In this document: positions 1-64,000 of the stretch, piece after piece | Layout of the letters: every line of letters starts with the position of its first letter | Numbering within the stretch: the first letter of the stretch is position 1 | NCBI GenBank assembly: GCA_947627745.1 | Contig: CANQXH010000001.1 | Location: 63-64,062 of the forward strand | Length of the DNA stretch: 64,000 nt | From: an uncultured Oscillospiraceae bacterium | GTDB lineage: Bacteria; Bacillota; Clostridia; Oscillospirales; Oscillospiraceae | Direction: 5' to 3' | Notes under the pieces: generated by a model | The model's database searches: none | Told to the model about the DNA's origin: nothing | What the model saw: the letters and a program-made list of their open reading frames with translations, nothing else | Program-made: the position numbers and the translations under genes

Positions 1-795
1 TACCTCGATTTCCTTTGCCAGCGCGACGCCCTCTTTCCTGCGGGCGACGCTCAGATCCATCAATGCGGACAATTCCAGCATGGATAACTTCTTCTCTTTC
101 AGGATACGGATTTGCCGGCAGGCTTTCTCCGTAACCGCTACATACTGCTTGCCAAGCTCCAATGCGGACAGGCAGTGAAGCAGCGCCGTGTCGGTAAGCG
201 TCCCGTTAAAAAAGGACGCAAGCTCCGTATACATGCGGTCGTTGGCGATATATCCGGTAATGACGTCATATCCCGCGGCGAATGACGCATATTTTTCGTA
301 CAGAGCAGTACCTTTTGCCGCCTCCATCTCCTTGCGGTGGTAAGCGATCAACATAGCCCAATCCATGTCCAAATCCACGGACAGCACCTTTAGTCCCGTC
401 AAGTCCAGTTCGACGGTATAAAAGACCGGGCTTGCTTCCGCGCAGATCAGCGTCAGGGGCTGGATCGTGCTGGTTCCCATATAGAAGCCCCTTCCGAAAT
501 CGCATTCCGCCCGACTGATAGGCGCTATGTCACCGGTAAGTCCGCTTTTGGAACCGTGATACAGAATGAACCGGTCGTTATCGTTCGGAAATTCCACGGA
601 ACGAATGACCATCTCGGCCAGCGGTATATGATATTCTTTGCAAAAAGAAGCGAGATGTTTCTGCGCCATTTTGGTTGGAAAATTTTTTCCGTTTTCCCAG
701 CGGTTAATGGATAGGACCGTAGTACCGAGCGCATTGGCAAACTGCTCCTGGTTCATTCCCGCCTTTTGACGAATCTCACGAATCAATTCTCTCAA
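1..795 (-). CDS. XRE-type HTH fused to a DUF3990-like domain; the 3' end runs off the left edge of the window
   Basis: My own translation of the minus strand from TTG at 795, preceded by AGGAGG, gives LRELIREIRQKAGMNQEQFANALGTTVLSINRWENGKNFP (HTH) and then ILYHGSKSG...ECDFGRGFYMGTS (DUF3990-like). The frame is open to position 1. It is missing from the ORF track because no stop codon falls in the window. Confidence 0.7.
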   Translation of the reverse strand, partial: MRELIREIRQKAGMNQEQFANALGTTVLSINRWENGKNFPTKMAQKHLASFCKEYHIPLAEMVIRSVEFPNDNDRFILYHGSKSGLTGDIAPISRAECDFGRGFYMGTSTIQPLTLICAEASPVFYTVELDLTGLKVLSVDLDMDWAMLIAYHRKEMEAAKGTALYEKYASFAAGYDVITGYIANDRMYTELASFFNGTLTDTALLHCLSALELGKQYVAVTEKACRQIRILKEKKLSMLELSALMDLSVARRKEGVALAKEIEV

Positions 796-807
796 AGAAT
801 TGTCCTC

Positions 808-857
808 CTATCAAATGATGTTTTATCTATTGTATCACTTGATAGTGCCAATGTCAA
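808..857 (-). promoter_or_regulatory. Sigma-A type promoter with a flanking 7-bp palindrome, a putative autoregulatory operator
   Basis: On the minus strand: TTGACA (857-852), a 17-nt spacer, then TACAAT (834-829) preceded by TG. The inverted repeat CTATCAA (808-814) / TTGATAG (839-845) brackets the -10 box. Confidence 0.5.
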
Positions 858-1032
858 TAACGGCAAAGACCGGTGCTGAGTATTACCAACGATGAGCAAA
901 ATGGGGAAACGGACGAATCAAAGAAAACTTCCCGCCGCAAGTTTGATTTGCTGCGGACAGATAAGGTTTCCTGAATGAAACGATTGGTCTTAATTTTTCT
1001 TCTTTGCTCTACTCCAACTATTGACATAGAGC

Positions 1033-1066
1033 CAAAAAATAACAGGTCGGAGTGATCTGACCTGTT
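1033..1066 (-). terminator. Intrinsic terminator of the XRE gene at 1065-1448
   Basis: An 8-bp stem AACAGGTC / GACCTGTT (1041-1048 and 1059-1066) is followed on the minus strand by a T-run (A-run 1034-1039 on plus). Confidence 0.6.
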
Positions 1067-1448
1067 AGTAATCTGTATTCAGTTTAGATGAATGCATGGA
1101 CTTCTTGACTTCCTTGACAATTTTGAGAATTGACTCGATCTCAGTCGGTGTACAATCCTCAAGCAACTCTGCAAACTCGCTTTTATAAATGTTATTCACC
1201 TCGGGGATATCCGTGCGAAGCAGGATGTCGGCGGAAACCTGCAATGCCTCGACAATTCCAATGAAAGTTGTAAGCCGCATAGAAGACTTGCCTGTCTCGA
1301 TGTCGCTGACCTGAGATAAGGAGATGTTGGCTTTATCCGCAAGATCGGCCTGACTCATTTTCTTGTTGGTTCGGATATCACGGATTCGCTTTCCGATTTC
1401 TATGACTTCCTCCGATCGCGGATTGCTTCTCACTTCTCTCACCCCCAT
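1065..1448 (-). CDS. XRE-family HTH transcriptional regulator (cI-like arm of a divergent pair)
   Basis: 127 aa. The HTH reads MSQADLADKANISLSQVSDIETGKSSMRLTTFIGIVEALQVSADILL. Confidence 0.85.
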   Translation of the reverse strand: MGVREVRSNPRSEEVIEIGKRIRDIRTNKKMSQADLADKANISLSQVSDIETGKSSMRLTTFIGIVEALQVSADILLRTDIPEVNNIYKSEFAELLEDCTPTEIESILKIVKEVKKSMHSSKLNTDY

Positions 1449-1475
1449 TTCGGCTTAACCATATACCTTAATAAA

Positions 1476-1540
1476 ATTATATCGGGATTACGCCAAGCTT
1501 CCATAGCGTAAACGCCATAATATCGGGTTAACGCTATAAT
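1476..1540. promoter_or_regulatory. Divergent promoter/operator region with two 16-nt direct repeats
   Basis: The repeats are ATATCGGGATTACGCC (1479-1494) and ATATCGGGTTAACGCT (1520-1535), 13 of 16 identical and 41 bp apart. The first overlaps a minus-strand TATAAT (1481-1476). The second abuts a plus-strand TATAAT (1535-1540). AGGAGG lies at 1559-1564 before the ATG at 1572. Confidence 0.45.
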
Positions 1541-1571
1541 AAAACCAACTTTATTTTTAGGAGGTTTTATT

Positions 1572-1934
1572 ATGGCAATCAACTTCGTACAAATTGGGAA
1601 GCATATCGGAGAAATCAGAAAGCGTCGAGGTCTTTCTCAGCAGAAGCTCTCGGACATCATCAACAAGTCCCCGACCTACGTCAGCTACATTGAAGGAGGG
1701 CTCAAGTGCATGAGTCTCGACACGTTCGTCTCCATCGCAAATGCTCTCCAGGTATCCGCAGATGAGCTCCTCAAGGACAACATCGAGAACAACATAAAAG
1801 TGGCAAACCACGAATTTGCTTCCCTGATCGCAGACTGCAGTGAATACGAAAAACGAGTCCTTCTTTCTATGCTGAAGGCAGCAAAGGCGGCCATGCGGGA
1901 GAACCGGCATCTTCTGATAACTCGGCGCAAATAA
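1572..1934 (+). CDS. XRE-family HTH transcriptional regulator (Cro-like arm of the divergent pair)
   Basis: 120 aa. The HTH reads LSQQKLSDIINKSPTYVSYIEGGLKCMSLDTFVSIANALQVSADELL. It has a strong RBS. Confidence 0.85.
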   Translation: MAINFVQIGKHIGEIRKRRGLSQQKLSDIINKSPTYVSYIEGGLKCMSLDTFVSIANALQVSADELLKDNIENNIKVANHEFASLIADCSEYEKRVLLSMLKAAKAAMRENRHLLITRRK

Positions 1935-2174
1935 ATTATATGGACATATTGTGCGAGACGCAATCGACCGAAAGTCAACGATTTCACTCCTGGTTTATAG
2001 ATTCAAAGTTGACATGGTCGATTTATTTCTATTCTCTCTGGACTTGTGCGGATGTCGCTGGTATTGTGTGTTACTGACAGGATTACATTTTCGCCGAATC
2101 CTATTACATTTTCGGTAAAATCGAGATTTTTCAGGGGCCCACCAGTATAATTAAGTACGGAAGGATGATGACCG

Positions 2175-2885
2175 ATGGTCTATTTTACGGGCGATATACA
2201 CGGCGCGGCCGACGGTATCGCTGACTTTATAAACAAAGTACATCCCACCATGGATGATGTAATCGTCCTCTTGGGGGATGTAGGCGCAAATTATTATTCA
2301 GGCCGCAGAGATAACTTGCTGAAAGCCTTTCTCAACGATGTCGGAACGATGTTCCTCTGCATCCACGGAAACCATGAAAGGCGTCCGGTCACCATACCGG
2401 GATATATCAAAACTGAATGGCACGGCGGAAAGGCATGGGTTCAACCCGAGTACCCCAATCTGATCTTTGCCAAGGATGGAGAAATATATACGTTGAACGG
2501 ACTCCGCTACCTTGTGATCGGCGGCGCATACAGTGTGGACAAGTACTACCGGTTAAGCCGAGGCTGGGGCTGGTGGTCTGACGAGCAGCCATCGAAGGAA
2601 ATCAAAGCCTATGTGGAACATCAGATTCAGAGCAAACCGTTTGATATCGTCCTGTCTCACACCTGTCCGTTTAAGTATGAGCCAACCGAAATGTTTCTCG
2701 GAGGGATTGATCAGAGCACGGTTGATGACAGCACAGAGCGTTGGCTTGATACCATCGAGGAATCCATTAAATACAAGGCGTGGTTCTGTGGGCACTGGCA
2801 CACGGATAAGAGGATCGACAAGATGCACTTCCTGTTCCACTCCTTCGAATCTGATGAGCAGTTCAGGAAATCAATGGAGGATTGA
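2175..2885 (+). CDS. Calcineurin-like metallophosphoesterase (paralog 1)
   Basis: 236 aa with the MPE motifs GDIHG, LLGDVG, GNHE, LSHTCP and GHWH in canonical order. Confidence 0.8.
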   Translation: MVYFTGDIHGAADGIADFINKVHPTMDDVIVLLGDVGANYYSGRRDNLLKAFLNDVGTMFLCIHGNHERRPVTIPGYIKTEWHGGKAWVQPEYPNLIFAKDGEIYTLNGLRYLVIGGAYSVDKYYRLSRGWGWWSDEQPSKEIKAYVEHQIQSKPFDIVLSHTCPFKYEPTEMFLGGIDQSTVDDSTERWLDTIEESIKYKAWFCGHWHTDKRIDKMHFLFHSFESDEQFRKSMED

Positions 2886-2888
2886 GCT

Positions 2889-3314
2889 ATGAGAAAACTA
2901 CCATCACTGAACGAGATGGAACATATCTCATCCAAGGAGTTTGGTGAAAACATGGACGCCATCCTGGATCGGGTTACAGATGGAGATACCGCTTTCATCA
3001 TTGATCATAACGACAAATCCTATGTTCTCTGCCCGGCAAGATGGTTTGAGCTCCCCGAGCTGAAACGCATGGAACTGCTGGTCAAGAACGCTGTGCGGTT
3101 CGTCATCTCCGTTGATGACTCAGATCTTGCTGAAACCGTGCAGATGGTCAAGGATATGGCTCCGGCTCTATCACCGGAATGCATCAACAGCCTCCTTGAC
3201 CTGATCAAGGGTAAAGATGTCAAGACGGGCAATAACGAATGGGATGAACTGCGACAGGCTTTAGAAGCAGCTCTACCGACAACCGAAAAAAGAAAAGATG
3301 AAGATACACCATGA
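2889..3314 (+). CDS. Small protein with a Phd/YefM-antitoxin-like N-terminus
   Basis: 141 aa. The N-terminus ISSKEFGENMDAILDRVTDGDTAFIIDHNDKSYVLCPARWFE resembles the Phd/YefM fold pattern. Its stop overlaps the next start (ATGA at 3311-3314). Confidence 0.6.
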   Translation: MRKLPSLNEMEHISSKEFGENMDAILDRVTDGDTAFIIDHNDKSYVLCPARWFELPELKRMELLVKNAVRFVISVDDSDLAETVQMVKDMAPALSPECINSLLDLIKGKDVKTGNNEWDELRQALEAALPTTEKRKDEDTP

Positions 3315-3925
3315 TTTACTATATTGCGGACATGCACTTCGGGCACAAGAACGTGCTGCGCTTTGACAACCGGCCCTTTGCGGATACGGATCTGATGGAT
3401 GAAGCGCTGATTCACAACTGGAACGAACGAGTCACAGACGAAGATACGGTCTATGTACTTGGCGATGCCTTCTGGAAGAACGAAGAAAACAGCGTAAAGA
3501 TCATCCGGCGCCTCAACGGACACAAGCATCTGATTCGCGGCAATCATGACCGAGTACACGGCCAGCTGAGATTCCATTGGGAGAGCATCGAGCAGTATGT
3601 GGAAATCAACGACGGGAATACGCTGGTCATCATGAGCCACTATCCCATCATGTTCTATAAGAATCAGCACTATGGCTCCGTCATGCTCTATGGTCACGTA
3701 CACAACACTCGAGAGTGGCAGCTCGTAGAAAAGTGGAAGCACGAGCAGTGGAATATGGGTATTCCGAGCAGGCTGATCAACATAGGTTGCATGATGGACT
3801 ATATGGGATACACACCCCGTACTCTTGAAGAACTGCTGAAAGAAAACCCAATGCCGGTATTCGACAGAATTCGAAAAGATGGGACACCCATCGCCAATCC
3901 GTCGGAGGACACGTGTAATGGATAG
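3311..3925 (+). CDS. Calcineurin-like metallophosphoesterase (paralog 2, phage-type DMHFGH class)
   Basis: 204 aa with motifs IADMHFGH, LGDAF, GNHD, SHYP and GHVH. Confidence 0.8.
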   Translation: MIYYIADMHFGHKNVLRFDNRPFADTDLMDEALIHNWNERVTDEDTVYVLGDAFWKNEENSVKIIRRLNGHKHLIRGNHDRVHGQLRFHWESIEQYVEINDGNTLVIMSHYPIMFYKNQHYGSVMLYGHVHNTREWQLVEKWKHEQWNMGIPSRLINIGCMMDYMGYTPRTLEELLKENPMPVFDRIRKDGTPIANPSEDTCNG

Positions 3926-4235
3926 CCAAGACAAACTCATCGATGACGTTGAAGTCATAGCAAATAAGATAAAAGATCTTCTCGATTTAGCCTATGTTCA
4001 GTACTCCAAATTGGTGGATGCGGTGCTGGCCGGCAGCATAACCGAGGAAAATCAGATTGAACATATTCTTGACGGTATTATAGATTTCGGAGATGACCTG
4101 CGTTTCCTGGAATTATCCAAGAAGCTTTGCCGCCATATCTACTACCGGTACCCGCATCTTGTAGGAAACTTTGATAGCATGTATCGAATGATGTTCGAGT
4201 TGAGAGAGGATTCCAATGGAAATGGTGACGATTGA
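3918..4235 (+). CDS. Hypothetical helical acidic protein
   Basis: I chose the ATG at 3918, which overlaps the stop of the upstream gene. The track ORF 3879-4235 is in the same frame. I recognise no motif. Confidence 0.5.
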   Translation: MDSQDKLIDDVEVIANKIKDLLDLAYVQYSKLVDAVLAGSITEENQIEHILDGIIDFGDDLRFLELSKKLCRHIYYRYPHLVGNFDSMYRMMFELREDSNGNGDD

Positions 4236-4434
4236 GGTCAGGCTCCCCAAAGAAATATACGATAAGGCTTCCGAAATTCTTGCCAAGCAGGGACTCACTA
4301 TGGAAGACGCCATTGTCCTGTTCTATAACGAAACAGCCAGACTTGGGCGAATCCCATTCGAGTATACCGAAGAAGATCTTGAAGAAGCCAGGAGATGGGA
4401 GAAAATGATAAACGATGATTTATGTGATGTCTGA
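4216..4434 (+). CDS. RelB/DinJ-family antitoxin-like protein
   Basis: 72 aa. VTIEVRLPKEIYDKASEILAKQGLTMEDAIVLFYNETARLGRIPFEY follows the RelB/DinJ ribbon-helix-helix pattern (...Gl..s.ai..f.....iPFe). It overlaps the next gene by 20 nt. Confidence 0.65.
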   Translation: MEMVTIEVRLPKEIYDKASEILAKQGLTMEDAIVLFYNETARLGRIPFEYTEEDLEEARRWEKMINDDLCDV

Positions 4435-5164
4435 TATCCACGGAAATGCCATTCGGTTCAACTCTATCATGGAACAGATCAATCTGCAGCCGGAGGATAC
4501 TCTCTATGTCCTCGGAGATGTTATTGATCGGTATCCGGACGGCATCAGAATACTCCGTTTGCTGATGAGTATGCCCAACGTGCAGATGCTCTTGGGCAAT
4601 CACGAATACATGATGCTGAATGTCCTGGACCGGCTTGACAAAAATAATCCCGAGTATCCCCACGCCGTGCGTCTTTGGTACCGTAACGGCGGGGACATTA
4701 CGCACGAGTATATAAAGCATATTCAGAAATCTGTCCGTATGGAGGTCTTCAATTATCTTCACAGCCTGCCATTAAATATCGATATTGAGGTCAACGGTCA
4801 GCAATATCTCCTCGTGCACGGCGGAGCTATCGCATTGTATCACCACTACATGAACCGGTACGATACCCAGGAAGAATATGCGGTATGGAACCGCGTTTAC
4901 TACAACTCACCTGATGTTAATGGCAAAATAATCATCTTCGGTCATACGCCGACATCGGAATACCAGCGCAACAACCCACTCGAGATTTGGCGGTCGCCGT
5001 CCGGAGGCAAGATCGGAATTGACTGCGGGTGCGGGTTTCCACATCCCTTATCCCAGGGACAGCATCCTGAGTACGGAAGGCTCGCATGTCTGCGATTGGA
5101 TGATATGAAAGTGTTCTATTCAAGCGAAGATATCCCAGAGGAGGTGGAGGAAATTGTCTGGTAA
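4415..5164 (+). CDS. PP-lambda/PrpA/ApaH-like Ser/Thr-type metallophosphatase (paralog 3)
   Basis: 249 aa with motifs SDIHGN, LGDVIDR, GNHE, VHGG and GHTP. Confidence 0.8.
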   Translation: MIYVMSDIHGNAIRFNSIMEQINLQPEDTLYVLGDVIDRYPDGIRILRLLMSMPNVQMLLGNHEYMMLNVLDRLDKNNPEYPHAVRLWYRNGGDITHEYIKHIQKSVRMEVFNYLHSLPLNIDIEVNGQQYLLVHGGAIALYHHYMNRYDTQEEYAVWNRVYYNSPDVNGKIIIFGHTPTSEYQRNNPLEIWRSPSGGKIGIDCGCGFPHPLSQGQHPEYGRLACLRLDDMKVFYSSEDIPEEVEEIVW

Positions 5165-6428
5165 CTTAACTCAACCCAAAGTGGATCATTATATTCATTG
5201 GCTTAGCAGAAATGAGCACTTTGGATTGCGTGGGTGCATTTACGATGATGAAAGCAACAAACTGCTTGATGAATTATTTGATCTGATCGAACAGATTGCT
5301 CCAGTCTCTAAGAACGGGGCAAGGGTCCTCTGGCTTCGCGCAGAACGAGGGCCAATCGAGGATTACGGCAACGCAGAGGAAGAAGTGGCTTGCGGCGAAT
5401 TCGATTCGGTCAAACAGTTCGTTGAAGATTGGAAAGAATGGTTTCCGGAAGAAATCAAGTGGTATCAGCTGCAAGCGGTTCAACTCAAAGATGAGGGATA
5501 CAGGGCAGTCATGGTTGGACACAAATATGTAATTGTCCAAGACAAACGTAGAGAGCCCGCCGGATTCCCGAATGAAATTCCTGAGTTTGTCCAGTGGTTA
5601 ATTGATGGAGTCAAAGAGTGTATCGAGATGCTCAAAGCCGGAACGTATAACGACTTCGTTAATGGTAGCCTGCCCCCGCAGCATCGAACTGGAAAGATCC
5701 TCCGCAAGAATTATTGGGACGTATGGCCGGAGGCGAGAAAAGAGTTCTTTAAGAACATCTCCGCAGAGGATGTGGCTGAATTTATCCGAAAGGCAACCGC
5801 TCAGAGAGAACGCTCCGAAACAATTAAAGAACGACTGCCATCCATGACGGCCAATGACTTCTTCCGATTCTGCGCCATGGGTTATGCAGAGAACAAATAT
5901 AAGGGCTGCGATAAAACACCGAAAGAACAGTATTACCTCCATGCTGACGGCCGAGATGAAGGACTTCGGGATCTCGATCCTGACGATCCCACGGCATTTC
6001 AAGCATGGCTCAATGGCTCCTCACGTGGAGGCGGGCATCCATGGGAAGTCTGCAGAGGCGGCAACTCAACTCATGTTTCTCTGCGACCGATAGATGACAA
6101 AGACGGCTATTACCTTTGCCTGGACGGAGATGCATGGAACAGAACCATCGAAACGGTCAAGTTCTATCTTGCCCTGACAAGAGCGGGCGTTCCGGTGTAT
6201 CTCATAGAAGCCCATACTCTGGCAGATAGGCTGGCAGAGAAGGAATGGATCGGAATTGTGCCAGAGGGCGTGATGCCGGCCTATTGTGAGAGCTGGTTCC
6301 CAAACGAGCATATCATCGACTACATGAATCTGCCCTATGAGGACCGGGAGAAGTTTCTGCCCTTCTGCGTATGGTATGAGGAGAAGCCGATTATGCTTGC
6401 AAAGGAAAAGGAGAGAGATCTGAAATGA
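5154..6428 (+). CDS. Hypothetical 424-aa protein with no recognisable family
   Basis: The TTG start at 5154 is preceded by GGAGGTGGAGGAAA and overlaps the stop of the upstream gene. The reading frame is long and non-repetitive, and its composition matches its neighbours. Confidence 0.6.
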   Translation: MSGNLTQPKVDHYIHWLSRNEHFGLRGCIYDDESNKLLDELFDLIEQIAPVSKNGARVLWLRAERGPIEDYGNAEEEVACGEFDSVKQFVEDWKEWFPEEIKWYQLQAVQLKDEGYRAVMVGHKYVIVQDKRREPAGFPNEIPEFVQWLIDGVKECIEMLKAGTYNDFVNGSLPPQHRTGKILRKNYWDVWPEARKEFFKNISAEDVAEFIRKATAQRERSETIKERLPSMTANDFFRFCAMGYAENKYKGCDKTPKEQYYLHADGRDEGLRDLDPDDPTAFQAWLNGSSRGGGHPWEVCRGGNSTHVSLRPIDDKDGYYLCLDGDAWNRTIETVKFYLALTRAGVPVYLIEAHTLADRLAEKEWIGIVPEGVMPAYCESWFPNEHIIDYMNLPYEDREKFLPFCVWYEEKPIMLAKEKERDLK

Positions 6429-6808
6429 GCGGAGGATGCTGGAATTATACAAATGATAGCCTTGCAAATGAAGTTCTTGGATATTACATAGATGTCGATT
6501 ACGGTCTGGACAGCGTCAGGCATGATAAGAACTACAAGCAAGTCATAAGGGACAACCCTTTAGGTGATCCCGAAATATCCGCACTCGTTTATGATGTGTT
6601 CTGCCTGCTGCATTCTTATGATTGGGCAGAATCCGGCGACACGGACATGGACGACTATCAAAGAGATGTGGAAATCTTCAAAAGTCGATGGTTTAAAAAG
6701 GCACGCAAAGATCAAATCAGAGAGATCATCGACATCAGCACAGAGAATCTGAAAGACAACCTATACAGGGCGTTCGGCTGCAAAGCGGAAACAAGTAGTG
6801 AACCATGA
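6425..6808 (+). CDS. Hypothetical 127-aa acidic protein
   Basis: Its start overlaps the upstream stop (ATGA at 6425-6428). I recognise no motif. Confidence 0.55.
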   Translation: MSGGCWNYTNDSLANEVLGYYIDVDYGLDSVRHDKNYKQVIRDNPLGDPEISALVYDVFCLLHSYDWAESGDTDMDDYQRDVEIFKSRWFKKARKDQIREIIDISTENLKDNLYRAFGCKAETSSEP

Positions 6809-6881
6809 GTTCAATGACTTTCCGACCTCAACCCGATACAATAAGCACAGACAATAAATCATAATGACGAGGTGAGTGTAT

Positions 6882-7520
6882 ATGAACTTGAAAGAAGCGT
6901 TCCGTTATCAAAACAAGCTCCAATCCTTCATGGATGAAGCCCAGGGGATTCTGGATCGTGATTCCAATGTTACCAAGGTGGAGAATACCTATTTGCGGCA
7001 CAAGGTAACGGCAGAGGCCGAGGATGAGACTGTCATCATCGCCCCCGAAACCGAATACTATGAGCAGATCACCAATATCGCTCAGTTCCTGCTGTATCTT
7101 CTGAAGGAGAAGGACCAGCTGTTCGCAGCTATCCGCAATGCAAAGGATGCCCTTGACATCGATATGGACAGCGAGGTCAGCCTCAATGCCACTCGACAGA
7201 GCATCGCCCGCACTTTCAAGCGAATGAATGATCTGCGCAATTCGGAACAGACCATCTCCAACGGAGGCACCGGCTACCGTTTTAATGCTGAAGGCAATCA
7301 GATTTCCTATCGCTGCGACGTCAAGCGCGTGACAACGATCAACTATGATCGTAAAATCATCCGCGACGAGCTCGGCAAGCTGAATAAGCAGGCTGATGAG
7401 ATGTCCACGAAGATTGATCTGTGCCTGGTCACATCCAAGGTGGACTATGAACCGCCCTTTGATGTGAACTCGAGCTTCGCCGAAGCGTTCGAGGCATACA
7501 CGGAAAACGCCAGGGCTTAA
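6882..7520 (+). CDS. Hypothetical coiled-coil protein
   Basis: The ATG at 6882 lies 6 nt after GAGGTGA (6869-6875). The track start at 6876 (GTG) leaves no spacer. The product (MNLKEAFRYQNKLQSFMDEA...) is helical and rich in charged residues. Confidence 0.6.
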   Translation: MNLKEAFRYQNKLQSFMDEAQGILDRDSNVTKVENTYLRHKVTAEAEDETVIIAPETEYYEQITNIAQFLLYLLKEKDQLFAAIRNAKDALDIDMDSEVSLNATRQSIARTFKRMNDLRNSEQTISNGGTGYRFNAEGNQISYRCDVKRVTTINYDRKIIRDELGKLNKQADEMSTKIDLCLVTSKVDYEPPFDVNSSFAEAFEAYTENARA

Positions 7521-7537
7521 TGCCCTGGCGCAGACCG
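7508..7537 (+). terminator. Intrinsic terminator ending the 9-gene operon
   Basis: A 9-bp stem CGCCAGGGC / GCCCTGGCG (7508-7516 and 7522-7530) with loop TTAAT overlaps the stop codon. The downstream tail is only weakly T-rich. Confidence 0.5.
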
Positions 7538-7857
7538 ACTATTTTGGGTGCGGCAAGATAAGAGAATATGGATACCGGTTCAGGTGCAGATGAACTATAA
7601 GGCTGCACACGTCTGTAAGGATATTCAGGTTCGGCTCACCCTACGAGCCTTCATAATAGGAGAAAAGAAGCATTCAGCTTCTCCATCACCGCTCTGCTTC
7701 CTTACATCAGAACCGTTTTTTCGTCACCACTCTCATTCTTGCTTCCAAACTGACATCTCCATTTTGAGGCATGCAAGCCCAACTCGCTGATTACGAGATT
7801 TCAATGATCAAATACTGATCTTTCTTCCTCCGTGAGCTGCGTCGAAAGCGTGACTCG

Positions 7858-8226
7858 TCATGCAGCCGACAATGCAAACGGAACAAATGGTTGAAGTTGC
7901 ATCGGACTCTTGCCGTATCCAAAATAGCCGGTCATAAAATGACTTGAGCAGCAGGACTCAGCCTGCTGCTCACCGACGATATGCAGTTTTACCGCAACGG
8001 GAACCAGGATCTGATCCATCGGAACCTCAAAGAGATTTCCAAGTGCGTACAGATTATCTACAGTAGGAAGGCTTTCGCCTTTCTGCCACTTGTAGATTGC
8101 CCGAGGTTCCTCAAAGCCGAAGTAGCTCTGCAGATCTCGAACAGTCAAGCCGCGCTCGATGCGCAGGCGACGGATGTTGTTTCCCGTGGCGACAAGGTCA
8201 ATCACGGGAAAGCCTTTCATATACAT
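7858..8226 (-). CDS. XRE-family HTH transcriptional regulator
   Basis: 122 aa. The HTH reads IRRLRIERGLTVRDLQSYFGFEEPRAIYKWQKGESLPTVDNLYALGNLF. GGAGG lies 8 nt upstream of the ATG at 8226. Confidence 0.8.
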   Translation of the reverse strand: MYMKGFPVIDLVATGNNIRRLRIERGLTVRDLQSYFGFEEPRAIYKWQKGESLPTVDNLYALGNLFEVPMDQILVPVAVKLHIVGEQQAESCCSSHFMTGYFGYGKSPMQLQPFVPFALSAA

Positions 8227-8311
8227 GAAAATCGCCTCCTTCAGAGAGTGATATTAAAGAATAGCAGGTTCATACAAAAAAATCAAGGCCCAAAATGCAA
8301 GGGAGGTCAAA

Positions 8312-8689
8312 TTGAGAGAAAAACTGTACTGGTCAATCAGCAAGTTCTCCGCCCGCGCACTGTTCTATGACTACTTCGTGTTCTTTGATACAACACCCTA
8401 TCTTGCCGATCAATTGTTTATCCGGCATGAGGTTCGCGTATGGTTTGACAGGGAATACGCAAAAGACAGCTCTCCCTACCTCGCTATTTTCTGTCATGTC
8501 AAGAAGAAGGACGTACCGAAGTTTCTCGCGGCTTTGGATGATTTAAAGAAAAGCATGATCCTATGTGGTCATCCGCACTACGAAGAAGAAATCAGTGCCT
8601 ATATGGATAAAATGGACAAAATGAAAGGAGCGTTGCACGGCGATGAAAATGACACCACTCAAGAAACAGAGCAAAAGCAAACAGCGTAA
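8312..8689 (+). CDS. Hypothetical 125-aa protein (TTG start)
   Basis: The ORF is divergent from the XRE gene. I recognise no motif. Confidence 0.45.
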   Translation: MREKLYWSISKFSARALFYDYFVFFDTTPYLADQLFIRHEVRVWFDREYAKDSSPYLAIFCHVKKKDVPKFLAALDDLKKSMILCGHPHYEEEISAYMDKMDKMKGALHGDENDTTQETEQKQTA

Positions 8690-8763
8690 ATACTACTCGT
8701 CTAAGCGAGGCTCCTGGAACGGAGTCTCACCTATAACCCGTATTGTACAGAGCAGGAGGGTTT

Positions 8764-9123
8764 ATGACAGAAACCGAATTAAACGAGAGGATCAACGAGC
8801 TGCAGGAGAATGAATCGGAAGCAGACCATCAGGGACAGAAAGCTCGCCGCAGACTGCGGAGAATTACCAACATCAGAAAGACAGACAGACTGCTTCAGAT
8901 AATCAATTACGGAGGGTATGCTCCGCACCGAGGATATATCAATTGGGGCTTCAGCGGAAAGACGCTGCTTCACTCAGGAAAATACATCAAATATCCCAAG
9001 AACAGCAATCGCCAGAGGTGGATCAAGAGTGAAACGAGCCACTGTATTCGCAGATGCAGGGACATCCCTGCAAAAGGCAATTATTACCGAAGACTCTTTG
9101 ATTATTGGTGGACGCTATATTGA
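8764..9123 (+). CDS. Hypothetical basic protein with a Trp/Tyr-rich C-terminus
   Basis: The ATG at 8764 lies 4 nt after AGGAGGG. The C-terminus reads KYIKYPKNSNRQRWIKSETSHCIRRCRDIPAKGNYYRRLFDYWWTLY. I cannot name the family. Confidence 0.55.
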   Translation: MTETELNERINELQENESEADHQGQKARRRLRRITNIRKTDRLLQIINYGGYAPHRGYINWGFSGKTLLHSGKYIKYPKNSNRQRWIKSETSHCIRRCRDIPAKGNYYRRLFDYWWTLY

Positions 9124-9136
9124 TGAGGATCAGGAC

Positions 9137-9751
9137 ATGAATTTGCACTATGTGATAAACTTATGGGAACCCGCAGCTCCGGCATTTTGTTCCTTTTCCA
9201 AGCCCTATGTGGGCAATAAGAAGGATTTGCTTAAGGTTGCAGCAAAAATGCAAAATGCCGACCCGCAGAGCGAGACGGCAAAGGCAATTCAAGAGTATTT
9301 CAACGGGAATCACGGGGCTACGCATAATATCGCGTATCGGGAAGTTCCGATCCTCACGCCTGTAAGAGTATTGGCTTGCTCCACAATGAGATTGCCCGAT
9401 AGAACATGGGAGCATATAAATGCATGGGGATACCCTTACAAAATGAAGTTCGATTCCGCTGATGTCAGCCAGATTATTATCCGTTTCGAAGGGAAATATC
9501 ATCGCTTCATAAAAGCCAGATTCGCCGGTTTCTGCCATGAAGGCATTAAAGGAGATTGGCAATCGGTTGGATTTATGCTTTTTGGAAATGCAGAAGTCAT
9601 AGAAGCCAATGATGAAATGAACACATTTGAAAATCTCTTATATGTGAAGGAAGATACCGCTAAAAACAAGCAGATGCTGAAAGCAGAGCTCGACGACCCC
9701 CGCAATATCGTTTTTGATCGCATCTGTGATGAAATCTTCGGGGACGGATGA
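9137..9751 (+). CDS. Hypothetical 204-aa protein
   Basis: This is the same frame as track ORF 8918-9751. I trimmed it to the ATG at 9137 (GAGGA 8 nt upstream) because the upstream part overlaps the 8764-9123 gene. Confidence 0.5.
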   Translation: MNLHYVINLWEPAAPAFCSFSKPYVGNKKDLLKVAAKMQNADPQSETAKAIQEYFNGNHGATHNIAYREVPILTPVRVLACSTMRLPDRTWEHINAWGYPYKMKFDSADVSQIIIRFEGKYHRFIKARFAGFCHEGIKGDWQSVGFMLFGNAEVIEANDEMNTFENLLYVKEDTAKNKQMLKAELDDPRNIVFDRICDEIFGDG

Positions 9752-9860
9752 CCGATTTGTGGTTCCGAAAAGTCTATATTTCGATGAAAATGTAATTCTG
9801 TTACTAAGACAGATACCAACTGGATCTAAGATAATCCAGATAAAAAAAGCAAAAATCCTA

Positions 9861-10073
9861 TCAACGGTGATCAACGCCATTGCAAAGCGGATTCGTCAGA
9901 TCTTTGATTGCCCTGTCGGCGACGTTCCTCTTTTTTGAGCAGTGCTGATCAATTGTAAGTTTCATTCTTAGATACTCTCGCTCGGATATAACTCCGTGGT
10001 CATGTAAATAATCATTGAAATAGTGCAGCCAAATTTCCTCTGCGACTAACTTCTTTCTCTGTTGGCTGTCCAT
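9861..10073 (-). CDS. Small hypothetical protein (70 aa)
   Basis: The N-terminal half (KKLVAEEIWLHYFNDYLHDHGVISEREYLRMKLTI) looks like small helical proteins common on Clostridial mobile elements. That resemblance is from memory only. Confidence 0.4.
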   Translation of the reverse strand: MDSQQRKKLVAEEIWLHYFNDYLHDHGVISEREYLRMKLTIDQHCSKKRNVADRAIKDLTNPLCNGVDHR

Positions 10074-10324
10074 AACACACCACCATTTTATCTAATAAGT
10101 TGAGGTTTTCTTTTCAAAAGTCCTGTATTACATGAAAGTGTATTTCAGATCGGTAAAACGAGTAGACAGGCGAGGCTAACTAAAAGAGAGCAATACATAT
10201 CTGGGATGTAAAATGTGTCCGGGTGTTACCCGGTTATTTTTATGTGCTTTCCGATATTACAGAAATATGGTACAATTTATAAAAATGACATGTTCCGAAA
10301 GAATGGCGGCATTCAAGAAAAGAG

Positions 10325-10774
10325 ATGTCTATGGAAACGGAAAAACAAGATTCCCTTCAGTGGTGTTGGTGCCTTGTAGGGAACATAGTGGAATCCCATG
10401 AGTATGGAGAAGATCATGAAATCAAAACTGGCACGAAGCAGTTCATGCCGGGCGCTAAAATCTACCTCGCACCCATCCAGTGGGGTGATGGCTATGAGAA
10501 CATTGTCGTCATTGGGAAACCGCGACACAGACGTGGGCTGATAGAAATCGTCATGCACCGAAAGTACATAACCGATTATCGTCTGCAAAAAGTGTTCCAG
10601 CCAGCAGTTTTGGAGCGGATGGAAAAATCGGAATACTCATGGTGGGGCGGTACGGATGAAGATCGAGATAGGATTATTGACATCCTTGATTGGCTCAATC
10701 CAACTTCTGCCGAAAAAGCAAAGCAGGACATGAAAGCTGCCGAACATCCAAATGAAGCATCAGGTGCCGAATGA
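10325..10774 (+). CDS. Hypothetical 149-aa protein, the last gene of the AT-rich island
   Basis: The ORF has an upstream TGgTACAAT extended -10-like box (around 10264-10272). I recognise no motif. Confidence 0.5.
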   Translation: MSMETEKQDSLQWCWCLVGNIVESHEYGEDHEIKTGTKQFMPGAKIYLAPIQWGDGYENIVVIGKPRHRRGLIEIVMHRKYITDYRLQKVFQPAVLERMEKSEYSWWGGTDEDRDRIIDILDWLNPTSAEKAKQDMKAAEHPNEASGAE

Positions 10775-10849
10775 CTGGTAAAAGCCGAGACAGCATGACC
10801 ACTTTTTTGAGCTCAGAATTATTCTAACAGATTCCTTGAAAAATAAAAT

Positions 10850-10881
10850 AAACCACGAGTCATCCTCTTGACTCCTGGTTT
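10850..10881. terminator. Hairpin at the island edge
   Basis: A 13-bp stem AAACCACGAGTCA / TGACTCCTGGTTT has one mismatch. The T-run lies on the minus-strand side (AAAATAAAATA on plus, upstream), so orientation is ambiguous. Confidence 0.35.
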
Positions 10882-10944
10882 ATGACGGGAAAATCGGCCG
10901 CGATAACACAAAAAAGCAAAATATCTTTTTTGGTGCAACGTGCC

Positions 10945-10982
10945 AAAAATCGGCAATCCTCGTTAGAGGGTTGCCGATTTTT
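10945..10982. terminator. Bidirectional terminator-like hairpin
   Basis: AAAAATCGGCAA-t-CCTC-gtta-GAGG-g-TTGCCGATTTTT forms a long stem with A/T runs on both sides. Confidence 0.5.
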
Positions 10983-10987
10983 ACTTT

Positions 10988-11080
10988 TTCACTATTCACT
11001 TTTCACTCTTCACTAGATACGATGGGCCGATTTTTGGAAGGTAAGAAGTAATAAGTAAGAGTGAAAAAGTGAATTGAATG
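10988..11080. repeat. Two inverted arrays of heptamer repeats forming a ~95-nt imperfect palindrome
   Basis: TTCAC recurs at 10988, 10995, 11002 and 11009 with an exact 7-nt period (TTCACTN x4). The right arm 11041-11080 reads GTAAGAA GTAATAA GTAAGA GTGAAAAA GTGAAT. The reverse complement of the right arm (ATTCACTTTTTCACTCTTAC) matches the left arm (ATTCACTTTTCACTCTTCAC). Confidence 0.7.
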
Positions 11081-11124
11081 CTGCGAGCGTTCAAGTATCT
11101 CCACCAAAAAGTCGATGCGAGTTA

Positions 11125-11153
11125 TTGAAATCTTTCCCGGACTGTGGTAGAAT
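11125..11153 (+). promoter_or_regulatory. ychF promoter
   Basis: TTGAAA (11125-11130), a 17-nt spacer, then TAGAAT (11148-11153) preceded by TGg (extended -10). Confidence 0.5.
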
Positions 11154-11175
11154 TTAGAAAAAGGAGTTGATTTCT

Positions 11176-12273
11176 ATGAAGCTCGGCATCGTGGGCCTGC
11201 CCAATGTGGGCAAGTCCACCCTGTTCAACGCCATTACCAGCGCAGGCGTCCCGGCGGACAACTACGCCTTCTGCACCATCGACCCCAATGTGGGCACCGT
11301 CAGCGTGCCCGACGGGCGGCTCACCTGGCTGTCGGACTTCTATAAGCCCAAGAAAACCACCCCCGCCGTGGTGGAATTTGTGGACATCGCGGGGCTGGTG
11401 AAGGGCGCCTCCAAGGGCGAGGGTCTGGGTAACAAATTCCTGAGCAACATCCGCACCACCGACGCCATCGTCCACGTAGTCCGGTGCTTTGACGATTCCA
11501 ACGTCACCCATGTGGAGGGGAACACCGATCCCCTGCGGGACATCGACATCATCAATCTGGAGCTGGTGATGGCCGACATTGAAATGGTGGAGCGCCGGGT
11601 GGACAAGTGCCAGAAGGCCGCCAAGGGCGGGGACAAGCGCTTTCTCCGGGAGGCGGAGGTCTTCTCCCGGCTCCTGGCCCACCTGAACGAGGGCAAGCTG
11701 GCCCGGACCTTCGAGGGCAGCGAGGACGAACTGGCCCTCATCGCCACCTCCGATCTGCTGACCCTGAAAAAGGCCATCTATGTGGCCAATATGGACGAAA
11801 ATCAGTGGGCCCAGCCGGAAAACAGCGCATACTACCGCCAGGTCAAGGCCCTGGCCGACGGCGAGGGCAGTCAGGTGATCCCCATCTGCGCCAAGCTGGA
11901 GGCGGACATCGCCGAGCTGGACGATCCGGAGGAGCGGGCCATGTTCATGGAGGAGCTGGGGGTGGCCGAGTCCGGTCTGGACCGGCTGATCCGCAGCAGC
12001 TACGCCCTGCTGGGACTGATCTCCTTCCTCACCGCCGGGGCCGACGAGTGCCGGGCCTGGACCATCCGCCGGGGCACCAAGGCTCCCCAGGCCGCCGGCA
12101 AGATCCACACCGACTTTGAGCGGGGCTTCATCCGGGCGGAGGTCATCGCCTTCGAGGATCTGAAAGCCGCCGGCTCCCTGGCCGCCGCCAAGGCCAAGGG
12201 CCAGGTCCGCAGCGAGGGCAAGGAGTACGAAATGAAGGACGGGGACGTGGTCAACTTCCTGTTCAACGTGTGA
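11176..12273 (+). CDS. ychF: Ribosome-binding ATPase YchF
   Basis: MKLGIVGLPNVGKSTLFNAIT... continues through the full YchF pattern including the C-terminal DGDVVNFLFNV. AAGGAG lies 9 nt upstream of the ATG at 11176. Confidence 0.95.
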   Translation: MKLGIVGLPNVGKSTLFNAITSAGVPADNYAFCTIDPNVGTVSVPDGRLTWLSDFYKPKKTTPAVVEFVDIAGLVKGASKGEGLGNKFLSNIRTTDAIVHVVRCFDDSNVTHVEGNTDPLRDIDIINLELVMADIEMVERRVDKCQKAAKGGDKRFLREAEVFSRLLAHLNEGKLARTFEGSEDELALIATSDLLTLKKAIYVANMDENQWAQPENSAYYRQVKALADGEGSQVIPICAKLEADIAELDDPEERAMFMEELGVAESGLDRLIRSSYALLGLISFLTAGADECRAWTIRRGTKAPQAAGKIHTDFERGFIRAEVIAFEDLKAAGSLAAAKAKGQVRSEGKEYEMKDGDVVNFLFNV

Positions 12274-12276
12274 GCG

Positions 12277-12825
12277 GTGAAAGCTATGACGAATGAAGAA
12301 CTGATCCGCGCCGCCGAGGACGCCGGCTTCGCCGGGGCGGCGGTGGTGAATACCGGAGACATTCCCTTTGACTTTTCCTTCCGGCAGTACTGCGCCGAAA
12401 ATCTGTGCGGCCAATACGCCATCAACTACTGCTGCCCTCCGGACTGCGGCACACCGGAGGAGATGCGGGAGAAAATTTTGGCCCATTCCCGGGCCCTGGT
12501 GCTTCAAACCATCTGGGAGATCTCCGACTACTCCGACAAGACCGCCACCAAGCAGGCCAAAGCCGGGCACAACCGGGCCAGCATCCAGCTGGTGAAGGCC
12601 CTCCGGGAGAACGGCTGCGACGGCTTCCTGGTGGGGGCCAGCGGCTGCGCCCTGTGCAGTCCCTGCGTGCTGCCCAAGGGGGAACCCTGCCGGTTCCCCG
12701 CCTATCGCTACTCCTGTATGTCCGCCTACTGCGTTTTTGTGAAAAAGCTGGCGGATCAGTGCGGTCTGGAATACGACTGTGGGCCGGGGCTGCTGGCCTT
12801 TTTCGGAATGTACGTCTGCGACTGA
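12277..12825 (+). CDS. DUF2284-like Cys-rich metal-binding protein
   Basis: 182 aa with Cys clusters (CAENLCGQY, CCPPDCG, CALCSPC) typical of the predicted metal-binding DUF2284 family. The start could instead be the ATG at 12286. Confidence 0.6.
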   Translation: MKAMTNEELIRAAEDAGFAGAAVVNTGDIPFDFSFRQYCAENLCGQYAINYCCPPDCGTPEEMREKILAHSRALVLQTIWEISDYSDKTATKQAKAGHNRASIQLVKALRENGCDGFLVGASGCALCSPCVLPKGEPCRFPAYRYSCMSAYCVFVKKLADQCGLEYDCGPGLLAFFGMYVCD

Positions 12826-12851
12826 CCTTGGGCTTTACGGAGAGATAGAGA

Positions 12852-13676
12852 ATGAAACGGATGTGGCTGCTGACTGCCCTGTGCCTGATCCCGCTGGTGG
12901 GGTGCTACCATCAAACCTACATTTCCCTGCCCCAGCCGCCGGGTCCGGAAAGCGCCGCCACCACAGATCTGGAAACAGACTCCTCTTACGCCGCCGGGGG
13001 AACCTCCGCAGCCACGGCGGGCTCCGTTGAAACCGCCTTACCCACCCAGCCGGCACGCACCGCGCCCCCGGAAACCCAGCCCTCCACCACAGCGGGAACC
13101 ACGGAAACGGGCGGGGAACCCTCCAGCGAACCCACTGCCGGGAATCCCGGCGGGGAAACTTCCGAAAGCTCCGGCCCCAGCGCCTCAGAAACCGAAGGCT
13201 CCGGCGGGTCCCAGGACGAGGAAACCAAGCCCACGGAGCCCCCGGCAACCAGTCCGCCTCCCACCGTACCGTCCTCACCGCCAGTCACAACCCCGCCACC
13301 GGTCACGGAAGCGCCCAGCGCGCCGCCTGCCGGCGGCAGCAGCGTCAGCGCCGAGTTCGTGCTGGAGCTGATAAACCGGGCCCGGGCCAACGTCGGGCTT
13401 CCCCCGCTTACCTCCGATGGGGCCTTGGCTGGACTGGGCCGGAGCTGGGACGGCAGCGGGACCCTGCTGGAATATCTGCTCGCCAACGACTATGACTGCT
13501 CCGCCGCCAGTACCGGGGGGTTCTCCGTCACCGACGACGCCTACGCCGCCGAATTGCTGGAAGAATGGATTCTTTCCAGCGGCGGGGAGTTCCTGTCCGC
13601 CGCCTACACACGGGCGGGAGTTGATCTCTGGCACGATGGAAACTACATTCTCATTGCGCTCTATTACGCGGGATAA
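12852..13676 (+). CDS. Lipoprotein with a Pro/Thr/Ser/Glu-rich linker and a degenerate C-terminal CAP/YkwD-like domain
   Basis: The signal peptide has a lipobox (LIPLVGC). A low-complexity PT-rich region follows. The C-terminus reads ELINRARANVGLPPLTSDGALAGLG...EEWILSSGGEFLSAAYTRAGVD. Confidence 0.7.
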   Translation: MKRMWLLTALCLIPLVGCYHQTYISLPQPPGPESAATTDLETDSSYAAGGTSAATAGSVETALPTQPARTAPPETQPSTTAGTTETGGEPSSEPTAGNPGGETSESSGPSASETEGSGGSQDEETKPTEPPATSPPPTVPSSPPVTTPPPVTEAPSAPPAGGSSVSAEFVLELINRARANVGLPPLTSDGALAGLGRSWDGSGTLLEYLLANDYDCSAASTGGFSVTDDAYAAELLEEWILSSGGEFLSAAYTRAGVDLWHDGNYILIALYYAG

Positions 13677-13787
13677 AGCGAGGCGTCCCCTTTCGGGAAC
13701 GCCTTACTTTTTTGCCGTGAAAGGAGCCTGCGAAATGGGAGGCGCTCCCTACGGAAGCGCCTCCCGGCAAAAGTGCTTACTATTGGC

Positions 13788-15437
<1,650 letters not shown>

Positions 15438-15713
15438 TTATTCCGTCACGATGGCCAGGATGTCATCCTGCTTGACGAATTTGTACTCCTCGCCGTCCAG
15501 CTTGATCTCGCTGCCGGTGTACTTGCCGACGACCACCTTGTCCCCGGCCTTGACGGTCATGGTCACGTCCTTGGTGCCCGGGCCGGCGGAGACGACCTCA
15601 TAGATCGCGGGCTTTTCCTTGTTGGTGGTGGCCAGGATGATGCCGGAAGCGGTGGTCTCCTGGGCCTCGGACTGCTTGAGCAGTACATTGTCAGCCATGG
15701 GTTTGAGTTTCAT
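15438..15713 (-). CDS. groS: Co-chaperonin GroES
   Basis: MKLKPMADNVLLKQ.... I chose the ATG at 15713, 8 nt after GGAGG. The track start at 15728 falls inside the RBS. Confidence 0.95.
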   Translation of the reverse strand: MKLKPMADNVLLKQSEAQETTASGIILATTNKEKPAIYEVVSAGPGTKDVTMTVKAGDKVVVGKYTGSEIKLDGEEYKFVKQDDILAIVTE

Positions 15714-15779
15714 GCTTGATTCCTCCATACAATAGTATTTAGACCGCGGGTTTTCCCGCTTTTATCTACGGCGTTGGGG

Positions 15780-15806
15780 TTAGCACTCTTTTTCCCCGAG
15801 TGCTAA
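15780..15806 (-). promoter_or_regulatory. CIRCE operator (HrcA binding site)
   Basis: A perfect TTAGCACTC-N9-GAGTGCTAA at 15780-15806, immediately downstream of the groES promoter. Confidence 0.95.
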
Positions 15807-15809
15807 TAT

Positions 15810-15838
15810 ATCATAGCGCAAACCCATCCAAATTGCAA
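15810..15838 (-). promoter_or_regulatory. groESL sigma-A promoter
   Basis: On the minus strand: TTGCAA (15838-15833), a 17-nt spacer, then TATGAT (15815-15810). Confidence 0.6.
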
Positions 15839-16002
15839 GAGGCAAATGTGGATTTTTCGTAAAAAATTTATGAAGTCGCCGTGGGAATCTGTTTTCCCCA
15901 GAAAAACGCCTCCGGTTTGGGATCTCACATACCCGGAAAATTAAGGGAAGAATCAAATTGTTTAAACTGATGAAATTTCTTCAATTTTTGCCGGATTTCC
16001 AC

Positions 16003-16031
16003 TTGCATTTTGTGGACTATTCCTTTATAAT
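16003..16031 (+). promoter_or_regulatory. Promoter of the minD-like/mgsA-like genes
   Basis: TTGCAT (16003-16008), a 17-nt spacer, then TATAAT (16026-16031). Confidence 0.55.
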
Positions 16032-16061
16032 GTTCCCATACAGGATGGGAGGCAGAGCAAA

Positions 16062-16799
16062 ATGGGAGAAGCCATCGCGATCCTGTCCGGAAAGGGCGGG
16101 ACGGGGAAGACGTCCGTCTGCGCCGGACTGTCCACCGCTCTGGCACAGGACGGGAAAAAGGTGCTGTGCCTGGACTGCGACGTGGGCCTGCGGAATCTGG
16201 ACATCTCCCTGGGTATGGAACAAGCCCCGGCCCTGTCCTTCCTGGATGTGTCCCAGGGCGGATACACCCTGGAGCAGGCGGCCGCGCACCCGGATTTTCC
16301 CGGGCTGTTCTTCCTCACCGCCCCCATGAACTGTCCCGCCGGGGCCATCGACCCCGCCGCCTTTGGGGAGATGCTCCACACCGCCCGGGAGCGGTTCGAC
16401 TATGTGTTTCTGGACGCTCCCGCGGGGATCGACGCCGGCTTCCACCTGGCTGCCGCGTACGCCGACCGGATCCTGCTGGTGACCGGTTCGGACCCCGCCG
16501 CCGTCCGGGACGCCTGCAGGACCGGCGAACAGCTGGAGCTGATGGGAAAGATCGGGGTGCGGCTCATTGTCAACCGGGTGGATTCCGATTTGATCTACGC
16601 CATGAATCTGACCGTAGACGATGTGATGGACCGGTCGGGGCTCCCCCTGCTGGGGATCGTCCCGGAGGACTACAATGTAACCCTGGCCGCCGCGTTTTCC
16701 AAACCCCTGCTGGCCTACACCAAGCGGGGTGCCGCCGCCGCCTGCCGCCGGATCGCCAAACGAATTGAAGGATACCCAGTGCCAATCGCGCTGCGATAA
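16062..16799 (+). CDS. MinD/ParA-family P-loop ATPase (MinD-like)
   Basis: It carries the deviant Walker A SGKGGTGKTS and DCDVGLRNLD. No minC or minE is adjacent in this window. Confidence 0.8.
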   Translation: MGEAIAILSGKGGTGKTSVCAGLSTALAQDGKKVLCLDCDVGLRNLDISLGMEQAPALSFLDVSQGGYTLEQAAAHPDFPGLFFLTAPMNCPAGAIDPAAFGEMLHTARERFDYVFLDAPAGIDAGFHLAAAYADRILLVTGSDPAAVRDACRTGEQLELMGKIGVRLIVNRVDSDLIYAMNLTVDDVMDRSGLPLLGIVPEDYNVTLAAAFSKPLLAYTKRGAAAACRRIAKRIEGYPVPIALR

Positions 16800-16820
16800 T
16801 ACAGAGAAGGAGTGAGCTTC

Positions 16821-17231
16821 GTGAATATCGCGTTTTTGGCCCACGATAAGAAGAAGGAATTGATGGTGCAGTTCTGCACCGCCTACAAGAGCGTGCTTGC
16901 CAAGCATGAGCTGTTCGCCACCGCCACCACCGGGCGGCTGATCATCGACAATACCGGTCTGCCCGTCACGCTGCTGCTGTCCCACAAGCAGGGGGGCCAT
17001 CAGCAGATCAACGCCCGCATTGCCTACAACGAAATCGACCTGGTGCTGCTTTTCACCGACCCCAACACCACCGACCCCTGGGACGACAGCCAGATGATCG
17101 AAACCATCCGCCACTGCGACAAGCACAATGTGCCCATCGCCACCAACCTGGCCAGCGCGGAGATGTTCATCATGGGCCTCCAGCGGGGCGATCTGGATTG
17201 GCGGGAAATGCTGCGCAAGCCCCGCTATTGA
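16821..17231 (+). CDS. mgsA: Methylglyoxal synthase-like protein
   Basis: VNIAFLAHDKKKELMVQF...LFATATTGRLI...GGHQQI. The GTG at 16821 lies 8 nt after GAAGGAG. Confidence 0.75.
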   Translation: MNIAFLAHDKKKELMVQFCTAYKSVLAKHELFATATTGRLIIDNTGLPVTLLLSHKQGGHQQINARIAYNEIDLVLLFTDPNTTDPWDDSQMIETIRHCDKHNVPIATNLASAEMFIMGLQRGDLDWREMLRKPRY

Positions 17232-17244
17232 GGAACCAAACCCT

Positions 17245-17277
17245 TTGTTGGCGGGTATCCCGCCAACAATCTTTTTT
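17245..17277 (+). terminator. Intrinsic terminator
   Basis: An 11-bp stem TTGTTGGCGGG / CCCGCCAACAA with loop TAT, followed by TCTTTTTT. Confidence 0.8.
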
Positions 17278-17298
17278 ACCGAAAGGAAGTTTTTTCCC

Positions 17299-18654
17299 AT
17301 GGAGAAAATTCGTCCCCGGACGCTGTCCGGGTTTATGGAGCTGCTGCCGGAAAAGCAGTTGAAAATGGAGCGGATGATGGCGGTGCTGCGTCAGGTCTAC
17401 GAACTCTACGGCTTCACCCCTCTGGACACGCCCATTATCGAGGACGCCCAGATCTTACTCGCCAAGGGCGGCGGGGAGACGGAAAAGCAGATCTACCGCT
17501 TCCAGAAGGGAGACTCGGATCTGGCCCTCCGGTTTGATCTGACGGTGCCCCTGGCAAAATATGTGGCCCTTCATGAGCAGGAGCTGGCCTTCCCCTTCCG
17601 CCGGTATCAGATCGGCAAGGTCTACCGGGGCGAGCGGGCCCAGCGGGGCCGGTTCCGGGAGTTTTACCAGGCGGATATCGACATCATCGGGGACGGCACC
17701 CTGGACGTCCTCAACGAGGCGGAGATCCCCGCCATCATTTATCAGGTTTTCCGCCGCTTCGGCCTGACCCGGTTCCAGATCCGGGTGAACAATCGGAAGC
17801 TCCTGTCCGGCTTCTACGCCATGCTGGGCCTGGCGGAGCGGAGCGGGGAGATCATGCGCACCGTGGACAAGCTGGACAAGATCGGTCCGGAAAAGGTGGC
17901 CGGGCTCCTGCGAGACGAGCTGGGTCTGACAGTGACCCAAGCGGAGGAGATTCTGCGGTTCACCGCCCTCTCCGGCAGCCGGGACCAGGTGCTGCCCGCC
18001 CTAGGGGCCTATCAGGGGAAGGAGCCGCTGTTCGACCGGGGCCTGGACGAGCTGAACACGGTGACGAGGAATCTGGCCGCCTTTGGGGTGCCGGAGGAGA
18101 ATTTTGCCGTGGATCTGTCCATCGCCCGGGGGCTGGACTACTACACCGGCACCGTCTACGAGACGGCCCTGCTTGACCACCCGGAGATCGGCTCCGTCTG
18201 CTCCGGCGGCCGGTACGACGACCTGGCCGGGTTCTACACCGCCCGGAAGCTCCCCGGGGTGGGCATTTCCATCGGGCTGACGAGGCTATTTTATGTGCTG
18301 GACGAGCAGGGACTTCTGAACGACGCCCTGCCCTGCGCTCCCGCCGACGTGCTGGTGCTGCCCATGACGGCCGATCCCGGCCCCGCCATCGCCCTGGGAG
18401 AGTCCCTCCGCGCCCAGGGACTGCGGGTCCAGCTCTACGCCGAGCAGAAGAAATTCAAGCAGAAAATGCGCTATGCCGACAGCCTCCATGTCCCCTTCGC
18501 CGTGCTGCTGGGGGAGGACGAGCTGGCCCAGGGCAAGTGCTCCGTGAAGGATATGGCCACGGGAGAGCAGCTTCTTCTCACCCCCGAGGCCGCCGCCTAC
18601 CACATTCAGAAGGCCCTGGCGGCCCTGAATGGGCCCATCATCCTGGAGAAGTGA
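17299..18654 (+). CDS. hisS: Histidine--tRNA ligase
   Basis: MEKIRPRTLSGFMELLP...RYQIGKVYRGERAQRGRFREFYQADIDIIG...GGRYDDLAGFY...PGVGISIG. I trimmed it to the ATG at 17299, because the track ORF start at 17128 overlaps the mgsA-like gene. Confidence 0.92.
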   Translation: MEKIRPRTLSGFMELLPEKQLKMERMMAVLRQVYELYGFTPLDTPIIEDAQILLAKGGGETEKQIYRFQKGDSDLALRFDLTVPLAKYVALHEQELAFPFRRYQIGKVYRGERAQRGRFREFYQADIDIIGDGTLDVLNEAEIPAIIYQVFRRFGLTRFQIRVNNRKLLSGFYAMLGLAERSGEIMRTVDKLDKIGPEKVAGLLRDELGLTVTQAEEILRFTALSGSRDQVLPALGAYQGKEPLFDRGLDELNTVTRNLAAFGVPEENFAVDLSIARGLDYYTGTVYETALLDHPEIGSVCSGGRYDDLAGFYTARKLPGVGISIGLTRLFYVLDEQGLLNDALPCAPADVLVLPMTADPGPAIALGESLRAQGLRVQLYAEQKKFKQKMRYADSLHVPFAVLLGEDELAQGKCSVKDMATGEQLLLTPEAAAYHIQKALAALNGPIILEK

Positions 18655-18656
18655 CC

Positions 18657-18932
18657 GTGGAGCGGGCGTTTTTGTCCGCCTGGGAGAAGGCCCGGCAGGT
18701 CGCCCAGGCCCTGGGCATCCGGCTCCGGCCCCAGGAGCTGACCCTTGCCGCCGCGAAAAGGGCCCTGTCCACCCGCCGCCTCAGCGACGGCTTTGCCGCT
18801 CTGCAAGAAGCTCAGCGGCTGGACCTGACCCTGGAGGCTCTGGCGGTGGACCGGCGCTTTACCTCCCTGTTTACAGACCCGGAGGCCAACGAGGCCCTCA
18901 CCCGGCTGCTGGAGGCTGGATACCGATTTTAG
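18657..18932 (+). CDS. Small hypothetical protein (91 aa)
   Basis: The GTG at 18657 lies 8 nt after GGAG. Codon bias matches the host. I recognise no motif. Confidence 0.35.
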   Translation: MERAFLSAWEKARQVAQALGIRLRPQELTLAAAKRALSTRRLSDGFAALQEAQRLDLTLEALAVDRRFTSLFTDPEANEALTRLLEAGYRF

Positions 18933-18993
18933 AAAACGGGCCCCGGCAAAAGCCGGGACCGCTTGTCCATTTATTAGAAAGGGATAGAAAGTT

Positions 18994-19776
18994 ATGTTAA
19001 TCTCGCAATGCCCGCTTCTGGAATACGACGGCGCCCAGGAGGCCGTCATCGACCCCGGCAGGGAGCAGGAAGAACTGCGCCTGCCGTCCCGGGCGGTGTT
19101 TGCATTTGTGGCCGGGGAACTGGTGGACGCCTTCGCCGCCAGCCGGGGCATGGAAAAGGCGGCGGAGTTTTTGACCGTCACCAAGGTTTTCCCCCTTTAC
19201 ACGGGGCAGGAACAGGGGCAGTCCTTCGTCCTGTGTCCGGCGCCTCTGGGCGCGCCGGCGGCGGTCCAGATCTTGGACTGGCTTCTTGCCCACGGCGTGG
19301 AAACCGTCCTCGCGACCGGCTCCTGCGGGGTGCTGACGGAGCTGCCGGAGAACGTCTTTTTGATCCCCGTCCGGGCGCTGCGGGACGAGGGGACCTCCTT
19401 CCACTATCTGCCCGCCGCCCGGTTTGTGGAAACGGACCCGGCGCTGCGGCAGGTCATGAAACAGGTCTTTCAGGAAAGGGGGCTTCCCTATGTGGAATGC
19501 GACACCTGGACCACCGACGGCTTTTTCCGGGAGACCCGGCAAAAGGTGGCGGCCCGGCGAAAAGAGGGCTGCGCCTGCGTGGAGATGGAGTGCGCCGCTC
19601 TGGCCGCCTGCGCCAAATTCCGGGACGCCGCCTTCGCCCAGATTCTCTTCACCGCCGACAGCCTGGCTCGCCTGGAGGCCCACGACCCCCGGGACTGGGG
19701 GAATGCCGCCCAGGCGCCGGCCCTGGCGCTGTGCGTGGAGATCATCGGAAGGTGCGGAGAAGGCGCGGCGTTTTGA
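18994..19776 (+). CDS. Nucleoside phosphorylase (PNP/UDP family 1, uridine phosphorylase-like)
   Basis: GAPAAVQILDWLLAHGVETVLATGSCG...RDEGTSFHY...VEMECAAL matches the PNP_UDP_1 pattern. Confidence 0.75.
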   Translation: MLISQCPLLEYDGAQEAVIDPGREQEELRLPSRAVFAFVAGELVDAFAASRGMEKAAEFLTVTKVFPLYTGQEQGQSFVLCPAPLGAPAAVQILDWLLAHGVETVLATGSCGVLTELPENVFLIPVRALRDEGTSFHYLPAARFVETDPALRQVMKQVFQERGLPYVECDTWTTDGFFRETRQKVAARRKEGCACVEMECAALAACAKFRDAAFAQILFTADSLARLEAHDPRDWGNAAQAPALALCVEIIGRCGEGAAF

Positions 19777-19784
19777 ACCGAAAA

Positions 19785-19807
19785 TGGGCCCGGTTCAACC
19801 GGGCCCA
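19785..19807. terminator. Bidirectional terminator between convergent genes
   Basis: A 9-bp stem TGGGCCCGG / CCGGGCCCA with loop TTCAA and T-rich tails on both strands. Confidence 0.7.
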
Positions 19808-19812
19808 TGGCT

Positions 19813-20256
19813 TTATTCTTTTTCCAGAGCCATGACCTTGTCGATGCGGCGCTGGTGGCGAGGCGCCTCGGAGAAGGGCGTCTCCAGCCAGGTGTCCACA
19901 ATGGCCAGGGCCAGATTCTCCCCGGTGACGCCGGCCCCCAGGGCCATCATATTGGTGTCGTTGTGCTCCCGGGTCAGCCGGGCGCTGAGCAGGTCCCCCA
20001 GCAGGGCGCAGCGGATGCCCTTGATCTTGTTGGCGGTGATGGAGGCGCCGATGCCGGTGGTACAAAGGACGATTCCCCGGTCGCAGTCCCCCGCCGCCAC
20101 CGCCCGGGCCGCATGGGCGCAGTAGTCGGGATAGTCGCAGCTATCCTTGGTATAGGTCCCGAAGTCCTCCACCTCATGGCCCGCCTGGCGGAGATGGGCC
20201 AGCAGGACGTTTTTCAGCTCCAGGGCTCCATGGTCGCAGCCAATGGCAATTTTCAT
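19813..20256 (-). CDS. rpiB: Ribose-5-phosphate isomerase B
   Basis: MKIAIGCDHGALELK...GIVLCTTGIGASITANKIKGIRCA...REHNDTNMMALGA. Confidence 0.93.
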   Translation of the reverse strand: MKIAIGCDHGALELKNVLLAHLRQAGHEVEDFGTYTKDSCDYPDYCAHAARAVAAGDCDRGIVLCTTGIGASITANKIKGIRCALLGDLLSARLTREHNDTNMMALGAGVTGENLALAIVDTWLETPFSEAPRHQRRIDKVMALEKE

Positions 20257-20268
20257 TTCTCTTTCCTC

Positions 20269-20967
20269 CTAAATTACATAGCCGCCGTTCACCGGCAGCA
20301 CCTGGCCGGTGACGAATTCCGCCCCCGCCAGATATTCGATGGCCTCCGCCACCTCCCCGGCCCGACCGTTCCGGCCCAGGGGGGCGTCCTCCGCCAGGGC
20401 GGATAAGGTATCCTCCGACAGCCCGGCGCACATATCCGTCAGGATCACCCCCGGGCTGACGCAGTTGACCCGGATGCCGCTGGGCCCCAGCTCCTTGGCC
20501 AGGGCCTTGGTCAGGGCGATCACCGCTCCCTTGGTGGCGGAGTAGGCCGCCTCGCAGGAGGCCCCGGTCTGCCCCCACATGGAGGACACGGTGACGATGC
20601 TCCCCCGGCCCCTGGCCAGCATCCCGGGCAGCGCCGCCTTGACGCAGTGGAACACGCCCTTGACGTTCACATCAAACAGCCGGTCCCAGCTCTCCTCCGT
20701 CACATCCTGCACCAGGCCGTAGGCGCTGACGCCGGCGCAGCAGATGAGATGGTCCACCGGCCCGATCCGGTCAAAGACCGCCGCCACGCCAGGCCCGTCC
20801 GCCACGTCCTGACAGATTGGAACGGCGCCGGTTTTTTCCGCCACGCTTTTCGCGGCGGGGTGGTTCTTTTCATAGAGGAAGAAGACCCGGTCCCCCCGGG
20901 CCCGGAAACGCGCCACCGCGGCGGCCCCGATGCCCCGGGAGCCGCCGGTGATCACCACGGTTGCCAT
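20269..20967 (-). CDS. Short-chain dehydrogenase/reductase (FabG-like)
   Basis: MATVVITGGSRGIG...SSMWG...YSATKGAV...GIRVNCVSPG. I trimmed it to the ATG at 20967, which has an AGGAGG RBS. Confidence 0.85.
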   Translation of the reverse strand: MATVVITGGSRGIGAAAVARFRARGDRVFFLYEKNHPAAKSVAEKTGAVPICQDVADGPGVAAVFDRIGPVDHLICCAGVSAYGLVQDVTEESWDRLFDVNVKGVFHCVKAALPGMLARGRGSIVTVSSMWGQTGASCEAAYSATKGAVIALTKALAKELGPSGIRVNCVSPGVILTDMCAGLSEDTLSALAEDAPLGRNGRAGEVAEAIEYLAGAEFVTGQVLPVNGGYVI

Positions 20968-21020
20968 GACACCCCTCCTGACAAAGTTTTGACCGCTCAG
21001 AAAGCGGTCAAAACCAAACC

Positions 21021-21470
21021 CTATCTTCTCCGGCTGCGGGTACGGTGCTCCGAATACTGACGGATCGAGGAAATCTTGCTGTCCGACTCGGACATGAACT
21101 GCTTCAGCTTTTCCTCGAACAACTGATCCGCCGATTTGGGCGCGGCGGGCACCATCATGGCGGGCCTGGGCGCTTTCTCCGATTGGCTCTCCTTCCGGGG
21201 GGCGGAGGAACGGAAGCTCCGGCTGTCCCGCTGGGGCTTGGGCTCCAGCCGCTTGATGGACAGATTGATCTTCCCGTTCTCGCATCCGATGACCATCACC
21301 TTTACGTCCTGGCCCTCCGTCAAGTACTGATGGATGTCGCTGACGTAGGTGTTGGACACCTCCGAGATATGTACCATGCCGGTCTTATTCTCCGGCAGGG
21401 AAATGAACGCGCCAAAGCTGGCGATGGATTTGACTTTGCCCTCCAAAATGGTGCCTACGGTTAACTCCAT
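21021..21470 (-). CDS. yabR: S1 RNA-binding domain protein (YabR-like)
   Basis: GTILEGKVKSIASFGAFISLPENKTGMVHISEVSNTYV is an S1 domain. Its position after divIC matches the Bacillus order yabP-yabQ-divIC-yabR. Confidence 0.8.
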   Translation of the reverse strand: MELTVGTILEGKVKSIASFGAFISLPENKTGMVHISEVSNTYVSDIHQYLTEGQDVKVMVIGCENGKINLSIKRLEPKPQRDSRSFRSSAPRKESQSEKAPRPAMMVPAAPKSADQLFEEKLKQFMSESDSKISSIRQYSEHRTRSRRR

Positions 21471-21496
21471 AATCTTTCGCGAATCCTCCCTAAGTG

Positions 21497-21802
21497 CTAC
21501 TCCTCGGGTTCAATGATGACGGTGTTGGGATCGGCCAGGCCCAGTTCCTCTTGGGCGATGAGAATGACCCCGTCCACGGTGCCCAGCATGGACACCTTTT
21601 CCTCCAAATGGGCCTTCTGCTGCTCCAGAGCGGCCGCCTGGGTCCGCAGCGCCTCCACCTGGGACTGGGTGCTCATCACCGCGCCCCGCAGGGCCAACAG
21701 CGCCGCCATAGACAATACGACGGCCGCCAGAACCACGGTCTTGGTCAGGGATTTCCCCTGCTGAAATACAATCCGATAGCGGATCTTGGGTTTTCGTGCC
21801 AT
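21497..21802 (-). CDS. divIC: Septum formation initiator DivIC/FtsB family
   Basis: 101 aa with a basic N-terminus, one TM segment (TVVLAAVVLSMAALLAL) and a coiled coil (QVEALRTQAAALEQQKAHLEEKV). Confidence 0.8.
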   Translation of the reverse strand: MARKPKIRYRIVFQQGKSLTKTVVLAAVVLSMAALLALRGAVMSTQSQVEALRTQAAALEQQKAHLEEKVSMLGTVDGVILIAQEELGLADPNTVIIEPEE

Positions 21803-22247
21803 GGGTGCTGCCTCCGGTCCCCCGCCGCTGGGTACGGCGGGTATTTTTTCTTATTGTAACCCATTTTTTCCAGATTGCAAAGAGATTTTTTAAAAATTTC
21901 TCGATTTTTTTGAAAAATTTTTTCAGTGGCGCCGTCAGCGCCCGGAAAAACCGCCCCACGGCCCCCCAAAAAGCGAAAAACAGGGGCCTCAGGCTTTTCC
22001 CCAGGGTGGCCTCCCAGGCCACGGCCCCCAGGGCCAGCCCGGCGCAGTTTCCCAGCCGCAGATCGCCTCCGCAGATCCCGAAGCCCAGATACAGCCACGC
22101 CCAGGCCGCCCCCAGCACAAAAGCCCCGTCGGCCCAGGCGGTGTGCCGGGGCCGCAGGGGCCGGAGCAGGCCGTACCACACCCCCAGCAGCAGGCCCAGC
22201 AGGCAGCTCCATCCGAACTGCCCCGCCGCCACCGCCGGGGACGTCAT
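21510..22247 (-). CDS. yabQ: Spore cortex protein YabQ-like membrane protein; the frame stays open through divIC
   Basis: The ATG at 22247 overlaps the yabP stop (ATGA). The product has hydrophobic helices and a KKFFKKIEKFLKNLFAIWKKWVTI segment. The first in-frame stop is only at 21510, so the 3' end is uncertain. Confidence 0.6.
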   Translation of the reverse strand: MTSPAVAAGQFGWSCLLGLLLGVWYGLLRPLRPRHTAWADGAFVLGAAWAWLYLGFGICGGDLRLGNCAGLALGAVAWEATLGKSLRPLFFAFWGAVGRFFRALTAPLKKFFKKIEKFLKNLFAIWKKWVTIRKNTRRTQRRGTGGSTHGTKTQDPLSDCISAGEIPDQDRGSGGRRIVYGGAVGPAGRGDEHPVPGGGAADPGGRSGAAEGPFGGKGVHAGHRGRGHSHRPRGTGPGRSQHRHH

Positions 22248-22507
22248 CCGAACAGGCGGCGCATCCACCCGCCCTGCCGCGGCTCCTCATAGACCAGGGA
22301 GGAGATGTTGCCCTCCACGGCAACCTGTCCCCCATTGAGAGAAAGCTGCTTGAGCTGCAGCTCCCGGCCCTGGATCACCAGGGTCCCCAGCTCCGTATGG
22401 AGCACCACCGTGGTATCGTCAAAGCTCACCACCTCCTGCACCCCGGTCATGGTCAGCGCGCTACGTTCCTCCAGCGTCAGCCGATGGGGAAGCCGATCCT
22501 CGCCCAT
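22244..22507 (-). CDS. yabP: Sporulation protein YabP
   Basis: HRLTLEERSALTMTGVQEVVSFDDTTVVLHTELGTLVIQGRELQLKQLSLNGGQVAVEGNISSLVY. I chose the ATG at 22507, after AAAGGAGGG. Confidence 0.88.
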   Translation of the reverse strand: MGEDRLPHRLTLEERSALTMTGVQEVVSFDDTTVVLHTELGTLVIQGRELQLKQLSLNGGQVAVEGNISSLVYEEPRQGGWMRRLFG

Positions 22508-22638
22508 GGTACATCCCTCCTTTGCGTAACTGCTAGAAGGTATGCGCCCGGGAAGGGGAATATGCCGGGGTTGACACCGCCGGGGAAGCCGTGGTATCAT
22601 ACCCACAAAGGAACCCGGCGGAAAGGGGGAATCGGGAT

Positions 22639-23148
22639 ATGGAAATGGAAACGGTCTTCGGTCTTCCTCTGGCGTGGGCGCCGATCCCCCCCGGCGGGGG
22701 GCACCGGGCGGGCCGGGAGCTGCTGGAGCGGCTCTATGCCTCCGTCCAGGGCGGCCCTCTGCCGGAAATCGGGACAGGGCCCTGGGGAAAGCCGGACTTT
22801 CTCACGGGAAGCTGGCACTTTTCCATCAGCCACACCCCCCATTTCGCCTTCTGCGTACTCAGCCCCCAGGCCGTGGGACTGGACGCGGAGGAGCTGAGCC
22901 GCAAGGCGCCGGAAAGGCTGGCCCAAAAGATTCTCTCCCCTGGGGAGTGGGCACGGTACCAGGCTGCCCCAGACCCTGGGCAGGCCCTGCTGACCTTCTG
23001 GGTCTTAAAGGAAGCCCAGGCCAAGTGCTCCGGCCGGGGCCTGACCCATGAACTATGCCAAACCGATTTCCGTCTGGACGATCCCCGGGTCTTTCGCCTG
23101 GCCGGATGCGTCGCCGCCATTGTACAGGAGGAACGCCATGCTCTTTGA
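22639..23148 (+). CDS. 4'-phosphopantetheinyl transferase superfamily protein
   Basis: GKPDFLTGSWHFSISHT...GLDAEEL...FWVLKEAQAKCSGRGL matches the Sfp/EntD-type PPTase motifs. Confidence 0.75.
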   Translation: MEMETVFGLPLAWAPIPPGGGHRAGRELLERLYASVQGGPLPEIGTGPWGKPDFLTGSWHFSISHTPHFAFCVLSPQAVGLDAEELSRKAPERLAQKILSPGEWARYQAAPDPGQALLTFWVLKEAQAKCSGRGLTHELCQTDFRLDDPRVFRLAGCVAAIVQEERHAL

Positions 23149-23899
23149 CACCCACGCCCATCTGGACGACCGGGCTTTCGATCAGGACCGGCCCGTTCTT
23201 TTAAAATCCCTGCCGGAAAAGGGCATCGCCCTGCTGATGAATCCGGGATGCAGCCTGGCCTCCTCCCGGGCCGCCGACCGGCTCTCCCGGGCGCATTCCT
23301 GGATCTACGCCGCCGCCGGCTCCCACCCCGACGCCGCCGGGGAAGTAAACGAGGCGGTGCTGGAGGAATACCGCCGCCTCTGCCGGGAGAACCCCAAAAT
23401 CAAGGCCATTGGGGAGATCGGCCTGGACTATCACTACGAGGACATCCCCCGGGACATTCAGCTTGCCGCCTTCCGGGCCCAGATGGCCCTGGCGGAGGAG
23501 CTGGACCTGCCGGTAATCGTCCACGAGCGGGAGGCCCACGGGGACGGCATGGCGGTGGTTCGGGAATTTCCCAGGGTCACCGGCGTCTTTCACTGCTACT
23601 CAGGCTCTGCGGATATGGCCCTGGAGCTGGTAAAGCGGGGGTGGTACATTGGCTTTACCGGGGTTTTGACCTTCAAAAACGCCCGCCGGGCGGTGGAGAC
23701 CGCCCAGGCTCTGCCATTGGAGCGGATCGTGCTGGAAACCGACTGCCCCTACATGGCCCCCGTCCCCTTCCGGGGAAAGAGAAACGATCCGGGATACCTG
23801 TACCGCATGGCGGAGCGCCTGGCGGAAATCCGGGGCCTGCCGGTGGAGGACGTGGAAGCTGCCACCCTGGAGAACGGCAAGCGATTGTACCGGATCTAG
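23138..23899 (+). CDS. tatD: TatD-family metal-dependent hydrolase
   Basis: MLFDTHAHLDD...IGEIGLDYHY...VIVHEREAH...FHCYSGS...LETDCPYMAP. It overlaps the PPTase gene by 11 nt. Confidence 0.9.
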   Translation: MLFDTHAHLDDRAFDQDRPVLLKSLPEKGIALLMNPGCSLASSRAADRLSRAHSWIYAAAGSHPDAAGEVNEAVLEEYRRLCRENPKIKAIGEIGLDYHYEDIPRDIQLAAFRAQMALAEELDLPVIVHEREAHGDGMAVVREFPRVTGVFHCYSGSADMALELVKRGWYIGFTGVLTFKNARRAVETAQALPLERIVLETDCPYMAPVPFRGKRNDPGYLYRMAERLAEIRGLPVEDVEAATLENGKRLYRI

Positions 23900-23933
23900 A
23901 CGGCCCCAAAGCGGTTTTTCCTATATATGCGGC

Positions 23934-23979
23934 GGTCTCCTATGGGCGCGAAGCCTTGCGCCCATAGGAGACCTTTTTG
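23934..23979. terminator. Bidirectional intrinsic terminator
   Basis: A 16-bp stem GGTCTCCTATGGGCGC / GCGCCCATAGGAGACC followed by TTTTTGT. Confidence 0.8.
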
Positions 23980-24029
23980 TTCTGTCTTTCCAATTGCCAC
24001 CGGGATGCCTGGACTTTTAGGGAAAGCTC

Positions 24030-25391
24030 TCAGTCCTCGACCATCCGGGGACGGAAACCCTCCGTCTCCTCGATCCAGTCCAGAAGCGGCGCCCGCAGGG
24101 CGTCCCGCTGGGGGAAATAGGCCGGGTCCCCCGCCAGATTGCGCAGCTCGTAGGGATCCGTCCGCAGATCGTACAGAAAATCGTCGGCGTATACCCGGGA
24201 CCCCGGCGCGGCGCTGCCGTCCACGTTGGGCGCGTGAATGGCGTAGAGCCAGTCCGCCGTGCGGACGCACCGCCCCACCCTGCTCTCGGAGATCTGGGCG
24301 AACACCCGGTTGGGCCGGTTCGGGTCCGTCCCCCGGACTACGTCCAGCAGGTTGTCCCCGATCATGGCATCCCCCACGTCTACCCCCGCCAGGGCCAGCA
24401 GGGTCTTGGGCACGCTGGCGGTACTCACCAGGCTTTGCACATGGAGACCACCCCGGAAGGGGCCTCCGGCAATCACCAGGGGTACCCGGAGGGCGGAATC
24501 ATGGCAGGTGCGCTTGTAATCGTCCGCGCCGCACAAGTGCGCGTCCCGGTTCCGGGTCTTGAAGTGGGAGCCGTGGTCGGACAGGAAGACGACGACCGTA
24601 TTTTCATACAGCCCCTCCTCCTTTAGCCGGGCGAGAAGTTTGCCCAAATTGGCGTCCAGACTGGCGCAGGCCCCCAAGTAGTCCGGGTATTCCGCTAGAT
24701 AGTCCCCCTCCAGGGCCGCCAGGTCCGGGGGCACGGGAAAGTCCCGGAACCGCTCCTTGGAGCCGGGGGGCCCTTCGTAGTGGTGATGGTTATTCTGATG
24801 GTGGGGCTCGATGTGGGACACCGTCAGGAAAAAGGGCTTGCTTTTGTCCCGGGTATCGAAAAATTCCAGGGCCATATCGGTCAGGCAGTCCACCCGGTAG
24901 CCCTCGAAGCAGCGCTTGCGGCCCTCCTCGTCGAAGACGTAGCCGCCGTAGCCGTCGGAGGTGAACTCCAGCACATCCGCCGCCCGCCAGAAGCCGTTGT
25001 ACCCGCCCCGCAGCGCCCGGGGGACGGGCTCGTGGAAAAAGTCCAGCCGCTGGTGATACTGCTCATCGCCATCGCTGGCCAGGTGCCACTTTCCCACATA
25101 GCCGGTCTCATAGCCCGCCTCGGTGAAGTAATTTGCCAGGGTCTTGACGTTTCGCGGGAGCATGACGTTGTTTCGGAAGCATCCGGTCTCCGTGGCCCAC
25201 CGGCCGGTTTGGAGCATGGCCCGGAAGGGCCCGCACACCGGCTGGGGCGTGAAGGCCTGGTCGAAGGCCACGCCCACCGCCGCCAAGGCGTCCAGATTCG
25301 GCGTGACATCCAGGCTCTGACCAAAGCAGCCGCAGGTGTCCGCCCGCTGCTGGTCGGTAAAATAAAGTAAAATATTGGGCCTCATGGTCAT
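24030..25391 (-). CDS. Cys-type sulfatase (formylglycine-dependent)
   Basis: NILLYFTDQQRAD, then the signature CGPFRAMLQTGR (C-x-P-x-R...TGR). Its ATG overlaps the GH112 stop (ATGA). Confidence 0.88.
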   Translation of the reverse strand: MTMRPNILLYFTDQQRADTCGCFGQSLDVTPNLDALAAVGVAFDQAFTPQPVCGPFRAMLQTGRWATETGCFRNNVMLPRNVKTLANYFTEAGYETGYVGKWHLASDGDEQYHQRLDFFHEPVPRALRGGYNGFWRAADVLEFTSDGYGGYVFDEEGRKRCFEGYRVDCLTDMALEFFDTRDKSKPFFLTVSHIEPHHQNNHHHYEGPPGSKERFRDFPVPPDLAALEGDYLAEYPDYLGACASLDANLGKLLARLKEEGLYENTVVVFLSDHGSHFKTRNRDAHLCGADDYKRTCHDSALRVPLVIAGGPFRGGLHVQSLVSTASVPKTLLALAGVDVGDAMIGDNLLDVVRGTDPNRPNRVFAQISESRVGRCVRTADWLYAIHAPNVDGSAAPGSRVYADDFLYDLRTDPYELRNLAGDPAYFPQRDALRAPLLDWIEETEGFRPRMVED

Positions 25392-27568
25392 TCCCCGATC
25401 TCATGCCAGCGGATCTCATTGGGCGCAAGCTCCGCGTCATAGCTGGCGCTGTCCGTCCAGACGGTGGTCCGCTGGGGCTCGTTGGTGTTATTGACGACGC
25501 AGTATTTTCCGCTGTCCACATAGGCGTGGACCTCCACGTTCCAGTTGGAACTGAACCAGCGGTACAGCTCCTCCTCCCCGTGGGCCGCCCAGAGGATGGC
25601 CCGGTAGAGCAGACGGCTGTTGGAAAAGCTGTAAGGAAGGCCGCAGATGTAGACGCACCGGCCGCCGCCGAATTCGTTGACCGCCAGCCGCACGTCCCGG
25701 TCCCGCTGGATCAGCACCTGGGCCCCGGGCAGGGCGTAGATGTCGGCGGGACAGTGGCCGAAGTCCACTTCATTGGGGCAGTCCCGGAGGATGAAGTGAT
25801 CGGGATGCTCCTCCCAGTTGTACTTGTCATAGCCCAGGGTGGCGCCCGTCTCCTTCTCCACCCCCAGGGCTTGGGCCAGCTGGAAATAGTGGCCCTGGTA
25901 CTGGTGGCCGGATGGCTCGCCCACGCCGATAAAGCCGCCGCCCCGGTGGATGAAGCTCCGGACCGCCGCTGGGATTTCCGGATCCTCCCAGACCGGGCCG
26001 CCGGTGTGGGCTGTGTCGCCGTCGCCAATGTTCAGAAGAACGTCCACGCCGTCCAGGGCCCCCGGATCCTCCTTGAGGTCCTGGAAGCTGAGAAACCGCA
26101 CGTCGAAGGGCGCGCCGGACAGGGCCTCGATCACGCCGGCATAGCTGTAATTTTTCCTGTAATACAGGGCGTGGTGGACCATGTGGCAGCCCCAGGAGCG
26201 GGTTTTCCCCCAGGCGTTGAGCACCGCCACTGTCTTGACGCAGTAGGGCTTCGCGCCATGGACATTGGCGTAGAGCTGCCGGAACTCGTCGCACACCTGC
26301 TCCACATAGTCCAGGAACCCGGGGGCCTCCAGGGCCAGCTTCAGATAGCCGCCGTAGCCGATCCGGTCGATGGGACTGCGGAGGATGGCCCGCCGGGCAG
26401 TGATCCAATTGGTTCGGGCCTCCCCAATGGGGTCGCCGCCCTCGTGGAAGGTGTCCGGGAAGAAGTAGGGCAGAAAGCGGCCCTCGGTGTACTTCACCCC
26501 GGGAATGTCACTGATCAGGCGCAGGGTGGAACCGTTGCCCACGCTGCCCACCACCGCGTCCAGCCCGATGGAGGGGAACTCGTCCATAAACGGCTCGGTG
26601 CCGATCCAGTGGTCCCCCAGGAACATCATGGCCTCCTTGCCGTACTCGTGGACGATGTCCACCAATTCCCTGGCCAGGGCGGCCACCTCCCGGCGCTGGA
26701 AGGCCATGAAATCCAGGTATTCCCGGGTGGGGGACCGGTACTGGTTGTTGTAGTAGCCCTGATCGATGATATACTCGGGCCGGAAGGGGTAGCCTGCCTC
26801 CTTCTCGAACCGCTCTAAGATGTAGGGGCTTACCGACGCGCTGTATCCGTACCAGTCCACATACTTTTCCCGTTTCAGCTCGTCAAAAATCAGGGTGAAC
26901 TGGTGGAAAAAGGTGGTGAAGCGGATCACGTCCACGTAAGGGTGCTCCCGGCAGAACCGCCGGAGCCGTTCCAGAGCGTAGGCGTGGCTCTTGGGCTGGC
27001 GCACATCGAAGGTGATCTGATGCTCAAAATTGGTCCAGCCGTTGGTGACGGCGTTGTACATATGCACCGGGTCCCAAATAAGGTAGGCCAGGAAGCTGAC
27101 GGTGTACTCATGGTAGGCTTTCGGCCCGGGGATGATCACGGCGCTCCTTGCCTCGTCGAACGTCCACTCGCTCACCACCGTGCCTGCCGTGCGGTCGATA
27201 ACCTCCCACCACCGCTTCGGGTCGTCCCGACCGTTTACCCGCATCAGCTCGGGGCTGATACCCTCCAGCAGCTCGATCTCCAGGGGGCCGCCGGCAGCGG
27301 TTCGGAAGCCGGTCATAATATAGCACTGCTGGATCTCCTCCGGGTTGGCCTTCGCCCAGGCGTTGTCCTTCCGGGTGGTATAATAGGTGGCGTAGACCTT
27401 GGCCCCCACGTTTCGCAGCTCCGCCGGGAACTCGGTCCCGTCGCAGTCCCGGATGGCGTCGGCGCCCAGACGTTTCACCACCGCCAGTGTTTCCGGCACC
27501 ACGTCCAGATCGGTGGGGATGGTGACGCGGCCAGTCAAATGATCCATGCTGTTGATCCTCGATTCCAT
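25388..27568 (-). CDS. lnpA: GH112 1,3-beta-galactosyl-N-acetylhexosamine phosphorylase (galacto-/lacto-N-biose phosphorylase)
   Basis: 726 aa. The N-terminus GRVTIPTDLDVVPETLAVVKRLGADAIRDCDGTEFP and the overall length fit the GLNBP family as I remember it. Confidence 0.8.
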   Translation of the reverse strand: MESRINSMDHLTGRVTIPTDLDVVPETLAVVKRLGADAIRDCDGTEFPAELRNVGAKVYATYYTTRKDNAWAKANPEEIQQCYIMTGFRTAAGGPLEIELLEGISPELMRVNGRDDPKRWWEVIDRTAGTVVSEWTFDEARSAVIIPGPKAYHEYTVSFLAYLIWDPVHMYNAVTNGWTNFEHQITFDVRQPKSHAYALERLRRFCREHPYVDVIRFTTFFHQFTLIFDELKREKYVDWYGYSASVSPYILERFEKEAGYPFRPEYIIDQGYYNNQYRSPTREYLDFMAFQRREVAALARELVDIVHEYGKEAMMFLGDHWIGTEPFMDEFPSIGLDAVVGSVGNGSTLRLISDIPGVKYTEGRFLPYFFPDTFHEGGDPIGEARTNWITARRAILRSPIDRIGYGGYLKLALEAPGFLDYVEQVCDEFRQLYANVHGAKPYCVKTVAVLNAWGKTRSWGCHMVHHALYYRKNYSYAGVIEALSGAPFDVRFLSFQDLKEDPGALDGVDVLLNIGDGDTAHTGGPVWEDPEIPAAVRSFIHRGGGFIGVGEPSGHQYQGHYFQLAQALGVEKETGATLGYDKYNWEEHPDHFILRDCPNEVDFGHCPADIYALPGAQVLIQRDRDVRLAVNEFGGGRCVYICGLPYSFSNSRLLYRAILWAAHGEEELYRWFSSNWNVEVHAYVDSGKYCVVNNTNEPQRTTVWTDSASYDAELAPNEIRWHEIGE

Positions 27569-27583
27569 TTCATTTTCCTTTCC

Positions 27584-28459
27584 TCAGCCCTTTACGCCGC
27601 CTCCGGTAACGCCGGCAATGATCTTCTCGGACAGGAACAGATACAGCAGGAAGGTGGGCAGGAACACGATGATCACCGCCGCGAACAGTCCGCCGTAATT
27701 GCCTGTGTACTTCATAGCGTTGACGATTTGCAGCAGGCCCACGCCCACAGGCGTGGCGCTGCCCTCGGGGGTGAAGATCAGGGCCATGAAGAACTCGTTC
27801 CACACGGACAGGAAGTTGAAGATCGTCACGGTGACCACCGCCGGCTGCACCAGGGGGAGCATGATGGCCCAGAAGGTCTTGGCCGGCGGGCAGCCGTCCA
27901 GGGCCGCCGCCTCCTCATAGGTCGTGGACAGGGTGGAGAAAAAGTCCAGCAGATAGATGGTGGTGTAGGGCACCCGCAGCATAATGTAGAGCAGGATGAG
28001 CAGGACCCTGCCCCGTAGATTCCAGCGGACAGCCAGGGAGTACAGCGGCATGATGATCATAATAGTGGGCACGCTCATGGCGATGACTAGGCCGATCCGA
28101 ATGGCCTTGCTGCCGACAAAACCCCAGCGGGACAGCCCATAGGCCGCCGGCGCGGAGATGATAAGCACCCCCGCGCAGGACACCAGGGAGTACAGCAGGG
28201 AGTTGGCAAAGAACACGGACACATTCTGCGTCTTCCAGGCGGTCACATAGTTCTCCCAATGGAAGCCGGTGGCAAATTCCAGGACCTTGCCGGAGAAGAT
28301 CTCCTTGGAGGTGGACAGACTGGCCGCAAAGATCCAGAACAGCATCACCGCCGTAAACAGGACCCAGAGGGTCACAACGATATAGCCGGGCAGCAGCGAC
28401 AATTCCTTGCGCCAGTTGATTTTCTCGTGATATTTTTTCCTTTTGAACATCCCGCGCAC
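27584..28459 (-). CDS. Carbohydrate ABC transporter permease
   Basis: Six TM segments and the EAA-like loop YEEAAALDGCPPAKTFWAIMLPL. Confidence 0.9.
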   Translation of the reverse strand: MRGMFKRKKYHEKINWRKELSLLPGYIVVTLWVLFTAVMLFWIFAASLSTSKEIFSGKVLEFATGFHWENYVTAWKTQNVSVFFANSLLYSLVSCAGVLIISAPAAYGLSRWGFVGSKAIRIGLVIAMSVPTIMIIMPLYSLAVRWNLRGRVLLILLYIMLRVPYTTIYLLDFFSTLSTTYEEAAALDGCPPAKTFWAIMLPLVQPAVVTVTIFNFLSVWNEFFMALIFTPEGSATPVGVGLLQIVNAMKYTGNYGGLFAAVIIVFLPTFLLYLFLSEKIIAGVTGGGVKG

Positions 28460-28463
28460 CCCC

Positions 28464-29357
28464 TTAATACTCCAGGTCGCCGTCTTTGATCAGCAGATTG
28501 GTCAGCGCGTACTCGATGACGATGATGATGGCCAGCACCACGCCCACCGCCGCGCCGGCGCCGGCGTCCAGGTTGACGACGCCCTTCCCGCCGAACACCG
28601 TATCGTACAGGTATACCACCGGTACGATGGTGGAGCCCTCGGTATTGACCGGAGAGAACATCTTGGTCCACAGGAAGAAGGTGGTGGCGTTGATGCTCCA
28701 GAAGGTGATGGAGGTCTTCAAAATGCCCTTCAGCAGCGGCATGGTGATGGAGAAGAACTGCCGCACCTTCCCGGCGCCGTCCAACGTGGCGGCCTCAAAC
28801 AAATCCTGGGGGATCCCCTCGATGCCGCTGATGTAAATGAGCATATAGTAGCCCACGGAGCCGAAGATGAAGGCAGCCATCATGGACCAGAATTTCAAAT
28901 CGGTTCCCAGCCAGCGGACAGATTTCACGCCGATCATTTCCAGCATCGTGTTGAGCAGGCCGTAGTCGTAGTTGAAGATGTACTGCACCCACATGGTGGC
29001 CAGGGCCACGGCGCTTATGATATTGGGCAGATAGATGGCGGCCCGGAAGAATTTCTTGCCCCGAATGCCGCTGGTCAGGATCACCGCCATCATCATGGAC
29101 AGCGCCAAGGTGATCACGCCGCCTACCAGCCAGATGAGCAGCATATTCTTCATGGAGGTGATAAAATCGGCGGTGTGGAGGATCTTGAAGTAATTTTCCA
29201 GGCCGTTGAAGGTCCAGGTGCTGGTGCTGGCCGTCAGATTCGTCACATGGAAAAAGCTCATCAGCACCGTCCGGGCCACGGGATACAGGTACATCAGCAC
29301 CAGGGTGACCACGGTGGGCGCGATAAAGCAGGCGATCATGGCTTTGTTTTTTCTCAT
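28464..29357 (-). CDS. Carbohydrate ABC transporter permease
   Basis: Multi-TM, with the EAA loop LFEAATLDGAGKVRQFFSITMPLL. Confidence 0.9.
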   Translation of the reverse strand: MRKNKAMIACFIAPTVVTLVLMYLYPVARTVLMSFFHVTNLTASTSTWTFNGLENYFKILHTADFITSMKNMLLIWLVGGVITLALSMMMAVILTSGIRGKKFFRAAIYLPNIISAVALATMWVQYIFNYDYGLLNTMLEMIGVKSVRWLGTDLKFWSMMAAFIFGSVGYYMLIYISGIEGIPQDLFEAATLDGAGKVRQFFSITMPLLKGILKTSITFWSINATTFFLWTKMFSPVNTEGSTIVPVVYLYDTVFGGKGVVNLDAGAGAAVGVVLAIIIVIEYALTNLLIKDGDLEY

Positions 29358-29383
29358 TTCAGAATCACCTCAAATCCGGGTTT

Positions 29384-29422
29384 CAGAAAAACAGGCGGCG
29401 CCGTATGAGGCGTCGCCTGTTT
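29384..29422 (-). terminator. Intra-operon hairpin/attenuator between the binding-protein and permease genes
   Basis: A 14-bp stem (one G-U pair) at 29389-29402 / 29409-29422 is followed by TTTTT on the minus strand. Confidence 0.5.
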
Positions 29423-29464
29423 CATAGAGATGGTCAATTCACAGCGTAGGGACGAAATACGATC

Positions 29465-30778
29465 TTAGTACAGATCGTCGATGGCCGCGCAGAAGTCCGC
29501 GCCGGTGGCGTACTTGCCCTCGAAGAGCTCAACGAACAGGGTCTTCATGGTGCCCCAAGCGGCGTGGGTGTTCAAGCTGGTGCACCAACCGAAGGTGGCG
29601 TCCGCGTTCTTCAGGGTATCGACGGCAGTGGGCAGGTAGGAGCAGGTGTTGCTGGGATCAGCGGGGATCTGCTTGGCGGTGTCGGCCATCTTCTGATCCC
29701 ACTCGCCGGTGACCAGGTACATACAGAAGTCGAAGGCCGCCTGCTTGTTCTCGCTGTAGGAGGCAATGGCCAGGCCGGTGGCGCCGATGTACACGGAGTT
29801 GGGATCCGCGCCGCCTTCCACGGCGGGATAGTTGATCAGGCCCCAATTGGTGTCGCCCATGACGCTGTCAACCTCGGCGGTCGCATAGTTGGCGCAGACC
29901 ACCATGGCCGCCTCGCCGGTGCCGACCTTGTTCTGGCTGGCGGGATACTCGTCGGGAGCGCCGTCCACCAGGTAGCCGGCGTTGATCAGGTCGATGAGCT
30001 CCTGGGCGGCGGCGACAGCGTCCTCATTCTCCGCCCAGTGGCCGTTGTCCCGCAGCGCGGCGATGCCGTCCTCGCCAAGATGGCGGACCAGCTGATTGTA
30101 GAAGGTGAAGTTGCAGTAAGCGCTGTCCTGGGCCAGAGGCGCGATGCCGGCGTCCTTCAGCTTCTGGCAGATGTCCAGGAACTCCGCCCAGGTGGTGGGC
30201 AGATCGGTGATGCTGGCCTGCTCGAAGGCGTCCCGGTTGTAGAAGATGCCGCCGATCTGGGGCTGCTCGGTGATGCTGTTCAGATAGCCGGCCCAGGCGA
30301 TGGACTGAGCGGCGAAGATGGGATAGCTGTGGCTGGCGTAGTCTGCGGCTGCCGCCATGTCGGTCAGGTCGGCGGTGTAGTCCTTGTAGACGTTGCCGAT
30401 CCGGTTGTAGTCGTCCTCGAAGATGTCGATGGCGTCGCCGGCCTCGAGAGAAGCGGACAGCAGGGTGCTGATGTCCCGGCCCTTCCACTCGATGTTGATG
30501 TGGGCGCCGGTCTCCGCCTCAAAAGCGGCGGCGGCCTGCTCGATCACAGTGGCCTGGGGCTCGCCGGCGCTCCACGTGGACCAGTAGTTCAGGGTCACGC
30601 CATCGTACTTCTTGCCCTCGGGGGCATCCGTCTTGGGCGGCTCGGTCCCTTTGCCGGGGGCCTGGGTCTGGTTGTCGTTGTTCTTGGGCGGCTCGGTCTG
30701 GTCATTTCCGGAAGGGCCGCAGGCCACGAGGCCCAGGACCATGACCGCTGCCAGCAGCAGAGCGAAAAGCTTCTTCAT
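29465..30778 (-). CDS. Extracellular sugar-binding lipoprotein of the ABC transporter
   Basis: It has a lipoprotein signal (LGLVACGPS) and an SBP family-1-like body. Confidence 0.88.
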   Translation of the reverse strand: MKKLFALLLAAVMVLGLVACGPSGNDQTEPPKNNDNQTQAPGKGTEPPKTDAPEGKKYDGVTLNYWSTWSAGEPQATVIEQAAAAFEAETGAHINIEWKGRDISTLLSASLEAGDAIDIFEDDYNRIGNVYKDYTADLTDMAAAADYASHSYPIFAAQSIAWAGYLNSITEQPQIGGIFYNRDAFEQASITDLPTTWAEFLDICQKLKDAGIAPLAQDSAYCNFTFYNQLVRHLGEDGIAALRDNGHWAENEDAVAAAQELIDLINAGYLVDGAPDEYPASQNKVGTGEAAMVVCANYATAEVDSVMGDTNWGLINYPAVEGGADPNSVYIGATGLAIASYSENKQAAFDFCMYLVTGEWDQKMADTAKQIPADPSNTCSYLPTAVDTLKNADATFGWCTSLNTHAAWGTMKTLFVELFEGKYATGADFCAAIDDLY

Positions 30779-31029
30779 TTCATTTCCTCCTTAATTGATT
30801 GTGTAAATGTTGTCTGTTCCACGGCTGTGTCTTTCGCCATGGAATTAACTAGATTATAGCGTCCCCGCGGGGAATTGGCAATGTGATAAGTTGCTGTATA
30901 TTTTATATATCCTGCTATTTTCGGCATGTTATCCATAGAAATTGGAATTTGAGCGGGCCATTATGGATATTTTGCGTAATTTTTTGCCGCTTTTCAAGGG
31001 GCGCGTGGCACATATCCTCCAATTTTGCC

Positions 31030-31058
31030 TTGACATTTCCCGCGCCTGTTGTTAAAAT
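31030..31058 (+). promoter_or_regulatory. Promoter of the AraC regulator/anSME genes
   Basis: TTGACA (31030-31035), a 17-nt spacer, then TAAAAT (31053-31058). Confidence 0.5.
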
Positions 31059-31148
31059 TAGTGTGGCTCCCCGCAAGGGCAGGTTTTTATTTTGATTTTT
31101 GCTAAAGCAATATTTGTAAAGTATTTGCACAAAATGAGGGGGCGTTCT

Positions 31149-32000
31149 ATGGGCATCCAGCGCTATGACATCGAATATCAAGAGGCGGGGCAGGACTTCC
31201 GGCTCCTGTACATCTCCCACAGCAAATGCGAAAACGACTGGCACAGCCTGCTCCACTCCCACTACTGCGCCGAGATCTTCTATGTTTTAAGCGGGAAGGG
31301 CTTCTTTCGGATGGAATCCCAGGACTTGCCCCTCCACCCCGGCGATCTGGTGGTGGTCAATCCCTACACCATGCACACGGAGCTGTCCTTTGCCAGCAAT
31401 CCCCTGGAATACATCGTGATGGGCATCGAAGGGGTCCAGTTTCAGGCCCCCGGCGGCGCGGAGCAGCGGCTCTTCCGTCTCCAGAGCAGCGAAGGGGACG
31501 ACTACCGGTTTTATCCCGAGGCCATTCTCCGGGAGTGCGAGGAGCGGCAGGAGAACTATCTGGAGGTATGCGCCGGCCTGGCCCGGGTCTTTCTGATCCT
31601 GCTCCGCCGCCGCATCGCTCAGCGGAGCCTGGTCCTGGACGAGACCAGGAGCAGCCTGGAGTGCGCCCGGGTCAAGCAGTACATGGACGAGCATTTTCAG
31701 GAGGATATCACCCTGGACACCCTGGCGGAGATCTCCCACATGAGCAAGCACTACCTGGCCCATGCCTTTAATAAGGAGATCGGGTGCAGCCCCATCAGCT
31801 ATCTTTTGGCCCACCGGATCGCGGAGAGCAAGCATCTTTTGGAAAATTCGGACTATACCGTCAGCCAAATCAGCGCCATCACCGGCTTTTCCAGCCCCAG
31901 TTATTTCAGCCAGCGCTTCAAAAAGCTGGTGGGAAAGACGCCGCTGGAATACCGCCAGGCGGTGCGGATCCATCCGGCGGATATTCCGTCGAAGGTCTGA
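31149..32000 (+). CDS. AraC-family regulator with an N-terminal cupin sensor domain
   Basis: The C-terminal HTH reads LDTLAEISHMSKHYLAHAFNKEIGCSPISYLLAHRIAESKHLL...ITGFSSPSYFSQRFKK. The ATG at 31149 follows GAGGGGG. Confidence 0.88.
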   Translation: MGIQRYDIEYQEAGQDFRLLYISHSKCENDWHSLLHSHYCAEIFYVLSGKGFFRMESQDLPLHPGDLVVVNPYTMHTELSFASNPLEYIVMGIEGVQFQAPGGAEQRLFRLQSSEGDDYRFYPEAILRECEERQENYLEVCAGLARVFLILLRRRIAQRSLVLDETRSSLECARVKQYMDEHFQEDITLDTLAEISHMSKHYLAHAFNKEIGCSPISYLLAHRIAESKHLLENSDYTVSQISAITGFSSPSYFSQRFKKLVGKTPLEYRQAVRIHPADIPSKV

Positions 32001-32001
32001 T

Positions 32002-33123
32002 ATGCGGAATTTGACGGTGATGATCAAGCCCGCCTCCGCGGCCTGCCAGATGCGGTGCGCCTACTGCTTCTACCGGGACGAGGCCGCCCGCCGTCAGGTC
32101 CCCAACCGGGGCGTCATGTCTCCCGAGGTGCTGGAGCGGACGGTGGCAGCCGCCATGTCCGCCGCCGAGGGCAGCTGTACCTTCCTGTTCCAGGGCGGCG
32201 AGCCCACCCTGGTGGGGCTGGATTTTTACAGGAATTTCCTGAAGATCGAAAATAAATACGCCCGGTCCGATTTGCGGGTGTATCACAGCCTACAAACCAA
32301 CGGCCTGGCCATCGACGAGACTTGGGCAAAGTTTCTGGCGGAGAACCGGTTCCTGACCGGGCTTTCCCTGGACGGGCCGGCCCGGCTCCACGACATCCAC
32401 CGGCGGGACGCGGAGGACCGGGGCACCTTCCAGCGGGCGATGCGGGCCGCCGGGCTTTTGCGGCGGGCCGGGGTAGAACTGAATATTCTGTGCGTGGTCA
32501 CAGGGCCGGTCGCCCGGCAGCCGGAGCAGGTCTACCGCTTCTTCACCGGCCAGGGCTTCCGCCGCCTCCAATTCATTCCCTGCCTGGAGCCCCTGGACAG
32601 TCCCCCCGGCGGGCAGGAGTACAGTCTGCCGCCCCAGGACTACGGCGAATTTCTGGTTCGGGTGTTTGACCTGTGGTTCCGGGACCTGCTGGAGGGGCGT
32701 TACGTCAGCCTCCGCCATCTGGACAACTGGATCGGCATCCTGCTGGGTCTGCCGCCGGAGGCCTGCAACATGGTGGGCCGCTGCGCCGTGAGCTTCACCG
32801 TGGAGAGCGACGGCGAGGTGTACCCCTGCGATTTTTACGCCCTGGATCCGTGGCGGCTGGGCAACGTCCAAACCGATTCCCTGGAGGATATGGCCCGGAG
32901 CGCCGCCGCCAGGGAGTTCATGGAGGCGTCCTGCCCGGTGCCGGAGGAATGCCGGGCCTGCCGGTACTACCCGCTGTGCCGGAACGGCTGCCGCCGGGAA
33001 CGGCTCCGTTCTCCGGACGAGCCTGGAAAAACCGCCCTCTGCGCCGCCTACCGGTACTTTTTCACCAAACGGGAGGACGAGCTTCTCCAGGCGGCCCGAA
33101 TGATCGGCGCCCGGCGGGGCTGA
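32002..33123 (+). CDS. Anaerobic sulfatase-maturating radical SAM enzyme (anSME)
   Basis: MIKPASAACQMRCAYCFY contains the CxxxCxxC motif. C-terminal SPASM-like Cys clusters follow (CNMVGRC, CDFY, CRACRYYPLCRNGC). Confidence 0.85.
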   Translation: MRNLTVMIKPASAACQMRCAYCFYRDEAARRQVPNRGVMSPEVLERTVAAAMSAAEGSCTFLFQGGEPTLVGLDFYRNFLKIENKYARSDLRVYHSLQTNGLAIDETWAKFLAENRFLTGLSLDGPARLHDIHRRDAEDRGTFQRAMRAAGLLRRAGVELNILCVVTGPVARQPEQVYRFFTGQGFRRLQFIPCLEPLDSPPGGQEYSLPPQDYGEFLVRVFDLWFRDLLEGRYVSLRHLDNWIGILLGLPPEACNMVGRCAVSFTVESDGEVYPCDFYALDPWRLGNVQTDSLEDMARSAAAREFMEASCPVPEECRACRYYPLCRNGCRRERLRSPDEPGKTALCAAYRYFFTKREDELLQAARMIGARRG

Positions 33124-33209
33124 CCGCCGGAGGCCCATTTTAACAGTCCAATAATGGCCTGGCTTTCCATGGCCGGGCGGAATGATCCCATGTTTAGGAG
33201 GCAGATTTT

Positions 33210-34334
33210 ATGTGCAAACCCTATCTTCCCCCGGACGCGCCCTTCCTGAAGCCGGTGCTGGACGCCTACGCCTTCCCCGCCACATTGCTGGGGGCGGTGC
33301 GCTACGGCCAGGGGCACATCAACGACACCTACTGCGTCCTCTGCCAGGGGCAGGAGGGCGACTGCGTTCGATTCATCCTGCAAGGAATCAATTCCGCAGT
33401 CTTCCCTGACCCGGAGGCCCTGATGGAGAATTTTGAGGGCGTCACCTCCTTCCTGCGGAAGAAAATTTTGGCCATGGGTGGCGATCCCCAGCGGGAGACC
33501 CTGAGTCTGGTCCCGGCAAAGAACGGCGGGCGCTTTTTCCGGGATTCCCAGGGGAAAGTCTGGCGGCTGATGCCCTTCGTGGAGGGCACGGACTGCTTCC
33601 AGTCCGCCACCCCGGCACTGTTTGAGGCGTCGGCCCGGGCCTTCGGGCGCTTTCAGCATCTGCTATCGGACTATCCCGCCGAGACCCTCCACGAGACCAT
33701 TCCCGATTTTCACAACACCGAGGCCCGCTTCGCCAAATTTGTGGCGGCCCTGGAAGCGGATCCTCTGGGACGGGCGGCGCAAACCCGGGCGGAGATTCAA
33801 TTCGTCCTGGACCGGAAAGCGGACTGCTCTGTGGCTCTGCGTGCCCAGCGGGCGGGAAAGCTCCCCCTCCGGGTGACCCACAACGATACCAAGCTGAACA
33901 ACATTCTCATCGACCGGAAGACCGGCGAGGGAATCTGCGTCATCGACCTGGACACCACCATGCCCGGTCTTTCCATCAACGATTTTGGCGACTCCATCCG
34001 CTTCGGCGCCAACCACTGCGCCGAGGACGAGGCGGATCTTTCCAAGGTGGCCTTTGATTTAGCGCTGTTCGAGGCCTACACCCGGGGCTTCCTGGAGGGC
34101 GCGGGCGGCAGTCTGACCCCGGCGGAGCTGGAATACCTGCCCTGGGGAGCCCGGCTGATGACGCTGGAATGCGGCATCCGGTTCCTGACGGACTACCTGG
34201 AGGGGGACCGCTACTTCCGCATCCACGACCCGGACCAGAATCTGCGCCGCTGCCGGACCCAGTTCAAGCTGGTCCGGGACATGGAGGAGCGCTTTGACGC
34301 CATGGGCGCCGTCGTGGCGGCATACGCGAAATAA
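33210..34334 (+). CDS. nahK: N-acetylhexosamine 1-kinase (NahK/LnpB-like, APH fold)
   Basis: GQGHINDTY...RVTHNDTKLNNILID...VIDLDTTMPG matches the NahK catalytic motifs. It has a strong AGGAGG RBS. Confidence 0.8.
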   Translation: MCKPYLPPDAPFLKPVLDAYAFPATLLGAVRYGQGHINDTYCVLCQGQEGDCVRFILQGINSAVFPDPEALMENFEGVTSFLRKKILAMGGDPQRETLSLVPAKNGGRFFRDSQGKVWRLMPFVEGTDCFQSATPALFEASARAFGRFQHLLSDYPAETLHETIPDFHNTEARFAKFVAALEADPLGRAAQTRAEIQFVLDRKADCSVALRAQRAGKLPLRVTHNDTKLNNILIDRKTGEGICVIDLDTTMPGLSINDFGDSIRFGANHCAEDEADLSKVAFDLALFEAYTRGFLEGAGGSLTPAELEYLPWGARLMTLECGIRFLTDYLEGDRYFRIHDPDQNLRRCRTQFKLVRDMEERFDAMGAVVAAYAK

Positions 34335-34364
34335 ACCCGCTTCCCGGAAAGAAGGCTGTGCGCT

Positions 34365-34946
34365 ATGAAGAAATTGCCCGAAAAATGCAGGCTGCTGGCA
34401 AAGCTGTTTTTCACCATGCTGTACATCAGCGCCTTTACCTTTGGCGGCGGCTTTGTCATCATCACCTTCATGAAGCGAAAATTTGTGGACGAGCTCCACT
34501 GGATCGATGAGCGGGAGATGCTGGACATGACGGCCCTGGCCCAGTCCTCCCCCGGGGCCATCGCGGTGAACGCCGCCATCCTGGTGGGCTGGCGTGTGGC
34601 CGGCTTCGCCGGCATGGCCGCGGCGGTGCTGGGCACCGTCATCCCGCCTGTGGCGATTCTGTCCGTGATCTCCCTGGGCTACGCGGCCTTCGCCTCCAAT
34701 CGGTACGTGGCCCTGACTTTGAAGGGAATGCAGGCGGGGGTCGCGGCGGTCATTCTGGACGTGGTGTGGAGCCTGGGGGCCAAGGAGCTGAAAACCAAGT
34801 CTCCCATCCATCTGGCCATCATGGCCTGCGCCTTTATCGCCACCTTCTTCTTCGGCGTCAACGTCATTTTCATCATCCTGGCGGCGGGAATGGTGGGGAT
34901 TGGCCTCGCCATGGGACAAAAGAAACGGGAGGGGCCGGAAAAATGA
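34365..34946 (+). CDS. chrA: Chromate transporter ChrA family, first half-size subunit
   Basis: FTFGGGFVIITFMKRKFVDELHWIDEREMLDMTALAQSSPGAIAVN. Confidence 0.88.
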   Translation: MKKLPEKCRLLAKLFFTMLYISAFTFGGGFVIITFMKRKFVDELHWIDEREMLDMTALAQSSPGAIAVNAAILVGWRVAGFAGMAAAVLGTVIPPVAILSVISLGYAAFASNRYVALTLKGMQAGVAAVILDVVWSLGAKELKTKSPIHLAIMACAFIATFFFGVNVIFIILAAGMVGIGLAMGQKKREGPEK

Positions 34947-35506
34947 TCTATTTGCGGCTTTTTTGGAGCTTTTTGCAGATCGGCCTGTTTTCCATCGGCG
35001 GCGGCTACGCCGCCATGCCCCTCATCCAGGCCCAGGTGGTGGATGGGTACGCCTGGCTGTCCTTGAACGAATTTGTGGATCTGATCACCATTGCCGAAAT
35101 GACCCCCGGCCCCATCGCGGTGAACGCAGCCACCTTCGTGGGGCTTCGGATCGCCGGATTCGGCGGGGCGGTGGTTGCGACCCTGGGCTGTATCACGCCG
35201 TCCCTCTTTTTGGTGTCCCTGCTGTCCTATGTCTACACGAGGTACAAGAACCTGCGGGTATTGCAGAGCGTCCTGTCCAGCCTGCGGCCCGCCGTGGTGG
35301 CGCTGATCGCTTCCGCAGGGCTGACCATCCTGCTCAAGGTGGTTTTTAACGGCCAGCCCATGGCCCTGTCTTCAGTGGATTGGGTGGGTGTGGGGCTGTT
35401 CGCGGCGGCCCTGACCGCCCTGCGCCGGTTGAAGTGGAATCCCATCCTGGTCATGGTTCTGTGCGGCGCCGTGGGCCTGGTCCTGGGCCTCCTGACGGGA
35501 TCATAG
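34943..35506 (+). CDS. chrA: Chromate transporter ChrA family, second half-size subunit
   Basis: LQIGLFSIGGGYAAMPLIQAQVVDGYAWLSLNEFVDLITIAEMTPGPIAVN. It shares an ATGA overlap with the upstream gene. Confidence 0.88.
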   Translation: MIYLRLFWSFLQIGLFSIGGGYAAMPLIQAQVVDGYAWLSLNEFVDLITIAEMTPGPIAVNAATFVGLRIAGFGGAVVATLGCITPSLFLVSLLSYVYTRYKNLRVLQSVLSSLRPAVVALIASAGLTILLKVVFNGQPMALSSVDWVGVGLFAAALTALRRLKWNPILVMVLCGAVGLVLGLLTGS

Positions 35507-35545
35507 GAGGCGCGCGGGCCGCCGGATGCGTAAAGGGCGAAAAAC

Positions 35546-35580
35546 GGCCGGGAGCGAAATAGCTCCCGGCCTTAAGTTTT
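35546..35580 (+). terminator. Intrinsic terminator after chrA
   Basis: A 10-bp stem GGCCGGGAGC / GCTCCCGGCC followed by TTAAGTTTT. Confidence 0.7.
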
Positions 35581-35611
35581 GGGAAAACCCCGCTTTCGCT
35601 TTGATCCGACG

Positions 35612-35647
35612 CAAAAAACCGGAGCGGACGATTAGATGTCCGCTCCG
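35612..35647 (-). terminator. Intrinsic terminator after tRNA-Leu
   Basis: A 10-bp stem CGGAGCGGAC / GTCCGCTCCG followed by TTTTTT on the minus strand. Confidence 0.75.
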
Positions 35648-35650
35648 AAA

Positions 35651-35737
35651 TGGTGCCGGTGACCGGGATCGAACCGGTACGAGGTTGCCCTCACGGGATT
35701 TTAAGTCCCGGGCGTCTGCCTGTTCCGCCACACCGGC
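35651..35737 (-). tRNA. tRNA-Leu (anticodon UAA), class II with a long variable arm and encoded CCA
   Basis: Hand-folded: acceptor GCCGGTG/CACCGGC, anticodon stem CGGGA/TCCCG with loop CTTAAAA, variable arm TGAGGGCAACCTCGTA, T-arm ACCGG-TTCGATC-CCGGT, and 3' ACCA. Confidence 0.9.
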
Positions 35738-35770
35738 GTGGCCTTATCCTATCACATTTTCCCCCGGCAG

Positions 35771-36349
35771 TCAAGTAAGCTGATCCAAATTCAGGGCGAA
35801 GGCCGGCAGGCACTCCGCCAAAAACCAGTTCAGCTCAGGACTGTTCATCTCCTCCAGGGCCTGGCGGGTCTGCCGGGCGGCGGATTCAAACTCCTGGTTC
35901 CCCGCCTTCTGCTCCTCCACGCACTTGATATAGGCGGAGAGCTTGTCCGCCGCCTTGACGATGGGGGTGACCTCCGGATCGTCCTCCAGCACCAAGGGGG
36001 CGTAGCTGTCCCGCAGCGCCGGGGGCAGCTTATCCAGCAGCCGGTTTCCGGCGTAGCGCTCCACCTGCTTGTAGGAGCGGCGGATGTCGGAATTGGCATA
36101 CTTAATGGGGGTGGGCATATCCCCGGTGAGGATCTCCGAGGCGTCGTGGTACAGCGCCGCCGTGGCGCACCGGTCAGGGTCCGGCCCGGGCAGATGCAGC
36201 ACCTCCCGGCGGATCAGGGCCAGGGCATGGGCCAGCACCGCCACCTGGTGGCTGTGCTCCTGGATGTTTTCGGAAAAGGTGTTGCGCATCAGACCCCAGC
36301 GGGTGATGTAGCGCATCCGGCCCAGCAGGGCGTAAAATTCATTGGCCAT
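35771..36349 (-). CDS. HD-domain 5'-deoxynucleotidase (YfbR-like)
   Basis: RWGLMRNTFSENIQEHSHQVAVLAHALA...ALYHDASEILTGDMPTPIKY. Confidence 0.85.
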   Translation of the reverse strand: MANEFYALLGRMRYITRWGLMRNTFSENIQEHSHQVAVLAHALALIRREVLHLPGPDPDRCATAALYHDASEILTGDMPTPIKYANSDIRRSYKQVERYAGNRLLDKLPPALRDSYAPLVLEDDPEVTPIVKAADKLSAYIKCVEEQKAGNQEFESAARQTRQALEEMNSPELNWFLAECLPAFALNLDQLT

Positions 36350-36354
36350 CGATT

Positions 36355-37335
36355 TTACCTCTCCCGGCTCTTGAGGATTCGGATATCCTCCCCCAGAAAG
36401 GCCACCCGGCGGAAGGACCGGAGGCGGGAGGCGATCTGGGGGGAGTATCTGCGGGGCAGGTCCTCCGTATTCAGATTGGTGGACAAAATGGTGGACTTGC
36501 CTGAGAGCAGCCGGTCGTTGAGCAGGGTGTAGAGGGACGCTGTCACAAACTGGCCGGGCAGCTCGGTACCCAGGTCGTCCAAAATCAGCAGATCACAGGC
36601 GGAAAATTTCTCCGCGTCCTGGCGGGCCGCCTCGTCGGCGGCAAACCGCGCCCGCTCCAGCTTGGAAAACAGGTGGGCGGCGCTTTCATAGACCACGGAG
36701 TAGCCCCGCTCCGCCACCTCCCGGGCGATGCAGGCGGACAGGAAGGTTTTTCCCAGCCCCGTATCCCCGGAAAACAGCAGATTCTCCGCCCCCGGGCGGA
36801 AGCCCTGGGCGTATTGCAGGCAGGTGGCGTAGGTTTTCTCCATGACCCGGCGGGGGCTGACCCCCAGCTTGGGATCGATCCGGTCCGGGTAATAGTCCAG
36901 ACGGAAGTCCCCGAACCGTTCCTCCCTGCCGTTAAGAAGGGTCAGCTCCTTCCGCTGCTCCTGGGCGCAGAGGGCCAGCAGGCACCGGCACATGGCGCTG
37001 CCCACATAGCCGGTGTCCCCGCAAAGGGGACAGTTGGGCTTATCAGAAAGAAAATCCGGGGGAAATTTGGTATTCAGCAGCTCCTGCCGCTCCCGCTGCA
37101 AAGTCAGATTCTCCTGGCGGGCGGCCTCCATGGACTTTTCCACGTCCCCGCCCCGGGTAAAGACCGCCTGGGCCGCCTGGGCCATGGTCTGGCGCAGCGC
37201 CCGGTCAATTTCCTGAAGCCGGGGCTCCTCCCGGTACGCCTGGGCCAGATGGGCCCTATAAAGGCTCTCCCGGTCCGAACGGGCCTGCTCCAGCCGCCGC
37301 CGGGCGGCACGCAGGACTTGTGGGCTGTACCCCAT
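36355..37335 (-). CDS. dnaI: DnaC/DnaI-like helicase loader ATPase
   Basis: Zn-ribbon-like CPLCGDTGY...CRC, Walker A GDTGLGKTF and Walker B LLILDDLG. Confidence 0.8.
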   Translation of the reverse strand: MGYSPQVLRAARRRLEQARSDRESLYRAHLAQAYREEPRLQEIDRALRQTMAQAAQAVFTRGGDVEKSMEAARQENLTLQRERQELLNTKFPPDFLSDKPNCPLCGDTGYVGSAMCRCLLALCAQEQRKELTLLNGREERFGDFRLDYYPDRIDPKLGVSPRRVMEKTYATCLQYAQGFRPGAENLLFSGDTGLGKTFLSACIAREVAERGYSVVYESAAHLFSKLERARFAADEAARQDAEKFSACDLLILDDLGTELPGQFVTASLYTLLNDRLLSGKSTILSTNLNTEDLPRRYSPQIASRLRSFRRVAFLGEDIRILKSRER

Positions 37336-37337
37336 GG

Positions 37338-38213
37338 TTATCCCTCCCGCAGCATTCTGGCGATGGCGGCCTGCTCCTCCGGATCCAGGCGCCGTTCCGT
37401 GGGCGCGTCCTTCCGGGCGTCTCCGGAGCGCACCTGGGCGCCGGTATGGAGCCCCGCTTCATGCCAACGAAGCAAAATCTTGTTCATGTAGTTCCAGTTC
37501 AGGCCCCCGGTGTTCAGGCAGGTCCGCTCGTAGGCCATGGTCAGGGCCTCCTGGTCAAAGTTCATGTCCAGCCAGCTCTGGGCGTACCGGGCCTCTGCGG
37601 CGGTCAGGCTCCGGCCCCGGATCTGCAAAATGGCCGCCAGCCGGCCCAGCTTGCTCTCCCGCTGATTCTGGACCTGGATAAAGGCGGCGGCGGCCTCCAC
37701 CGTGTCGATTCCCGCCTCCGCCCAGGCGTAGGCCTCCTTCTCAATGGCCCGGAGGCTGGGGTTGCGCAGGCTCCCCCGGCGGCGGGCCCGCTCCTTGCAG
37801 TAGCACACCAGCACGGAGATCACCTCCGCCGGAAGTCCCAAGTAGCGGACAAAGCCCAAAAGGATCTTTAGCTCCTCGGTATTCAGGCTCCGGCCCAGCA
37901 GCCGCTGCACCTCCCCATAGAGGGAGCGGAAGGAAGCGTCCGTATCCATGGCCGCCAGAACGTCCCGCTCCGTGTATCGGGGGCGCTCCCCAGGCATCAG
38001 CACCGCCGGCTTTTCCTCGGGCCACAGGCCCAGCTGCCGCAGCACCGCCTCCGCCACGCCGTACCGGCTCTCCTCCAGGCCCAGGGCCTCCCTAGCAGAG
38101 GGCTCGTCCCCCCCGGAGCGGAGGTACAGATATAGAAGGGCCGCGTCGCCGTTGGCGGCGGAGAGAATCTTTTTCAGATCGCCGGATGGAATGTTCAGAG
38201 ATTCGATATTCAT
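37338..38213 (-). CDS. DnaD-domain replication initiation protein (DnaB/DnaD-like)
   Basis: It has C-terminal DnaD-type repeats (...YAQSWLDMNFDQEALTMAYERTCLNTGGLNWNYMNKILLRWHEAGL) and lies directly upstream of the dnaI-like gene. Confidence 0.75.
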   Translation of the reverse strand: MNIESLNIPSGDLKKILSAANGDAALLYLYLRSGGDEPSAREALGLEESRYGVAEAVLRQLGLWPEEKPAVLMPGERPRYTERDVLAAMDTDASFRSLYGEVQRLLGRSLNTEELKILLGFVRYLGLPAEVISVLVCYCKERARRRGSLRNPSLRAIEKEAYAWAEAGIDTVEAAAAFIQVQNQRESKLGRLAAILQIRGRSLTAAEARYAQSWLDMNFDQEALTMAYERTCLNTGGLNWNYMNKILLRWHEAGLHTGAQVRSGDARKDAPTERRLDPEEQAAIARMLREG

Positions 38214-38372
38214 GGCCGCTCCTCACAGATACCGGAAAGTCAAGTCGCTTAAAGGAAATTATAACACACATTCCCCCCGGGCACAACCGGCCCGGGGGGC
38301 AGATTTTGGAGAAAAAAGCGGGGAAAATTTTGGCGGGCAACAGGATATTGTGTCTGATAGCCGGGAAAAGCC

Positions 38373-39761
38373 CTATCCCTGCGAAGAAAACAGGGGGCGG
38401 ATCTTCCTCCGGTAGATCCGAATGTAGAGGATCCCCGTCACGATCAGGCTCATGACCTCCGCCACCGGGAAGGCCCACCACACCGCCTGGACCTGGCCCG
38501 TCAAGCTGAGCAGATAGGCCACCGGCAGCAGCACGATCATTTGCCGGCAAAGGGAGGTGATGGTGGAGTAGATGCCCACCCCCAGGGCCTGGAAGGAGGC
38601 CCCCAGGGCGATGCACACCGCCGCCAGGGGGAAGTGGACGCTGATAATCCGCAGGGCACTGCGGCCAATGGTCCGGAAGCTCTCCGAAGGCTGGAAAATA
38701 TCCATCAACAGGTCCGGGAAGAATTGAAACACCAGCAGCCCCACGGTGGTGATACACAGGGCCGTGGCCACCGTGCGCTTCAGCGTTGCCGTGATCCGGT
38801 CCGGCTTCCTGGCGCCGTAGTTGAAGGCCACGATGGAGATGGCGGCGTTGTTCAGGCCGAACAAAGGCATAAAGAAGAAGCTCTGGAGCTTGTAGTAAAT
38901 GCCGAAGACGCCGGCGGCGGTCTCCCCCACCCCTTCAAAGCCCAGCAGGATCTGGTTCATGGAGAAGTTCATCACGGAGCCGATGGCCATCATCACCACC
39001 GAGGGGATGCCCACGGTGAGGATGGGCCGTACCACGGCCCACTTGGGCCGCAGGAAGCTCAGACGGAAGCTGATATCCGAATTAAACCGGAAGTTGAAGA
39101 ACACCGCCATGGCCGCCGCCACCCACTGGCCGATCACCGTGGCCACCGCCGCTCCGGCGATGCCCATGGCGGGGATGCCGAACCAGCCGAAGATGAACAC
39201 CGGGTCCAGAAAAATGTTGAACAGCGCCCCGGTGCCCTGGGTGAACATGGTGTACACCGTGCGGCCAGAGGCCTGAAGTAGTCGCTCAAAGAGGATCTCC
39301 ACAAAGACGCCCAGGGTAAAGATACAGCAGATCGAGGTATAGGCGGTGCCGCCCTCCACCGTTTCCGTTACCTGGGACTGCATGGCATAGTAGGGCCGGG
39401 AGCCCAGAAAGCCGAAGGCCATGAAAACCAGGGTGATGACGGCCGTGAGAAAAATGCCGTTTCCGGCGGCCCGGCTGGCCCGCTCCCGGTTCCCCTCCCC
39501 CAGGGACTTGCTCAGCAGGGAGTTGACGCCCACGGCAATGCCGGTGGCGAAGCCGATCTGCATATTCTGCACGGGGAAGGCCAGGCCCAGGGCGGTCACG
39601 GCGCTGTCGTTGATCCGGGAGACGTAGATGCTGTCCACCACGTTGTACAGGGCCTGGACCAGCATGGAGGCGATCATAGGCAGGGCCATGGTCAGCAGCA
39701 GCCGGCCCACGGGCATGACGCCCATTTTGTTTTCATCCAAAGAGTGATCGTTTCTGCTCAT
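38373..39761 (-). CDS. MATE-family efflux transporter
   Basis: It has 12 TM segments and the N-terminus GRLLLTMALPMIASMLVQALYNVVDSIYVSRI. I trimmed it to the ATG at 39761. Confidence 0.88.
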   Translation of the reverse strand: MSRNDHSLDENKMGVMPVGRLLLTMALPMIASMLVQALYNVVDSIYVSRINDSAVTALGLAFPVQNMQIGFATGIAVGVNSLLSKSLGEGNRERASRAAGNGIFLTAVITLVFMAFGFLGSRPYYAMQSQVTETVEGGTAYTSICCIFTLGVFVEILFERLLQASGRTVYTMFTQGTGALFNIFLDPVFIFGWFGIPAMGIAGAAVATVIGQWVAAAMAVFFNFRFNSDISFRLSFLRPKWAVVRPILTVGIPSVVMMAIGSVMNFSMNQILLGFEGVGETAAGVFGIYYKLQSFFFMPLFGLNNAAISIVAFNYGARKPDRITATLKRTVATALCITTVGLLVFQFFPDLLMDIFQPSESFRTIGRSALRIISVHFPLAAVCIALGASFQALGVGIYSTITSLCRQMIVLLPVAYLLSLTGQVQAVWWAFPVAEVMSLIVTGILYIRIYRRKIRPLFSSQG

Positions 39762-39850
39762 ATCAAGAATGCATCCTTGTAAAAAATGGGAATGAAGTGA
39801 CGCAGGAAAAAGGCGCCGCCGGTGGGCGGCGCCTTTGGGTCGGTATGGAT

Positions 39851-40258
39851 TTACAGATACTGCTTGATGCCCTCGGGGGCCTGGGCGGGGTCGTCGGAAA
39901 TGGAGACGGTGATCTCCATGCTGTTGGCCTGGGCAAAAGCGGCGCACCAGGTCAAAAATTCCTGGGCACATGCCCGGTCGGAGCCGATGATCTTATACAG
40001 GCTTTCAATGTAAACATGGGTGATGTCGAAGTTTCCGGCGTGGAGACCGCTCAAAAAGCCCTTGAGCTGGTCGGCATTGGAAATGGAATACTCCTTGGCG
40101 TCCACCAGACGGACACGGTAGCTCAGATCGTAGGTCAGCTTGCGGCCATACTCAATACACACCACATCGCCGGTGGCGGAGGCGACGGTCTCGTTGATGG
40201 AGGCGATCAGCTTCTTGGTCTTGCCGGAACCCTTCAGGCCCATAATTACATGTATCAT
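39851..40258 (-). CDS. Minimal P-loop NTPase-like protein (135 aa), function unknown
   Basis: Walker A GLKGSGKT is at residues 7-14. I recognise no other motif. Confidence 0.6.
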   Translation of the reverse strand: MIHVIMGLKGSGKTKKLIASINETVASATGDVVCIEYGRKLTYDLSYRVRLVDAKEYSISNADQLKGFLSGLHAGNFDITHVYIESLYKIIGSDRACAQEFLTWCAAFAQANSMEITVSISDDPAQAPEGIKQYL

Positions 40259-40351
40259 TGGACAAAATCCTCCTTTGCAGTACGCGCACGGGGCGTTACC
40301 GACATTTTAACAGGAAACGGCGGATTTTGCAACCCCCTTTTCCTGGCAAAA

Positions 40352-41656
40352 TCAGTTTTCGTAGCCGGGCTTGCCCAGCAGGTGGAACATATTCCGCTTG
40401 TAAAGCTCCACGCCGGGCTGGTTGAAGGGATTGACCCCCAGAAGATACGCCGAAATGCCGCAGGACAGCTCCAGGAAATAGAACATCTCGCCCAGCTTGG
40501 GGTAGTCCAGCTTGCCCATGTCCATGGTGATCACCGGCACGCCGCCGTCCACATGGGCGGCCACGGTACCCAAGAACGCCTGCTCGTCCACGAAGGAGAG
40601 GGTCTTGCCCTCCAGATAGTTCAGGCCGTCCAGATTCTTGTAATCGGAGCCCACCACCGCCTCCTGGACCGGGGGCGCGAAGCGCACCATGGTCTCGAAC
40701 AGGTTCCGCTGGCCCTGCTGGATCATCTGGCCCAGGCTGTGCAGATCGGCGGTCAGCTCGGCGGTGGCGGGGAACAGGCCCTTGCCGTCCTTGCCCTCGG
40801 ACTCGCCGAAGAGCTGCTGCCACCAGCCGCCGAACATTTTGAAGCCCGGCTCGAAGGACTCGAACAGCTCGATGGCCTTGCCCCGACGGTAGAGCAGGTT
40901 CCGCACGGCGGCATACTGCCAGGCGGGGTTCTCAAAGGAGCGAATGTCGTAAATTTTCTGGGACTGGGCGGCCCCGGCCATGATGGCGTTGATGTCCATT
41001 CCCGCCACGGCCATGGGCAGCAGGCCCACGGGGGTCAGGACGGAGTACCGGCCGCCCACATCCGGCGGGATCACGAAGGTCTCCCAGCCCTCCTCCTGGG
41101 CCATTTGCCGCAGCGCGCCCTTGGAGGGGTCGGTGATGGCGTAGATCCGCTTCTTGGCGGCCTCGGTGCCGTACTTCCGCTCCAGCATCCAGCGCAGGGC
41201 CCGGGTGGCGATGGCGGGCTCGGTGGTGGTGCCGGACTTGGAGATGATGGCAATGGAGAAGTCCTTGCCCTCCAGCAGGCGGCACAGCTCGTTCCACGCC
41301 CGGGTGGACAGGCCGTTGCCGGCGAAGAAGATCTGGGGATTGCCCTTCCCCTTGCCGATGTTGTGGTTCACGCCCTGCATCAGCTCGATGGCGGCCCGGG
41401 GGCCTAAGTAGCTGCCGCCGATGCCGATGACCACAAACACATCGGAGTCCGCCCGGATCCGGGCGGCGGCGGCGGAAATGCGGCGCATTTCCTCGGTGGG
41501 TTCGGCGGTGGGCAGGTGGAGCCAGCCCAGGAAGTCATTGCCGGCGCCGGTGCCGTCCATCAGGGTCTGGTGGGCGGCGGCGACCTCCTTCTCCATGGAC
41601 AGCAGATCGGGCAGGGACAGCTGCCCCCAAACATTGGATATATCGACTTTGATCAT
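40352..41656 (-). CDS. pgi: Glucose-6-phosphate isomerase
   Basis: 434 aa, with GNDFLGWLHLP...VVIGIGGSYLGPRA...ISKSGTTTEP...GGRYSVLT. Confidence 0.93.
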   Translation of the reverse strand: MIKVDISNVWGQLSLPDLLSMEKEVAAAHQTLMDGTGAGNDFLGWLHLPTAEPTEEMRRISAAAARIRADSDVFVVIGIGGSYLGPRAAIELMQGVNHNIGKGKGNPQIFFAGNGLSTRAWNELCRLLEGKDFSIAIISKSGTTTEPAIATRALRWMLERKYGTEAAKKRIYAITDPSKGALRQMAQEEGWETFVIPPDVGGRYSVLTPVGLLPMAVAGMDINAIMAGAAQSQKIYDIRSFENPAWQYAAVRNLLYRRGKAIELFESFEPGFKMFGGWWQQLFGESEGKDGKGLFPATAELTADLHSLGQMIQQGQRNLFETMVRFAPPVQEAVVGSDYKNLDGLNYLEGKTLSFVDEQAFLGTVAAHVDGGVPVITMDMGKLDYPKLGEMFYFLELSCGISAYLLGVNPFNQPGVELYKRNMFHLLGKPGYEN

Positions 41657-41840
41657 GGGAAATCATCCTTTCCGTTTTTTCGGTTCGCTTGTGTATATGT
41701 TACTCCAAAATCGGCGCAAACGCAAGGGGGGCTGGAAAAGTTTCAAAACTTTTCAAAATTTTTCCAGCTCCCTATGGCTTTTTTCTCCAGACGGCGGTAT
41801 AATAAGGGAGCTTATCAACCCACTGGGAGGAAACAAATCT

Positions 41841-42788
41841 ATGAAATACGGCTTCGGCGTGGATCTGGGCGGCACCACCGTCAAGATCGGCTTTTTCAAC
41901 GAGCGAGGCGTCATGCAAGGCAAATGGGAAATCCCCACCCGGACGGCGGAACGGGGCCGGCACATCCTGCCGGACATCGCCGCCTCTATCCGGCAGCATC
42001 TGGACAAGACGGGGATCCCGGACAGCGACATTTTGGGCATCGGCATCGGCGTTCCCGGGCCGGTGGACCCCAAGGGCAACGTCAATAAGTGCGTCAACCT
42101 GGGCTGGGGGGTGTTCAATCTCCATCAGGCCCTCTCGACCCTGACGGGCTTCCCCGTCAAGGGCGGCAACGACGCCAATGTGGCCGCCCTGGGCGAATAC
42201 TGGATGGGCGGCGGCATGGGCTCCAGCAACATGGTCTTCGCCACCTTGGGCACCGGCGTAGGCGGCGGGATTATTGTCGGCGGGGAGCTGATCCACGGCT
42301 ACCACGGCTCCGGCGGCGAGATCGGCCACATTGTCCTGGACAAGAACGAGCCCGAGGCCTGCGGCTGCGGCAAGCACGGCTGCGCCGAGCAGTACTGCTC
42401 CGCCACCGGGGTGGTCCGGGTGGCCGAGCGGTATCTGGCGGCCCATCCCGAGCCCTCCGCCCTGCGGGACATCTTTCCCCTGACCTGCAAGGACGTGTTC
42501 GACGCCTCCGCCACCGGCGACCGGGTCGCCGCCGCCATTTTGGAGCAGGTCTACGACTATTTGGGCCAGTTCCTGGCGGATATCTGCTGCGTCATCGACC
42601 CGGAGGTGGTGGTCCTGGGCGGCGGCGTCAGCAAGGCGGGTCTGCCCCTGCTGGACGGGGCCCGGCGGTATTTCAACAAGTATGTGTTCCACGCCGCCAA
42701 GGGGGCCCGGTTCGCCCTGGCCTCCCTGGGCAACGACGCCGGGACCTACGGGGCCTTCAAGCTGGCCCTCAACGAATTTGGAAAATAA
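41841..42788 (+). CDS. glcK: ROK-family glucokinase
   Basis: MKYGFGVDLGGTTVKIG...GNDANVAALGE...GEIGH...CGCGKHGCAEQY. The ATG at 41841 follows GGGAGG. Confidence 0.88.
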   Translation: MKYGFGVDLGGTTVKIGFFNERGVMQGKWEIPTRTAERGRHILPDIAASIRQHLDKTGIPDSDILGIGIGVPGPVDPKGNVNKCVNLGWGVFNLHQALSTLTGFPVKGGNDANVAALGEYWMGGGMGSSNMVFATLGTGVGGGIIVGGELIHGYHGSGGEIGHIVLDKNEPEACGCGKHGCAEQYCSATGVVRVAERYLAAHPEPSALRDIFPLTCKDVFDASATGDRVAAAILEQVYDYLGQFLADICCVIDPEVVVLGGGVSKAGLPLLDGARRYFNKYVFHAAKGARFALASLGNDAGTYGAFKLALNEFGK

Positions 42789-42806
42789 TATTAAGGAGGA
42801 AATCAA

Positions 42807-44651
42807 ATGTACTGCTATCGCCAGCTCACTTCCGATCTGTACTGGGTGGGCGCCAACGACCGGCGACTGGCCCTGTTCGAGGGCGTGTACTCCGTCCCCC
42901 GGGGCGTGAGCTACAATTCATACGTCCTGCTGGACGAAAAGACGGTCCTGTTCGACACCGTGGACAAGGCCGTTGGGAAGGTCTTTTTTGAGAACGTGGA
43001 GCAGGTTTTGGCCGGCCGGGACCTGGACTATGTCTTCGTTCACCACATGGAGCCGGACCACTCTGCCACCCTCGCCGACATTCTGCTCCGCTATCCCGGG
43101 GCGAAAATCGTCTGCAACGCCGCCACCCGGAACATGATGAAGCAGTTCTTCTCCTTCGACGTGGACAGCCGCTGGGTGGAGGCCAAGGAGGGGGAGGTCT
43201 TCTCCACCGGCCGGCACAATTTCTGCTTCGTCAAGGCCCCCATGGTCCACTGGCCGGAGGTCATGGTGTCCTACGACACTACCGACGGCATTTTGTTCTC
43301 CGCCGACGCCTTCGGCACCTTCGGCGCCCTGAACGGGGCCATCTTCGCCGACGAGGTGGACTTTGAGCGGGACTACCTGGACGAGGCCCGGCGGTACTAC
43401 ACCAACATCGTGGGCAAGTACGGCACCCAGGTCACGAACCTGCTGAACAAGGCCTCCCTGCTGGATATCCAGCTCCTGTGTCCCCTCCACGGCTTCGTCT
43501 GGCGGCGGGATATCGGCTCCTTCGTCAGCAAGTACCTGGCCTGGGCCAGCTACACCCCGGAGGAGACCGGCGTGATGATCGCCTACGCCTCCGTCTACGG
43601 CAACACGGAAAACGCCGCCGAAATTCTGGCGGTGAAGCTCCGGGAGCGGGGCATCCCCACGGTGATCTACGACGTGTCCGTCACCCCCGCCTCGGAGATC
43701 GTGGCGGCGGCCTTCCGGTACAGCCACCTGGTCTTCGCCTCCACCACCTACAACGCCGGTATCTTCGTCACCATGGAGGCCCTGCTGGCGGACCTGACGG
43801 CCCACAACATCCAGAACCGCACCGTGGCCCTGATCGAGAATGGCTCCTGGGCCCCCACCAGCGGCGGCCTCATGCGCAAGGCCCTGGAAAAGTGTAAAAA
43901 CCTGACCATTCTGAACGAGACCCTCTCCATCCGCTCCTCCGTCAAGGAGCATCAGCTGGAGAACCTGACCAAAATGGCCGACGCTATCGCCGCCACCATC
44001 TCCGCCCCGGCGGCGGCAGAGCCCCTTCCCGCCGGCGCGGTGGACAACAAGGCCATGTTCAAGCTGTCCTACGGCCTGTTCGTCCTGACCACCCGGGAGG
44101 GGGGCAAGGACAACGGCTGCATCATCAATACCGCCGGCCAGCTGACCTCCACCCCCAATCGAATCCAGATCGCCGTGAACAAGCAGAACTACTCCCACGA
44201 CCTGATCCTCCGCACCGGGGTGTTCAACGTCAGCATCCTGACCCAGGACGTGCCCTTCCAGGTGTTCCAGCAGTTTGGCTTCTGCTCCGGCCGGGACACG
44301 GACAAGTTTGCCTCCGTTTCCTACGACTGCCGCACCGCCAACGGCCTGCGGTATATCCCCGAGTACACCAACGCGGTACTCTCCGGGAAGGTGATCTCCG
44401 CCACGGATTACGGCACCCACACCCTGTTCGTGGCCGACGTCACCGAAGCCAAGGTCCTCTCCAGCGCCCCCAGCGTCACCTACCAGTATTACTTTGACCA
44501 CATCAAGCCCAAGCCCGCCCCCGCCGCCCAGAAGAAGACCGGCTGGGTCTGCAAGATCTGCGGCTACGTCTACGAGGGCGAGGAGCTGCCCCCGGACTTT
44601 GTCTGCCCGCTGTGCAAGCACGGCGCCGAGGATTTTGAAAAAATCAGCTGA
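42807..44651 (+). CDS. Multidomain flavodiiron protein: diiron MBL-like + flavodoxin-like + flavin reductase-like + rubredoxin
   Basis: It has the HHMEPDHS diiron motif, a flavodoxin-like middle, an FMN split-barrel-like segment (FKLSYGLFVLTTREGGKDNGCIINT) and a C-terminal rubredoxin (WVCKICGYVYEG...CPLCKHG). Confidence 0.85.
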   Translation: MYCYRQLTSDLYWVGANDRRLALFEGVYSVPRGVSYNSYVLLDEKTVLFDTVDKAVGKVFFENVEQVLAGRDLDYVFVHHMEPDHSATLADILLRYPGAKIVCNAATRNMMKQFFSFDVDSRWVEAKEGEVFSTGRHNFCFVKAPMVHWPEVMVSYDTTDGILFSADAFGTFGALNGAIFADEVDFERDYLDEARRYYTNIVGKYGTQVTNLLNKASLLDIQLLCPLHGFVWRRDIGSFVSKYLAWASYTPEETGVMIAYASVYGNTENAAEILAVKLRERGIPTVIYDVSVTPASEIVAAAFRYSHLVFASTTYNAGIFVTMEALLADLTAHNIQNRTVALIENGSWAPTSGGLMRKALEKCKNLTILNETLSIRSSVKEHQLENLTKMADAIAATISAPAAAEPLPAGAVDNKAMFKLSYGLFVLTTREGGKDNGCIINTAGQLTSTPNRIQIAVNKQNYSHDLILRTGVFNVSILTQDVPFQVFQQFGFCSGRDTDKFASVSYDCRTANGLRYIPEYTNAVLSGKVISATDYGTHTLFVADVTEAKVLSSAPSVTYQYYFDHIKPKPAPAAQKKTGWVCKICGYVYEGEELPPDFVCPLCKHGAEDFEKIS

Positions 44652-44661
44652 TAAAATCCCA

Positions 44662-44691
44662 CGCCCCCGGCGAATGCCGGGGGGCGCAACT
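44662..44691. repeat. GC-rich hairpin, copy A of a duplicated terminator-like element
   Basis: CGCCCCCGGCGAATGCCGGGGG at 44662-44683 is 22 nt identical to 48950-48971. GCGCAACT follows it at 44684-44691. Confidence 0.7.
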
Positions 44692-44729
44692 CCATTCAAA
44701 AAACCGCCCCCAGCCCGGGAGGCGGTTCG

Positions 44730-45029
44730 CTATTTCTGGTAAGCGGTCTTGTTTTTCTCGATCAGGTGATCGATCAGACGGCGGACCAGGCGGATATCCT
44801 CCTGGGTGAGCCCCGCCACGCTGACGGTGGCGCTGTTGTCCAGGCCCAGCAAAAAATCCGTGGAGACCCGAAAATACCGGGCCAGCTCCGCCAAATATTG
44901 GGTGGAGGGCACCGAAAGTCCCATTTCCCAGGCGTTGACGCCCGCCCGCGTGATCCCCAAATCCCGCGCCAGCTCCGCCTGGGTGATCCCCCGCTCCTGC
45001 CGCAGGGCCTTGATCTTCTCATAAATCAT
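44730..45029 (-). CDS. XRE-family HTH regulator
   Basis: MIYEKIKALRQERGITQAELARDLGITRAGVNAWEMGLSVPSTQYLAELARYFRVSTDFLLG. The ATG at 45029 has an AGGAGG RBS. Confidence 0.85.
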   Translation of the reverse strand: MIYEKIKALRQERGITQAELARDLGITRAGVNAWEMGLSVPSTQYLAELARYFRVSTDFLLGLDNSATVSVAGLTQEDIRLVRRLIDHLIEKNKTAYQK

Positions 45030-45099
45030 ATCCGGGCCTCCTTTTCTGTATAGTAGAATATGCAAAATGATATTGCATTATCATACATGATAAAACAGA

Positions 45100-45128
45100 T
45101 TGACACTTGGCAAAAGATGTGCTATGAT
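45100..45128 (+). promoter_or_regulatory. Promoter of the large surface-protein gene
   Basis: TTGACA (45100-45105), a 17-nt spacer, then TATGAT (45123-45128). A palindrome ATGCAA-N8-TTGCAT lies upstream (around 45059-45078), between this gene and the divergent XRE gene. Confidence 0.55.
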
Positions 45129-45163
45129 AAATGCTGGAAAGAAAGCTAAAAGGGGTGTCCATC

Positions 45164-63146: not shown

Positions 63147-63178
63147 GCCCCCGGCTCCGCGCCGGGGGCCTTTATTCT
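63147..63178 (+). terminator. Intrinsic terminator after the DUF362 gene
   Basis: A 9-bp stem GCCCCCGGC / GCCGGGGGC with loop TCCGC, followed by CTTTATTCT. Confidence 0.7.
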
Positions 63179-63257
63179 GATTAATTATCGGCAGGAAACA
63201 TTCCTCCAATCGCTGTTGGCGGCGCAAGAGCCGCCCGGAAAGGATGACTTTATTTTC

Positions 63258-64000
63258 ATGGGGACAAATACCTTAGGCGAGATCATTTATAACCTGCGGA
63301 AGAAAGCGGGGCTGACCCAGGAGGCGCTGGCGGACGGTATTTGCTCCCCCATCTCCATCTCACGCATTGAAAACGGGAATCAAATGCCATCGAGCAAGGT
63401 CCTGGAAAAAATCCTGGAGCGCCTGGGTACGGGGACCTATCAGCTCTGCAATGTCTATTATGAAAACGAACAGCAGGCTTCCTTGCGCCGTTCCTTGGAT
63501 GCAATCTGCGCCCAAGTCTCATCCGGCGATCTGGATTCGGCCCGGGCGGCTTTGCGGGCGCTTTCCGAGAAAGAAATGGACCCGGATAGCCTCCAATACA
63601 CGAAAATGCTTTTCGCGGCGATCCGCATGAAAGACGGGACGGCCGATGAAACCATCGAAACGGAACTGGAAAAGGCTCTGCGCCTGACAAAACCCAACAT
63701 CGACCTTCATGACTGCCGCGGAGAACTGTTTTCCCCCACAGAGGTCAATATTCTTGTCATGCTGACAAGCGCAAAATATTCGGACGGGAAAGTGTTAGAA
63801 GCCATTCGTCTGGGCGAAGAGGTTATGTTTGCATTGGACAGAAACCAAAGCCGTCTATCCGAATTTCAGGTTCTTCATATCAATCTGGCCCACAATTTAA
63901 GTCAATATCTGGTCGTAGAAAACCGCTATGAAGAGGCGCTTCTCTACGCGAAAAAGGCGGAGGAACTCAGCATCCGGGGGACGGAGCAGTTTATGCTGCC
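63258..64000 (+). CDS. XRE HTH + TPR-like regulator (RNPP/Rgg-like architecture); the 3' end runs off the window
   Basis: My own translation gives MGTNTLGEIIYNLRKKAGLTQEALADGICSPISISRIENGNQMPSSKVLEKILERLG, followed by helical repeat-like sequence. The frame is open to position 64000. It is missing from the ORF track because no stop codon falls in the window. Confidence 0.7.
   Translation, partial: MGTNTLGEIIYNLRKKAGLTQEALADGICSPISISRIENGNQMPSSKVLEKILERLGTGTYQLCNVYYENEQQASLRRSLDAICAQVSSGDLDSARAALRALSEKEMDPDSLQYTKMLFAAIRMKDGTADETIETELEKALRLTKPNIDLHDCRGELFSPTEVNILVMLTSAKYSDGKVLEAIRLGEEVMFALDRNQSRLSEFQVLHINLAHNLSQYLVVENRYEEALLYAKKAEELSIRGTEQFML

Follow-up and report, generated by a model that had tools for sequence, protein, structure and literature searches.

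A nine-gene operon encoding three distinct calcineurin-fold phosphoesterases, probably an early accessory operon of an integrative element of temperate-phage type in gut Oscillospirales

The window, by which we mean the entire 64,000-nucleotide stretch of DNA that was analysed, opens with an island of lower GC content (0.45–0.50, or 47%, over positions 1–11,000, versus about 0.62 for the rest), which ends just short of ychF (11167–12273). The window covers the right-hand 11 kb of the element only, and identical contigs share the same stop at the left edge; the copy seen here may represent a complete prophage, the remnant of one, or a small island resembling a satellite. The island contains nine plus-strand genes, from 2175 to 7520, which overlap tightly and form a single operon (Table 1). 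A check of the open reading frames and junctions upheld the packed arrangement described in an earlier sequence-only reading in every particular: ATGA sequences at 3311 and 6425 form the g3/MPE2 and g8/g9 junctions, and coding overlaps of 8 nt (MPE2/g5, at 3918), 20 nt (g5/g6, at 4216), 20 nt (g6/MPE3, at 4415) and 11 nt (MPE3/g8, at 5154) join most of the remaining genes. The same operon genes are obtained from identical metagenome contigs called independently. The nine-gene order is widespread across metagenome assemblies, and was also recovered with the RelB-like protein P0275, for which the index gives 1,238 blocks across the assembly collection. The terminator which had been placed at 7508–7537 stands as a strong GC hairpin at 7508–7530 (a 57-nt stretch folds at -25.7 kcal/mol, z -3.56), but its T run is displaced, beginning 10 nt past the stem, and a terminator scan did not include it among the sites called.

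Table 1. Features of the operon and its flanking regulators, in positions of the window
Feature	Position	Strand	Evidence or remark
xreL, leftward XRE/Cro-CI-type regulator	1065..1448	-	Pfam HTH_3 5.5e-13
Divergent promoter/putative operator region	1449..1571	.	repeats and palindrome
g1, rightward XRE regulator (Cro-side)	1572..1934	+	Pfam HTH_3 5.8e-12
Spacer between g1 and MPE1, 240 nt	1935..2174	+	exact 12-nt repeat inside
MPE1, calcineurin-fold phosphoesterase, phrog_1649 family	2175..2885	+	Pfam Metallophos 7.3e-16; phrog_1649 1.5e-26
g3, Phd/YefM-fold N-domain and helical C-domain	2889..3314	+	phrog_375 1.6e-4; Pfam E 0.02; AlphaFold/Foldseek
MPE2, aq_1665-like phosphoesterase, phrog_547 family	3311..3925	+	phrog_547 1.4e-41
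g5, acidic 105-aa protein	3918..4235	+	in 24 related loci
g6, short RelB/DinJ-like ribbon-helix-helix protein, 72 aa	4216..4434	+	Pfam RelB 25.7 bits
MPE3, PPP-type phosphoesterase related to lambda phosphatase (NinI) and ApaH	4415..5164	+	phrog_246 4.7e-46
g8, conserved 424-aa protein	5154..6428	+	1,310 homologues
g9, 127-aa protein	6425..6808	+	in only 8 related loci
g10, final operon gene	6876..7520	+	kept in 21 loci; gene callers' start 6882
Terminator-like hairpin over g10 stop codon	7508..7545	+	9-bp GC stem
xreR, third XRE regulator, convergent with operon	7858..8226	-	Pfam HTH_3 7e-7

Upstream of the operon lies a divergent pair of XRE regulators, which recurs in 30 related loci. The region between xreL and g1 is a candidate operator on the basis of two 18-nt direct repeats, AT[T/A]ATATCGGG..ACGC, at 1476–1493 and 1517–1534, and an imperfect palindrome at 1503–1537. 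Among NCBIfam families, g1 matches that of the RstR phage repressor best, though below the cut-off. In relatives, xreL heads an operon that also encodes a small resolvase-like protein and a large serine recombinase of 630–635 aa; in the window copy the place of the recombinase genes is taken by an HTH-DUF3990 gene adjoining xreL. The spacer that follows g1 contains ATTACATTTTCG twice in exact form (2082–2093 and 2103–2114), and the terminator scan found no plus-strand terminator-like site within it. An XRE regulator does lie upstream of the first phosphoesterase as had been claimed; it is one half of a divergent pair and 240 nt from MPE1. A role as antitoxin of MPE1 is not supported, because three loci (L013, L015 and L028) have the g1 XRE gene followed by other genes, with MPE1 absent. 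At the opposite end, xreR is a conserved neighbour, found 3' of g10 in most related loci.

The three enzymes of the operon are clearly different from each other, as had been proposed: they belong to three separate PHROG families (1649, 547 and 246), all match Pfam Metallophos (E 6e-6 for MPE2 and 2e-16 for MPE3), and each retains all five calcineurin motifs intact. In MPE1 these are D7-x-H9, G34-D35, G65-N-H-E, H162 and G206-H-W-H. MPE1 shows 56% identity to an annotated metallo-phosphoesterase of the Oscillospirales phage PV036458, and its profile weakly matches Lmo2642 (PDB 2xmo, E 5.5e-4), which we take to be a cyclic-nucleotide phosphodiesterase. The MPE2 family profile recovers 1xm7 with an E-value of 4.3e-26; 1,574 phage records contain homologues, every one annotated just as a phosphoesterase, and in some phages the phrog_547 gene adjoins that for DNA primase or a Holliday-junction resolvase. 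MPE3, with the motifs DIHG, GDVIDR, GNHE and GHTP, matches lambda phosphatase (1g5b, 8.4e-9) and ApaH (2.6e-8), and is also related to the Pnkp phosphatase domain.

Two of the small proteins have antitoxin-type folds, in agreement with the sequence-only reading. The Phd-like part of g3 is confined to residues about 10–55 and is weak by sequence; the family is narrow (244 proteins) and its profile found no match among PDB sequences. Nevertheless, essentially all of the top 37 Foldseek matches of its AlphaFold model (pLDDT 79.5) are YefM/Phd/RelJ antitoxins, including 4zlx_A (TM 0.85, rmsd 1.1 A). In contrast to the short disordered toxin-binding tail of the Phd/YefM antitoxins, the C-domain of g3 comprises 70 residues that are folded and helical. 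The assignment of g6 to the RelB/DinJ ribbon-helix-helix type is supported by a Pfam RelB score above the gathering score of 22.4 bits and by matches to TIGR02384 (2.1e-9, under the NCBIfam cut-off) and to DinJ 4q2u (E 0.006, residues 6–53). With about 19 residues C-terminal to the ribbon-helix-helix region, it appears to have little toxin-binding tail left. The acidic protein g5 is encoded 5' of MPE3, or 5' of a RelB-like gene preceding MPE3, in several gene orders, and has no match in Pfam, PHROG, NCBIfam or PADLOC. Searches of the same four collections with g8 were also negative, as was a Foldseek comparison of its AlphaFold model (pLDDT 87) with PDB and BFVD. Large serine recombinases are present in the flanks of 26 of 77 loci, and g8 homologues are rare in IMG/VR, with 11 loci versus 104 in genomes. 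No family match was obtained for g9 in Pfam or PHROG, or for g10 in searches that included both.

Comparison of about 100 related loci revealed extensive shuffling, with 36 distinct gene orders over which pairings were counted. Conjugative-element genes (TrbL, ArdA and Tn916-type regulators) lie to the left of some of these loci, and a CBASS defence system is located close by in some variants of the element. No pair of a small gene and a phosphoesterase is obligate across the 36 architectures, contrary to the conserved pairs that had been anticipated. The gene for g3 adjoins that for MPE2 in 11 of its 15 occurrences, and their coding sequences overlap or abut whichever comes first, the order being reversed in five loci (L020, L024, L033, L055 and L074); g3 is usually translationally coupled to MPE2. 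The proposed link between a Phd/YefM-like gene and the second phosphoesterase stands, but not as an obligate pair, since in 16 of 27 cases (e.g. L010, L016, L023, L025 and L056) an intact MPE2 has no g3 beside it; in L010 a gap of just 42 nt separates MPE1 from MPE2, without g3. Together with this coupling, the fusion of a RelB-like domain to the C-terminus of MPE2 in two genomes (L019 and L022, in an ORF of 264 aa) hints that g3 and RelB-like DNA-binding folds are partners of MPE2. As for the third phosphoesterase, the fold of the gene preceding it was borne out and the pairing was not: a RelB-like gene is directly 5' of MPE3 in only six of 21 MPE3 cases, and the gene after a RelB-like gene is MPE3 in six of 16 cases, g8 in four and another in six.

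The explanation that best fits these observations is that the locus represents an early accessory operon on the rightward (Cro-side) arm of an integrative element, of temperate-phage type, found in gut Oscillospirales; we assign this reading a probability of about 0.7. Elements of this temperate-phage type are common in gut Clostridia. The designation "early" derives from the position of the operon downstream of the switch and from comparison with PV036458, a complete 75-kb temperate Oscillospirales phage with terminase, portal, capsid, tail, lysin and three serine recombinases. Its gene order includes a lysogeny module as in the loci, followed by xreL, x1, MPE1, h204 and MPE3, and its recombinases and phosphoesterases are 50–69% identical to those of the loci. 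Under this reading, the divergent XRE switch would control the operon, which would consequently be expressed on induction of the element or on its entry into a cell, delivering three independent, catalytically competent phosphoesterases of phage-typical families along with g5, g8, g9 and g10. MPE3 would be a lambda-phosphatase/NinI-type enzyme, serving as a protein phosphatase and/or acting on 2',3'-cyclic phosphates, and MPE1 might be a further phosphodiesterase. MPE2 is predicted to be an aq_1665-type phosphodiesterase working with DNA-binding-fold partners; its coupling to the Phd fold of g3 and the RelB-like fusion in some relatives suggest that it acts on or at DNA. The antitoxin-fold proteins would then be accessory or regulatory subunits, rather than antidotes needed for cell survival. 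Points that weigh against the reading are the HTH-DUF3990 gene found where relatives have recombinase genes, the conjugative-element genes on the left of some loci and the scarcity of g8 homologues in IMG/VR.

It is also conceivable, if unlikely, that the operon is a counter-defence cassette, whose phosphoesterases degrade nucleotide immune signals (of CBASS, Pycsar, type III CRISPR or Thoeris) or repair or dephosphorylate RNA or proteins damaged by defence systems, with the orphan Phd-like and RelB-like proteins serving as decoy antitoxins against host abortive-infection toxins. The location directly after the switch and the shuffled, variable content typical of accessory arms-race genes are consistent with this, as are the relationships of MPE3 noted above (lambda phosphatase, ApaH, Pnkp phosphatase domain), the weak match of MPE1 to Lmo2642, and a RelB/DinJ-type g6 without a cognate toxin. 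Anti-signal roles have been predicted for some phage calcineurin-like enzymes by comparative genomics (PMC7824862), but our literature search found no calcineurin-fold enzyme shown to degrade a defence signal, and sister elements carry CBASS themselves. Furthermore, g6 retains little of the tail expected of a decoy, and the RelB-like fusion to MPE2 favours a role inside the enzyme.

A function in excision or replication, with a phosphoesterase or small partner acting as the recombination directionality factor (RDF) for the large serine recombinases of the element and/or being needed for its replication, is improbable. Such recombinases adjoin the switch in relatives and in PV036458, the excision cofactor must come from the induced arm, and the calcineurin-like gp47 of Bxb1 is an RDF (PMC11795197). 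However, gp47 is a member of another family (phrog_221) and has no significant similarity to MPE1–3, many loci (L039, L045, L049 and L068) combine three serine recombinases and g8 with no phosphoesterase, and phosphoesterase number does not track recombinase number across loci. The original proposal, in which the operon comprises two or three unconventional modules of toxin-antitoxin-like or defence type, each with a phosphoesterase as toxic effector and an upstream protein (Phd-like, RelB-like or XRE) as its antidote, is very improbable: despite the small leading genes that overlap larger partners, the antitoxin-type folds, the frequent adjacency of g3 to MPE2, the nearby CBASS and the capacity of a phage metallophosphoesterase to poison its host (PMC12287305), the pairs are not obligate and can be reversed, the XRE protein belongs to a phage-type switch independent of MPE1 and fronts other genes, the C-domain of g3 is unlike an antitoxin tail, the phosphoesterases are of ordinary phage families, no known toxin family was found among the partner proteins with Pfam, and no PADLOC defence model matches any of the nine operon proteins.

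The sequence-only reading had regarded a match to a phage nin-like module as incompatible with its proposal; the switch, MPE1, h204 and MPE3 do match a temperate-phage early region, whereas the whole operon does not, and only a part of it is shown to be phage-borne because PV036458 lacks MPE2, g3, g8 and g10. MPE3 is a member of the NinI-like family, like the phosphatase of phage lambda. The early accessory operon reading is also supported by other phage calcineurin-like enzymes that are involved in action on DNA or in takeover, namely Bxb1 gp47, an exonuclease as well as an RDF that is required for replication (PMC11795197), A10ZJ24 Gp48, an early metallophosphoesterase that damages host DNA and helps in counter-defence (PMC12287305), and T5 A1 (PMC7824862).

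The window's first 11 kb stand out as an island of 45-50% GC against a genomic level of about 62%. This island, inside which the window begins, ends just before ychF and holds ten plus-strand genes spanning positions 1572-7520. The gene junctions read from the sequence alone, with their overlapping or nearly abutting stop and start codons, are all right, and the same genes are recovered in independent calls on identical metagenome contigs. The terminator placed at the end of the operon stands in part: a strong hairpin lies over the stop codon of g10 (a 57-nt stretch of -25.7 kcal/mol, z -3.6), but its T run is displaced and a terminator scan does not list it. The first gene, g1, encodes an XRE regulator and forms a divergent pair with a leftward XRE gene, xreL. 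The 123-nt spacer between them carries two 18-nt direct repeats and an imperfect palindrome, and the 240-nt spacer upstream of MPE1, the first phosphoesterase gene, contains two copies of an exact 12-nt repeat, ATTACATTTTCG, 21 nt apart; on sequence grounds both sets are candidate operators. Megablast searches with the island returned no match among plasmids and, among phages, a single 74% match confined to ychF.

Genes and other features of the window, with positions and strands
Feature	Position	Strand	Description
HTH_3 + DUF3990 gene	1-795	-	runs off the window start
xreL	1065-1448	-	leftward XRE gene
Spacer repeats, g1/xreL	1476-1537		candidate operator
g1	1572-1934	+	rightward XRE gene
12-nt repeats	2082-2114		candidate operator
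MPE1	2175-2885	+	phosphoesterase
g3	2889-3314	+	Phd/YefM-type N-terminal fold
MPE2	3311-3925	+	phosphoesterase
g5	3918-4235	+	
g6	4216-4434	+	RelB/DinJ-like
MPE3	4415-5164	+	phosphoesterase
g8	5154-6428	+	
g9	6425-6808	+	
g10	6876-7520	+	
xreR	7858-8226	-	third XRE gene
ychF	11167-12273		follows the island
1,269-aa gene	45131-48940	+	second low-GC patch

The three phosphoesterases of the operon, MPE1, MPE2 and MPE3, had been described as clearly different proteins, and they indeed fall into the separate PHROGs 1649, 547 and 246. All three exceed the Pfam Metallophos gathering score and thus belong to the calcineurin-like metallophosphoesterase superfamily; the five calcineurin motifs DxH, GDxxD(R), GNH(D/E), H and GHxH are intact in each of them and invariant among their relatives (family alignments A4 and A5). 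MPE1 matches Pfam Metallophos at 7e-16 and phrog_1649 at 1.5e-26. MPE2 matches Metallophos_2 (3e-6) and phrog_547 (1.4e-41), and its family profile gives a full-length match to aq_1665 (PDB: 1xm7; 4.3e-26). Homologues of MPE2 are found in 1,574 phage records, and phrog_547 genes at times adjoin primase or resolvase genes. MPE3 matches Metallophos at 2e-16 and the "NinI-like" phrog_246 at 4.7e-46 over residues 2-244, and is a member of the lambda phosphatase/NinI-like sequences with the PPP signature GDxxDR ... GNHE ... GHTP. Its matches to the lambda phosphatase (PDB: 1g5b) and to ApaH reach 8.4e-9 and about 3e-8, respectively; it falls under the NCBIfam equivalog cut-offs for PrpA/PrpB and ApaH, and is therefore a relative rather than an orthologue.

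Related loci carry, beyond xreL and on the same strand, a small resolvase-like gene and then a large serine recombinase of 630-635 aa, often accompanied by extra serine recombinases and a DUF6551 protein. The best phage match of MPE1 is PV036458 (Ca. Heliusvirales), a complete temperate Oscillospirales phage of 75 kb encoding DNA polymerase, helicase, terminase, portal, capsid, tail and lysin. In this phage the recombinase/DUF6551 module and the XRE pair are followed by MPE1, a member of the further family h204, two unknown genes and MPE3, with part of a RelB-like ORF present as well; its proteins are 50-69% identical to those of the loci. The occurrence of the same switch and genes in PV036458 indicates that the operon makes up the Cro-side arm of a lysogeny switch of phage type. 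As expected of an early operon, it lies downstream of a Cro-side regulator, with the divergent switch near integrases in the relatives and with homologues in a complete phage. Resemblance to a phage nin-like module, which the sequence-only reading had named as fatal to its own proposal, thus holds for the switch, MPE1, h204 and MPE3 but not for the rest of the operon. Virion genes are absent within 10 kb in every related locus, and the window's portion of the element shows neither virion nor replication genes. On the whole, the most plausible reading of the locus is a variant of the early accessory region familiar from phages, set apart by an unusual wealth of phosphoesterases and common across metagenome assemblies; a RelB-like variant that occurs in the same nine-gene order (P0275) is listed for 1,238 assembly-collection blocks.

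The two ends of the element show variations of their own. Beside xreL, at the position of the resolvase-like and large serine recombinase genes of the relatives, the window encodes an HTH_3 + DUF3990 protein; any recombinase genes of this copy would lie outside the window. Identical metagenome contigs (up to 12.6 kb, from exact protein look-ups) all stop no more than 40 nt from the window start, and this shared break may reflect a repeat or a variable junction. In the loci L094 (1-1533), L095 (81-1182) and L122 (1-2216), the switch has only a truncated recombinase, or none, on its left, where conjugative-element genes are found instead, namely TrbL_2 with HicAB, sigma-70 r4 with HTH_16 (a pair which we take to be Tn916-type regulators), or ArdA. 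This implies that the module also occurs beside or inside conjugative elements. In the commonest sister variant (L091 13648-16426, and L092-L097), a CBASS system comprising a SAVED effector, a SMODS cyclase and Cap2 is situated about 1.4 kb past the third XRE gene, implying that defence genes are carried as cargo at the right end of the element.

The Phd/YefM and RelB/DinJ "antitoxin" folds are DNA-binding dimerisation modules. The assignment of g3, the small gene preceding MPE2, to the first of these is only weakly supported by sequence similarity to Phd, and its family profile finds no Phd/YefM match among PDB sequences; the fold is evident from structure instead. The AlphaFold model of g3 (pLDDT 79.5) has an N-terminal domain of beta-alpha-alpha-beta-beta-alpha topology, and its top 37 Foldseek matches are almost without exception YefM/Phd/RelJ antitoxins (among them 4zlx_A, with TM 0.85 and rmsd 1.1 Å over 46 residues), which bears out a Phd/YefM-type fold for this domain. 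Residues 57-127 form a helical domain for which Foldseek finds no structural match. The product of g6, the small gene preceding MPE3, resembles RelB/DinJ over residues 3-54 (Pfam RelB 25.7 bits against a gathering score of 22.4; DinJ 4q2u E 0.006; NCBIfam 37.5, under the cut-off of 45.65). As only about 19 residues lie beyond the matched region, the toxin-binding tail is largely missing.

From the arrangement of these small genes ahead of phosphoesterases, the operon had been tentatively proposed to contain toxin-antitoxin-like or defence/counter-defence modules with phosphoesterase effectors. For a comparison across relatives, 80 loci from genomes and 11 from IMG/VR, all with g8 as anchor, were pooled with phage records and with more loci that had g3 or g6 as anchors, and the operon families were mapped by HMM at the domain level with envelope coordinates, yielding 36 distinct gene orders. 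The RelB-like HMM was built from length-filtered seeds, since an unfiltered iterative HMM drifted into MPE2 via ORFs in which MPE2 is fused to a RelB-like domain. The pairs prove not to be conserved as pairs, another outcome that the sequence-only reading had named as fatal to its proposal. MPE2 is adjacent to g3 in 11 cases and lacks an adjacent g3 in 16 of 27, and g3 is adjacent to MPE2 in 11 cases and not in 4, several of the latter being split genes. A RelB-like gene lies upstream of MPE3 in 6 of 21 cases, the remainder showing g5 (3), g8 (1), or another gene or none (11); downstream of the RelB-like gene are found MPE3 (6), g8 (4), or another gene or none (6).

Individual gene orders illustrate the same variability. 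In L010, MPE2 follows MPE1 after a 42-nt gap, without g3, and L023 is without either small gene. A common variant, represented by the g3 homologue P0230 on 110 contigs, has the order h204, unknown gene, MPE3, MPE1, g3, MPE2, g5, RelB-like, g8; here the RelB-like gene overlaps g8, and MPE3 is preceded by an unrelated gene. The reversed order g8-MPE2-g3 occurs in L020, L024, L033, L055 and L074, and g3 and MPE2 are likewise reversed in L104. Where MPE1 is absent, the g1-type XRE gene stands upstream of other genes. Thus, across the 36 gene orders the supposed toxins persist without the supposed antitoxins, which is the reverse of toxin-antitoxin logic. Moreover, MPE2, the downstream partner of g3, is a Metallophos_2/phrog_547 enzyme with no match to a toxin family (Doc, YoeB, RelE/ParE) in Pfam, PHROG or NCBIfam, and PADLOC-DB v2 returned only generic XRE/control-protein matches for g1 and a single weak match for MPE3 (E 0.0036, 14.8 bits) which is probably down to chance. 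The toxin-antitoxin or defence-module interpretation of the operon is accordingly not supported. A reading of g5 and g6 as a reversed toxin-antitoxin pair is likewise rejected, as g5 has no toxin-family match and is often present without g6. These results caution that an antitoxin-fold protein beside an enzyme is not in itself a toxin-antitoxin system, for which comparative gene order offers a cheap test.

A different relationship is suggested by the association of these folds with MPE2. The g3 gene is rarely found away from MPE2, and their coding sequences overlap or abut in both gene orders. In L022 (5738-6532) and L019 (5529-6323), one 264-aa ORF extends an MPE2-type phosphoesterase at its C-terminus by a RelB-like domain sharing 52% identity with g6. 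Among calcineurin-fold enzymes of phages, Bxb1 gp47 is an exonuclease and recombination directionality factor (RDF) with a role in replication (PMC11795197), Gp48 of mycobacteriophage A10ZJ24 is expressed early, damages host DNA and aids counter-defence (PMC12287305), and T5 A1 is a further such enzyme acting on DNA (PMC7824862). The coupling of g3, the RelB fusion, the DNA-binding folds, the primase and resolvase neighbours and these DNA-acting phage enzymes, taken together, lead us to infer that MPE2 acts at DNA, partnered by g3 or g6 as a subunit. We tentatively propose, at a probability of roughly one in five, that MPE2 has gained dedicated partners through the recruitment of antitoxin-type DNA-binding folds, g3 by coupling and the RelB-like domain by fusion. 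They would form an undescribed enzyme-partner complex in which the partner either targets MPE2 to DNA or restrains it until the element is induced. If true, this would open a first route to the function of a phosphoesterase family present in over 1,500 phage genomes.

The position and variability of the operon also agree with a counter-defence cassette, in which signal-degrading enzymes would be combined with decoy antitoxins. We consider this unlikely, given that literature searches found no direct support for it and that sister elements themselves carry CBASS. Because the element uses large serine recombinases, an RDF role for one of the operon proteins, as in Bxb1 gp47, is an attractive analogy. 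However, gp47 belongs to phrog_221 (4.5e-116) and not to the PHROGs of MPE1-3, pairwise BLASTP of gp47 against the three proteins gives E values of 0.07 or worse, and many loci have recombinases plus g8 without any MPE. A one-to-one pairing of three recombinases with three MPEs is dismissed by loci that have three recombinases and no MPE. In the RefSeq record of Bxb1 (NC_002656, 7876-8788; our locus L101), the recombination directionality factor label is given to gp46 (46 aa), while gp47 is called "metallo-phosphoesterase"; as the literature identifies gp47 as the Bxb1 RDF (PMC11795197), the label appears to be shifted by one gene.

The remaining proteins of the operon, g5, g8, g9 and g10, have no family match in Pfam, PHROG, NCBIfam or PADLOC. 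The 424-aa g8 protein typifies a family of 1,310 homologues with the invariant motifs HADGRD and GGHPWEVCRGGNSTH, and its AlphaFold model is confident (pLDDT 87, pTM 0.79) and finds no Foldseek match in the PDB or BFVD; tblastn against phages and plasmids gave only three weak partial matches. Large serine recombinases flank g8 in 26 of 77 loci, and g8 often directly follows a trio of recombinases. Elsewhere in the window, a second low-GC patch (32-48% against about 62%) is occupied by a single gene for a 1,269-aa protein with BspA-type leucine-rich repeats, a lipase/Mbeg1-like domain and a Listeria-Bacteroides repeat, probably a surface protein gained horizontally.

Calcineurin-fold phosphoesterases are among the commonest unexplained phage accessory genes, and the present element family, which stacks two to four of them directly behind a lysogeny switch, is a good natural system for their roles at induction or entry. 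It offers concrete experimental targets in the g3-MPE2 coupling and the MPE2-RelB fusion, to which the orphan-fold g8 may be added.

Compared with known systems, the operon recalls the early accessory genes of temperate phages in that MPE3 shares the PPP motifs of lambda NinI (PDB: 1g5b) and is encoded downstream of a Cro-type regulator of a temperate element. Unlike the lambda nin region, it unites three phosphoesterase families in one operon, interleaved with antitoxin-fold proteins, in a Gram-positive gut anaerobe host and with large serine recombinases as integrases. PV036458 (IMGVR 15609780) shares the serine-recombinase/DUF6551 lysogeny module, the divergent XRE pair and the ensuing MPE1, h204 and MPE3 homologues, but lacks MPE2, g3, g5, g8, g9 and g10 and possesses full replication and virion modules. 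With Phd-Doc/YefM-YoeB and RelBE/DinJ-YafQ the operon has in common the fold of the g3 N-domain, a probable RelB/DinJ-like ribbon-helix-helix region in g6 and, in the window, the overlap of a small gene with a larger downstream gene. It differs from these type II systems in that the downstream genes encode phosphoesterases rather than Doc, YoeB, RelE or YafQ, the pairing is non-obligate and its order reversible, the C-domain of g3 is folded and helical, and g6 is shortened. Bxb1 gp47 and A10ZJ24 Gp48 are likewise calcineurin-fold enzymes of temperate phages using large serine integrases (PMC11795197, PMC12287305), although gp47 is of another family without significant pairwise similarity to MPE1-3. 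Finally, the MPE2 family aligns along its whole length with aq_1665 and shares phrog_547 with many phage proteins, whereas the coupling to a Phd fold or fusion to a RelB-like domain is seen only in the present element family.
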